Shown: positions 1-64,000 of the stretch, in pieces | How positions within the stretch are numbered: the stretch's first letter is position 1 | Layout of the letters: the number at the start of each line of letters is the position of its first letter | Source of the DNA: Octopus vulgaris | Lineage: Eukaryota | Length of the DNA: 64,000 nucleotides | Direction of reading: 5' to 3' | Assembly (NCBI GenBank): GCA_951406725.2 | Contig: OX597835.1 | Location: 36,270,001-36,334,000, forward strand | Translations under genes and position numbers: made by a program | Notes under the pieces: model-generated | The model's input: the letters and a program-made list of their open reading frames with translations, nothing else | Told to the model about the DNA's origin: nothing | The model's database searches: none

Positions 1-97
1 TTCAAGCCCCAGCCTCCATACCAAGCCTTCTTATCGCATCATATTTTTGCTTTTTGATCTTGGTCTGTCTCGGAGAGTGTTATGCAGAGCGCTACTG

Positions 98-209
98 TTA
101 TTATTATTATTATTATTATTATCAACATCATCATTATTATTATTGCTATTATTATAATTATTATTATTATTATTACTATTATTATTGTTATTATTATTAT
201 TATTATTAC

Positions 210-306
<97 letters not shown>

Positions 307-351
307 GTTGTTAGTATTATTATCATTATCATTATCATTGTTGTTAGTATT

Positions 352-388
<37 letters not shown>

Positions 389-422
389 CTATTATTATTG
401 TTATTATTATTATTATTATTAC

Positions 423-498
<76 letters not shown>

Positions 499-543
499 GT
501 TGTTAGTATTATTATCATTATCATTATCATTGTTGTTAGTATT

Positions 544-584
<41 letters not shown>

Positions 585-602
585 CATTATTATTATTATT
601 AA

Positions 603-641
<39 letters not shown>

Positions 642-643
642 CA

Positions 644-677
<34 letters not shown>

Positions 678-779
678 CATCATAATCATCATCATCATCA
701 TTATTGTTATTATTACTATTGTGGTAAATAAATGAAATCAATATCCTTATTATCATCATCATTATCATCATTATTATTA

Positions 780-816
<37 letters not shown>

Positions 817-900
817 CATTATTATCATTATTATTATTACTATTATTGACATGAGTATTATCATCATCATCATCAACATCATTATTGTCGTTCTTGTTGT
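98..900. repeat. (ATT/ATC)n microsatellite with internal higher-order duplications
   Basis: Near-pure ATT triplets with the interruption ATCATTATCATTGTTGTTAGT repeated four times. It explains the poly-N/I/L/Y ORFs. Confidence 0.97.
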
Positions 901-904
901 TATC

Positions 905-1110
905 ATTGAGCTAACAGATTTTAACCGCACCGGACAAAGTGCTTGGCGGCATTTCGTCCGCCTTTTTGTTCTGAGTTCAAAAATCTGAGCAGCTCAACTT
1001 TGCCTGTCAGCCTTCCCAGATCGATTAAATAAGTACCAGTAGATAAAGTAAGTGCCATCTTGGGCCGATGTAATCGACTAGACCATCCCCAAACCCCTGG
1101 TTCTGTTCCC
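905..1110 (+). mobile_element. Degraded SINE family B copy
   Basis: Matches the better copies at 26816-27048 and 40484-40680 (gttctgagttcaaa...aaataagtaccag...gatgtaatcgacta). Confidence 0.7.
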
Positions 1111-1276
<166 letters not shown>

Positions 1277-1334
1277 TTTATTATTATTATTATTGTTATT
1301 ATCATTATTATTATCATTATTATTATTATTATTA

Positions 1335-1390
<56 letters not shown>

Positions 1391-1446
1391 TTTATTATTA
1401 TTATTATTGTTATTATCATTATTATTATTATTATTATTATTATTAA

Positions 1447-1612
1447 GGCAGTATTTTGTCTACCACTGTTCTTAGTTCAAATTCTGCCGAGGTCGGCTTT
1501 GACTTTCACCCTTTCTGGGTCGATAAATTCAGTACCAGTGAAACACTGGAGTCGATGTAATTGACTAGTCCCCTCCCCATAAATTTCGGGCCTTCTGCCT
1601 CCAGTAGAAAGA
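1447..1612 (+). mobile_element. 5'-truncated SINE family B copy
   Basis: agttcaaattctgccgaggtcggctttg...gggtcgataaattcagtaccagt...cgatgtaattgactagtcccct, flanked by (ATT)n. Confidence 0.75.
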
Positions 1613-1670
1613 ATTATTATTATTATTATTATTATTATTATAAAAAATCTTGCACAACAAATATTTAAAC

Positions 1671-1722
<52 letters not shown>

Positions 1723-1754
1723 CATTATTATCATTATTATTATCATTATTATCA

Positions 1755-1821
<67 letters not shown>

Positions 1822-1850
1822 CATCATTATTATTATTATTATTATTATCA

Positions 1851-1887
<37 letters not shown>

Positions 1888-2022
1888 ATAGTTTTATTTT
1901 TATATCGTGCTTTCACTTCACTACCGAGCGCAGTTCTGTGGGCCTTAGATATGTGCTGTGGTTCGTTGTGACTTATTATTTTTTTGTTTCAGCTCAGCTT
2001 ATTTATTTATCATTATTATTAT

Positions 2023-2078
<56 letters not shown>

Positions 2079-2567
2079 TTTTATTTTTATGTAGTAGCAT
2101 CTGATTTGTGGAAGATTTGGCTGCTATTTTCTCTCGTACATCAATCGTTCACCCATTTCTTCCCTTATTACCCTGAAGGATATTTTAGAAAAAAATTCCA
2201 TCGGTATTTTTTTTTTTGTTTATGCTTTTTGTTTTTGTTATTGATTTTTGCTTTTGTTCTTTTTACTTTCTTGAACACAGTTTGGTAATTCTATAAGAAG
2301 AAATTCCTCAATATTTATTTATTGAATTGCTGTATCAGCGTCAGAGGTGGTGGTAGTGGTGGTGATTGTAGTGATGGTGGTGGTCGTGGTGGTGGCGGCG
2401 GTGGTAGCGGTGATCTTAATTATTCTCATAATACAGAGGTAATTGAATAAAACTGGTTACTTGTATATCATAATACATGGAATCTTCAAGTAAGTTATTG
2501 GATGTTTATGCGTATATTTGCACACTCATCCAACCACATATACATACATATATAACAAATGATATAC

Positions 2568-2639
<72 letters not shown>

Positions 2640-2663
2640 ATATATATAAACATATATATATGT

Positions 2664-2716
<53 letters not shown>

Positions 2717-2915
2717 TTATAAGTACATGCATGCGGGAATTTATATAGAATGCATATGTAGAAACATATCTTTCTAGGTATGCATGTATTTGTTCATATC
2801 CAGCTCACAGTTAGCAATCTGCATGAAATATTCACATGAATACTTGTATAAATGCACACAGATACTCACACACACATACATACATATGTATAAAAAAGCT
2901 CGCACATATGTGTGA

Positions 2916-2979
<64 letters not shown>

Positions 2980-3084
2980 ACACACACATATATACATACA
3001 AACGGACATACGAACATACATACACATACATATATATGTATTGATATGTATATATATATATATATAAATATAAATATATATATT

Positions 3085-3167
<83 letters not shown>

Positions 3168-4919
3168 TGTGGTGTGCATGTGTGCGTGTTTGCTTACATG
3201 ACTTTCTGAATTCTTATATCCTCTTTCTATTTTATATATAGGAGACCCGACCCTGAATCCTTAAATCTCTTGTTTGTCTGGGCCCTTTCTTACCCCTCCT
3301 CTCTCTTTCTCTCTCTATCCCTCACTCACTCACTCCCTCTCTGCCATCCACCTACCTTCCCACCCTATTCAATTGTCCGCCATAACTGCCCGCATGATAC
3401 GGCATGAAAAGCTCACCTAATTACTCTCCGCATACCCCTACCAATTCCCAGCCAACTCCGAACCCTCCACCACCGCCACCACCACACCAACCACCACCAA
3501 ATTTACCGCCATTTCGGGATTTTCTTCTTATCGCCAACATCAACATCGACACCGCACACCTCACCATCGCTACCATCATCGTTACCTTTCCCAGCCGACC
3601 GCTCCACTCCATCGCGTTCTTCAACACTACGACAACCACAACCACTGATTGCACCAGAACCACCACCACGAACATCACTAGCACCACTACCACCACTACA
3701 GCCTAAACCATTATCTCCACCACCATCAATAACAGGAACATTACTCTCACCACCACCACCAACACCACCAAAACACTACCATCACCAACACAACCTCCAC
3801 CACCACCACCAAAACACCACCATCACCAACACAACCACAACCACCACTACTACCATCACCGACACCACTACTCCCATCACCAACACCAACACCACCAAAA
3901 CACCAACACAACCACAACCACCACTACTACCATCACCAACACCAACACCACCAAAACACCAACACAACCACAACCACCACTACTACCACCACCAACACCA
4001 CCATCACCACTACTACTACCGCTACCACTCCATACCACCTGGAGGCTGGTATAGGCGTCTCTCCTAAACTGCAACACAATATCCTAAATTATCATATTTT
4101 TATTTCATCCTCACTTCTCTCCCCTTCCTCTCCCTCCTTCCTCTCATCTTTCTCATTTATTTGTTCCCCGTCTTTTATCTACTCCACCTTCTTTATCTCT
4201 CTCCCCTTCTTTCTCGTAATCTACGTTTATTTCCCTTTCACACTCCTTCTCTCTTTCTCTCTCTATCTCTATCTATCTCTCTCTCTTGTCTCTCCTTCAA
4301 CCTTGCTATTTGTTCTTTCCTTTCTTTGTCTCTCTGTCTCCTCTCAACTTATCTATCTACCACTCTCTCCCAATATCTCTCTTTCTTTCTCTTTCGCTCT
4401 CTCTCCCTTAACCTATGTATCTATCACTTATTCTTTCTTTAACCTATCCCTTCAGCTATCTATCTATCCTCGCTTCCTCTCTCCTTCTCTCTCTCTCTCT
4501 ATCTATCTCTTAACCTACCTATCTATATTTATATCTATATATCTATCTGTCTATCTATCTATTTCTCATCAACCTTTAAACAACATCAGTTATGTCAGCC
4601 TCTACATCTGTTTCACAGACCTTGGCATAGAATGGTTTGGAACGGTGTAAAAGGGGTTGCAGTGTGAGGAAAGTGAAAGATGCTATATATAATGCAAAAG
4701 GTCACTATGGATTGACCTTTCACATCTGACGCCCCCTTCCCAACCTTGCACCAGCCAATATCCGGAACGAAAAATATTTTTAAAAATGACAAGTTTTATG
4801 ATTCTTACAATACAGCGTTTTGTCGATCCAACGAATGAGTCTATGGATCTCCTAGAAATAGCAACCAAATCTCATTCAAATTCCGCTCAGCCCTTTTTGA
4901 AATGGATACATTTTTTCTT

Positions 4920-5140
4920 TTCTATTCTCCTTGTGTTAGTCATTTGACTGCAGCCAAGCTGGAGCACCGACTTGATGGGATTTAGGAAGGCATTGGCCCC
5001 CTGGACTTATTCTTTTTAAGCCTAGTAGTTATTCTATCGGTCTCTTTTTGCCAAACTGTTATGTTACGGGGACGTAAACACACCAACACCGGTTGTCAAG
5101 CAATGGTAGGAGGGAGAAATATAGATACAGACATACACAT
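4920..5140 (-). mobile_element. SINE family C, 3' half
   Basis: Reverse complement of the 3' half of 28231-28625 (gtcatttgactgcagcc...ggagcaccg...acggggacgtaaacacacc). Confidence 0.75.
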
Positions 5141-5164
5141 AAAACATACATACATGCATACATA

Positions 5165-5874
5165 ATGTTCGTCCTTCGGTTCGAAGATGACCAACTGACA
5201 TCATCTGATGGAACTGGCGCCATGAGACCGGAGGTGGCTGGTGAGGCCAATCCGGGAAAGGAAGCCCCTCCCGCAGGTGGGGCAGAAGTGGGTAGGGGCC
5301 GTGCTACTGGTGCAGGCGGCTCTGGCTTTACGCATATGACGTTTCTGCTCCGCTGACCGAATCCGTCCCTCCTCGGCTGTCCCTGCTCCCACGGTGATTG
5401 CGCTGCGCCAGGATGAGCGGTTGGCAGCAAGTGTCTCCCAGGTCTCTGTTCCGATGGAGAAGTCTTTGAGAGAGACCTTGAGACTATCCTTGTAGCGCTT
5501 CTTCTGCCCTCCGACTTTGCGCCTGCCCTGGCCGAGTTCACCGTAGAAGAGCTGTTTTGGGATGCGAGTGTCGGACATGCGGGAGACGTGGCCCGCCCAT
5601 CTCAGCTGGGCCTTGCGCATGATTGTGATGGTGCTAGGGAGATTTGCCTGCTTCAGAACTTCCGTGTCTGGAACTTTGTCCTGCCAGCGGATGTGAAGGA
5701 GGTTCCGAAGACACCTGAGATGGAAGTGGTTTATCAGGCGCTCGTGCCTTCGGTAAGCAGTCCACGTCTCGCAGCCGTATAGTAGGGTGGTAAGCACGAC
5801 TGCCCGGTAGACTTTCAGCTTGGTGTTGAGGCTGATTCCTCTCCGCTCCCAGACTTTCTTTCGCAGTCTCCCAA
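5165..5874 (-). mobile_element. 5'-truncated RTE-clade LINE: RT thumb/C-terminus, C-terminal zinc finger and short 3' UTR
   Basis: Uninterrupted frame in ORF 5201..6310: TKLKVYRAVVLTTLLYGCETW...LRWAGHVSRMSDTRIPKQLFYGEL...CPTCGRGFLSRIGLTSHLRSH*. These motifs are typical of RTE ORF ends. Flanked by (TACA)n on both sides. Confidence 0.93.
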
Positions 5875-6255
5875 CATACATACATGCATACATACATGCA
5901 TACATACATACGTACGTACGTACATACATATATGCATGCATAGATGCATGCATATATACATATATACATACAGACATGCATGCATTCATACATACATACA
6001 TACATACATAGATACATACATACATATATACGTACATGCATACATAATACATGCATACATACATACATACATACATACATGCATACATACATACGTACGT
6101 ACGTACGTACATACACACATACATGCATGCATAGATGCATGCATACATACATACATATATACATACATACATGCATGCATTCATACATACATGCATGGAT
6201 GCATGCATGCATGCATACATACATACATACATACATACATACATACATACATACA

Positions 6256-6288
<33 letters not shown>

Positions 6289-6311
6289 GCATACATGCAT
6301 ATACATTCATA

Positions 6312-7892
6312 CAGGGTGTGGAAGCAAAACTTGCAAAATTACTCGAACATTAGAAACTTTCTCATTGCGCATCAATAGGTTCAGTAATTCAAAAATAGGT
6401 TAATGTCATTCAAATATAATTAGAAAACGAATAAGTTTTTCTATACAGATTCTATTGTTTGCACTTACGGGCTCCACGCGGTTCTGCAAACCCGGCACAA
6501 CTCTTCACCACGAAGTCACGAGGCATCCTGGCACACTGCTCATTGATGGCAGTCTTCAGAGATTTGATGTTGGGGTGGGAGGTTTTGTTGGTGACATGCT
6601 CCAAAATGCCTCACACGGAACAGACCAGTGGGCTGAGATCCTGACTGAAGAGGGCCAGAAATCCGCAGGCCACAAAGCAACAAAGCTGGATTTGCAGAAA
6701 TTCTGTACCTTCTTGGTAGAATGGCTGAAAGCACCATCTTCAATCCACACATAGTTGCCCTCCGGGTAGTTGGCCTTGAGCCATTGCAAGATATGGTTCT
6801 CAACGTCTTGTCGTAGGCATTAACGCCCACCTTTTCTTCAGGCATGTAGATGTAGATGAGTATGTTTTTTTCCGTCAGGGGCTACAAGTCCGAAAGCTAT
6901 GAGCTGGGCTGGTTGTTTTGTTCTGAATATGCCTTTCACGTCAGCTGTTGACTCCGCAATGTCCCGGTACTTTCTGCGGTTCACAACAGCATCCACTGTG
7001 AAGATCTCGTCAGAGAAAATCTTCACAGGGGACCCGTTCTTTTTAAAGTATGTGAGAACCCATTTGCACCTCTCCAGTCTCCTGGCCTTCGTAGGTTCTG
7101 TCCGCAGATGTTTCGGTGTCCAGGTGTAGGACTGTTCTGATGGCCTTGGAGCCCATTTCAAATTCAGAAGTCAGCTTTCTCATGGACCTGGTTAGGTCCG
7201 TTGAAATTTTGAACTTGAGAGTGTTGATGAAGTCTTCATTCCGCTTCCAGTTGGTCCCACTGCTGCCAGATTTCCTCTGAATGCTGTTTCTTATGACCAT
7301 TCTTTTCTTGACCTAATAAACTGTGTGTAAGTGGAGTCACATGGCCTAGTGGTTAGAGCAGCGGACTCGCGGTCGAGGGATCGCGGGTTCGAATCTCAGA
7401 CCGGACGATGTGTGTGTTTATGAGCGAAATACCTAAGCTCCACGTGGCTCTGCAGAAGGTAATGGCGAACTTCTGCTGACTCTTTTGCCACAACTTTCTC
7501 TCACTCTTTCCTCCTGTATCTTGCAGCTCACCTGCGACAGACCGGCGTCCCGTCCAGGTGGGGAACCTATACGCCAAGGAAACCGGAAAACCAGCTCTTA
7601 TGAGCCAGGCATGGCTCGAGAAGGATCAAACAACAACAACAACAAACTGTATGTAAGGACACTTCAACTATGTTTAAGATCCTCTACAGATCGAATGCTT
7701 CACAGACTAAATTACACTGTTTGGCGTTTGTCTTCATGAGCAGTCATGTTCTTCATTATTCCTGCCAAAAAGAAGTTTGCCATTAGCTGACAATGTATCC
7801 TTTGTTCTGCATAAGGTTCCATATCATTTGGTGTAGTGGTTGCTGTGAAATATTAGTGTAACTTTTAATGCAAGTTTTGCATGCCTACCCAG
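6312..7892 (-). mobile_element. Tc1/mariner DNA transposon relic (DD37D/maT-like), frameshifted transposase, SINE inserted
   Basis: Imperfect TIRs TA|cagggtgtggaagcaaaacttgca and tgcaagttttgcatgcctacccag|TA. Peptides KIFSDEIFTVDAVVNRR, WLKANYPEGNYVWIEDGAFSHSTKKVQ and FWPSS occur in different frames. Confidence 0.88.
7332..7643 (+). mobile_element. tRNA-derived SINE family A (tail type 1), full length with TSD
   Basis: A box TGGCCTAGTGG, B box GGTTCGAATC, (CAA)n tail. TSD aaactgtgtgtaag (7318-7331) / aaactgtatgtaag (7644-7657). Confidence 0.92.
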
Positions 7893-8194
7893 TACATACA
7901 TACATATATACATACATGCATACATACATACATACATACATACATACATACATACATACATGCATACATACATACATACATACATACATACATACATACA
8001 TACATGCATACATGCATACATACATACATACATACATACATACATACATACATACATACATACATACATACATACATACATACATACATACATACATACA
8101 TACATGCATACATGCATACATACATACATACATACATACATACATACATACATACATACATACATACATACATACATACATACATACATACATA

Positions 8195-8493
8195 GGATAG
8201 GAGCACTCCGTCGGTTACGACGACGAGGGTCCCGGCTGATACGCGTACCCCTAACGTAGTTCTCGGGGAGATTCAGCGCTACACAGAGTGTGACAAGGCC
8301 GGCCCTTTGAAATACAGGTATAACTCATTTTTGCCAGCTGAGTGGACTGGAGCAACGTGAAATAAAGTGTCTTGCCCAAGGACACAACGCGTCGCCGGGA
8401 ATCGAACTCACGACCTTACAATCGTGTGCCGAATGCTTAGTGGTTAGAGCAATCGTGAGCCGAATGCTCTAACCACTAAGCCACGCACCTTCA
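8195..8493 (-). mobile_element. tRNA-derived SINE family D
   Basis: Minus-strand head gtggcttagtggttagag...gagttcgattccc followed by gtgtccttgggcaagacacttt. Related to 33269-33735 and 39800-40260. Confidence 0.82.
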
Positions 8494-8769
8494 CATACAT
8501 ACATACATACATACATACATACATACATACATACATACATACATACATACATGAATACATGAATACATACATACATACATACATACATACATACATACAT
8601 ACATACATACATACATACATACATACATACATACATACATACATACATACATACATACATTCATACATACATACATACATGAATACATGAATACATACAT
8701 ACATACATACACACGTACATACATACATATTTTGCACAAGAAATCTGAGGAAACTATATCAGACATCCC

Positions 8770-9060
8770 ATAACGACCATTTTTTCAACGATACATTGTA
8801 CCAAATGGCTAACGAAAAGCAACTTAATACAAGGATAAAGGAACGCCGATTGTGATGGATTGGTCACCAACGGCGACACCCAGCCAGTGAATACTGTCGA
8901 CAGTGCCTGTTGCTTAACACCTTGCAAGATGAAAAGTAGGAGAGGAAACGACGAAGAACGATATGCCAGCTTCTGATTCGCGCAGATTGCGGGATGTCAT
9001 TCAGTGAAAAACTTCTATCGGCTGAAGATGGAAATGAGTAGAAAGCCTTGATAAATAACT
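8770..9060 (+). pseudogene. Degraded LINE 3' fragment (RT C-terminal region)
   Basis: Translates to ...IKERRL*WIGHQRRHP..., resembling the LRW.GH motif of RTE/L2-type ORF2. Contains stops. Confidence 0.45.
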
Positions 9061-9138
9061 GACTGTACCCTTCTTGCCCCTATTAATCATTTCTTTGTTA
9101 ACTTTTGAATAATAATTATAGGCTGGTGATAGTTAGAC

Positions 9139-9232
<94 letters not shown>

Positions 9233-9329
9233 GGTTAGGGTTATATTTGGGATAAAAAATGTTCAGTAGCTGCCATAAATTGATTGCAAAACAATGGAGA
9301 TGAAATCACAGTCTAGTTGAGAAAAGGAC

Positions 9330-9774
9330 ACACGGTGTTGTGCCTGAAGGATGCATCAAAAGGAAATGCTGCCAACAGTTACAGGCCAATTTTTTGCCTC
9401 CCATTAATCTTTTCTACTATCGGCACAAAGCATTAAATTGTTCTACAATCAATTTATGGAAGCTACTGAACATTTTTTATCCCAAATCCCTGTACACCTT
9501 CAGGTCCTGGTGCTTTCCAATTGCTTATGTTTTTACTCATATTTCTGATACCGTCTTCTGTGAAGTGTATAGCATCTTGCTGGTGATAAGAAATTGTTTG
9601 CTTCAAGCTGCAAAGCCATTCAACTGTAGCATTATGTTGTTCTTGCTCGCTCCATATCTTACCCCAAAACAGTCGACTTTCATCAGCATCGGAGATTAAT
9701 CTTTCATGTTTTTTATCATCATTAATCTCTTGATAAAATCTGTTTTGGTCAGTTCTAATCAATTTGTTTTGCTG

Positions 9775-9780
<6 letters not shown>
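9330..9780 (-). mobile_element. Dong/R4-clade non-LTR retrotransposon fragment (N-terminal to RT)
   Basis: ORF 9463..9762: DQNRFYQEI...FWGKIWS...NWKAPGPEGVQGF, the pre-RT KAPGPDG motif. Abuts (ATT)n. Confidence 0.8.
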
Positions 9781-9825
<45 letters not shown>

Positions 9826-10006
9826 GTTTTCCTTCTTTCTTCAAATTTTCTTTCGTTTCTCGCCGAGTGTTTTCCGTACTCCTAGGCAAGACAAGCTCAT
9901 TGTATGCATTCCCAGATTACACACGCAAAATCACAGGTAAAATATGTATTTAAAAAATTAATAAATAAATACATGAATTATTATTATGTATTTATTATTA
10001 TTATTA

Positions 10007-10243
10007 TTGAGTGAGAGAGCAGTGCATGCCATCAAAGTGACACTGGGGTAAAATATACGAAGCCCAGTATACCCATCATGACTACCCGTCTGATAAGGGT
10101 ACACTAGGCACATGCATCACAACCATATGTGCATGACATGGTGATCTCACATCAAGATAAACAGCGCATGACCTTGCAGGTGGGGCCCAGTTAGAACTTT
10201 CTTCTGGTCGAGTAGCCCATCCCGCTCAAAAGGTCCCTGAATA
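10007..10243. repeat. Interspersed repeat embedded in (ATT)n, second copy at 53386-53820
   Basis: gagtgagagagcagtgcatgccatcaaagtg...cagtatacccatcatgactac...gtcgagtagcccatccc is shared by both copies, and both lie in ATT tracts. Confidence 0.8.
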
Positions 10244-10255
10244 ATAATAATAATA

Positions 10256-10289
<34 letters not shown>

Positions 10290-10521
10290 TATTATTATTA
10301 TTCAGTAGTAGTATAACGTCCTTTCACTGCACTACCGAGCGCAGATACAAAATAATAGGTTTATAAGCCCTAAAATTCACTCTATCATTGCCCACGAGCA
10401 TATAGCTTAGTGGCTAAGAGCGGGGCTACTACTAATAATAATAGCATTAGCAAAAAACCTTAGGAATGAGAACAGAGTACCCCAGTAGTCAAATAATAGT
10501 TTTGGTTCGAAATTCCACCAG

Positions 10522-10568
10522 AACACCTGACGAAGGCTGGGGAGTACGTCAGCCGAACCGTTGTGGTA
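10522..10568 (+). ncRNA. Degenerate minimal hammerhead-like motif (Penelope-like terminal repeat)
   Basis: acacCTGACGAa-ggctg...cagcc-GAAcCgttgtg. Stem II is intact, but GAAA is changed to GAAC. Confidence 0.5.
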
Positions 10569-10579
10569 ACAACCAGCAA

Positions 10580-11375
10580 CGTGAGGACACCTCTCCATCC
10601 AATGTAAATATTCTCAGCCATTGTTGGGATTTTGCTTTGTCTATTTCTTTTCTGCTTAGTTTAACCCAATATTTGCCATGAAATGGCTTTTCTTGCCATC
10701 GTTTTATCATGATCCGTTGCTGTTCCAGTTTTAGTTTGGATTTCAGCTGTTTTACAGCTTTTGTTGTTTCTTCTTTTTCATCATACTTGTTAGGCATTAT
10801 GATATTTTTTTATTTGTCAGCTTCCTTAAAGACTAAAAATAGGTTTTTTTGCTTTGTTCGTGTTTTGTGGCTTTTTGTACTAGTTTTCCTTGCTTCTGAA
10901 ATAGGTATTTCCGTAGTCCTATGGTGGTTATTTTGTAATAGTTTTCTAGCTATATAAGGCCTCTACCAACTTCGATCCGTTATGTATATAGTCTTTCTAT
11001 ATAAGATTTTGGGTGGTACATCCTAAATCCTGTCATTATTTTTCTTGTTTTCCTGTTTATTTTGTTAAGTTCATTTAGAGTCCAGTTAAGAATATTGTAG
11101 CTTATAACTAAGACGGCTAGAGTGTTGATATCTATTATCTTGTTTTTCGCACTGAGCTCTAACTCGTCTATAGTATTCCTTTTCATCTTCTGCATTTGTG
11201 TGCGTTGTAAAGTATCTAGTTCATTGATTCCTAAATATTTGTATGTCTGGCTTTGGTCTAATTCTCTTATTTCATTTCCTTTATCTGGTGTAACGTTGCT
11301 ACTCTTAACTAGTTTTCCTCTTTTCAAAATTGCTTTGGCACATTTTTCTAAGCTAATTTTCATGTTTATTTCTTT
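10580..11375 (-). mobile_element. Dong/R4-clade LINE fragment (RT domains 6-9 and downstream)
   Basis: ORFs 10980..11435 (LEKCAK...YKYLGINE...LSAKNKI..INTLAV..ISY..LNWT..RKTRKIMT..HPKS.IERLY) and 10549..10797 (WQEKPFHGKY...SQQWL). Confidence 0.85.
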
Positions 11376-11439
11376 GATTATTATTATTATTGTTGTTGTT
11401 GTTGTTGTTATTGCTGTTGTTACTATCATTATCATCTTT

Positions 11440-12990
11440 CAATTCTGTTTTCATTTCCTGCCGAGTGTTTTCTTGACACCTAGACCAGAGAAACGCACTG
11501 AATACATTGGTAGGCCATTAAAATAAACTCATCAGATTGATCACTTACAAAGTCAAGTGAGAGAGAAAAAGGGAAGAAAGACAACGAGAAAAAGGGGAAA
11601 AATAGAAATAAATAAGTAAACAAAGAAAATAAAGATGGAAAAAGGTAAGAAAATTCACAGCGAAAATGCTCTTTTTAGTATGTGTGACGTAACAGTTAAG
11701 ACAATCTTTTCTACTTCCTGCATGAATTGCAAGCCAGGGATCATTCTTAAATAATTTTCAATTCCTTTTTTGATCATTCCAAGTTCACCTACAATCACTG
11801 GTATCATAATCGTCTTGAGATCCCACATCTTTTCGATTTCGATTTGCAAATCTTTATATTTTCTGAGCTTATCAAATTCTTTTGCTGGATATTATGGTCA
11901 CAGGGTATGCTCATGTCAATTAATAAACAGACTTTATTGTTTTGGTTTTTCACAACAATATCTGGTTTATTCGCTTTGATGGTCCGCTCTGTACATACGA
12001 GGAAGTCCCAAAGAATCGTATTCTCTCTTAGTTACAGCCTCAGGGTTGTGCTTGTACCATTTGTCAGTAGTTTTGATTTTATAATGCCGACACATTATCC
12101 AATGTGAATATCGATCAACTCTGTCATGTTTTCATTTATACACTACATGCTACATTCACTTACTATACGAGTAACGCTTTCCTCTTTTGATTTGCATGAT
12201 CAACATTGGTAATCTACTTGGTTTTTGTCTTTCTTGGCTTTTATGAAATTAGTCCTTAATGCTTGATCTTGAGTTGTTACTACTTAACTTTCCGTCTCCC
12301 TCTTCAGCTTTCCTTTCTGCAACCTTAACCATGTCTCACTACTACTATTTACGGCAAATATATTTAGGCACCTACCATGCAATGCCTTCTGCTAGTCAGA
12401 TAATTCCTGTTCTTTTTTCTGTTTTTTTTTAACTTCGTTTGGGTTTTTGGTTTCCCTAATTCTTCCTGTGACTATAGCAGCTTTTAATAAACTTTCTTCA
12501 ATACTACCTACACTGGAGTCTATATCTACTCTAGCTAACTTTACAGCCAGAGATTAGGTGGTCCACTGTTTCAATCTCATCGTTGCATCGGTACTTGGGT
12601 CTACACCATTTTTCATCACCTTGTCTTGATAGTTCCGGGTCAATAACCTCTGATCTTGAGCAGCTAAGATAAAGCCTTTACTCTCTGTCTGAGCTCTGTA
12701 GCCACTGATGAGTGCGCTTCTGGTCTACATCAGCTTGTTTACTACAGGCCACATTTTTGCCATGCAGGTATTTTTTGTTCCCACCTATCAGCCAATTGTT
12801 CAAATGCATTTTGCTTTGCTATGGATCTCACCGTCTGTGCAACTACAGTTGCCGTACTTCGATAATACTGTTCAACCGGAAACTCGATTCTTTTGCCTCT
12901 CCTTCGTAACAGAATGAAGCTTCATGGTTTTCAACGAGCTTTAGCATCCAGTCGTTAGATGTTTCAAGATATTTTGCCAGTCCAGATGTG
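11440..12990 (-). mobile_element. Stacked Dong/R4-clade LINE 3' fragments (zinc knuckle, restriction-like endonuclease, 3' UTR)
   Basis: ANKPDIVVKNQNNKVCLLIDMSIPCD (PD..D motif, ~11900-11975), EIEKMWDLKT..IPVIVG.LG...ILKRAFSL* (ORF 11655..11849), and two separate QDQ-containing segments (TTQDQAL; AAQDQRL...ETVDHLISGC). This indicates at least two copies. Confidence 0.85.
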
Positions 12991-13273
12991 GTGGTTCTGT
13001 AAGAGATTCCAAATTAGATCAAACCTCAACGGAGAGTTTATGTGGTCGAAGTTACCCTCCTTAAAACGTGAAACTGTTCCTGTGCAATTCTGAAGAATTT
13101 AAACAATACTACGAGGCAATAGTGTTTTACGGCTTACTCACTTCTCTCCCTTGTTTTGCATCTCTTTCTTTATATTTTCTCGATATTGAATTCCTTTGCT
13201 ATAACTTGCACCATTTGTGTTACCGAAGCTCATATGATGGACAAGTATAAAAAAGAATACCTTTCCCTATTCT

Positions 13274-13426
13274 CACCCGGTCTGAGATTCGAACCCGCAA
13301 TCACTCGACCGCAGGTCCGCTGCTCTAACCACTAGGTCATGTGCCTTCACACAAAAGGTTATTGCATAGAGAGATTCCAAATTGTCTTCACGTCCCGGCA
13401 GCTCTCTGTACACTAGTCCGTTGTGG
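13274..13426 (-). repeat. Inverted duplicate of the mariner-5'/SINE-head junction at 13631-13757
   Basis: Reverse complement reads gactagtgtacagag...gggacgtgaagacaat...ttttgtgtgaaggcacatg...gttcgaatctcagaccgggtga, matching 13631-13757. Confidence 0.85.
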
Positions 13427-13681
13427 TACAAAATACAAATATATAGGTGTATTCCAGAGATTTTAAAACTTTTTTAGAAGAAGCTGTTATAACTGTCCTA
13501 GATTGTTGCAATTTTAGTTTATCATTATTATGCATCTGATAAGCTGACCAACCAACTTTTGTCATTCCAGATTGATGGAGACGGCGGTAACAAGATTTGG
13601 GATACATCCTGCCTGCTAAAGCTTGTTTCTCACAACTGACTAGTGTACAGAGTGCTGTCGGGACGTGAATACAATTTTGTG

Positions 13682-13980
13682 TGGAGGCACATGGCCAAGT
13701 GGTTAGAGTAGCGGACTCGCGGTCGAGGGATCGCGGGTTCGAATCTCAGACCGGGTGATGTGTGTGTTTATGAGCGAAACACCTAAGCTCCACGCGGCTC
13801 CGGCAGAAGGTAATGGCGAACTTCTGCTGACTCTTTCGCCACAACTTTCATTCTTTCCTCCTGCACCTTGCAGCTCACCTGCGACGGACCGGCGTCCCGT
13901 CCAGGTGGGGAACCTATAGGCCAAAGAAACCGGGAAACCGGCCCTTATGAGCCATGCGTGGCTCGAGAAGGAACAAAACA
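13682..13980 (+). mobile_element. tRNA-derived SINE family A (tail type 1)
   Basis: Close match to 7332-7643 over its full length, with A and B boxes. Confidence 0.92.
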
Positions 13981-14290
13981 AATAACCTTTTGTGTTGAAC
14001 TGGGAAAAAACACTAAAGAAGCATATGAAATGTTCCAGATTGCTAATGGATTAGCTTTATGAGCTGAGCATCTGGTTTTCGCTAGCACAAGAAACAGAGT
14101 GTTGAATGGAAGCATTCTGGCCCTTCCTGGCCCAAGAAAGCCAGACAAAGCAAGTACACTGGGAAGCTTATAATAATCCCCTCTTACGACAGTAAGGGCA
14201 TCTTCATACCCTGGATTCCTTCTGGTCAGACGGTCAACAAATAGTACTTTGTGAGGGGTTTTGAGGACGTTCATGAAGATATTTTGCGTG
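13981..14290 (+). pseudogene. Mariner transposase relic
   Basis: ITFCVELGKNTKEAYEMFQIA (mariner N-terminal HTH) and WIPSGQTVNK*YF (the GQTVN..YY motif). Confidence 0.75.
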
Positions 14291-14480
14291 TGTGTGAGAG
14301 AGAGGGAGGTGTATAGGAGGAAGGAAGAGAATGAGAGAAGGGAAAACACGCCTCATATTCCACCAGGGCGACAACAGTCTGGGATTTGAAAGAGGGAAAT
14401 CTGAAATAATAGGGAGCTAAATAAAACAGATTTCATCTTTGCCCTACCCCCATCTCCTTAATCAAAATTCGATTTCAAAT

Positions 14481-14696
14481 TTCAATAGTTTTGACTCTGT
14501 CCGTTACTGCGTTCCATTTTTTTGTGTGTGCATGTGTGTGGGTTAGTGTGTGTGTGTGCCTACATACATACATACATACATACATACATACATACATACA
14601 TACATACATACATACATACACTAACCTACACACATGCGCACAAACAAAAAAAACGGAACGCAGTGTGATTAACGGACAGAGTCAAAACTATTGAAA
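14481..14696. repeat. Inverted repeat (~45 bp arms) enclosing a GT/TACA microsatellite
   Basis: ttcaatagttttgactctgtccgtta...ctgcgttcc versus ggaacgcag...taacggacagagtcaaaactattgaa. Confidence 0.8.
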
Positions 14697-14962
14697 AGGT
14701 TGCACGACGCAGCCAAAATTTTAGAAAAATAAAAAAGAAATAAGCGGAAATTTTACCGGTGAGTGTGTTAATTTATAAGGCAACAAAACAAAATGACTCT
14801 CCCCAAACACAACAGTGTATATATATGTATACATATATATATAAACAATAAATTAAATAGAGAAATACAAATGATAATCCAATAATCTATATATTTTAAA
14901 ATATAAAATAATATATACTATGAATATAATATAACATAAATAATTATTAAAAACCTAAAAAA

Positions 14963-15048
14963 GCCAACAATTTGTTTCGACTTAAATACATTTTTGATAT
15001 ATAAACAATGCAATTAATTTATATATAAGTCTCATTAGGGCAATTGGT
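14963..15048 (-). ncRNA. Degenerate hammerhead-like motif (Penelope-like)
   Basis: Minus strand: gccCTAATGA-gactta...taagtc-GAAAC-aaattgttggc. The core has CUAAUGA instead of CUGAUGA. Confidence 0.45.
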
Positions 15049-15183
15049 ATGTAAATAGAGGAAATTCCGTCTGAAAGAATTGCTGGATTGTAAAATACTT
15101 AATTCAAATGTTTATGTATTATGAGCGTGAGCGTTAGCCATTCAACTACAGTTGTTTGTTATCTTATACATATATGTGTGTGT

Positions 15184-15287
<104 letters not shown>

Positions 15288-16104
15288 TTGAAAAGGAACA
15301 CACGAGCTGATATATATGGAAAAAAAAGGTCAAGGTAGAAAATGCTAAAATAATTATATAAAAAACATTTCAGTACCGGTTCCAGCCATTGAGACTTTAT
15401 CAAGTGTAAGTATGGAAAACAATTAAATTTGAGAAAAATTAAAAGAAAAGATTTTTAAAAGAATATTTGTATAGTATTCAAATACAAGTGGCATTTTCCT
15501 TGTTTCTGCCTGGCTCTGTCTCTCTTGTTTACTCTTGTGGCTTCGAGGTCGTTGTGAATTCTTGGTAGGGAAGAAGAAGAAGGAGGAGGCGGAGAAGAAG
15601 AAGAAGAAGAATGCGGGAGTGCCATGATAGTAATATGTTGAATGGTCAAGTGCCATGAAAGTGTCCCGTGGCGGATAGTAGTAGTGATTGATTTCTTGAG
15701 ACATCTCTTTTGAAGGTATTGTTTAAAATTTGCGTAGGTGTTATTCTAAACCGCAATAGTGGCAAAGTTAGTAAGGAGGTGGCGGAGCGGAAGAAGACGC
15801 CTATATATATATATATATATATTATTTATATTATTTATATTATTATGTGATTGAACGCCACGCATCCATTTCCAAGTAGGTTTATCTTAATCTTTCTACT
15901 ATATACTCGCGCTTTCTCTAATTCCTTTTCTTTCTCCTCTTTATCGTTTCCAATCTGTCTCTCTCCCACTCTTTCTCCTTTACTTTCTATTGCTGCTCAC
16001 ACGTGACCATCGTCCATCTTTCTTTTCCTCATGTGATCATCTTTCTTTTCTTTCAGGGCCGTCGTATGGACTGGACGTATCCTATCCCTCTCTTCTATCT
16101 TTTC

Positions 16105-16620
16105 TTGTAAGTGGATTTGGTAGACTGAAACTGAAAGAAGCCCGTCGTATATATATTTATTAATTTATTTATTTATATATATGACGCATAAGTATCACAA
16201 AAACTGTTACTCAGAATTTCACCTTCCCGTTCGTCGGACGAACGGGAAGGGTAAACTCTGATATTTTTGTGATATTTTTGCTGCATTTTAATAAATATTT
16301 TAATAAATTATATTACTCTACCTCTGGTATTCGAGTGCAATTTTTTCCACTAATGTTTCGCATTTATTTACTTACTCATGTATATATATATGTGTGTGTG
16401 TGTGTTTGTGTGTGCGCTTTAGTACCTGTTTTTTCCTCCACCATCGCCTGACAACCGATGTTGGTGTGTTTACCTCGCCGTCATTAGCGGTGTGGCAAAA
16501 ATAGACCGGTAGAATAAGTACGAGGCGTACAAAGAATAAGTCGTGGAGTCGATTTGTTTCGACTGGTGCTCCAGCATGGCCGCAATCAACTGCCTGAAGC
16601 AAGTAAAAGAATAAAAGAAT
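16105..16620 (+). mobile_element. SINE family C copy split by a palindromic insert (~16180-16380) in its central (TA)n
   Basis: gtggatttggtagactgaaactgaaagaagcccgtcgta lies before the insert and catcgcctgacaaccgatgttggtgtg...ccagcatggccgca after it. Confidence 0.75.
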
Positions 16621-16680
16621 AACTAAAAGTATGTACACTAATATTCGCTGTTCCCTTTACATATATATGTATATATATAT

Positions 16681-16734
<54 letters not shown>

Positions 16735-17174
16735 ATATATGTGTATATATGTATATATATATAGATATACATACATGAATCTTAAATTATACATACACAC
16801 ACACCAACACACAGATACACACGTGCGCACACGCACAAGCAAATACATATCCATCCTCCTGAAATTCAGCAGACAATGGATCATTCTATCTACCTATTTA
16901 CCTCGCGATTTGTCCGTCTCGCCCTGTGTCTCTATCTCGGAATATATATATGTGCACTTAGCAAGATGTCCGTCTATCTGCAAATGGAGCCGTATAATAT
17001 ACACAACGGCCATCTTGCTGCGTGAGACGTTCTACAGTTTTAATTCCCTGTTTGTTTTTGGTCACATGATCGGCCGAGAGGTCTTTGCGTGACTTCATCG
17101 CTGACACGCAACATTCTCCCTGCTTACAACCACCGTCTTTTAACTAGCAAAACGCTGCGTATATATATATATTC

Positions 17175-17228
<54 letters not shown>

Positions 17229-17390
17229 GTATGTTTGTAGGCATGTATGTATGTATATGTGTGTGGGTGTGTGTATATATATATATAGACACACATATAC
17301 ATACATATATTCGTATATACGTATATGTATGTATATATACATAGACACATACACTCATCAACACATATGCACGCACACATATACACACAT

Positions 17391-17449
<59 letters not shown>

Positions 17450-17500
17450 AGAATATATATATTTGTGGCTTGACCTGCAATATGGGTGTGTGCATGTTAT

Positions 17501-17531
<31 letters not shown>

Positions 17532-17551
17532 CACACACACGCGCGCGCGCG

Positions 17552-17627
<76 letters not shown>

Positions 17628-18184
17628 AAGAGAGAGAGGGAGAGAGAGACACACACACACACACGGTGCACCCAATCACGCAATTGAAAAGACACACTAA
17701 ACGATCCACTTTCGATTTTATTCTATTCCTTCTTACCTCATTCTACTTTCCTTCTTTTCTTCATTCACACACAACCACCGCCACCACCACCACCCATCTT
17801 TCCTCCCTTTCACTCCCAAGTTTCTTCCTCTCTTATCTCCGCTTCTTTTTCTTTTCACCTTCTTGCTTTCTTTATTTATTTTTCTTCTTCTATTGTCGTC
17901 ATCATCATCATCGTCTTCTTTTTTCTTCTTTTTCACGGATCTATCGCATACTCACACATACACACACAAACACTCACACTCATACATACGCACAAACGCG
18001 CGCGCACACACACACACGCACACATACATACATACATATATCTGTCGCTTTCTAGAATCAGCTCTTGGTTTTCAATTGGTTCATTCAACCACCCTTTTGT
18101 TTGTGAATGTGTGTGTATGTATATGCATACAAACATTCAAACATATACACACACAGACATATATGTGTATATATGCATGTGTGC

Positions 18185-18227
<43 letters not shown>

Positions 18228-18256
18228 CATACATACATATACGTATATATACATAT

Positions 18257-18355
<99 letters not shown>

Positions 18356-18360
18356 CATAC

Positions 18361-18427
<67 letters not shown>

Positions 18428-18665
18428 CGAAACGTAGAGTAGCCGAAACAGGGACAACTGAAGAAGGGGAATATTCCTTGTGTTGTGTGTCTTGTACTTT
18501 GTTTTTTCGTTGTTTGAACAAAAAGTTCGTTTCTATGTTTTTGTTTTTATGTTTTCGTTTCTCATTGTGTTCAAGGTATTTTTTTTTGTGTGTCCTGCAC
18601 ACATATATGCATGTATATATACGCATATATGTATGTCTATATGCATATGTTTATATGTTATTTTG

Positions 18666-18717
<52 letters not shown>

Positions 18718-18929
18718 GTATAGATCTACGTATACACACTTATATTTACATGAGTATGTGTGTGTGTGTGTGTGTTGGTGTGTGTCAGTATGAGCATATG
18801 TATGTCTGTGTGTATATGAGAGTGTGTGTTTGTGTGTGTGTGTGTTTTGTTCACTTTCGCTTACAGACTTCACCTTTCTTTAGAATTACGGGGTACCCGG
18901 AATGGGTGGAGAAAGAAAAATGCGGAGAC

Positions 18930-19066
18930 GAAGAAAGAAGAAGAAGAAGAAGAAGAAGAAGAAGAAGAAGAAGAAGAAGAAGAAGAAGAAGAAGAAGAAG
19001 AAGAAGAAGAAGAAGAAGAAGAAGAAGAAGAAGAAGAAGAAGAAGAAGAAGAAGAAGAAGAAGAAG
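18930..19066. repeat. (GAA)n microsatellite
   Basis: Near-pure GAA tract. A similar tract lies at ~43731-43842. Confidence 0.97.
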
Positions 19067-19884
19067 ATGGCAAAGAGCGAATGTGATGAAGGATTTTTAA
19101 AAAGGAAAAGAATGAAATAAAGCGAGAAAGGAAAGAAAGAAGAAAAGACTCGATGAATGAATGATTAAGTGAATGAAAAATTTATAACGTTTCTTTCTGG
19201 TATTTACTATGGTCATCGATAGGTGGCGTTGATGGTGATATGATGGCGGTATTGATACGACCGTTGTTAGCGCTCGATATCTTGGTGGTGATGATGATAG
19301 ACGCTGGTGGTGTTTGCGGTGGTAGTGGTGGTGGTCATGGTGGTGGTCGTCGTGGTGGTTGTGGTGGTGACTGTCATGGTGTGAGAGGTGGGTGGCTAGT
19401 AGCGCTGATGGTATTGCAAACGATGTGCGACTGCTGGTTGTGGTGGTGGTGGTGGTGGTGGTGGTGGTGGTGGTGGTGGTGGTGGTGGTGGTGGTGGTGG
19501 TGGTGGTGGTGGAGGTGGTGGTGGTGATGGTGGTGGTGGTGGTGGTGGTGGTGTGGTGGTGGTGATGGTGGTGGTGGTGGTGGTGGTGGTGGTGATGGTG
19601 GTGGTGGTGGTGGTATGGTGATGGTGATGGTGGTGGTGGTGGTGGTGGTGATGGTGGTGGTGGTGGTGGTGGTGGTGGTGGTGGTGGTGGTGAGGGGTTT
19701 GAAACTCATCTCGTTATTTATACTTCCCTATTATTCGACTCTGCTGTCGGTTCTCATTCTTCATAATCATCATCATCATCATCTTCAGCAGCAGCAGCAT
19801 CACCTTATTTCTTTTATTTTGTTTGTCATCTATACATTTTCTTCCTATTCTTGTTCTACATGTTGCTGCTGCTGCTGCTGCTGC

Positions 19885-20259
19885 TTGTTTGTTTGTTTGT
19901 TGAGCGAAGCGGTCTTCGTCCCATTAGTGGGAGAAAACCGAAACGCGACCCTTTGCCATTCGTAAGACCCGCAGAAGAGAAAGCAGGTCAACCCCCGACA
20001 CCGAGAGCATCGACGGATTGATGAATGCGCATCCAGGCTCAGCGGTTGCGTAGGAAGTCGGGGACAAGAAACAAGAAGAAAGAGTGAGAGAAAGTTGGAG
20101 CGAAAGAGTACAACAGGGGTCGCCACCACCCCTTGCCGGAGCCTCGTGGAGCTTAAGGTGTTTTCGCTCAATAAACACACACAACGCCCGGTCTGGGAAT
20201 CGAAACCGTGATCCTCCGACCGCGAGTCCGCTGCCCTAACTACAGGGTCATTGCGCCTC
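19885..20259 (-). mobile_element. tRNA-derived SINE family A (tail type 2)
   Basis: Same head and core as 7332-7643 (gcagcggactcgcggtcg...acctaagctccacg...caactttctctcactctttc) with an unrelated 3' tail ending in (CAAA)n. Confidence 0.88.
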
Positions 20260-20938
20260 GTGTTATTGCTGTTGTTATTGTTGTTGTCATTGTCTTACAT
20301 TACTAAATCCATTTATTGCAGTTTAGCAAGGGCCCTCTCCAAGCAGACATGATCCAAGACATTCCAGCGATGGCCATCCAATTTTCTTCCTTCCCTACGC
20401 TAAGGGATCCAAGATCTCAGAAACCAGATCCCAGGACCACTTTCACCAAAGAGCATCCTGCCAATCCCTATTTCCGTTATGTCTCTGAAACGGAACGATG
20501 TGACTTCAGGAGAGGATTGTCTACCATTTCTTGCAGCCCATGCGGACCATATAGAAACTCCATTCACGCATAATTGCATTTGATGGTGGTGGCGGCGGCG
20601 GCGGTGGTGGTGTTGGCGGTGGTGGTGGTGGTGGTGGTGGTGGTGGTGGTGGTGGTGGTGGTGGTGGTGTGGTGGTGGTTTGTGGTGGTGGTGGTTTGTG
20701 GTGGTGGTGGTGGTGGTGGTGGTGGTGGTGGTGGCGGCGGCGGTTGTGGCGGTGGTGGCGGCGGCGGTCGTGGTGGCGGCGGCGGCGGTGATGGCCGCGG
20801 CGGCGGCGGCCGCGGCGGTCGTGGTGGTGGTGGCGGTGGTGGTGATGACGATGCTACTGCTGATAAGGATGATGGTGATGATCATGACGATGACGATGAT
20901 GGTGATGACGACGATTATGCTAATGATCATAATGACTG

Positions 20939-20986
<48 letters not shown>

Positions 20987-20989
20987 GAG

Positions 20990-21031
<42 letters not shown>

Positions 21032-21289
21032 CGAAGACAACACCGACGATGATGACGTTATTGTTATTACTGATATTGCCGTTAATTACGTCACTTTTTT
21101 TGTTTTGTTTTTTGGAACCACTGTAATTACTGTTGTTGTTGTTGCTGTTGTTGTTCAATTATAATTGTTACTGTTGCTGTTGTTGTTATTGTTGATGTTG
21201 TTGTCGTCATCATCGTCGTCGTCGTCGGTCGTTTCACGGTCTCACTGATGCCCTGAGTTGTCTTTTCGCTGACTTTTCGGCCCAACTTT

Positions 21290-21523
<234 letters not shown>

Positions 21524-21528
21524 TATTA

Positions 21529-21579
<51 letters not shown>

Positions 21580-21603
21580 GTGTGTGTGTGTCTATGCTTG
21601 AAT

Positions 21604-21641
<38 letters not shown>

Positions 21642-21887
21642 TGTTGTTGTTGTTGTTGCTGTTGTTGTTGTTGTGTTTAGGTGACTCTAACCAAAAGAGA
21701 CAAAATGTGCGTGATAGCTCCACAGTTATAACTGTCAAAGCTGTCTTAGCTTGTCAGCCATAATACATACATACACATACATACATACATGCATATATAT
21801 ACATATACACACATATATATACATATATATATACATATATATATATATATACACATATATATATACATATATATATATATACATATG

Positions 21888-21925
<38 letters not shown>

Positions 21926-21993
21926 CATATACATATATATGTGTATATATATATAGGTATATATATATATATGTGTGTGTGTGTGTACGCGTG

Positions 21994-22032
<39 letters not shown>

Positions 22033-22673
22033 CTGTAGCCATGGACAAATGGAGATGACAAAATTATGCTCAGTGAAGAATCTCCACTAATTACCAATCC
22101 GGAAGCTTGCCATTAGCTCGCTATTACAGTCGGAACATGAACGCATCCGTTTACTGCTTGCAGCCGCCGCCAGGGCGCGCTCCTCTCGCGGACAATTACG
22201 TTTAATTTGATGCTAATTATTTCATTTGAAACTTTACTTTCGTGACTCACGTGTGTTTTCTTTTAGATGTGATCGCTTCACCATTCATAACAATTGCTGT
22301 AACCAGATCTTCGTTATTTCGGATCCGGTGAAAGAGCTTAAAGCAGTATTCAGGCGCCCGCTTGGGCCAATCGTGTCTTCTCAATTAGATCACTAGATTT
22401 CTCTTTCTCTAGTTGTCTCTCTCTCTCTTTCTCTCTCTATCTCTCCCCGCCTCTCTCTCTCTCTATCCATCAATCACACTATCTCTTTATTCTCAATTTT
22501 TCTGGTCTCTCATTCATTTAGTTCTTCTCTCTCTCTCTCTCTCTCTATCCGTCTCACACATACATACTCTCACGCACATATACACACGCATATAGTCACT
22601 ATCTCTCTCTCTCATATTCTCACGTTTTTCTCCTTTTATTTTTTGCTCTCGCTCTTTCAGGTAAACTCCCTTC

Positions 22674-22709
<36 letters not shown>

Positions 22710-23075
22710 TTCTCTCCAACCTTTCTCTTTCTCACACATACACACACACATACATGCACGCACAAGCATACACACACCTGAACGGCACCCATGCAATTCC
22801 CATCTCTCCGTTTCTCTCTCTCTGCCTCTATCTCCGTATGTCCCTCTCCCTCTCTCCCTCTGGCTCCCTAACCCCTCTCTCTCTCCCTCAGTGTTACTTA
22901 CTCTCTATTATTCATTCCCTCTCACTTTCCCTCGCACTTTCCTACTCTTCACTCTCCTTCTCACACGCAGATTCTATTCACATCTATCTCCATCTCTCAC
23001 ATTTCCTAATTTTCCTCATAAGCTTTCTCTGTCCACGTCTCCTTCAATTATTTCTTAGACTTTCCTCTTTTCTTT

Positions 23076-23118
<43 letters not shown>

Positions 23119-23276
23119 TTCTTCTACCCACATCTTCTTCTTCCATCCTCTCTCTCCCTATTTAATTCTTCGCTTCTACCTGGTTCGTTTCTATCTCGTC
23201 TTGCACGCCACATCAGATAACTGGGTAACTGACGGAAAAAACAGAAAAAGAAGGAAATTAAGACTTAGAGAGACAT

Positions 23277-23327
<51 letters not shown>

Positions 23328-23530
23328 GGGACGGAGAGAGAACGAGAGGCTGAGTAGACGGTGAGGAATCAGAATCACGAACAAATATGGAGTGACAGAA
23401 CGCGGGTCGACAACCAAATACACGTGTGCATGCATTTATGTGTGTGTGAGTGTGTGTGTATGTATGTATGTGTGTGTTTGTATATGTGTGTGTACGTGTA
23501 TACACATCCCTATGTATATATATGAATCTC

Positions 23531-23562
<32 letters not shown>

Positions 23563-23606
23563 TGTGTATGTACGTGTATACACATCCCTTTGTATATATG
23601 TATCTC

Positions 23607-23638
<32 letters not shown>

Positions 23639-23687
23639 TGTATGTATGTATGTATGTATGTATGTATGTGTATGTACGTGTATACAC

Positions 23688-23718
<31 letters not shown>

Positions 23719-24169
23719 TGTATGTATGTATGTATGTATGTATATATATATATATATGTATATGAGAATGTCTCTATAAATTTACCTATTGATGTATATA
23801 GGCATCTACGTGGACGGAAATATATATATAAGATAATAACAAATAGATACAGACTTCCGTAAAGGTATACATAACCTATGTACAATACATACGTTTATAC
23901 ACGCACACACATACATAATACATCCATACATACATACACACATACACACACACATATATACATACATACATATATACATACATACATACGTACATACATA
24001 CAAACATACATACATACATACATATATACATACATACATACATACATACATACATACATACATACAAACATACATACAGTCAGACAGACATACATACATA
24101 CATACATGCACACATACATATACACACATATATACATATACAGGGATATATCTGAATGTATGCGTGATT

Positions 24170-24234
<65 letters not shown>

Positions 24235-24366
24235 TATATACACGTGTATGTGAGTATCTATGCATGTATACATGTTTATATATTATATATCATATACATA
24301 CATACATACACACACACACATATATACATATACATGGATATATCTGAATGCATACGTGATTATACT

Positions 24367-24411
<45 letters not shown>

Positions 24412-25701
24412 GTGTGTGTGTGTGTGTGTATGTATGTATACATGTTTATATATTATATATAATATATGAGTACATGCGTTTGTGTGATTCTTTTTGTTTG
24501 TATATGTATGTGTATGTATATGCGTATGCGTGTATGTGTGCATGTATATATGTTTGTACGTGCACGTACGTGTGTGTGAGTGTATGTGCATGTGTGTGTG
24601 CGAGTGTGTACGGAAATTCGAATCTAAGAAGAAAGAGAAGATGGAGCCATACAGTGATAAAGTTGAAGAGGGAAGCAGGAAAGGGAGGTAAGCGAATCCT
24701 TTAATAGTGTGGATTACATAAAGAAACAGAGAGAGGGAGTGGAAGTCGGAGATTTTGGAGACAGAGGGGGGAGAGGAGGAGAGCGAATGTGAGAGAGGGA
24801 AGGAGGGAGTAGGAAGAGAGAGTATTTAAAGAAGAGAAGGACGTTAACACAGATATCTTAAATGACACAGATGCATGTGTATGTATATCTATATATGTAA
24901 CTGATAGTTTGAATGTTTGTGTATATGTGTGGATGTATATGTGTGTGTGTGTGTGCCTTGGTGCGAGTGTGTGTGTGCGTGTGTTTGTGTGTGTTTGTGT
25001 GTGAATGTGTATGTATTTATGTGTGGAAATACAGAGCGTATATATGGGTATGTGTGTGTGTGTGAATGTGTATGTAACTGGAAAGATAGAGTGTATATAT
25101 GTGTACATGTGTGTGCGTGTGTGTTTGTGTGTGTGTGTGTGTGAATGTGTGTGTATTTATATGTGGAAAGGGAGTGTGTATATGTGTGTAACGCATGTGT
25201 ATGTCTGTGCGTGTGTGTGTGTGAGCGTATGGATGCGTTTATATATCGAGTGATAGGGAATGAGACAGAGCAACATATGCCTACATACGGATACACACAC
25301 ATACGCGCACACACACTTACATACTCACATACGTACACACACGCACATGCACACACATACTCACACACAAGTGCGCACACACATACGCAAAGGATGAGAG
25401 AAACGGCATAATTTAAGAATAAAGGTTCACGTTACAACAAAGACTCTTATATTCTTGTGTGACAGTTTCAAAAAAAGGTTATCGCTGTTTGTTTTATACA
25501 TGTATGTGTGGTGTGTGTGTGTATGAGTGTACGTGCGTGTGTGTATGAGTGTACGTGCGTGTGTGTATGAGTGTATGTGTGTGTGCGTACGTGCGTGTGT
25601 GTGCGTGTGTATATATGTATGCATGTATGTATGTGTGCCTATTTATTTGGATGCATATACTTATGTGTGCATATACTATCTCTCTATATATATCTCTCTC
25701 T

Positions 25702-25746
<45 letters not shown>

Positions 25747-25818
25747 ATATATATAGATAGAGAGAGAGAGAGGTAGATAGATAGATAGATAGATAGATAT
25801 GATAGATATGATAGATAA

Positions 25819-25916
<98 letters not shown>

Positions 25917-26047
25917 GGATGGACAGACGGACGGAGGACAGACGGACACACACAGACATACAGACAGACAGACAGATAGATAGATTTACGTATACGTGAA
26001 TATTTCTTTTGTAAGTGTACATATATGTATTTTGTGCATTTGTGGTA

Positions 26048-26079
<32 letters not shown>

Positions 26080-26620
26080 AGAGAGACGTATGTGTAATCG
26101 TAAAGTTAGGTGTGTGCTTTCGGTGAATAGAGTCTGTGCTGCTACTGATGAATGCGTGAAGGTGAGTTTGTATGGAGAAGAGGTGCCAATGGTTAACCAA
26201 AGCAGTGTGGGAAAAAGTTAAAGGAGAGTTAGGGACCCGGATGAAAGGATAGTGGGCAATAATGTGGGAGAAGTGAGAGGAAAGATATCAGAGGGAGAAA
26301 GGTGGGGGGATGACGTTGGGAAAAGGAGAAAGATAGAGAAGAATAGAGAAAGGGGAAGAGGAGATATGTGAAAGACGAGAGGTCAAAGAAAGAAAAAGAA
26401 GGATAAGCAAAAAGAGAGAACGGGGTCGATGGGAGAAAGAGTGAGAAGTGAAAGAAGGTAAAGTGTGAAATTGAGATATATAGAAAGAGAGACTTGTAAA
26501 AGAGGCTGAAAGGGAAAAGGATGAGAAAGTAGGGAGAATAAAGATGGCGGGTGGTGGCGTGAAGCCCAAGGGTAGATAACTGTATAACTAGGGGCAGATA
26601 ATCATATACAAGTTTATCAT

Positions 26621-27050
26621 GCCTATTTGTTTACTTCCCACAAACACAGAGGAGACAAACAAGGACAGACAAACGGATAAAGTCGATTATATCGACCCCA
26701 GTGCGTAACGGGTACTTAATTTATCGACCCCGAATGGATGAAAGGCAAAGTTGAACTCAGAACGTAACGGCAGACGAAATACGACTACGCATTTCGCCCG
26801 GCTTGCTAACGTTTCTTATTTCTTTATTGCCCACAAGGGGCGAAACATAGAGGGGACAAACAAGGACAGACAAACGGATTAAGTCGATTATATCGACCCC
26901 AGTGCGTAACTGGTACTTAATTTATCGACCCCGAAAGTATGAAAGGCAAAGTCGACCTCGGCGGAATTTGAACTCGGAACGTAACGGCAGACGAAATACG
27001 GCTACGCATTTCGCCCGGTGTGCTAACGTTTCTGCCAGCTCGCCGCCTTC
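26621..27050 (-). mobile_element. Tandem dimer of SINE family B inside one 15-bp TSD
   Basis: Two head-to-tail copies (about 26624-26815 and 26816-27048). TSD atacaagtttatcat at 26606-26620 and 27051-27065. Confidence 0.88.
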
Positions 27051-27869
27051 ATACAAGTTTATCATCCCATTGAACGGACGTGAGGATAAGGTAGATAGAA
27101 ATAAAATTAAGTGTGTTAGAGGGAGTGTACGAGATATACAATAATTGACTTAAGCGAGCAGATCTGTAATCAAAGACATTCCTTCTCTGACTATCCCGTC
27201 TATTTTCTCAACAAGTTTTCCCGGATTATATAACGTCTTCCTTTTTTAGGCGGTATATTGTGGTTTGAGGGAGATTTGGTTGCTATTTCTCCTTCTAACA
27301 AATGGTTTCGTAACGTTAAGTAAGTGGCGATTAGCGTGTAAGTTTAAGAGCAACAAGTTAGGAGTGAAATGTTACAGAACTGCTAAAAAAGACTCTAAAT
27401 AGGATGAAATATTTTTTAGTTATATTTGGCTGCTATTTCCATCCTCTAATTGCTTTCGTAACCTTAAACAAGAGGCGATAAAAATCACAAGTGATCTGTG
27501 TTTAAACTTCACGATTAGCTAACTGAATCTTTTTAGTTTTTTGGGGTTTTTTTTACCTATTGACCCCTTAAACCTTAAATCCTTAAAAATGTTTCAGCCC
27601 GAAAGCTGCGGTCATGCTGGGGCACCGCCGTTGATTGTGCTACACTAGTACGTGAAACCCCTCTGATACGTGGCACTTGGTCAACGAGGGATTTCGACGC
27701 CGCTGCCCGCATCTGTGTTTCCTGCCGAGAGGTAGGCTCATCTGGAACCCCCTGACAAGAAGAGATCTGGTGGACCCTGGTGCTACTCAATGTTTAAAAC
27801 TAGTTTTATAGATACCTTTTCTCGAAATTCCTATTTCGCTTTTCACACATTCACCTGTGTAGGCTTGCA

Positions 27870-28040
27870 ATAGAACTCTCCGAGAGAACATGTTTCAGTG
27901 GCCAGAAACATGTTGAACTATTCCAAAAGTGACAAGAACTCTGGAACCGGTGAATTGCAGGCGCAAGGTGACTATTTCGGAGATGATGTTAAAACTTAAG
28001 TAAATAAGTAATTTTTCATTAAACATATCTAGTAAGGGAA
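27870..28040 (+). pseudogene. Mariner transposase 3' end relic
   Basis: FQK*QELWNR...AQGDYFGDD resembles the mariner C-terminal W..C....GDYFE motif. Confidence 0.5.
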
Positions 28041-28230
28041 CCTTTTTATACCGTCTCGTAAGACATGGTTGTTTCCTGCAATAGTTACATCTAAAGTAAA
28101 AAAATTTTCATGGATATTTAAAATACAATCGTGGATCCCCAATTTACTGTTTTGTTTGTGTGGACTACCAGAGATCTATGAACCCCGACGATCCATATGG
28201 ACGTCTGTTGAGAACATGGTTAACTAACAT

Positions 28231-28625
28231 AGGCGTAGGAGTGGCTGTGTGGTAAGTAGCTTGCTTATGAACCACATGGTTCCGGGTTCAGTCCCACTGC
28301 GTGGCATCTTGGGCAAGTGTCTTCTACTATAGCCTCGGGCCGACCAAAATCTTGTGAGTAGATATGGTAGACGGAAACTGAAAGAAGCGTGTCGTATGTT
28401 ATATATATATTTGTACGTGTGTGTGTGTATGTTTGTGTGGCTGAGTTTTTCCCCCAACATCGCTTGACAATCGACGCTGGTGTGTTCACGTCCCCATAAC
28501 TTAGCGGTTCGACAAAAGAGAACGATAGAATAAGTACTAGTCTTACAAAGAATAAGTCCTGGGGTCGATTTGCTCGACTAAAGGCGGTGCTCCAGCATAG
28601 TCACAGCCAAATGGATGAAACAAAG
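28231..28625 (+). mobile_element. SINE family C, full length (tRNA-like head, central TA/GT microsatellite)
   Basis: ggcgtaggagtggctgtgtggtaag...gggttcagtccc...cttgggcaagtgtcttc...ggcggtgctccagcat. Several copies occur in the window. Confidence 0.9.
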
Positions 28626-28732
28626 CGGGAACAATTTGACAACAACTAGCCGTGTGAGGCTAATTTATCCGGTGTTTTTGTTTTTCTAACGGCATCTTTG
28701 CGTTCGAAAAAATATCTATTTTGTATTGTACA

Positions 28733-28817
<85 letters not shown>

Positions 28818-28822
28818 CTGAC

Positions 28823-29712
<890 letters not shown>

Positions 29713-29734
29713 ATAGATAGATAGACTGACAGAC

Positions 29735-29905
<171 letters not shown>

Positions 29906-29924
29906 GTACTATAAGCACCAAGAT

Positions 29925-30420
29925 TGCTAGAAATAAGAGCTAAACGTTCTAATGCTACAGTCAAAGCACCTAATTGTATACATATATGCTGACACGGACC
30001 GTAATAGCCTGAAAAGCAGCGGGCTATCCAGTGGCTAATTCAGGACGATGATCACTCTCAGCATGTATGTCTACGCCACAGAAACCTATGGAGGATTTAG
30101 TAAATCGCTAATGTGTATACAAATAATTTATTAAGGCAGCAGTAAGCAAATGTGTGCCAAAAAGGAAAGCTATATCTGTCATTATATATGGCTGAGGGTG
30201 TTATAAACACCCACATTACTAGAAATATGACCGCTGATTTTCGGGTTATTACGCTCCCTGTCTGCAGGTATATTTACAATTATGTGCTTTGACTGCAGCA
30301 TTTGAGCGTTTAGCTATTATTTCTAGCAATGTAGGTGTTTATTACACCCTCAGTCATGTTTGATGGCGGCTATAGTTCTCTTGTTGGTAAATATTTGCTT
30401 AATTCTGCCTTAATAAATTA
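29925..30420. repeat. Old, interleaved inverted-repeat (foldback) structure
   Basis: 29925-30021 is the inverted copy of ~30231-30329, and ~30128-30227 is the inverted copy of ~30318-30418. Both pairs are diverged. Confidence 0.65.
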
Positions 30421-30659
30421 TATATATATAAATATAGCCACGAAACACGTGTAGTCTTTTTACTAATTATATACTATTTATTTATTATTTTGTACTTTAC
30501 TTAATTATAAGTGTATGTTTTATTGTATATTTTATCTTTTCTATATGGTATGATTTAATTATATCATTGTTGAATTGCTACATGGTGGTTCTTATCATAT
30601 TCCCTATATGTCGTCTAAATTATGCAAAATTAAAAATAACACTGACGTGTCATTTTAAC

Positions 30660-31941
30660 AGATATATTTACCAAAATTACATAAAAATATTTGAAAAACT
30701 AAAAGAGTAAATTTATTCATTAAATTCGCCATTAGCTTCAACCACAGTCTCCAGACAACTTCGGAATCTCCTACAAGTCTTCTGGACGATCTCCTTGTTT
30801 AAGTTGGTGAATGCTACCATAATCCTTACCTTCAGTTCATTTTTGGTCTTACAAGGAGTTTTGTTGGTCTCTCGCTCAACTGCACATCACACATAAGAAT
30901 CAAGGGGGGTTGCAGACTGGGGAGTTATGTGGCGAGATGTTAGGGGCGATGTGGTCACAAAAATTGCCTGCGTTACCATCACTAATGATCACTCCAAACA
31001 CCATGATGTTGACTGGATATTTGATTTCTATCACTCTCGGTACATGTTTTGGGGAAACGACAAGCCAACAGTTCTTCTGTGTGTTCACCATCAGATCCTG
31101 GCGGAAATCTTTCTCGTCTGAGAAAAACCAAAGCACGTTCGCTTGGAGAGGATGCTTGAGTTTGTTGAAAAGCTTCTTAGCGTGTTCTTTCTTCTTGTTC
31201 TTGTTAACATGGGATTAAATTGGTCCTTTTTCTTCATATATGAGGAATACCTATTTCTTTACTACCCACAAGGGGCTAAACACAGAGAGGACAAACAAGG
31301 ACAGACAAATGGTTTAAGTCGATTATATCAACCCCAGTGCGTAACTGGTACTTGTTTAATTGACCCCGAAAGGATGAAAGGCAAAGTCGACCTCGGCGGA
31401 ATTTGAACTCAGAACGTAGCGGCAGACGAAATACCGTTAAGCATTTCGCCCAGCGTGCTAACGTTTCTGCCAGCTCGCCGACTTTTATGAGGAATACCGA
31501 ATGTCTTCATCCACTACCTGCCTGATAAGAAACCCAAATACTCCCAGGTCCATGGCAATGAACCTGATTGACTTGGAGGGATCGTTGTCAATCATGGCCT
31601 GGATCTCACCAACATATTCAGGAGTTCTTTTCTTATCAGAACGATCAGGGTGAGTTTTCCAAGCAGCAGTACCTTCGTAATCACCATTCGACTCATCCAA
31701 CTCTTTCCGAATTCTCTTCTCTGTCCTCAGATTGGCACTCACACACTCTCAAATGTTCGTATTGGAGCTTCCAGCGCGAATGCCAAACAGTACAGCATGT
31801 CGTTTTCAAGTTTTTGGCAGAGTGAATTGCGTCATGGTAGTTTTTTTTCTCACAGACGGTACCCAACAGCCTACTATACTGTGTAGTCAACAAAATCAAA
31901 ATTAAACAATGTGCATGCGCGAAATTGAAAATATAGAATGG
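30660..31941 (-). mobile_element. Internally deleted Tc1/mariner (DD37D-like) relic with SINE insertion
   Basis: LWFFSDEKDF.QD.MVN.Q...KYPVNIMVFGVIISDG and NSPVCNP (SPD.NP-like). N-terminal KKRTPEYVGEIQAMIDNDPSKSIR. Confidence 0.82.
31252..31485 (-). mobile_element. SINE family B, full length with 13-bp TSD
   Basis: TSD tatgaggaatacc at 31239-31251 and 31486-31498. The copy interrupts the transposase relic. Confidence 0.92.
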
Positions 31942-31959
31942 CGATAATTTACCCACCGC

Positions 31960-32011
<52 letters not shown>

Positions 32012-32861
32012 TGTCTGTTTGTGTGTGTGTGTGTGTGCGTGCGTATGTCTGTGTGAGTATGTATACCTTCGAGGTTATTATTATTATTATTATTATCATT
32101 ACTATTATAATTCTTATTACTATCATTATTATTAATGAGAAATGAATTGCATAATTAAGTAAATATAACAACTGGACGCGTTAATTAGACATTATTCAAA
32201 TTAAAATCCCTGTCAGCTGATAAACCAATATCGTTTTGATCATTTAGCAATAATTTCTACATTCAATTAGATTTTTACTGATGAGATTAGCAATTTTAAA
32301 TTGATGGCGGGGGTGAGGGTTGGTGGGGGAGGGATACTTGTGATAGTGGTGGTGGTGGTTTTGGTGGTGGTGGTGGTGGTGGTGGTGGTGTTAGTGGTGG
32401 TGGCGGCGGTGGTGGTGGTGGTGGTGGTGGTGGTGGTGGTGGTGGTGATGGCGGCGGCGGCGGTGGTGGCGGTGGTGGTGGTGGAGGTGGTGGTTGTGGT
32501 AGTGGTGGTGGTTGTCATGGTTTTGGTGGTGGTGATCGTGATGATGATGATGGTCGTGGTGATTGTGGTAATGGTGGTGCTGGTGCCGGTGATGGCAGTT
32601 GGGGTAATGGCGATGGTGGGGGTGTGGGTGAGGTAGTGGTGGGGGTAGCGGTGGTGATGTGGAGGTGGTGGTGGTGGTGGTGGTGGTGGTGGTGGTGGTG
32701 GTGGTGGTGATGGTGGTGGCCGGTGGTGGCCGGCGGTGGCCGGTGGTGGCCGGCGGTGGTGGTGCTGCTGCTGGTGGTGCTGCTGCTGGTGGTTGTGCTG
32801 CTGCTGCTGATGGTGCTTCCATGATAATGGTATTGGTGGTTGATATTACTGATATGTGAAG

Positions 32862-33260
32862 TCGGTAAGCTAGCAGAACAATTACCATGCCGGTCAAAAT
32901 TCTTAGCGATATTTCGTCCGGCTCTTTACGTTCTAAGTTCAAATCCGCCGAGGTCGACTTTACCCTTTTCATCGTTTCTGGGTCGATAAAATAATTACCA
33001 GTTGCTTACTGAGGTCACTGTAATCGACTTAACTTTTCTCCCGAAATTGCTGGCCTTGTGCCAAACTTTGAAGTCATTATTATTAATATGTGAAGACGGC
33101 GATCTAGCAGAATTGTTTAAGTGCCGGTTAAAATGTTTAGCAACGTTTCTTTCGGCTTTTTACGTACGGAATTCAGATTCTGTCGAAGCCGTTGTCTTTT
33201 GCCTTGACGTCGATAAAATGATTACTGGTTGGGCACTGAAATCAATATAATTGTCTCACT
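32862..33260 (+). mobile_element. Two degraded SINE family B copies in tandem
   Basis: agctagcagaa...gttctaagttcaaatccgccgaggtcgacttt, followed by a more decayed second unit from ~33097. Confidence 0.65.
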
Positions 33261-33268
33261 CTATTCCT

Positions 33269-33735
33269 AAGGTGCGTGTCTCGGAGGTTAGATTGACGGG
33301 CTCACAATCATGGGGTAGTGAGTTCGATTCCCGGGCCGATTTATGTGTTGTGTTCTTGAGCAAGACACTTTACTTAACGTTGTTCCAGTTTACTCAGCTG
33401 TAGAAATGAGTTGCGACGTCACTGGTGCCAAGCTGTATTGGTCTTTGCCTTTCTCTTGGATAACATCGGTGACATGGAGAGGGGATTCTGGTATGCATGG
33501 ATGACTGCTGGTCTTCCACAAACAACCTTGCCCGGACGTGTGCCTCGAAGGGGAACTCGAAAGGGATCTTTACATTATGCACATATGATGGCGTGGAGAG
33601 AAGAGGCTGGTATGCATGGGCGAATACTTGCCTTCCATAAAACAACCATGCCCGGAGTAGCGCCTCAGAGGGGAACTTTCTAGGTGCAATCCCATTGTCA
33701 TTCATGACTGACCGAAAGGGGGCTCATTACACTTT
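33269..33735 (+). mobile_element. SINE family D with internally duplicated 3' part
   Basis: gagttcgattccc B box, gtgttcttgagcaagacacttt core, and a duplicated tggagag...ctggtatgcatgg...aacaacc.tgcccgga unit. Confidence 0.75.
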
Positions 33736-33807
33736 TTACATTTTGTCTTTTCCCTATTCCTAAATCAAAATCAAAATATTGCTGACACGCGAAAGGAATA
33801 TTCGTGG

Positions 33808-33976
33808 TGGAGGAGTAGCTGTGTGGTAAGTAGCTTGCTAACCAACCACATGGTTCTGGGTTCAGTCCCACAGCGTGGCGTCTTGGGTAAGTGTCTTCTG
33901 CTATAGCCCCGGGCCGACCAATGCCTTATGAGTGGATTTGGTAGACGGAAACTGAAAGAAGCCTGTCGTATATATG

Positions 33977-34021
<45 letters not shown>

Positions 34022-34225
34022 CTGTGTTTGTCCCCCTAGCATTGCTTGACAACCGATGCTAGTGTGTTTACGTCCCCGTCACTTAGCGGTTCGGCAAAAG
34101 AGACCGATAGAATAAGTACTGGGCTTACAAAGAATAAGTCCCGGGGTCGATTTGCTCGACTAAAGGCGATGCTCCAGCGTGACCGCAGTCAAATGACTGA
34201 AACAAGTAAAAGAGTAAAGAGTAAA
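33808..34225 (+). mobile_element. SINE family C, full length
   Basis: Collinear with 28231-28625. Confidence 0.9.
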
Positions 34226-34229
34226 GAGA

Positions 34230-34513
<284 letters not shown>

Positions 34514-34686
34514 TAGTTGCTCCGATAATTGGCGGTAACTTGGTCAGCGAATCCTCTGCAACAGTTGATAATCGATGGTGAGGTGAGCGGGCTGCGGATC
34601 ACATTATCCCAATATATATATATATACATATGACAGGGAACCACATATGATCTGGTATTCCCATTGAAACCTCCCAGCATGAATTC

Positions 34687-34764
<78 letters not shown>

Positions 34765-35465
34765 GTGAGGGATGTCGGTCATTCGTTGGTCGGAGCTGGC
34801 TCAACTCAACCCGTAGGAATGCCGCAGCATGTACAGGTACTTCACCCTTCCCTTCAACAGTTGTTGACCTTGTGTCAAAACTAGAAAGCCTTATTACTAT
34901 CATACCCAACAGTAATATCAGTAACTTTAGCTGATCTTAACTATGACGTACAACCGATCATGGCCTTGTACTTAGCTCTCTTCAATCGTTATTACTAATA
35001 TACCGATTGTAAAATCAGTAGGTTTTGTGGGTCTTAACTATGATACGCAATTGATGTTGGCCTTGTACTCAGCACTATTAAATAAATACTTATTACTAAT
35101 ATAAACAGTTTCAAAACTGGTCGTAAACTATGACGTACAATCGATACTGTTTATCTTCCTTGAAAAACAAAATACAATCACTGCCATTCTTAAGCTGGCA
35201 TTGATACACTCAAACTATTTTATACTGGCATTAAGTCTTTCTAAATTTCATATTATTGTATTACAATATATCCTCCGGCTGTCTGAGCTGATCGATTTCA
35301 ACATATGGTTCAGTAAAAACGCAACAACAACAACAACTATAATAATAACGATACACACATGCATATACATATATATATATATATGCATATGTAGATATAT
35401 GTATATATATATATATGTATGTATGTATGTATATATATATGTATATATATGCATATGTATACGTG

Positions 35466-35503
<38 letters not shown>

Positions 35504-35515
35504 GTATATGTATAA

Positions 35516-35549
<34 letters not shown>

Positions 35550-35580
35550 GTATGTATATATATGCATATGGAGATATATG

Positions 35581-35633
<53 letters not shown>

Positions 35634-35732
35634 ATATATATGTATATATATGTATATGTATACGTATATATATATATGTGTGTATATATATGTATATACA
35701 TGTATATGTATATGTTTATATATATCTATATC

Positions 35733-35799
<67 letters not shown>

Positions 35800-36818
35800 G
35801 TATATGTATGTATGTATCGTGAAGGCAGTAGAAAAAGCTGTAGCAACGATGACAAGAAAACAATAACAACATGCAACGATGATAATACAAGACTTTGAAT
35901 TGATAGATCAAAGATGTTATTCTCCTATTTATTTATTTATTGATTTATATATTTATTTATTTAATCTCATGTTAGTACAAAATAAGGATTTTGAAAAATA
36001 AAAATTATTAATCAAATATAAATAACAAAGAAGTACTTTTTTTTTTTCCTGCAAAGATAAAAATAAAAATGAAAACAGAACAAACAAGAATAACAACTTC
36101 CGGTTCCTTGATGACTCCATCACTGAATGTCTTATTTAATTTATTTTATTTTTATTATGTGTTTCTCTTCTTTAATGATATCAGAATGACTAGTTCTTCT
36201 TTTATAACTAACAATTTATTGTTTGTGTGATAAAAGCCAGTTCTTTTTTTCCTTCTTCTTTCTGTGGTCAAAAACGCAATAACAAGCAGAAGTAGTCATT
36301 CGCCGCTGTAATCGCACGATTGATACCCACGTTCAATGAGCCGTTTATTCAACGATCCCGTTATAAATGGCTGCCATCAAAAGGCGAAACATTTCTCCTC
36401 TGTTCTCTGTACAACAAAATGAACGCATCCAAATTCCGTGGTATAACTGTTCACAAATTCATGGCTGACATGAAAAGACGAAACGTTTTTCTCTTGTTGT
36501 GCTGTGTACAACAAAATAAACGAAATCAGATTCCGCGGTATAACTGCTCACAAATTCATTCGCAAATCGATTCAATACAACTTATTTTTCTTGCGCTTAT
36601 TTTTCAAATTCTTTTCTTTTATTTTATCTTCTTACAGACAAATTCTGAAATAAAAAGACATAATCTTTAATGAAGCAATAGTTACGTTTAACAACGTTTG
36701 GCGTGTTTCGTTTCTCTCTGTATTTTTGTATTCATTAGGGTCGATTGAAGGAGATTGTGAAAAGAAATTGCATGACAAATATATAGATACATACATATAT
36801 ACACATATGTGTATGTGC

Positions 36819-36859
<41 letters not shown>

Positions 36860-37075
36860 TGTGTGTGAGTGAGTGTATGTGTATACGTACATGTCTGTAT
36901 ACGTATATGTATAATATCTGTTTGTATCGAGTGGATTTCTTTTTTGTACACTAATTTTTGTCATTCCTATTGATACGTATCACTATCATCATCATCATCA
37001 TCATCATCATCATCGTCATTGTCATCGTCATCGTCATCGTCGTCGTCGTTGTTGTTGTTCTTATTGTTGTTAAGA

Positions 37076-37290
37076 AGGCGACGAGCTGGCAGAATCGTCA
37101 GCACACCGGACGAAACGCTTAGCAGCATTTCGCCCTCTCTCACGTTCTGAGTTCAAAATCCGTCGAGATCGACTTTACCTCTCACCTTTTCGAGATCGAT
37201 AACGAATGTGCCAATTGAGCACTGGAGCCGGTATAATCTACTAGCACCCGCTTCCCAAAAGTTTCAGGCCTTCTGGTCTATAGTAGAAAA
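37076..37290 (+). mobile_element. SINE family B
   Basis: ggcgacgagctggcagaatcgtcagcacaccgg...gttctgagttcaaaatccg. Confidence 0.8.
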
Positions 37291-37486
37291 AAATTCTTAT
37301 AACCAGAGGAACCCGTGGAATTTCCCCGCTGTAAGCTTACATATTTGAAAACATGTTAATATATTAAACATAAGCAACAAATTTGAAAATATTTTCTTAG
37401 AATATTGCAATTTATTAAAAACTTTATTTTTAAATATAATTGAAATGAACTAACGCGGTATTGCTTATTTAACTTCTGGCAGAATC

Positions 37487-37723
37487 TGTTTCTTTATTAC
37501 CCACAAGGGGCTACACACAGAGGGTACAAAAAAAGGACAGACAAATGGATTAAGTCGATTATATCGACCCCAGTGCGTCACTGGTACTTATTTAATTGAC
37601 TCCGAAAGGATGAAAGGCAAAGTCGACCTCGGCGGAATTTGAACTCAGAACGTAACGGCAGACGAAATATGGCTACGTATTTCGCCCGGCATGCTAACGT
37701 TTCTGCCAGCTCGCTGTCTTAAT
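37487..37723 (-). mobile_element. SINE family B with 15-bp TSD, inserted into the head of an oppositely oriented family B relic
   Basis: TSD acttctggcagaatc at 37472-37486 and 37724-37738. The flank continues attagcacaccgggcgaaatgc. Confidence 0.88.
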
Positions 37724-37799
37724 ACTTCTGGCAGAATCATTAGCACACCGGGCGAAATGCTTTGCATCTTTCTAACAATAATAATCATAATATTAATAT

Positions 37800-38130
37800 A
37801 GTGGTATCAAAGACAAAGTAGTATATAACTGCACTAGTATTAATCAGAATAAAAAGAAACCTAAAAATAGGCCAAGGAAAATTATTTGGTTCACCCCTCA
37901 CATTTCCCTTAATATATAAACTAACATTGGTAAAAGATTCCTGGCACTCCAAGACAAACACTTTCCAGCCACTCACAGAAACGGGAAAATATAGGCGTTC
38001 TGTGAAATTTTAATGTAGTTGCCGCCCCAATATGAAGAGTATCATTACCCGAGGTCAACACCAAGAGTCTGAATCCAGCTGCAATTGTCGTAACCCAGGA
38101 TCCTGTCCACTTGAAATGAAATAATTAACT
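37800..38130 (+). pseudogene. Penelope-like retroelement ORF fragment (RT thumb to Cys-rich linker before GIY-YIG)
   Basis: Manual translation: [33 protein letters not shown]...SCRPNMKSII...SCNCRNPGSCPL. This matches the IIWFNPP...TNIG / CNCR...CPL signature of Penelope-like elements. Confidence 0.8.
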
Positions 38131-38477
38131 TTTACATATATATATATAGAAATACAATAAGAGGCTTCCAAATAGAAAAGCGTTGTGCTAGAAAGAGCAG
38201 TAGAAATCTCAAGACCACAAAAAGGGATAAATTCACGAAAAGAATGAAAGTTAAAAACGTTTACCATTTCAACTATTTCCCAGACCGCGGTTTCTAACTA
38301 TTTCCAGCAAAAAAATATTTACTGAAGGCCAGTTTTCTTCAGTGGGATAGCCTTTTTGTATATATATATTTAAATAATGAGGGTGATAAATTGAATTTTA
38401 ATTTAATTAATATAAATTTAAAACCAGTAGCTTAGCATATAGAAAAATCTGATAATTCAGAACAATTGTAATACATG

Positions 38478-38771
38478 CGTATAATAGGGATGACCACTAA
38501 GTGGACATCCAATATGCTAGAAGAAGATCACTTATGATCTAACTACAATGAAAAGAATGTTCTCTAGAGAAATTCAGCATGATTACCGAAGTTGGTGACG
38601 AAACCGGTCTACGATTAATTCTGTATTTTGTATATTTTCATCTGTCTTACCAGCTTATGTTCTGGTGGTTGCTGAATTTCTCTAGTGAACATTCTTTTCT
38701 TTGTAGTTAGATCGTAGGGGATCTTCTTCTAGCATATTGGACGCCCACTTAGTGGTCATCCCTATTATACG
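38478..38771. repeat. Foldback element: 102-bp inverted arms around a 90-bp spacer
   Basis: Arms 38478-38579 and 38670-38771 (cgtataatagggatgaccactaagtgg... / ...ccacttagtggtcatccctattatacg), with several mismatches. Confidence 0.9.
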
Positions 38772-38835
<64 letters not shown>

Positions 38836-38889
38836 CAGAGACAGACAGACAGACAAAGAGAGACAGAGGGATACAAAGAGAGAAATAGG

Positions 38890-38993
<104 letters not shown>

Positions 38994-39799
38994 AAGATGT
39001 ACACACACTCATGCATTATGAATAATATTCTGTTAGTCCTACCAAATACAAAATTCGGATTCGAAACAAGAAAATGTCCGTTGCAGGGGAAAATACTGGA
39101 ATCCTTTAAATTCAGTTTCCTGGATATGATAAAGAACTAAAGATCTAACATTATTCCGTTACTTTCCAAAACATTTTAATGAATAATTTTGTAGCATTTT
39201 TGTCACTCCATAAAATTGCATATGTCTTCATATAATACGGCAAAAGAGAAACTGAAAGAGATTTGTATAAGCAATTTCTTTCTATCAATATAACAGCGAT
39301 ATATAAAACAGCTAATCCTGAAGCATACGGCTTTATTAACATTAGCAAGAAATCATAGCAGTTCTGAATCGTTAAGATGGATGATAAAACTGGATGTTTA
39401 GAAGTCAATCTCCCCACCCGAATTATCCTCAAAGAATATAAACCTAATTGGTTAGCTGACCCTAATTAATCCTACGAAAAAATTAATTCGGTAATTAGCA
39501 CAATCGTACTTAACAGAATTATTGATAGAATTAACTATACCTTCTGCTAACTTTCACTGGAAAAGCAGTTTCTCATAAATAGATTGTTCGAGAATTTCTA
39601 TGACATATATGTTCGAAAATCACACAGTTTGACATCGTTGCATTTTGCCCTTCGTTTATTCAGGTTATTGAAGTTCTTTTAATGAAAACCTTACAGTTCA
39701 ACAGTTTTACCTTCATGGATTTGAACAAAGATATCCTTTCTAAGTTTATCTCTACAGATTTTCTATAGAATTGTAAATCTTTAATATAAAGACACCTTT

Positions 39800-40260
39800 C
39801 GGTCATGGATGACCATTGGATTGCAACAAGAAAGTTACCTTCCGAGGCACTACTCCGGGAAAGATTACTTTTATGGGAGACCAATAGTTGGCCATGCATA
39901 CCAGACTCTCATCTCCACACCATTATATGTACATAAGGTAAAGAGTTAAGACGACTTTTGGTCATGATTGCGCCTAGAATGTTCCCTTTCGAGGCACAAA
40001 CCCAACCAAGGTTGTTTATAGAAGACCAGCAGTCACCCTTGCATGCCAGCCTCTCCACGCCACCGATGTTATCCAAGAGAAAGACAAAGACCGATAGTTT
40101 GGCACCAGTGACATCGCAACTCATTTTTGCAGCTGAGTGAATTTGGGGTAACGTGAAATAAAGTATCTTGCTCAAGAACATAACACTGCCCGGTCCTGGA
40201 ATCGAACTCACTATCTCATGGTTGTGAGCCCGACGCTGTAACTACTGAGTTATGTTCCTT
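39800..40260 (-). mobile_element. SINE family D
   Basis: Reverse-complement match to 33269-33735, including the duplicated 3' unit. Confidence 0.75.
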
Positions 40261-40354
40261 TATTTTAATATACTTCGTAGTATATTATGGTTGCAAAACA
40301 AAATGGTGCCCATGCTAGTAGGTGATAGATTTTGTTATTATGCATGAGACTACT

Positions 40355-40680
40355 TTATCTTTCATCCTTTCGGAGATCGATACAATAAGTACCAGTTGCA
40401 CACTGAGATCGATGTGATCGACTAGCCCCTCCCCTCAAAATTTCAGGCCTTGTGCCTATAACAGGATTATTATGCATGAGACAAGGCAGCGAGCTGGCAA
40501 AATCGCTAGCACGCCGGGCAAAATACTTGACGCCATTTTGTCCGTCTTTACGTTCTAAGTTCAAATTTCGCTGAGGTCGACTTTGTCTTTCATCCCTCCG
40601 GGAGGTCAATAAAATAATTACTATTTCAACACTGGGGGTCGATGTAATCGATTTATCACTTCCCCCCGGAAATTGCAGGC
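40355..40680 (+). mobile_element. SINE family B (3' fragment followed by a near-complete copy)
   Basis: ctttcatcctttcggagatcgat...; ggcagcgagctggcaaaatcgctagcacgccgggc...gaggtcgactttg. Confidence 0.8.
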
Positions 40681-40697
40681 TTTGTTTACAATTTAAA

Positions 40698-40936
40698 CAG
40701 TGATTCTCAACTATTTTTTGCCTATGGACCCCCCTTGATTCCGATTTTACTCAGATGGACCATCGTAACAATTTGAAACAAAATATTATTGTATTTTTAT
40801 AATTATATGTTATTAGGAATTGTATTAAAAAAGTGTTAAAACGTTTGGTGCATTGTAGAAGTATAACAAGTCACTCCACATGAACTTGAACAACAAAATC
40901 TTATATGGTCATATAGACCCCATTTAAGAACCACTG
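40698..40936. mobile_element. hAT-like MITE
   Basis: TIRs cagtgattctcaa / ttaagaaccactg (CAGTGGTTCTCAA type) with subterminal GGACCCC-like motifs. Flanks atttaaa / atttaat are only TSD-like. Confidence 0.65.
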
Positions 40937-41866
40937 ATTTAATAGGGTTATATATTTTAGACAGTCAGTTGTTTAAATCTAACTTTATAGAATCGGGAAC
41001 TTTACAGAATTAGCGAAGATTCTCTAATCTTAAACTGTGATAAAAATGACCATCAATTAGACAAACTTAAAAGAGATTAAATGATTAGTTTTAAAAGATT
41101 TACCAGGAATTACAATATGTTCTAATACTAATAAGCCAACGCTTTGTACATTATAAGCAATCTGACTTCAGTTATTTATATCCCTATGAAGAAAACTAAA
41201 ATTAAACGTTATGGTCCCCAACACTTGAATTCAGAAAAATTCAGAAAAATTTAACAAGAAATATTTGTAAAATAATTTCCAGAGTAAGCGTCTCATGAAG
41301 GGATATTTTATTTTAAAGATTTAAGCAGAAACGAATTCACGGATTGGACAACATACATCCTGCTACACATGCTAGCAAGACGAGAACAACGAACATTACA
41401 TGGTATAACATTCCTTTTACTTAGAATGCTCTTAGAGTACCACAAAATTCTTAATAGATAAGTCTTAAGTATGTTACTTCTGTACGGATAATTTAGTTTC
41501 TTTATTGGTTAGGATTAATAGTACCCTCCCAACCTGTGATTTCTCGACTCAGATGTGTATCTTCTCTAAATACCACGCCAAGGTTTTTTTTTTGTTTGTT
41601 TTTTACTAATAACAACGACAAAATATGTTACATAGGCTTCACTGAGATCTCATTTAAAGCTAGAAATGCTCACTGCAATGACCACGAATAACCCTTTTCC
41701 ATGTCCAAAACATTCAACAGTCAATGACGGGTTTTAACTTCTTAAATTCTGAGTTGGAGTTGCTTCCTTCGTGCTCACATCAAAGAAGGTTTATCCTTGA
41801 ATCCTTTAAGTTGCCCCCCGGATGATTTTGTGCACGTTTTTATATAACTAGACCCTATCATAAGTA

Positions 41867-42432
41867 TTCGGGTGTCCGGAAAGTTCGCGTCGATTTATAT
41901 TAGTTTACCTTTCGACTTATTTTATAACATGGTTGAGTTCATAAAATAGGATTTGACTACACCTCCATTTCGAGCACAGTTTAAGCTATCTTTTCGTGGA
42001 AGAAGGTTTATGTTCCTATAACCTGTGTTAATTCTGTAACCCTTTAAAATGGAAGATAAGAAAGTTTATTTTCGGCACTTGATGCTTTGGGAACCAGACA
42101 AAAATTGATGCATCTCGGCTGGGATGTGTTACCCGACCCTCCATATTCACCAGATATTGCTCCTTCGGATTTCCACTTATTCAGGTCTCTGCAGAATAGT
42201 CTTAATGGTAAAAATTTCAATTCCTTGGATGACATAAAACGATACCTTGATGAATTCTTTGCCATGAAACCACCTCAATTCTGGGAAGAGGGTATTTTCA
42301 TGTTAAAGGAAAGATGGAAACGCATTGTGCAACAAAATGGTTCATATTTGGTTGATTAAAAATGTAATGGCAAGTATTTATTAACCTTTTTCTTTCCTTT
42401 AAAAATCGGCATGAACTTTCTGGACAACCCGA
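41867..42432 (+). mobile_element. Internally deleted mariner (DD34D) element with both TIRs
   Basis: TA-flanked TIRs ttcgggtgtccggaaagttc / gaactttctggacaacccga. The start MEDKKVYFRHLMLW is joined to the C-terminal PPYSPDIAPSDFHLFRSLQNSL...RWKRIVQQNGSY. Confidence 0.92.
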
Positions 42433-43066
42433 TATAATTTTAACTACAGATTTACGGCATTGTCTCCACACACCTCTTTTGCCATTTGCTTCCTTGCGTT
42501 TTCCTTTTGTTATCTTTGATTCTTTGCTGTATTTTTCCCAACGACTTATATACATACTCCTTACAAGCTCCATCTATATAACGCCAACTTTACAAAGCGA
42601 AATGCGTGGCTTTATTCCATGTTTCTTAATAATCTAACTTTTGCACGACTTTTGTGATTCATGCGTTTATATATTTTATATACTTGATTAATATTTATAA
42701 AACTACGTTGGGCCAGCAATAATTGTTAATTTATATACACATGATTGTGACACCCACACGCCACGCACGCACCCACACACAAACACACACACACACACAC
42801 AAATGTTTGTATATATGATTTCATGTGGATGTTACAAAATATAAATAATTACAAATGAAAACCAATTGGACTATCTTGGTTCTGTGAAAGGTGGGGAAAA
42901 CCTGATCTATACCATTGTCATTTCTCTAATATCACTAATGTTAACAGAAACGATACGTTGATCCAGTTTTGTGGAACCTTCAAACTTAAAAGTCCTGTAC
43001 TTCCGGTCCAGTCTTTCTAACTTACGAGAGTGTTAAACGTAGAGTAATGGCGGTGGGAGAGGCAAC

Positions 43067-43116
<50 letters not shown>

Positions 43117-43190
43117 TATATATATATATATATATATATATTATACATGTATATATATATATATATGAATGTATTTATATATATATATGC

Positions 43191-43266
<76 letters not shown>

Positions 43267-43421
43267 GAAGAGAAAATTTATTGTAACTTAGAGTAGGGAA
43301 GGAAATGGCGAAAAGAGTGACACAGAAAGTCATAGAAAATAGCCACCTCGGGCATCATTTTAAAGACTCCAACATATATATATATATATATGGGTATGTA
43401 CATATATATATACATACATAC

Positions 43422-43459
<38 letters not shown>

Positions 43460-43606
43460 GTATTTATATATATATATACACACACATAGTTGTATAGGTG
43501 CATTAAAGTATAAATCTTACAAGCTAGTTTTCAAGCCGCGATATATACATACGTATAAATATATATATATACATACACACATACAAACATAATTACATAC
43601 ATGTAC

Positions 43607-43669
<63 letters not shown>

Positions 43670-43813
43670 GCGAGAGAAATGAAGAAAGTGACAAGTGATA
43701 ATGGGATAGAGGTGGAAGAAGAAGAAGAAATGAAGAAGAAGAAGAAGAAGAAGAAGAAGAAGAAGAAGAAGAAGAAGAAGAAGAAGAAGAAGAAGAAGAA
43801 GAAGAAGAAGAAG

Positions 43814-43844
<31 letters not shown>

Positions 43845-45120
43845 GGAGGAGGAAAAAGCGGGGGAGTAAGAAGAGGAGGAGATATGCTGAAGTAGAAGAA
43901 GACAGATAGAGCCTGCCCCTGAGGCGGGTGTAAAAACTGCAATCACCAGATCAGTAATAACAACTGCCACAGGAAGCCTTCTATTGTTAATTATATGTCT
44001 TTGATGATTCTACTTACAACTCTTCCATGACCATTGTCTCTTCTCAGCACCACCACAACCAACCCAAACGCCACCACTATCAACACCACCACCACCGATA
44101 ACAACAACGTTATCATCACCGCCACCACCAACTTTACTAACGCCACTCTCACATCTACCGTTCGGACCACCACCACCACCACCACTACAACCACCATCAG
44201 CTTCATCATCATCGACACCACCACCATCATCATCACTATCCACAGCACCACCACTACAATCATCGTCATGGTCATCACCACCACCACCAACAACAACAAC
44301 ATTGTCATCATCATCACCTTCACCATCACCAACACCCACCGCCAACATCGTCATCATCATCACCACCGTCACTGTCACTACCAACAACAACATCATCATC
44401 ACAACCACCATCATCATCATCATCAACAATAATAACATCACCATCAACATCATCACTAACAACAACACCACTATCACCAAAACCACCTCCACAATCACCG
44501 TACCACCACCACCATCATCATCATCACCATCATCACCAATAACAACATCACAGTTCAACATCATCACCAACAACACCTCCACAACCACGTTACCATCACC
44601 ACCACCATCATCATCACCATCAACATTATGACCATTCTCATTAAATGACCATCGTCAGCATCAGCATCATCATCACCACTGCCAACATTATCAATATATG
44701 TACAGCATACATTTTCCTGAAACCTTTGCTTCCAAAATCTATCCGTCGGCCATGCTGGAGCACTGCTCTAAAGGGTTTTAGTTGAAGAAATTGACCCCAG
44801 GACTTATACTTTGTAAGCCTAGTATTTACTCAATCAGTCGATTTTGCCGAATCGTTTCGTTACGGAGACATAAACACACCAGTATTGGTTGCCAAGCGAT
44901 GGTCTTGGAAGCGGGGGGGTGCAAACACAGCAGAGAGACTGCATCTAAGAATATCTGAAGAAAGAGTATTATTCCGAAATATCATATCAGACTATGGATG
45001 ACTTAATTACAACAGGTATATAGCCCATTGTCTGTATTATAGTGCATTGTTGTACCATTCAAAACTTTTTATACTTTACAAACATTACACAATGCTTCAA
45101 GCGAACTACAATACTCTCCT

Positions 45121-45178
<58 letters not shown>

Positions 45179-45324
45179 GTGTGTGTGTGTGTGTGTATAT
45201 ATACATATACATATACATACATATATATAAATTCAAATTACGATGAACGTAAACAAACAAACGAAGTTTGCTTTAGAAGAATTTTAAATTTTGAGAATTT
45301 AAAATCACACACACACACTTACAC

Positions 45325-45357
<33 letters not shown>

Positions 45358-45443
45358 TGTATATATATATATACATACATATATATATATATGTGTATAT
45401 ATGTATGTATGTATATATGTATATATGTAAGTATGTATGTATG

Positions 45444-45475
<32 letters not shown>

Positions 45476-45477
45476 CG

Positions 45478-45569
<92 letters not shown>

Positions 45570-45572
<3 letters not shown>

Positions 45573-46585
45573 GCATCCCATAAACAATCCGGTTTTTTGT
45601 ACTTCTTTTACTTTTCAGAATTAAGATAAACAAAATTCTTCTTTAATTTAAAAATATACTCTCCTTCATTTCCTACAATGCTCTTCCATCTATCTGATAG
45701 ACTTGCAAGGCCCCTCTTCCAAAATTCACTTGTCTGTCACGAAAATTAATCCTCCAGTACTGATCTGACCTCCTCTACAAAATTCATATTTTCTCGGTCC
45801 AAATGATTTTGAAGACCTCGGAATAAATGATAATCAGATGGGGCAATGTCTGGCGAATATGGTTGGTGGGGCATCGTTTCCCATTCAAACTGCTCCAGCC
45901 TTTGGAATGTCATCCTTGCTGTATGTGGCAGAGCATTATCCTTATGGAAGAACACCTTTCGTCTTGAAACCGAAGGCGGTCATTTTTGTTCTAGCGCTAA
46001 CTAAAGCCACTCAAGCTGCTTGCCGTAGATCTCCTTTGTTATTGTTTGGTTTGGGTTTAAAAGTTCAAAGCAGATTAAAACTTGCATATTCCACCAAACA
46101 GATAACGACACCTTACGTGGGTGAAGACCGTCTTTACCCTGGGGTGCGGGTGTTTCTCCTTTCCCTACCCATTGTCTTCGGCGCTTGACATTTCCCGTCA
46201 CCAGTCATTATTCAGTCCAAAAAAAGGGTTCATTCGTGAGATGTGACAACAAAGAAGAGCACACATTTACTCTCTGCGCGCGATTAGACTCGGAAAAGTT
46301 TGTAAGGAATCCATTGACGCAATTTGCTGACTTTTCCAATGGCACGCAGATGTCGATGAATGGTCCAATGACCAAATCCAATCTTCACTGCAGGACGTCC
46401 TCGTTGAGCTCTACTGATCTTCCAGGACGAGGTTCGTCTTCTAGGCTGTAATTTCCGGCTCGGAATTTCTGGTACTACCGTTGACACTGACTTACGCTTA
46501 TTGTCCGAGCCCCATATTCTGCATTAATATTCTTCGCACTTTCCGTTGCGTTGTTGCTATTGTTGAACTCATAAAACAAAGTCAT
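45570..46585 (-). mobile_element. Mariner (DD34D) transposase relic, 5' end missing
   Basis: HKDNALPH, PYSPDIAPSDYHLFRGLQNHL and GLHPRKVSLSVWWN...ELL..NQTIT in shifted frames. The 3' end abuts (TA)n. Confidence 0.9.
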
Positions 46586-46944
46586 TCCAGCCGTGACTAC
46601 CTTGTCTTTGGAAAATTACTTGATTGCTATTACTTCCTTTATGTAAGAGAGTGACTTAAGTTTTAAGGGTGATTTGACTGTTATTTTGTGCATGTCAAGC
46701 GACAACACAGATGCACTTGTTGATGGACTTTGCAGCACTGATAATGATTACCATAGTAGTGATGAGGGGGGTAGTGATGATAATGTCATTTCTATTATAG
46801 CGTTGAAAGAAAATAACTGTTAAAATCGAACTGCACTCTTCAAAACTTGCACTAAGAAAAAGTACATGATAAAATTGCAACCTGCTATCATAGCAAGTTG
46901 GTGTAGGTAGGTTATCCCGTCCCCCTCCATTATTTGTGTGTGTG

Positions 46945-47014
<70 letters not shown>

Positions 47015-47146
47015 CAATTATACCCGCTCAACTTGATTCCTTTTGTAGGTTTTCTTTAATTTGTGGAATGACTCTTTGTAAAGACATCGAAGTCTAAGTT
47101 TGAATCTGTTGAGCACTACAAAGTGTGTTCTATACAGGGGGTAATA

Positions 47147-47210
<64 letters not shown>

Positions 47211-47242
47211 GGAGGGATAGAGAGAAAGGGAGGGAGAGAGAT

Positions 47243-47339
<97 letters not shown>

Positions 47340-47770
47340 TGATTCTTTATTAGCCACACAGGGCTGAACACAGAGGAGACATATTACAAAGTAGAGCTTT
47401 TCTTTTGGGGAGAAAAAGAAAAGAAAAGGAAAAAGGCGGGTAAGATTTCGATCAAAAGGGATCGTAAAAAGAGAGAAAAAAAACGATCAACAGGGATCGT
47501 GTATCACAAAAATGTCATGATGTAAAGTGAAAAGGGGGAAGCAGATAAGGTTTATCCGTGGAAAGAAAAGCCTACGGAAAAGACCACGGTAACCTCGGTC
47601 AATAACGTCATTGCAAGTAAGTAACTCTCTGTCCTAAATTTTTCCGGGTTCATAGGATTGTGCCCAAGGTGGCTTCGTCATTCATATGTGCCATCCTTGC
47701 AACATTCACCCATCTTTTTTTGAAACATTCGCTAGACAAAGCTTGCCTCTCTACTCTCACTTTCCTTTTC
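47340..47770 (-). mobile_element. 5'-truncated copy of the Tx1/L1-like LINE within (GATA)n
   Basis: Collinear with 28935-29445 (tttattagccacacagggctg...ccgtggaaagaaaagcct.cggaaaagaccacggtaacctcggtc). (GATA)n on both flanks. Confidence 0.88.
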
Positions 47771-47787
47771 TAGATAGATACATAGAC

Positions 47788-47881
<94 letters not shown>

Positions 47882-48199
47882 GTCTGCAAATAGATGTGTC
47901 GTTATATAACTATGTGTATACATGTATATATAAATGTGTGAGTCTGTGTGTGTATGTGTGTGTAGACATTTAATTTTGATACACAAACTTCACAATGTCT
48001 TGCAGCTAGTGTTAGCTTCAAAATAAAGAAAAAAAACATTAAAACCCGTACATCCTGCAGCTCATATTGAGTACATTTTATCTAATTTGAAAATACTATC
48101 GTTTACACACACACACACACATACATATATATGTGTTGATATATAAATATATATATATCTTTACAAACACATACATATATATAAATATATATATATAAA

Positions 48200-48281
<82 letters not shown>

Positions 48282-48360
48282 TATACACACGCACGTATGA
48301 ATACATAAATATATGAATATGTATATGTCATACATACATATATATGTGTGTGTGTATATG

Positions 48361-48395
<35 letters not shown>

Positions 48396-48946
48396 GTATA
48401 TGTATATATATATACACACACAGACACAAACACGCTCACACACACGTGCTCCTACACATGTACACACATGTTGTTACACAGGCATATATATTATTATAGT
48501 ATTTATTATCTTACAATACAAAAGAAAACTCTCTGTCCGTTCGCTTCACTATTAATAAGAATGATATTTTTTTCTTATGAGAGCTTCAATAGTAATTGAA
48601 ACACAGTGTACTACGTTTTAGAGTGCCGTGGAAACTTAGTCATCGTATATAGTTATCACTTTGTGCTATATTTTTTACCTTCAACTTAGCCATTATATTA
48701 TAATTTCCTGTGATATCAATTCGCTTCAGTTTGATAACTTTTGATACGTTTTCTAAATCTCTTCGATATTCCACTTACGGTTTTTTTCTTTATTCTTCCA
48801 CTCTTAAATCATGTTTTCCAATTTTTTTTTTGTCTTATCCAAATCAAACACGTTCAAATTCGGTTTTGATATAAATGGTTGTTTCCACAAATATACATAC
48901 ACAACCATTTGTGACACAAATACACACACATCACACCTGCGGTTAG

Positions 48947-49004
<58 letters not shown>

Positions 49005-49220
49005 ACATGGACACACACATACACACGTGTATTCAAACAATATATATGACCGTCTCTCCTATCACTCAATTTCAAGCCTGCTAAAATAAAAACCAGCTTT
49101 AAAAAACAAGAACTGAAAAAGAACAAACACCTTCCAAGAAATTAAACGAGAAGTTGGCGAAAAATCCTCTCCCGGAATCACCAGGTAGTTTTAAATGGAA
49201 TGTATAATATATTATATATA

Positions 49221-49266
<46 letters not shown>

Positions 49267-49300
49267 ATGTGTGTGTGTATAAATACATATATATGTTATA

Positions 49301-49362
<62 letters not shown>

Positions 49363-49664
49363 ATATATATATATATATATGCGCATAAATGAATATATAC
49401 ATATATACTAAATATATATATAATTATATAATCATACATTTATATATGTGTGTGTGTGTGCATCTCTGTGTATATATTTATGTGTGTATACACATGTTTA
49501 TATATATGTGTAACCATATGCATACACGCACGCGTTTGCACACGCACATATATACATACTTATATGGATACATATACATACACACACACACGTGCACACA
49601 CACGTACACACGCACACACATATATACATATACACACGAATATATATATATATGTGTGAGTGCG

Positions 49665-49696
<32 letters not shown>

Positions 49697-51189
49697 AGTG
49701 TGTGTGTCTGTGTGTCTGTGTGTGTGTGTGTGTGTGTCTGTGTCTCTGTACTCACACACTCACGCGTGCGTTACAAGAAAAGCGTAGATCAAAACGTCTG
49801 TAGAAAACCGTATATTTGGAAAGAAAATCGCGAAAAGAATTTTCGCGTCGCACTTCCGTATTTACCTATCAATTACGGTTATACTGCAATCGACGGATAC
49901 CACTTCCATGCCGCTCCTGTGATTCGTGTCAGCTGAAAAGCTAATCTGTAAATACAAGCGAAGTATATAAAACATTTAATAAAAGAAATTGAGAACAATA
50001 GCTATATAATTTAATCGCTTACGTTACAATCATCTAAGCAGTTCATCTACTGATGTTGTACGTTTCGTAGATGCAGCTGTGTGGTTAAGAAGCTCTCTTT
50101 GCAACCACACGGTTCCGGTTTCAGTCCTAATTCGCGGGACTTCAGTTTAATGTTTTCTATTATAAGTCTGGGCAAACCAATTTGTTATAGGGACCTGTGT
50201 GAAAGCACGTCGTAAGTATGTAGATATTTGCTTCAACGACCTGCAAGGATATTAATTTGAATAAAGCTGTATTGATATATCTACTCTGGATGAAAGTATC
50301 TTGTAATTAAACCAAGATGTAATTAAATGCATCTTCTGACGTCTGTGCAGCAGAAACAGGCGCCGTACTGAAATTTAACGTGAAGTGAATGTATTGTTTA
50401 TAATACGGTAATAAACAAGTTTTGATAATGTATAATTTTCCATTTATTTTTATAATGTAAGTGAACAAACGAAAGGAAAGACATGTCGACATATTTAGTA
50501 GGAGTTACTAAGATTATTGTTTAAAACAGATTGATTCGGCTACACGTGGCTCAAAATTTCGCTTTGTTCAGTAAAAACAATAACAAATGAAGGGTCGATG
50601 TTTAATCACTCGCCAAACAAGAAATAAAAACGAAATATCCCTCAGAATGTTTTTCGTTGGATAATGTTGCGCTGGGTGACCAGGACTAGGAACACCTTTA
50701 ATCCAAAGTGGCTGTGGGATAGCTACTTCAGATGGGATCATCAAAAAAACAAGAACATGAATGTAACGCTGAAAATCTGTTTATATATTCAACGAATCCA
50801 GCAGTTAACAAAAACTGGCAAACGTGCAATATTGTTAACACGCCGAACAACATTTTTAGAGGTATTTCGTTATTTCTTTACATTGAGTTCGAATTCTGCC
50901 AAGGTCTACTTTGCCTTTCATCCTTTCAAGGTCGGTAAAATGAGTACCAGTTGTAGATTGGGTCGATGTAATCGACTAGACCCTACCCTAAAAATATTTA
51001 AGGTTTTGTGTCTAGAGTTGAAATGACTATTATCCTTCCTGCTGCTGTTGATGCTGTTGCTGTCGATGCTACCCCTGTTGCTGCTGCTGCCGTGTTTCTT
51101 GCTGTCGTTGTGGTTATTGTTCTTCTTGTAGTTATTCTTCTGGTTGATGTTGTTGCTTTTTTCGCTGGTGCTCTTTCTGCTGTTATTGT

Positions 51190-51705
51190 CTTCTTCTTCT
51201 TCTTCTTCTTCTTCTTCTTCTTCTTCCAATCAGGGCTCATGCCATTAGCCACAAAGAATAATCTCTAATTCGAGCCTACTCTAAGCTACTAAGAATGCGT
51301 GTGGCAACTTGAAGATCCACCCACCACACGCGATAGACTGGCGGTTGCACGGGCACGAAAGCTACGTTGTTATCCTCATTCCGTAAACGATGGCTTTTAA
51401 CGGGTGGAGAGCTGAACCATCATGGGGTACTGAGGATTCACAATCTAGACTAGGGTTTGAAAGTTTACCACACCACAGTAGGTTACACCATGGTTCCTCT
51501 GCTTTGTGACAGAAGTAGGAAGAAAGAGTGAGAGAAAGTTGTGGTGAAAGAGTACAACGGGATTCAGCACCATCCCCCCGCCGGAGCCTCGTAGAGCTTA
51601 GGTGTTTTTGCTCAATAACCACTTACAATGCCCGGTCTGAGAATCGAAACCGCGTTCTTACGACCGCGAGTCCGCTGCCCTAACCACTGGGCCATTGCGC
51701 CCCCA
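51190..51705 (-). mobile_element. tRNA-derived SINE family A (tail type 3)
   Basis: Family A head and core at ~51520-51705, then a long unrelated segment ending at (GAA)n. The tail boundary is inferred. Confidence 0.75.
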
Positions 51706-53253
51706 CTACTGCTTTTGTTGCTGTTGCTGTTGTTATTGCTGTCACTGCTGCTATTGCTGCTGCTTCTGCTGCTGCTTCTTCTGCTGCTGCTGCTGCTGCT
51801 GCTAATGTTGCTGTTATTACTTTTGTTGTTTTTGTTGATGGTGGTGGTGGTGGTGGTGGTGGTGGTGGTGGTACTTTGGTTTGTGCTTTGGTCTGTGCTG
51901 GTGTTTCTGTCGCCAATATTCCTTGGTCCGGTTGGGATTTCAAAACGTCACACTTCTTTTACTTCGCCTCCTTCTTCTTCATCTCTTCCTCCCCTTCCTC
52001 ATCCCTTCCTCCCCTTCCTCATCCCCACCCTCCTCATTTCTCATTCTAATTAAGAAACCATCAACCGCTTTTGACATTTCTTTCATCCGTTTCTAGTTTG
52101 AAAATTAAACGCTTTCTCTCTCACAAGTTGTGTGTGAGTGTGTATGTGTGTGTATGTGTGTGTGTATGTGTGTGTATATGTGTGTGTCTGAGAGAGTGTG
52201 TGTGTGTTTCTGAGGGAGAGAGTCTATGTGTGTGTGTGCGTTTGTCTGTGTTTGTGTGTGTATTTATGTTTGATGTGTGCTCGTATGTGTGTATATTTAT
52301 ATGCGTGTGTTCAAGGATGCGTAATAGTGTCTGTCTATGCGTGTGTGTGTGTGTGTATGTGTGTATGTGTGATGTGTGTGTGTGTGTAAGTATGCGCATT
52401 TGTGTATATGTTTCTGTGCGTGTGTATATATGGGTGCGACTGTACGTTTGTGTCTCTCTACGTGTCTGAATATGTGAGGATCTACATATGAGTGTGTGCG
52501 TGTGTGTGTGTGTGTGTGTATGTGCGTGTATGTGTGTATGATTGTGTGCATATGTATATGCATGCGTAACTGTGCTGGTGTATACGTGTGCATATGCATA
52601 TATATATATATGCATACGTCTATGAGTGCATATGGATATGTGTGTGCGTTTGTGTGGATGCTCATCTGTGTGCATGTGTGAATCTGTTTGCTTGTGTGTG
52701 TGTATAACTTATGTGGGAATGTGTGTATGCATGTATAAGTAAATATATTTCCATATGTATACATACATGTGTGTGCATCTGTGCGTATATATGTGTTTGT
52801 GTACATTTTGCTAACGTCTTACGAATGTATATACTTCAAGAGAACAATTCCACGCACCCGATCTTATGTGCAAGACACGGATTAATAGATTAAAACAGAT
52901 CACAATAGGCATCTGTGCTTCATAAAAAATGCAGAAACAACGCAGAAGGCAAATCAACGGCTGCATTTTTCAGGGGATAATATCTCCTGTGGACGTAACG
53001 TGTTTAAGCACACAAAACTATATCAGTAGCAGACGACGACAATCGTACATCCTTAGTAAGTGTATTACACAAATGTGTATGTGTGTGTATTCTTTTATTC
53101 TTTTGTTTCAGTCATTTGACAGCAGCCATGCTGGAGCACCGCCTTTAGTCGAACAAATCGACCCAACGACTTATTCTTTGTAAGCCTAGTACTTATTACA
53201 TTGGTCTCTTTTGCCGAACCGCTAAGTTACACACAAATTTATACATATGTATC

Positions 53254-53323
<70 letters not shown>

Positions 53324-53385
53324 CATTTTCCATCTTTCCTTCTAAAAGCCAACTATTTTTCAACGTTATGATGATGATACTATTA

Positions 53386-53819
53386 CTGAGTGAGAGAGTA
53401 GTGCGTGTCATCAAAGTGTGACCCTGGTGTAAAATATACGAAGCGCAGTATACCCATCATGACTACTCGTCTGATAAGGGAATGCCAGCTACATGCATCA
53501 CAACGATATGTGCACGACATATCAAGATGAACAGTGTATGACCTTTAATTTTCTTGCTGTCGAGTAGCCCATCCCACTCAAATAGTCCTTGAATAAGAGT
53601 TGTTTAAGGATGATGAACGAAACACCCATGTTTCCAGAGGTGAATTATTCAATCTCCAAAGAGTACCTCTCAACACATGGCTATGTTGCTGCTCCCCCAC
53701 AACTTCTGCTCGTGATCAGAGATGCCATATTGTCAGCCACCAAGGGACATGTTCAACTGGTTAAGGTCAAATAACTGACATGCAAATCTGTGGTATTGGG
53801 CAGAATATTTGCTGTAGCC

Positions 53820-53820
<1 letters not shown>
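53386..53820. repeat. Longer copy of the (ATT)n-associated repeat at 10007-10243
   Basis: Shares the first ~200 bp with 10007-10243 and ends at an (ATT)n tract. Confidence 0.78.
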
Positions 53821-53880
<60 letters not shown>

Positions 53881-54101
53881 GTTTTTGTTGTTGTTATTAT
53901 CATTAAAGTCTAACAGGACAGATTTTCTTATGTGTTGAAAAAAATGGTCAGATGCATTCCTTCTGGTTGTACTGATGTCCATTTTTTCAATGGTAAGTTC
54001 TGGGGTCGATGTTAATGACTAACTCCTTCTCCTTAAAACTACTGGCCTTGTGCCAAAATCTGAAACCACACACATACACACACACGCACTCACACACACA
54101 C

Positions 54102-54131
<30 letters not shown>

Positions 54132-54132
<1 letters not shown>

Positions 54133-54323
54133 GGCACAACATGGCTCTGTGGTAAGCAGTCTACTACCCAATGACATGAAACCGGTTTCAGTACCACTGC
54201 ATGGCACTTTGGCTCTTTTGTAAATCTCAGGCCGACCAAAGCCTTATGAGCGGAGTTGTTAGACGGAAACTGTAAGAAGCCCGTTGTCTGTGTGCATGTA
54301 TGTATGTATGTATGTATGTATGT

Positions 54324-54383
<60 letters not shown>

Positions 54384-54600
54384 TGTGTGTGTGTCTGAGT
54401 TTTTATTTGTCCCCCCCCACCCCCGACACCGATTAACAAGCAGTGCTGGTGTGTTTTCGTTCCCGCAACGTAACAGAGACTGGTAGAATATCAGGCTTTA
54501 AAAATGTAAGTCCTGCGGTCGATCTATTCCACTAAAAATAATCTCCAGCGCGGTGTCCCAGCATGGCTGCAGTCTAAGGACTAAAATAAGAATAAGATAC
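54132..54600 (+). mobile_element. Diverged SINE family C
   Basis: tggctctgtggtaag...ggccgaccaaagccttatgag...agacggaaactg...ccagcatggctgcagtc. Confidence 0.72.
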
Positions 54601-54627
54601 ATACACACACACACACACACACACACT

Positions 54628-54749
<122 letters not shown>

Positions 54750-55310
54750 AATGAGTAAAAAGAAATTCCCAGGACCATAGCTGAAAGGACTTGTCCAAAG
54801 TGCCTCGCGGTGGGACTGAACCTGAAACCACGTAATCAGGAAGAAAACTTCTTGCAACACACCCTCGCCTTCGCCTATCAGTAAGAAGAATAACGATATT
54901 AAACATAAATGCCTTCCACCAAAGAAAAAGACATCGTCAAAATCTTTTACCTAATAAATAGCAAACGGAAAAGAAAAAAAAATTCGAAGAAGAAAAAAGA
55001 GAAATTAAAGGCAAAGACGAAAGAGAAATAAAACGCCATAACTGTCACGTGATTGGTCACATGATTCTGATTTAGATATTTGAAATATGAAATGAAATAA
55101 TGAATATAAACAAAAAAATATTACAATTTCAATCCTGAAAACGGAAGATAAAAAAATATAGTGAAAAGTGGTAAAGCGCACGCGCATAGACATCTATGTT
55201 TGTCAGTACGTACGTATGTATGCATGTATGTATGTATGTATGTATGTATGTATGTATATATGTATGTATGTATGTATATTCATATGTCTGTATGAGTAGA
55301 TAGGTATATA

Positions 55311-55366
<56 letters not shown>

Positions 55367-55391
55367 TAGATAGATAGATAGACAGACAGAC

Positions 55392-55459
<68 letters not shown>

Positions 55460-55954
55460 TCACGTACACATACGTGTAAAAGTATATATAAATATATATA
55501 TATATGATATATATATGTGTGTGTGTGTGTGTTTGTATGTATATATTCATATATGTACACGCACACACACACATATACACGGGCACATACATATATACAT
55601 ATGATGTACAAACACACTCAGACACACACCCATCCATAGACCCTCTCCTCCACATATACACACTTTCACTTTCTCTTTCTCACTCACGCACACACACACA
55701 CACACACATTCATACGCACACACACTAGAGTGTACGCATGCATTCAATTTCGTTATCGTAATACTGGTGATCTTTGCAAGTTCACGCAGCGACGCCCGGG
55801 GCCGGTGCTAGTCTTAATGATAATGTATTAGTTAGCTTTGTTTGTTGCTTGTTGTGTTCAGTCAGATCAGAGCCACCGTATTTAGTTTCTATTGGAGGAA
55901 ACTAAGAGTCACGTAGTTGCCAATGAGCCGCCATATTGATAAGTCTTAATCAGT

Positions 55955-57110
55955 GTGTATTTGCTTGAGCGCCTTGCGTGTGTGAGTGTGTGTGTGTGTG
56001 TGTCTATGTGTGTGTATGAGTACCTGTGTGTGTGAGTGTATTTGCAAGAGTGTCTTGTGTATGTGTGTGTATGTGTATGTATTTGCATGAGCGCCTTTTG
56101 TGTGTGAGTGTGTGTATGTGTGCCTATGAGTGTGTATGTGTACGTCAGTGCTTTGTGTACGCATATGTGTATGTATGTGAGTGTATTCGCATGAGCGCCT
56201 TGCGTGTGTGTTTGCGTGTCTACGTGTGTGTATGTGTACGTGAGTGTTTTGTGTATGTATGTGTGTGTAAGTGTATTTGCAAGAGTGTCTTGTGCATGTG
56301 TGTCCATGTGTGTGTATATGTGTATATATTTGCATGAGCGCCTCGCGCGCGCGTGTGTATGTGTGTGTGTGTATATATGTCTGTGTATTTGCAAGAGTGT
56401 CTTGTGCATGGTGTATATGTGTATGTATTTGCATGAGCGCCTTGCGTGTGTGTGTGCGTGTGTGTGTGTGTGTGTATGTCTGTGTATTTGCAAGAGTATC
56501 TTGTGTATGTATGCCCATGTCTGTGTGTATGTGTATGTATTGGCATGAACGCCTTGCGTGTGTGTGTACGTGTCTATGTGTCTGTGCGTGTCTATGTGTG
56601 TGTATGTGTACGTGAGTATTTTCTGTACACATGTGTGTGTGTATGTGAGTGTATTTGCAGGAGTGTCTTGTGTATGTATGCCCATGTGTGTGTATGTGTA
56701 TATATTTGCATGAATGCAAATATGTGTGTGTATATGTGTGTCTATTTGCAAGAGTATCTTGTGTATGTATGCCCATGTGTGTGTATGTGTATGTATTTGC
56801 ATGAGTCGTTTGTGTGTGTGTGTGCGTGTGTCTATGAGTGTGTGTGCGTGGGCGCCTTGTGTATAAGTGTGCATGAGCGCTTTATGTGTGTGTGTATTTG
56901 CATGAGTGTCTTGTGTATGTGTGTATGTATGTGCATGAGCGTTTTGTGTATGTGTGTGAATGTCTCGTGTGTGTGTGTGTGTGTCTATATGTGTGTATGC
57001 ATGTGCATGAGTGCTTTGTGTGTGTATTTGCAAGAGTGTTTTGTGTATGTATACACATGTGTACGTGTATGTGTATGTATTTGCATGAGTGTCTTGTGTG
57101 TGTGTGTCTA
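55955..57110. repeat. Complex minisatellite: alternating anchor motifs separated by variable (GT)n
   Basis: About 20 copies of gtatttgcaagagtgtcttgtg / gtatttgcatgagcgccttgcg and hybrids of the two. Confidence 0.85.
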
Positions 57111-57590
57111 TGTGTGTGTATGTGAATGAGTCTTGTGTATTAGTGTCTATGTGTGTGCATGTGTGCTTTGCGTATGTATTTGTGTATGTGTGTGTGTATA
57201 TGTACATGAATGTCTTGTGTATGTATGCACATGTGTGTATGTGTGTGTATGCGCTGAGTGCTTTGTGTATGTTTGTGAAGATGTGTAACTATGTATGTGC
57301 GTCTATGCGTGCGTATGCATGTGTATGTACATGAGTTTCTTGTGTGTGTATGTGTGTGTGTATGTGTATGCATGTGCATGTGCAACTTGCGTATGTATGT
57401 GTTCGTGTATTTGTATTCGTTTACGAAGAAGTGTATCCATGTATGTGAGTCTATGTGTTTGCGTGTCTGTGTGTGTATGTGTATATCTGTGTGTATGCGT
57501 CTGTTTGTACGTGTGTACATGTGTGTATGTGTCTGCTTGTATATTTTGTGTATGTATACCTATGTGTGTGTATATGCATCAGTGCCCTGC

Positions 57591-57626
<36 letters not shown>

Positions 57627-58023
57627 ATGTGTGTGTGTGTTCCTGTATTTGTATCTGCTTGTGAAGATGTGTGTCTTTATGTGTATGTGTTTATGTGTGT
57701 CTGCGTGCCTGTGTATTCCAAGAGAAGCTGTGTATTTAAGTCTATCTTTGTATGCCTGTGTCTGTTTGCGAAAATCTGTTGTTATATCTGTATGTATGTA
57801 TGCATGTATGTACGTATGCATGTATGCATGTGTGTGTATGTATGTGTGAATATATGTATGTATGCATGTATGCATGTGTGTGTATGTATGTATGTATGCA
57901 TGCGTGTGTGTGTATGTATGTATGTATGTATGTATGTATGTATGTATGTATGTATGAATATATGTATGTATGTATGCATGTGTGTGTATGTATGTATGTA
58001 TGTATGTGTATGTATATCTGTAT

Positions 58024-58326
58024 GTGATCACATGATCACGTGACTGACCAGACCATCAGATGTTGCTACACATCGCTAGTCACAATGCGTTCGCATTGTT
58101 TTAGCCTACGAATGACGCCACCCCGCTGGCTAAGCGAGCAGGCCAACAGAAGAAAGAGTGAGTGAAAGAGTGGTGAAGGAGTACAGCAGGGACCACCAAC
58201 CCCAGAGATTCGTGGAGCTTTTAGGTGTTTTCACTCAATAAACACACACAACGCCCGGTCTGGGAATCGAAACCGCGATCCTACGACCGTGAGTCCGCTG
58301 CCCTAACCACTGGGCCATTGCGCCTC
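58024..58326 (-). mobile_element. tRNA-derived SINE family A (tail type 4)
   Basis: Family A head and core, then the tail tgttggcctgctcgcttagccagcgggg...gtcagtcacgtgatca. Confidence 0.85.
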
Positions 58327-58349
58327 GACTGCTGTTGCTGTTGGAGCTA

Positions 58350-58484
58350 CTGTTATCTTCCCAACCACATGGTTCTGGGTTCAGTCCCACTGCGTGGCAC
58401 CTTGGGGAAGTGTCTTCTACTATAGCCTCGGGCCGACCAAAGCCTTCTGAGTGGATTTGGTAGACGGAAACTGAAATAAGCTCG

Positions 58485-58541
<57 letters not shown>

Positions 58542-58770
58542 TGTGTGTCTTAGTGTATCTTTGTGTCTGTGTTTGTTCCCCCATCACCGCCTGACAACCT
58601 CTGTTTGTGTGTTTACGTCCCCGTAACTTAACGGTTCGGCAAAAGAGACCGATACAATAAGTACCAGGCTTTATAAAAAATAAACCCTGCGGGGGAGCGA
58701 TTTTTCGACTAAAACCCATTAAGGCGGTGCTCCATCATGGCCGCAGTCAAATGACAGAAACAAGTGAAAG
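58350..58770 (+). mobile_element. SINE family C
   Basis: Collinear with 28231-28625, missing the first ~30 nt. Confidence 0.85.
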
Positions 58771-59154
58771 AGAACAGTGGCAACTGTAATAGCAACAGTA
58801 AATACAACAATAACAAAAAGCAATAAAAATAAATAACAATAATATTAAAAGTAGCTCTAAAAGTACAACAGTAACAATAATTTCATCGTGTTTTTTGGTT
58901 GAACGTCAGCAATTTTAAGTAGAGGTGGGGGAGGTGTCATAACATTGAGCCCCAGTGCTCAGCTGAGGGACCGACAAGATAAGTTACCAGTCTTGAGGTC
59001 GATTCAAATATGAAAGAGACGCAGCGCTAGTGTAATTAACACTATCGAACACATATACTTAACGTCCATCACTCCTGGATTTGAAATTACATTTCATACA
59101 TGCATTGTCTGCGTTTTAACTTTTCATGTACTTGCGTGCATATCATTACGCGTG

Positions 59155-59257
<103 letters not shown>

Positions 59258-59293
59258 ATATATACATATATATATATATGTAAATATACATAC

Positions 59294-59338
<45 letters not shown>

Positions 59339-59515
59339 AACGTATATATATGTGTGTGTATACATACATATCTATAAATATATACATATATATATATGTA
59401 TATATATGTATAAATATGTGTCTATATCTATATCATTTCTCTTTCTCTTTCTCTCACTCCCTATCACTCTCTCACTCTCTCTCTATACATATATATATAT
59501 ATGTATGTATGTATG

Positions 59516-59585
<70 letters not shown>

Positions 59586-59840
59586 TGCATGCGTGTATGC
59601 TCGTGTGCATGTATGTAAATGCCAGTATGCTTCATGTATATGGATGTGCAATGGTGACATAATGCGCATTACGGTTAATCTAGACTGATAAGAGCAATAT
59701 TGTGGGAGATTTATGGCAGACGTTGAAGAGGGTGGCAGGGTAAAGGGCTGAGACGGGTAGGTGTCAGATGTCTGCAACCGCATAGGGTGCAGAGAAGGGG
59801 AGTAGGTTTTTTTTAAATAGACGCTGAAGAGGGGGAAATG

Positions 59841-59896
<56 letters not shown>

Positions 59897-60046
59897 TGTT
59901 GTTGTGTGTTGTGGTCTTGATGATGGTGATGGTGGTATTGGTGGTAGCTGTAGAAATGTTGGTAGTAGTGGTGGTGGTGGTGGTGTTGGTGGTGGTGGTG
60001 GTGGTGGTGGTGATACCAGTAGTAGCGGTAGTAATATTGGTTGTGC

Positions 60047-60133
<87 letters not shown>

Positions 60134-60137
60134 CAGC

Positions 60138-60182
<45 letters not shown>

Positions 60183-60221
60183 GGTGGTGGTGGTGCTCAT
60201 TGTCGTCGTCGTCATGGATAC

Positions 60222-60260
<39 letters not shown>

Positions 60261-60692
60261 AGGAGGAGGTGGTTGTGGTGGTGGTGGTGGTTTGATAATT
60301 GTGTTCGTGTATGCATGTGTGTGTGTGCATCACTAAGAATAAGTGTACATCTGTGTGCTACATGTGTGTATATTGTTGTGTGTGTGTGTACGTATGCATA
60401 TAACAGATTGTGTGTAAGTGTGTACGTGTGCATGTGTGCGTGTGTGCGTGACTGCGTGTGTGTGTGTATGTGTGTGTGTGTGAGTATATAAATGAATGAA
60501 TAAATGAATGTGTGTGTGTGTGTGTTTGTGTGTATTGGAAAGATGGGGAACAATAAAAGGAATGAAGACTTTAAACTGCTTTAACACCCCCGAGTAATGT
60601 TACCGCAAGCTACAGTGCCATCCCACACACCCACACACACACACACACACATACTGTTGATACATGTATATGTGTCTGTGTGTGTATGTATG

Positions 60693-60752
<60 letters not shown>

Positions 60753-60872
60753 GATTCGTTTATACATGTCTTCAAGTATATATATATCCATCATAATTTA
60801 TGCTTATACACATGTATACACACATCTACTCACACACTCGCATACAATCACACACACACACACAAACACACA

Positions 60873-60944
<72 letters not shown>

Positions 60945-61064
60945 ACTTATAAATTTCAATTTCTTTTGCCCCTGTTTATAAGTTGTCTATAGATTCAACC
61001 TTTAAAGGTATTTTTCAATATGCTGGCCACTGATAAATTTTTTCTAAAATTTTATTCTATATTA

Positions 61065-61106
<42 letters not shown>

Positions 61107-61249
61107 GCAATAAAGATTCAAGTTAATTTAAATGAATTTACTTGAATATGGTACCTAACTTAGATGCACCAAAAAAAACTATACTGTTTTAACAATACAG
61201 TAATGTGGGGTGATTATAAGCGAGAAAGAAGCAACAAGAATGGATAGGT

Positions 61250-61340
61250 TTTTAGTACAATCGTTTCATACAAGGACAGGCTTTATTAAAAGTTGCAAAA
61301 ATTACAGCATATAAACGTGTCCCGTACTCATCAGCTAAAA
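61250..61340 (-). ncRNA. Mirror-image hammerhead ribozyme on the other palindrome arm
   Basis: Reverse complement of 61676-61766. Confidence 0.75.
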
Positions 61341-61675
61341 TACATGTGAGTTCTCTAGACATCCTAGTGGTTGAGGCTATACTCATGAAGTAATGTAGAT
61401 AATTAAGTAACATAAACAGATTTCCAAAGTTCATTAAAGTTCTTTAAAGATGATGTACAATCTTATCACAGAATTTTAAAAAGTTTTAATAGCATCACAG
61501 AGAAGGTGACCTTCTCTGTGATGCTATTAAAACTTTTTAAAATTCTGTGATAAGACTGTACATCATCTTTAAAGAACTTTAATGAACTTTGGAAATCTGT
61601 TTATGTTACTTAATTATCTACATTACTTCATGAGTATAGCCTCAACCACTAGGATGTCTAGAGAACTCACATGTA

Positions 61676-61766
61676 TTTTAGCTGATGAGTACGGGACACG
61701 TTTATATGCTGTAATTTTTGCAACTTTTAATAAAGCCTGTCCTTGTATGAAACGATTGTACTAAAA
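61676..61766 (+). ncRNA. Minimal type I hammerhead ribozyme (Penelope-like-element type)
   Basis: Stem I ttttag(61676-81)/ctaaaa(61761-66), CTGATGA 61682-88, stem II gtac.ggac...gtcc..gtat, GAAAC 61749-53, short loop gatt, cleavage triplet GTA 61758-60. Confidence 0.75.
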
Positions 61767-61796
61767 ACCTATCCATTCTTGTTGCTTCTTTCTCGC

Positions 61797-61881
<85 letters not shown>

Positions 61882-61884
<3 letters not shown>

Positions 61885-61998
61885 AGAGTTTACGAAAAAA
61901 ACAAAAGATGAAGACAGGTGGTGTACAAAACAAACAGAAGTATTAGTATAACGCTCAGGAATAGAAAAAGTCTTTTACGTTTCGAGCCTACGCTCTTC

Positions 61999-62000
<2 letters not shown>
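61882..62000 (-). mobile_element. Truncated Penelope-like terminal repeat with partial hammerhead motif
   Basis: Minus strand agaaGAGcgtaggCTC-GAAAC-gtaaaagac. The 5' part of the core is lost in (TA)n. Confidence 0.5.
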
Positions 62001-62034
<34 letters not shown>

Positions 62035-62037
62035 GAC

Positions 62038-62181
62038 AATACCAAACTCATTCCCTATGGATACCGTATTTATTACAACTCGTGGCTTGTAAACGTATCT
62101 AACTCGCTTTCGCTCGTTAGATACGTTTACAAGCCACTCGTTGTAATAAATACGGTATCCATAGGGAATGAGTTTGGTATT
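62038..62181 (-). other. 144-nt terminal hairpin (42-bp + 22-bp stems, two tandem GA mismatches, GCGAAAGC cap on the minus strand)
   Basis: Arms 62038-79/62140-81 and 62082-103/62116-137 are perfectly complementary. The only non-Watson-Crick stem positions are tc/tc on plus, which read ga/ga on minus. Confidence 0.95.
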
Positions 62182-62469
62182 TTATTTATTACACACGAAT
62201 AAACGACCATATTTTATTAATCTAATAATTAAATTCTTCACATCATGTTGAAGCGCGCATGAATACAGCTTGATTTCACGTCAGTGACGTCACAATGTGT
62301 AACTGTAAAAGATGTCATGCCGCAGGAAGATAGTCCGACTTTATTGCGCTAAGTTTTCAGGTGAAATGACTGATAACTGATGACTATTTAACATTTTGTT
62401 AACATTCAAGTTCACGTTCAAGAAATACATAACACAGATTGAATCTTCAATAACTTTAATAATACTCAA

Positions 62470-62791
62470 ACATGATTTCGAGTAGCAATGTCAGTCAGAG
62501 TAGAGCTCAGTAGTCCAGTAAAACCAAAGAAGTTCACATTGAATGTTCCCCCAAATATTGGAGCCGAGAAAATGGAGTGCAATGAACCAAAGCAAGTGAC
62601 AGCGTTCCGAGATTGACTCGACGTAACGTTGACGGTGGAGGGAGTTCACTTGCACTCGCTGCTGCTGTGTGTGACGGAGGTAGAAGCGAACCCGGCTGGT
62701 CGTTGTTGCTACTAAGGATGTTACTGATGGCACGATGACGATCCATGGAAATATTGCTGTAACTATTGATGCTTTGCACATTACGATGTCC
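62470..62791 (-). pseudogene. C-terminal remnant of a Crypton/DUF3504 (KIAA1958-like) tyrosine recombinase
   Basis: GHRNVQSINSYSNISMDRHRAISNILSS: H-x8-Y spacing as in YR box II (His codon 62788-86, Tyr codon 62761-59). It is followed by a low-complexity S/P/A linker and, in a shifted frame, SIFSAPIFGGTFNVNFF. The upstream H-x-x-R motif is absent. Confidence 0.7.
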
Positions 62792-63235
62792 CTGGTATAA
62801 AAAAAGATAGTATGTTTGTTTAATTATATGGCTACATTCTACCTGCTCGTGAAAGTTTAGTTGTAACTTATGAATGACAAAAGTAGTGCCGTCACCGTGA
62901 CCTTGGGTCATCACCATGGATTGACCAATCAGAAGCAGCGCTCGCAGTATCTGACATATGTTAGATACCAAAAATATCTCAAAGTGTTCTCACTCACATG
63001 TGTGTAATAAATATATATATATATTTCAACACGGAGCAAATTATTCATGAGAAAAATAATTCACGTCCAAATACCTGAATGTATGCTGAGAGATTGTCTC
63101 AGTCCGTTTGCCTCCGGACGGTAGATTTCTGTAGTTATTATCAGTATATTTTGGCGATTTAAATGAGAGTTTTGACTGTTATTTCCAGCAGGTAGACATA
63201 CTTAGTATGTCCTTTGATTAATTGTAATCCTTCAG

Positions 63236-63276
<41 letters not shown>

Positions 63277-63313
63277 TATGTACATTTGTGTATGTACATA
63301 CTTACATCTATAC

Positions 63314-63351
<38 letters not shown>

Positions 63352-63459
63352 GCACAGTACAAAGTACACACACTGAGTGGGCCGTGTCTCAACCCCAATA
63401 GAGAAAATGAAGGTCTCCATACTCTCTCGACCAGTTAGAAATAGCAGTTAACTCTCTCG

Positions 63460-63531
63460 TACGCAGTGGGACTGAACCCGGAACCTTGTGGTTGGTACGC
63501 AAGCTACTTACCACACAGCCACTCCTGCGCC
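63460..63531 (-). mobile_element. SINE family C head fragment
   Basis: Reverse complement ggcgcaggagtggctgtgtggtaagtagcttgc...ccgggttcagtcccactgcgt. Confidence 0.8.
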
Positions 63532-64000
63532 TTGCTTATAATTTCAGCAAATGCTCTTCGCTGATCAGTGCTGATGTATGCTAACCGATAATACATCGTC
63601 GACGATTTATTGATAAACATAAAACAAAAGAAAAAATCGAAATAAGCACTTCGTCAACAATTATAAGGAAAATTATATTATACCACACGATTTAACCGAA
63701 AACGAAACAAAAAATTATCAAGCTGATAAAGCAAAGCAATGGACAAACACAAGAAACAATTCACATTCATGTTATCATATATAAAGTCGTAGCTGTAACT
63801 GTTCTCGCTTGAAGATCACGGTTGCAAGAAACTCGAGCCACGAGGAAAACATTCCATGTTAAGCATACATGTGTGTGTGTGTATATTTGAGTACGTATTA
63901 ATGCATGTCAATATAATTACAAACAACAAAGATTTACACAAACTTGCAGCAAATCATATCATTTGGTATAACAAGAACAGATTCTTCGTATTCGACACCA

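What the first reader, a model, noticed from the sequence alone, without database searches (positions are those of the whole stretch)
62038..63013. Compact tyrosine-recombinase element with a terminal hairpin and matching motifs at both ends
Seen: a ~1-kb TA-flanked unit whose minus strand encodes GHRNVQSINSYS...AISNILS. The motif TATTTATTACA occurs four times: in both hairpin arms, at 62183, and inverted at 63003-63013. The palindrome gtatctgac-atat-gttagatac (62947-68) repeats the hairpin's inner gtatctaac...gttagatac. Known: tyrosine recombinases end in GH-x8-Y with Tyr as the nucleophile, and Crypton/DUF3504 elements are the animal YR DNA transposons, whose ends and mechanism are poorly defined. 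Inference: this is an internally deleted YR element that kept its cis-acting ends. One end is a folded single-strand site and the other a duplex site with the same binding motifs, analogous to integron attC x attI recombination. ATCTAAC/GTTAGAT also fits the RYYYAAC/GTTRRRY core consensus, which may be coincidence.
Basis: partly seen in the sequence, partly recalled or inferred. Interest (0 to 1): 0.85.

Follow-up and report, generated by a model that had tools for sequence, protein, structure and literature searches.

The report
Octopus Crypton transposon with folded end
This is a shortened copy of an octopus jumping gene that carries a DNA-cutting recombinase and ends in a long DNA hairpin, and its many copies suggest that it likely moves as a folded single strand and swaps only one strand, as bacterial integrons do.

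Summary
Window 62032-63010 is an internally deleted CryptonA (DUF3504 tyrosine-recombinase) DNA transposon. The genome holds at least 247 copies, seven of them near full length (2.4 kb); one has an open 522-aa gene with all six catalytic residues. The ends are now defined: left ATAGAG plus a 144-nt hairpin, right GTGTGTAATAA. The 62183 motif is not a binding box. It pairs with the joined right|left ends, extending the hairpin across the circle junction with a 6-versus-4-nt spacer loop. Targets read RTA-N8-TAY with no duplication. The switch point lies after the first spacer base, and the reciprocal product was not seen. The window copy and 46 more of 114 carry inverted or converted sites. Distant animal Cryptons keep this layout with different sequences. 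The likely mechanism is integron-like one-strand exchange on a folded site, resolved by replication (inferred, untested). My searches of the paper library did not find it, and Repbase and Dfam could not be checked. This scan noted the hairpin and the junction mimic before, on coral and other DNA (three notes). The target rule, strand asymmetry and flip/flop counts are added here.

The parts
62028..62031 (+). Target-derived left half-site, RTAN (here ATAT, part of a TA run); not part of the element
   Evidence: In 82 non-TA-run targets: -4 purine 77, -3 T 66, -2 A 81, -1 variable
62032..62037 (+). Left end of the element, ATAGAC (family ATAGAG); the 6-nt side of the spacer loop
   Evidence: ATAGAG in 85, AGAGAG in 17, ATAGAC in 4 of 114 intact left ends
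62038..62181 (+). 144-nt terminal hairpin with three 2x2 mismatch sites and a mini-hairpin cap. In this copy the left outer, both middle and the tip sites are in the inverted (TC) form; the right outer site is in the usual (GA) form
62103..62116 (-). Hairpin tip; reads CGAGCGAAAGCGAG on the minus strand here, on the plus strand in most copies; holds the GCGAAAGC DNA mini-hairpin
   Evidence: 58 GA-form against 23 TC-form tips read; motif described in PMC13037366 (passages)
62182..62185 (+). 4-nt partner of the left-end spacer (6-versus-4 asymmetric loop when folded)
   Evidence: Fold of the natural junction in L019; unchanged in 116 of 118 copies (partly selected by the search anchor)
62186..62196 (+).
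   Evidence: equivalent match scores 12 or more in 11 of 21 distant loci against 2 of 420 shuffles
62197..62521 (-). 3' untranslated region and last codons of the recombinase gene; 47 bp missing at 62521/62522 against full-length copy L033
62522..62791 (-). Remnant of the recombinase ORF from Gly419 on, with catalytic His420 (62788-62786) and Tyr429 (62761-62759); one base missing at 62639/62640; non-functional
62791..62792 (.). Junction of a 1,388-bp internal deletion that removed the start codon and residues 1-418
   Evidence: Global alignment to L033, 95.7% identity elsewhere
62792..62999 (-). 5' region of the gene: CCAAT-like box at 62922-62930 (likely promoter) and the palindrome at 62947-62968
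   Evidence: Conserved across copies; promoter role inferred, CCAAT name recalled
63000..63010 (+). Right end, GTGTGTAATAA; left arm of the element's recombination site
   Evidence: In the 101 copies kept for an intact AATAA end, the flank becomes variable from the next base; 7 further copies have a changed end
63011..63020 (+). Target-derived spacer and right half-site (TAY at +7 to +9)
   Evidence: +7 T in 61 of 82 (p 3e-15), +8 A in 50, +9 pyrimidine in 59

Best explanation
This is an internally deleted, non-coding copy of an octopus CryptonA DNA transposon, and the family likely moves as a folded single strand by one-strand exchange that replication completes, as integron cassettes do. Shown: family, ends, intact recombinase in another copy, target rule RTA-N8-TAY, single switch point, no duplication, junction fold. 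Inferred steps: (1) The window + strand folds when single-stranded. (2) The recombinase, supplied in trans, cuts that strand after the first spacer base at both ends and joins right end to left end, giving a single-stranded circle while the donor stays. (3) In the circle, GTGTGTAATAA|ATAGAG-AATACC pairs with GGTATT-TTAT-TTATTACACAC. This builds a Cre-like site whose spacer is a 6-versus-4 loop, and the loop would set the strand and block a second exchange. (4) This folded site recombines with duplex RTA-N8-TAY on one strand, and replication or repair copies the other. (5) Template switching while the hairpin is copied likely gives the inverted and converted mismatch sites. The GA hairpin would help folding; it does not appear essential in each round.
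For: Family and enzyme. R/K/H/R/H/Y are kept in 42, 41, 41, 43, 43 and 43 of 43 aligned proteins. The model matches Cre (E 5e-08), Xer (Z 16.3) and integron integrase 2a3v (E 1e-06, Z 13.0). One-sided products: all 114 intact left ends of 118 carry the element's spacer; the 4 others are truncated or internally deleted, none reciprocal. Only 1 of 101 right flanks lies within one mismatch of that spacer. Target spacer positions +1 to +6 show only a weak A/T bias, so no homology is needed. The natural right|left junction in L019 folds into a stem 14 bp longer, with a 2-nt bulge; a second natural junction is in metagenome contig L208. Distant relatives (about 40% protein identity): hairpin in 24 of 38 loci with 750 nt or more downstream; 2x2 loops are GA/GA 43, TC/TC 8, any other 3 or fewer. 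The cap GCGN(N)AGC lies on the same strand in 11 of 29, on the other in 4, on both in 1, absent in 13. The right-end complement is found in 11 of 21 against 2 of 420 shuffles. In one family the hairpin lies upstream of the gene, with GA mostly on the sense strand (4 of 6 loci), so the folded strand follows the ends and not the transcript.
Against: No circle or single-stranded intermediate was seen; no right-to-left joint was listed in four runs of contigs, where the right end lay in a skipped repeat. The two natural junctions could be insertions next to an existing copy. 47 of 114 copies have at least one TC-form site, more often in the short, most amplified class (27 of 34 against 13 of 26, p 0.027), so the GA strand bias is not strictly required. 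Computed folding energies of the two strands differ little (-71.3 against -69.6). Two right flanks resemble the element's spacer (L148, L255). One empty-site comparison (L033) showed 4 extra bases. Which strand is cut rests on recalled loxP geometry. The 6-versus-4 loop in distant families was read by eye, for five loci. Two-strand exchange with biased repair would leave the same junctions.
Confidence: 0.62

Rival explanations
1. Standard Crypton model: excision as a double-stranded circle and two-strand exchange. The hairpin extrudes as a cruciform or acts as an accessory protein-binding or replication signal, and the spacer heteroduplex is always repaired toward one strand.
For: This is the published proposal (PMC3212892 and PMC13565253, passages). 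Clean excisions were seen for a CryptonF (PMC9977147, passages), and junction reads for Starships (preprint 10.64898/2026.09.21.753150, search-listing abstract and passages). Inverted hairpin tips need both strands at some stage.
Against: As a duplex, the element's half-sites are 9 bp apart against 8 bp in targets. Unbiased repair should leave both spacer products, yet none of 118 left ends is reciprocal. The model does not explain why the internal complement of the right end covaries across families.
Confidence: 0.2
2. DIRS-like route: a transcript is reverse-transcribed in trans, and the post-hairpin segment acts as an internal complementary region that splints the two cDNA ends for ligation before integration.
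For: The layout equals the DIRS junction mimic (PMC7192593, passages). In this family the GA strand is antisense to the gene, the polarity of a first-strand cDNA.
Against: The full-length element holds one recombinase ORF and no reverse transcriptase was evident. Deleted copies keep both ends, with no tails. The likely promoter lies about 80 nt inside the right end, so a transcript would lack conserved terminal DNA. One family has the gene in the opposite orientation to the hairpin.
Confidence: 0.08
3. The hairpin is a replication origin or hairpin end of a linear intermediate (rolling-hairpin or telomere-resolvase type), and the flip/flop forms are its replication isomers.
For: Inverted tips in 23 of 81 read, also in distant families (L177, L190, L225, L209). 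GCGAAAGC occurs at phage single-strand priming sites (PMC13037366, passages).
Against: No fully inverted hairpin among 61 completely read copies; patterns are asymmetric and the spacer loop never inverts. No replication protein is encoded.
Confidence: 0.07
4. The flip/flop mosaics are assembly or polishing artefacts at a near-palindrome. This concerns the mosaics only, not the element.
For: Short reads can lie either way on the hairpin; the assembly method is not known to me; the window copy's own form was not spanned by any listed contig.
Against: Mosaic hairpins occur in independent metagenome contigs of other organisms. Two contigs from other studies differ from the window by 11 and 8 letters, numbers that fit mosaic forms, though the letters are not shown. 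The outer site is converted 20 times on the left and 3 times on the right (p 0.0005).
Confidence: 0.03

Closest known systems
CryptonA (DUF3504) DNA transposons of animals (Kojima and Jurka 2011, PMC3212892; read: abstract, background, first results sections, passages)
   Same: One tyrosine-recombinase gene with DUF3504, R-H-R-Y intact, no terminal inverted repeats, no target duplication, abundant non-autonomous derivatives.
   Different: That paper found no terminal repeats in animal Cryptons and never mentions hairpin or palindrome. Here the ends, the hairpin, the junction partner and the target rule are defined.
Integron attC x attI recombination (PMC3458562, PMC2727003; abstracts and outlines only)
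   Same: Likely folded single-strand site with unpaired bases in the spacer, duplex partner, one strand exchanged, tolerant terminal structure.
   Different: No GTTRRRY at the crossover; the site forms only when the two ends join; the element encodes its own enzyme, whose model is at least as close to Cre and Xer as to IntI; nothing is shown biochemically.
DIRS retrotransposon internal complementary region (PMC7192593, passages)
   Same: An internal segment complementary to the joined extremities; tyrosine recombinase; insertion next to existing copies.
   Different: No reverse transcriptase, gag or inverted LTRs. The complement is contiguous with a terminal hairpin and imperfect by 2 nt at the spacer.
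CryptonF-1_cRei and Starships (PMC9977147 passages; preprint 10.64898/2026.09.21.753150 passages)
   Same: Short target motif resembling one terminus; circle junction proposed or detected.
   Different: Different recombinase lineages; the Starship preprint has no mention of hairpin or single-stranded; the target here is a two-armed site with a free spacer.

Membership tests
CryptonA | Single ORF with DUF3504 / tyrosine-recombinase domain | tested here: met
   L034 and L040: DUF3504 E 1e-26 to 1e-25, Phage_integrase E 7e-09 to 3e-08; window copy 95.7% identical to L033 outside the deletions
CryptonA | Catalytic R-(K)-H-R-H-Y set intact in autonomous copies | tested here: met
   R266, K299, H394, R397, H420, Y429 in L034
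CryptonA | No reverse transcriptase, DDE transposase or GCR1_C domain | tested here: met
   Only three Pfam families on the ORF; other open frames in the element are short overlaps of it, not scanned separately
CryptonA | Dispersed multicopy with non-autonomous derivatives | tested here: met
   247 exact hits, 0 control; 51 short copies of about 410 bp among 101
CryptonA | No target-site duplication, no terminal inverted repeats | tested here: met
   Six host-repeat comparisons join without duplication, one (L033) shows 4 extra bases
CryptonA | Placement in the CryptonA clade against Repbase families | not testable with these tools
   No Repbase or Dfam; nearest named hits are mollusc and coral DUF3504 proteins; no tree built against reference families
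Integron attC-type site | RYYYAAC/GTTRRRY cores at the crossover | tested here: not met
   Crossover is at TAA|AT; GTTAGAT lies at the hairpin tip
Integron attC-type site | Stem-loop with unpaired spacer or extrahelical bases at the site | tested here: met
   Predicted fold of the natural junction; computed, not measured
Integron attC-type site | Only one strand exchanged, replicative resolution | tested here: inconclusive
   One-sided junction products fit it, but so does biased repair
Integron attC-type site | Enzyme binds and cuts the folded strand | not testable with these tools
   Needs biochemistry
DIRS retrotransposon | Reverse transcriptase/RNase H and gag ORFs, inverted LTRs | tested here: not met
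   2.4-kb element with one recombinase ORF
DIRS retrotransposon | Internal region complementary to the joined ends | tested here: met

The most novel reading that the evidence does not exclude
Animal CryptonA elements are eukaryotic integron-like mobile units. Their two ends assemble a folded single-stranded recombination site, capped by a DNA mini-hairpin, that a Cre-like enzyme exchanges on one strand only into any RTA-N8-TAY duplex. This would be the first single-strand tyrosine-recombinase pathway in animal genomes and the ancestral activity behind the domesticated DUF3504 proteins (QRICH1, ZMYM, KCTD1).
Probability: 0.55. Interest if true: 0.85.

Novelty: new variant of a known kind. Interest (0 to 1): 0.72.

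Why it matters
A 2026 review states that Crypton transposition has not been demonstrated experimentally and assumes a double-stranded circle (PMC13565253, passage). The founding survey found no terminal repeats in animal Cryptons (PMC3212892). This family supplies exact ends, a target rule, a predicted substrate with named unpaired bases and a naturally intact gene, so the question can be tested directly. If the model holds, folded-strand recombination known from bacteria also runs in animals. It would offer a 522-aa enzyme that inserts DNA without spacer homology or target duplication, and would suggest structured DNA as an ancestral ligand of DUF3504 proteins.

Tried and rejected
Pfam on four window peptides gave no recombinase hit; the call rests on the longer copies. 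Rfam on 60500-64000 gave nothing at gathering score and no hammerhead. The viral-contig scan found no relative. Nine other recombinase-like genes in the genome were fetched: no comparable hairpin near them; four were scanned and hit DUF3504 without Phage_integrase, likely domesticated. GTTRRRY core: rejected, far from the crossover. TA duplication as flank: rejected. The subterminal palindrome as a general repeat of the hairpin core: above shuffles in 1 of 10 distant loci. The divergence comparison mixed length classes and was dropped; redone within 51 short copies it shows no link between divergence and number of inverted sites (rho -0.14, p 0.32). A tree built was not used. Sequencing runs: no RNA holder listed; contigs from four runs listed no right-to-left joint and no empty site for this copy. 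Of the 29 downstream hairpins in metagenome loci, L199 and L205 look unrelated and L180 and L227 lack the left-end motif; they were left in the counts. 14 of 38 eligible loci had no downstream hairpin; four of those (L210, L212, L218, L219) and L242 have it upstream. Literature searches that found no description of the layout. I recall Repbase describing some Eulor repeats, now filed as Crypton (PMC5753468, passages), as hairpin-tailed; this is recalled and one search did not confirm it. No supplements were opened; the element tables of PMC3212892 could bear on novelty.

Full report
Observation. All sequence claims check out. The 11-mer occurs four times at the stated places, the hairpin arms are 93% complementary, the 62947-62968 palindrome is present and the peptide starts at 62791 on the minus strand. 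The window peptide alone finds no recombinase family, so the identification had to come from other copies.

Family. A DNA search of the own genome (2.8 Gb, 227 contigs) gave 381 candidate places, of which 40 were scored. A 33-mer beside the hairpin has 247 exact matches and 0 for the control. Seven copies are about 2.4 kb long and carry some 1.39 kb more at the position of window 62791/62792. L034 has an open 522-aa frame with R266, K299, H394, R397, H420 and Y429. It hits DUF3504, Phage_integrase and QRICH1. The nearest named protein is from Octopus sinensis at 95%, followed by mollusc and coral proteins. The predicted model (mean pLDDT 79.4) matches QRICH1, Cre, Xer and integron integrase, with a small Tudor-like domain at residues 4-60. 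The window copy is 95.7% identical to L033 apart from deletions of 1,388, 47 and 1 bp. It is a dead derivative of a CryptonA element.

Sample. One search listed 100 of the 247 places. I took 30 as loci and 60 more as stretches, and added loci. This gave 121 distinct left ends; three duplicates were dropped (L084, L012, L014), leaving 118. Of these 114 have an intact left end and 114 have the right end within the stretch fetched. 101 have both junctions readable; copies in the L019 tandem and those with a changed right terminus were left out. Half of the 101 are a short form of about 410 bp (51 copies, 1.6% mean divergence).

Ends and target. The element runs from ATAGAG (62032) to GTGTGTAATAA (63010). 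After dropping TA-run targets and repeated left flanks, 82 targets read RTA-N8-TAY: A at -2 in 81, T at -3 in 66, purine at -4 in 77, T at +7 in 61 (p 3e-15), pyrimidine at +9 in 59. Positions +1 to +6 show only a weak A/T bias. Six insertions into host repeats rejoin without duplication or loss, within a base of alignment ambiguity; one comparison (L033) shows four extra bases. The switch from target to element falls after the first spacer base. All 114 intact left ends carry the element's spacer. This is partly by construction of the search, so the four others were inspected, and none is the reciprocal product. One of 101 right flanks lies within one mismatch of the element's spacer, and a genome-wide pattern finds two such places, one being the L019 tandem.

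The fourth motif. The 62182-62196 segment is the complement of the right end joined to the left end. The natural head-to-tail junction in L019 folds into a stem 14 bp longer than the hairpin, with two unpaired bases just inside the crossover. Six bases on the end side face four on the partner side. A second natural junction occurs in metagenome contig L208.

Hairpin forms. Most copies carry tandem GA/GA mismatches at three sites and a GCGAAAGC cap on the + strand; this cap is an unusually stable DNA mini-hairpin, far less stable as RNA (PMC13037366, passages). The inverted TC form is found at the left outer site in 20 of 113 read, left middle in 18 of 85, tip in 23 of 81, right middle in 24 of 95 and right outer in 3 of 114. 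Of 61 fully read hairpins 28 are pure GA, 33 are mosaic and none is fully inverted. The window copy is TC at four of five sites. It shares three diagnostic variants with the full-length copies, which read GA wherever readable, so its inversion likely arose in its own history. Mosaics do not track divergence and are commoner in the short class (p 0.027), which suggests they arise during transposition and are tolerated. Not all patterns fit a single template switch; this stays unexplained.

Generality. A metagenome scan gave 325 relatives, of which 80 were kept. A hairpin lies within 1.1 kb downstream in 29 loci, including 24 of the 38 with at least 750 nt downstream. These fall into about 20 sequence groups, at most 48% like the octopus hairpin. 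Their 2x2 loops are GA/GA 43 times, TC/TC 8 times and anything else at most 3 times. A left-end motif of the ATAG type is found in 18 of 29. The post-hairpin segment matches the far end in 11 of 21 loci with upstream DNA, against 2 of 420 shuffles; one of the 11 (L239) is probably chance. Inverted tips occur there too (L177, L190, L225). Six loci of one apparent family have the hairpin upstream of the gene, four with GA mainly on the sense strand, and L242 has the matching far end downstream. So the folded strand follows the ends, not the transcript. Contigs of four public runs from three coded organisms hold the family; none listed spans this copy or a circle junction.

Mechanism. Shown are the anatomy, the target rule and the one-sided products. 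Inferred is that the + strand folds, is cut and joined into a circle, forms a site with an asymmetric spacer, exchanges one strand with a duplex target and is completed by replication. This is how attC x attI works (PMC3458562 and PMC2727003, abstracts), but the element is not an integron member: the GTTRRRY core is not at the crossover. I put this at 0.62, against 0.20 for a duplex circle with biased repair, 0.08 for a DIRS-like cDNA route, 0.07 for a hairpin-ended linear intermediate and 0.03 for the mosaics being artefacts.

Novelty. CryptonA is known. Kojima and Jurka found no terminal repeats in animal Cryptons, the 2026 Glomhopper paper has no mention of hairpin or palindrome (PMC13465315, passages), and a 2026 review calls the mechanism undemonstrated. 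Six searches found no description of this layout. Repbase, Dfam and most subscription papers were out of reach, so a database note on hairpin ends may exist. Three earlier notes of this scan describe the same hairpin, junction mimic and integron analogy on coral and other DNA. I read them after forming this view, and they are not independent proof. A second look-up for flip/flop and single-strand exchange returned nothing. Verdict: real, a new variant of a known kind, interest 0.72.

Noticed in passing
window 61215-61801: Near-perfect palindrome of two 293-bp arms (99%). The arm belongs to a young high-copy repeat (1,203 candidate places), sometimes in inverted pairs. Broken frames beside one copy (L259) resemble a Penelope-like reverse transcriptase by recalled motifs; Pfam found no family.
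   Followed up: partly
window 61889-61999: Very high-copy short repeat between TA runs (contig depth in the millions) whose end resembles a minimal hammerhead core by recall; Rfam found none. Several Crypton copies (L106, L107, L130, L136, L164) have flanks similar to it, probably through its TA runs.
   Followed up: partly
L034 ORF residues 4-60: Small N-terminal domain with a Tudor/SH3-like fold (best Z 8.1, PHF19); could read chromatin or bind DNA. A shared fold shows no function.
   Followed up: partly
L165-L173: Nine single-exon recombinase-like genes in the own genome, in clusters on two contigs, lacking the distal GH..Y motif by eye; four scanned hit DUF3504. Likely domesticated Cryptons.
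   Followed up: partly
window 62890-62979: Contig depth is about one to four times that of the best-covered hairpin bin, by run; a sister family may share this right-end segment.
   Followed up: no
left-end base +1 (62033): T is replaced by G in 17 of 114 copies, scattered over sub-lineages; unexplained.
   Followed up: partly
L068, L106, L107, L109, L136, L161, L163, L164: Eight copies with the same 12-nt left flank but different hairpin and body lengths: repeated insertion into one host repeat, or carriage by it.
   Followed up: no
L009, L011-L014: Five copies on one contig share flanks and lack the right end: segmental duplicates of one truncated copy.
   Followed up: partly
L209, L210, L212, L218, L219, L242: A Crypton family with the gene turned the other way relative to the hairpin.
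   Followed up: partly

What the first reader, a model, noticed from the sequence alone, without database searches (positions are those of the whole stretch)
62038..62181. Strand-selective hairpin: tandem G.A pairs and a GCGAAAGC cap
Seen: 64 perfect base pairs, and both interruptions are the same 2x2 mismatch (TC/TC on plus, GA/GA on minus). The minus-strand apex reads aac-GA-gc-GAAA-gc-GA-gtt. Known: 5'-GA/3'-AG tandem sheared pairs are stable, d(GCGAAAGC) is an unusually stable DNA mini-hairpin, and GAAA is a GNRA loop in RNA. Inference: the mismatches are not random decay. Only the minus strand, which is the recombinase coding strand, folds into a continuous rod. That points to a single-stranded DNA or RNA intermediate such as a recombination site, replication primer/origin or terminator.
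Basis: partly seen in the sequence, partly recalled or inferred. Interest (0 to 1): 0.8.

Follow-up and report, generated by a model that had tools for sequence, protein, structure and literature searches.

The report
Flipping hairpin end of octopus transposon
The hairpin is one end of a multi-copy, recombinase-carrying (Crypton-type) jumping gene; its conserved G·A mismatches usually lie on the non-coding strand and this copy is a flipped form, so the element likely moves as folded single-stranded DNA, which would give a testable mechanism for a poorly understood animal transposon group.

Summary
The hairpin is real (66 pairs, two 2x2 bubbles). It is one end of a 979-bp deletion derivative of a ~2.4-kb DUF3504 tyrosine-recombinase (Crypton-type) transposon with at least 268 copies. 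The bubbles are not decay: 701 of 731 half-sites read GA or TC, and a 40%-identical relative keeps three GA/GA bubbles in unrelated stems. The window copy is a flipped, arm-converted derivative, and both strands fold almost equally in models. Arms copy from each other, apparently at or before insertion. The far end is complementary to a segment just inside the hairpin, which would pair the circle junction; this pairing covaries in relatives. Insertion is precise, without target duplication. Most likely the recombinase acts on a folded single strand, integron-like (inferred, 0.55). Flipped and cap-less copies seem to move too, and no raw reads tested the flips. The scan noted this hairpin design earlier in corals; junction pairing and flip statistics are added here.

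The parts
62032..63010 (.). Non-autonomous deletion derivative of a ~2.4-kb Crypton-type tyrosine-recombinase transposon, sitting in a (TA)n stretch
   Evidence: Maps to positions 1-807 and 2196-2412 of long copy L112; ends defined on 73 copies
62038..62181 (.). Terminal 144-nt hairpin, here in the flipped/converted state
62048..62050 (+). Bubble A, outer arm: converted here to the complement of the inner arm (hence no bubble in this copy); GAG in 76 of 96 copies
62080..62081 (+). Bubble B, outer arm (TC here, GA in most copies)
62104..62115 (+). Cap: bubble C, two G-C pairs and 4-nt loop; inverted as one unit here relative to most copies
62138..62139 (+). Bubble B, inner arm (TC here, GA in most copies)
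62170..62171 (+). Bubble A, inner arm (GA, as in 93 of 96 copies)
62073..62092 (.). 6-bp inverted repeat around an 8-bp spacer that holds bubble B (mirror copy at 62127-62146); looks like a recombinase core site, untested
   Evidence: sequence directly; coordinates
62183..62196 (+). Segment just inside the hairpin, complementary to the far end plus the first bases of the element (ICR-like)
62523..62791 (-). C-terminal remnant of the recombinase, including the second catalytic His and the Tyr; frameshifted
   Evidence: tblastn with P0003, 95-98% identity
63000..63010 (+). Far end of the element, complementary to 62183-62196

Best explanation
The hairpin is the structured end of a Crypton-type (DUF3504 tyrosine-recombinase) DNA transposon, and the recombinase likely acts on the folded non-coding single strand rather than on plain duplex DNA. 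Shown: element, ends, target, copy states, conservation of the design. Inferred: when the non-coding strand is exposed (for example at a replication fork) it folds into a rod braced by tandem sheared G·A pairs and a GAAA cap; the segment just inside the rod pairs across the joined ends, so a single-stranded circle would present a duplex recombination site; one strand exchange at ATAA^A with an ATAH^W target inserts it without target duplication, and host replication would finish the job, as for integron attC. While the arms are paired, template switching or mismatch repair copies one arm onto the other and inverts the cap; the window copy is such a flipped product. The long-term lineage keeps GA on the non-coding strand, so converted copies are likely poorer donors.
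For: Long copies encode DUF3504 + Phage_integrase + QRICH1 domains with R-H-R-H-Y and a Cre-like fold. 701 of 731 bubble half-sites are GA or TC against 0.9% change per non-CpG stem site. The A-left variant is the exact reverse complement of A-right including its private base, so arms copy from each other. Only 3 stem changes are compensated against 194 not, 1.8 expected by double hits: copying predates private mutation. 7 of 7 long copies are GA on the non-coding strand; the window's end variant is shared only with three such copies. L155 (40% identical recombinase) keeps the same start, three GA/GA bubbles on the same strand in unrelated stems, and a 13-nt far-end complement of different sequence (longest in 30 shuffles: 9); L164 likewise 13 nt (shuffles up to 10). 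GA/GA is 11 of 33 2x2 bubbles downstream of 80 related genes. The natural head-to-tail junction in L055 extends the stem by 14 pairs. Empty sites show no duplication.
Against: Both strands fold within about 2 kcal/mol in DNA models. 18 of 72 intact caps are flipped and 24 of 96 copies have lost the cap, including long copy L110 with an open frame. Two pairs of flipped copies with different flanks share three changes each (L014/L239, L021/L257), so flipped copies may transpose (or were converted by neighbours about 0.6 Mb away). Across relatives the strand bias is 9 loci GA/GA against 3 TC/TC, not significant alone (p 0.15), and most of the 63 loci with 300 or more bases downstream showed no such bubble. 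A far-end complement beyond all shuffles was seen in 2 of 8 testable relatives, borderline in a third. No single-stranded or circular form was observed, and no binding or cleavage was tested.
Confidence: 0.55

Rival explanations
1. The element moves as an ordinary double-stranded circle (the textbook Crypton model); the repeated ACGAG motifs are accessory protein sites read in duplex DNA or in a cruciform, and no free single strand is needed.
For: Cre-like fold with a full catalytic set; flipped and cap-less copies are common; circular-DNA model cited in PMC3212892 (passages).
Against: The motifs fall exactly opposite each other in the fold in families with different stem lengths; the inner segment covaries with the far end; junctions show one fixed crossover point instead of a duplicated or mixed spacer.
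Confidence: 0.22
2. For the flips alone: the element's own recombinase inverts the cap between the two 6+8+6 sites around bubble B in duplex DNA. Exchange between the two unequal spacers would give, after replication, a flipped cap with B paired on one side.
For: B is one-sided in 15 of 18 flipped copies against 14 of 52 unflipped (Fisher p 5e-5), as this model predicts.
Against: It does not explain conversions at A (20 outer, 3 inner of 96). Host template switching gives arm homogenisation and spacer inversion without a recombinase (PMC8604942, abstract). A related family flips inside an unchanged B (L177).
Confidence: 0.3
3. The hairpin is a self-priming origin for rolling-hairpin copying (parvovirus-like flip/flop; comparison recalled, not tested).
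For: Terminal position; both cap orientations occur; on the coding strand it lies at the 3' end.
Against: Whole-hairpin flips are rare: the inner A site is changed in 3 of 96 copies while the cap is flipped in 18. No HUH nuclease or polymerase domain in the long frame.
Confidence: 0.08
4. The flips and conversions are assembly or polishing errors in a palindrome.
For: Palindromes are error-prone in assembly (own knowledge); the one raw-read run laid 0 reads and contigs could not phase the arms.
Against: Private arm mutations stay uncompensated (3 against 194); the A sites are asymmetric (16 against 3 of the first 100 listed); a converted site carries later CpG decay its partner lacks (L091); duplicated loci L057/L058 share their state. 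The conserved GA design would stand in any case.
Confidence: 0.08
5. It works as RNA (GNRA loop, terminator, small-RNA precursor).
For: RNA parameters favour the GA strand by 9.5 kcal/mol in an ordinary copy.
Against: That strand is antisense to the gene in ordinary copies; no Rfam family reaches its threshold here. Expression was not tested.
Confidence: 0.04

Closest known systems
Animal Crypton transposons, CryptonA/DUF3504 lineage (Kojima & Jurka 2011, PMC3212892; passages and section 8 read)
   Same: Single tyrosine-recombinase gene with DUF3504; abundant non-autonomous deletion derivatives; no direct or inverted repeat between the two ends.
   Different: That paper reports no terminal repeats in animal Cryptons and has no occurrence of 'hairpin' or 'palindrom'; here one end is a 144-nt hairpin with conserved G·A bubbles and an inner segment complementary to the far end.
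CryptonV (Repbase group; seen only as a sentence and a reference in PMC8869645, and a table entry in PMC4455052)
   Same: Recombinase-only DNA transposon; a short AT-rich target that (TA)n satisfies.
   Different: Most copies here are not in microsatellites. The Repbase entries could not be read, so group assignment and any earlier mention of the hairpin are open.
Integron attC/IntI and CTX-phage integration (PMC3458562 abstract and discussion; PMC5027507 abstract)
   Same: Tyrosine recombinase, imperfect hairpin whose unpaired features differ between strands, predicted single exchange resolved by replication.
   Different: Eukaryotic, self-mobile element; symmetric G·A tandems instead of extrahelical bases; enzyme is closer in fold to Cre (Z 18.2) than to IntI (Z 13.3); single-strand use is inferred only.
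DIRS1 retrotransposons with an internal complementary region (PMC7192593, passages)
   Same: Tyrosine recombinase; an inner segment complementary to both outer ends, predicted to pair across the circle junction on the antisense strand.
   Different: No reverse transcriptase or Gag, no inverted LTRs; the complementary segment is about 14 nt, not 88, and abuts a terminal hairpin.
CGAG block of tandem sheared G·A pairs (PMC10085684, passages)
   Same: Bubbles B and C have the same C-GA-G / C-GA-G arrangement shown by NMR to be stable.
   Different: There a promoter repeat; here spaced blocks in a long transposon stem.

Membership tests
Crypton (recombinase-only DNA transposon) | Encodes a tyrosine recombinase with catalytic R-H-R-Y | tested here: met
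   Pfam PF00589 and PF12012 above cut-off; R327, R458, H481, Y490 invariant in 45 homologues, H455 present; Cre-like fold
Crypton (recombinase-only DNA transposon) | No reverse transcriptase or DDE transposase | tested here: met
   One 522-aa frame and two short overlapping frames in the 2.43-kb copy L110; only three Pfam families in the long frame; the short frames were not scanned
Crypton (recombinase-only DNA transposon) | Dispersed copies with fixed ends and no terminal inverted repeats between the ends | tested here: met
   At least 268 copies; fixed ends in 73 copies
Crypton, fungal/oomycete type | 4-6-bp direct repeats at both ends | tested here: not met
   Empty sites show no duplication; only the ATA of the target echoes the element's end. 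Animal Cryptons are also described without them
CryptonA versus CryptonV | Place in the recombinase tree with Repbase reference elements | not testable with these tools
   No Repbase sequences available; DUF3504 points to the CryptonA lineage
Integron attC-like site | Recombined as a folded single strand, one strand preferred | not testable with these tools
   Needs biochemistry; indirect support
Integron attC-like site | IntI-family enzyme and cassette array | tested here: inconclusive
   Cre ranks above IntI in fold comparison; no array seen; the IntI-specific insertion was not examined
DIRS1 retrotransposon | Reverse transcriptase, Gag and inverted LTRs | tested here: not met
DIRS1 retrotransposon | Internal region complementary to both outer ends | tested here: met
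   14-pair extension across the natural L055 junction; different sequence, same pairing in L155 and L164

The most novel reading that the evidence does not exclude
Animal DUF3504 Cryptons form a class of eukaryotic DNA transposons that move as folded single-stranded DNA: a terminal rod marked by sheared G·A blocks picks the strand, an ICR-like segment splints the joined ends into a duplex site, and the tyrosine recombinase integrates by one strand exchange. The flipped caps and arm conversions in copies are the fossil record of that intermediate.
Probability: 0.45. Interest if true: 0.85.

Novelty: new variant of a known kind. Interest (0 to 1): 0.62.

Why it matters
How animal Cryptons move is open: they are described as lacking terminal repeats, and the duplex-circle model rests on analogy (PMC3212892). 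This family gives exact ends, a target rule, a natural open-frame recombinase and a structured end conserved from octopus to distant marine relatives, so the question becomes a bench test with oligonucleotides. If true, it would extend folded-single-strand recombination, known from integrons and CTX phage, to an animal DNA transposon, link Cryptons to DIRS1 ends, and suggest what DNA shape the ancestors of ZMYM/QRICH1/KIAA1958 bound.

Tried and rejected
Rfam: no family at threshold over the hairpin; one chance hit at E 0.96. Viral contigs: no relative with the protein or the alignment. Nine stretches around other DUF3504-like frames of this genome show only microsatellite hairpins, probably domesticated genes, so no second family for covariation in this genome. 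Raw reads: run X24 laid 0 reads; contigs of three runs showed no other letters at the bubbles, which is uninformative because contigs are laid in their best orientation. Empty-site search: 1 clean case among 91 copies, one diverged hit, and self-hits of the L055 dimer. Subfamily structure in the 416-bp class was too weak for a tree; states are mixed within it (52 copies). State against length: any converted site in 35 of 63 copies under 500 bp and 20 of 40 of 500-1500 bp, no trend. Dropped rows: 3 copies with a truncated outer arm and 1 not recovered, of the 100 listed; the 40 hits are biased to the window's state and were not used as a sampling frame for frequencies, but some of them are among the 134-137 copies. 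Local micro-inversion of each bubble rejected for site A because the variant carries the other arm's private base. Earlier notes by sequence, by flip words and by place gave nothing. Literature: searches listed no paper that, by title or abstract start, describes a Crypton terminal hairpin; two papers were searched for the words and have none. Repbase Reports, subscription reviews and supplements were not seen.

Full report
Observation. Window 62038-62181 folds into 42 + 22 + 2 pairs with two 2x2 bubbles and a 4-nt loop. Both strands give nearly the same rod in DNA models, -73.7 (minus) and -72.2 (plus) kcal/mol, with 0 of 200 shuffles as stable. The description is right; 'only one strand folds' is not shown by these models.

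What it belongs to. The hairpin has 359 candidate matches in the genome; the 40 scored are 96-100% identical. Exact patterns give 145 copies with an intact cap, 268 with the inner junction and 243 with the outer end. Flank comparison defines an element from 62032 to 63010. Six long copies measure 2356-2426 bp. The long frame matches DUF3504, Phage_integrase and QRICH1 above cut-off, keeps R327, R458, H481 and Y490 in all 45 aligned homologues and is predicted to fold like Cre (Z 18.2, rmsd 4.4, 293 aligned; IntI Z 13.3). The best homologue is named from an octopus (96%), the other named ones mostly from molluscs and cnidarians; the host is therefore inferred to be an octopus. The window copy keeps only the C-terminal remnant on the minus strand. 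This is a Crypton-type element with short deletion derivatives.

Ends and target. In 73 copies the element runs from A[T/G]AGAG to GTGTGTAATAA; before it stand A (57), T (66), A (71) and a variable base, after it A (47) or T (21). An empty copy of L004's host repeat joins the two flanks with no gap or overlap (1 clean case of 91 tested), and contigs of three public runs show the empty form of the L076 site. So there is one crossover point and no target duplication.

The strand. I took the first 100 copies listed by the inner-junction pattern, recovered 99 and dropped 3 with a truncated outer arm. Of 96, the cap reads GA-GC-GAAA-GC-GA on the non-coding strand in 54, is inverted in 18 and is deleted in 24; the other sites are GA in 76 (A outer), 72 (B outer), 66 (B inner) and 93 (A inner). 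An earlier sample of 50 gave 39 against 11. Ordinary copies thus have three GA/GA bubbles on the strand opposite to the gene. All 7 long copies fetched are GA at every site they retain, and the window's end variant is shared only with three of them.

The toggling. Of 731 bubble half-sites in 134 copies, 534 are GA and 167 TC, while non-CpG stem sites change at 0.9% (this set includes copies chosen for likeness to the window). The cap inverts as a unit (no one-sided case among 103, 1 of 50). The A-outer variant is the reverse complement of A-inner including its private base, so one arm is copied from the other; it occurs in 16 of the first 100 listed (counted by eye) against 3 of 100 for the reverse direction. 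B is one-sided in 15 of 18 flipped and 14 of 52 unflipped copies (p 5e-5). Private stem changes are compensated in 3 cases against 194 not, with 1.8 expected from double hits. Inference: arms exchanged information at or before insertion, not gradually afterwards and not mainly in assembly. Template switching is known to homogenise arms and invert spacers (PMC8604942, abstract); inversion by the element's own enzyme at the 6+8+6 sites around B predicts the same one-sided products; my data do not separate the two. One-sided conversion erases a bubble for good, so its survival in the long copies implies selection (inference).

Conservation. Among 80 metagenome loci with related recombinases, GA/GA made up 11 of 33 2x2 bubbles within 1500 bases downstream on the non-coding strand, in 9 loci; TC/TC 4, in 3 loci; in shuffles no type exceeded 3 of 55. 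The 9:3 strand bias is not significant alone, and most loci showed no such bubble. L155 (40% identity) is the clearest: same starting bases, three GA/GA bubbles, unrelated stems. L177 shows an inverted cap and L181 a paired B, weak evidence because short-read assemblies can flip loops.

Junction pairing. The far end is complementary to 62183-62196. The natural head-to-tail junction in L055 folds with 14 extra pairs across the joint. L155 and L164 have 13-nt far-end complements of different sequence, longer than any of 30 shuffles; L171 (12 nt) is borderline; L172 and L201 are within chance; L169, L181 and L212 show none; L177 and L182 lack the far end. This resembles the DIRS1 internal complementary region, which is essential there (PMC7192593, passages), but without reverse transcriptase.

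Mechanism. Most likely (0.55) the recombinase works on the folded non-coding strand: sheared G·A blocks, stable in this C-GA-G context (PMC10085684, passages), mark or brace the strand; the inner segment turns the joined ends into a duplex site; one exchange and host replication insert the element, as shown for integron attC (PMC3458562, abstract and discussion; strand choice by unpaired features, PMC5027507, abstract). All these steps are inferred. Against: near-equal model energies; many flipped and cap-less copies; two pairs of flipped copies with different flanks that share three changes; a 43-nt cap deletion that arose after insertion in duplicated loci; no raw-read test.

Novelty. Kojima and Jurka found no terminal repeats in animal Cryptons (PMC3212892, section 8); that paper and a 2026 CryptonA paper (PMC13465315, passages) have no occurrence of 'hairpin' or 'palindrom'; searches listed nothing closer. 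Repbase entries and supplements were not seen and may describe the structure. Two earlier notes of this scan report the same GA/GA hairpin design and the integron analogy in corals; they are unchecked notes, seen after I had formed this reading, and not independent support. Added here: the strand correction, the flip and conversion statistics, precise ends, and the covarying junction pairing. Verdict: new variant of a known kind, interest 0.62.

Noticed in passing
window 61215-61801: A 293-bp inverted repeat, 99% complementary with 1 nt between the arms. The arm is a separate young repeat (1276 candidates, 98-100% identity) often found as facing pairs 0.1-3 kb apart: a long-inverted-repeat element collapsed to its arms. 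Family not identified; a Penelope-like look is recalled only.
   Followed up: partly
L055:1100-2120: Natural head-to-tail dimer of two elements with different hairpin states; it shows the joined-end sequence.
   Followed up: yes
hairpin outer arm next to bubble B, window 62075-62077: A 3-nt deletion recurs in 14 of 137 copies; in L084 it is mirrored on the other arm.
   Followed up: partly
hairpin interior: Recurrent 54-nt (9 + 4 copies) and 43-nt (7 copies) deletions between short direct repeats; the 54-nt form leaves a 12+8+12 palindrome like a loxP/FRT site and is also seen in public contigs.
   Followed up: partly
L162, L169, L190, L199, L202, L227, about 200-400 bases upstream of the gene: A second, shorter imperfect hairpin shared by several metagenome relatives at the 5' side of the recombinase.
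   Followed up: no
L080, L081, L245, L246, L253, L254, L269, L283: Copies carried in a larger duplicated unit with shared flanks or the same 43-nt deletion; L042-L046 form a similar cluster on C17.
   Followed up: no
L138, L146-L153: Eight diverged DUF3504-like open frames (21-34% identity) without hairpins, probably domesticated Crypton genes.
   Followed up: partly
P0003 residues 65-118: A confidently predicted small beta-sheet domain N-terminal of the recombinase, with no Pfam match; a candidate reader of the G·A blocks.
   Followed up: no
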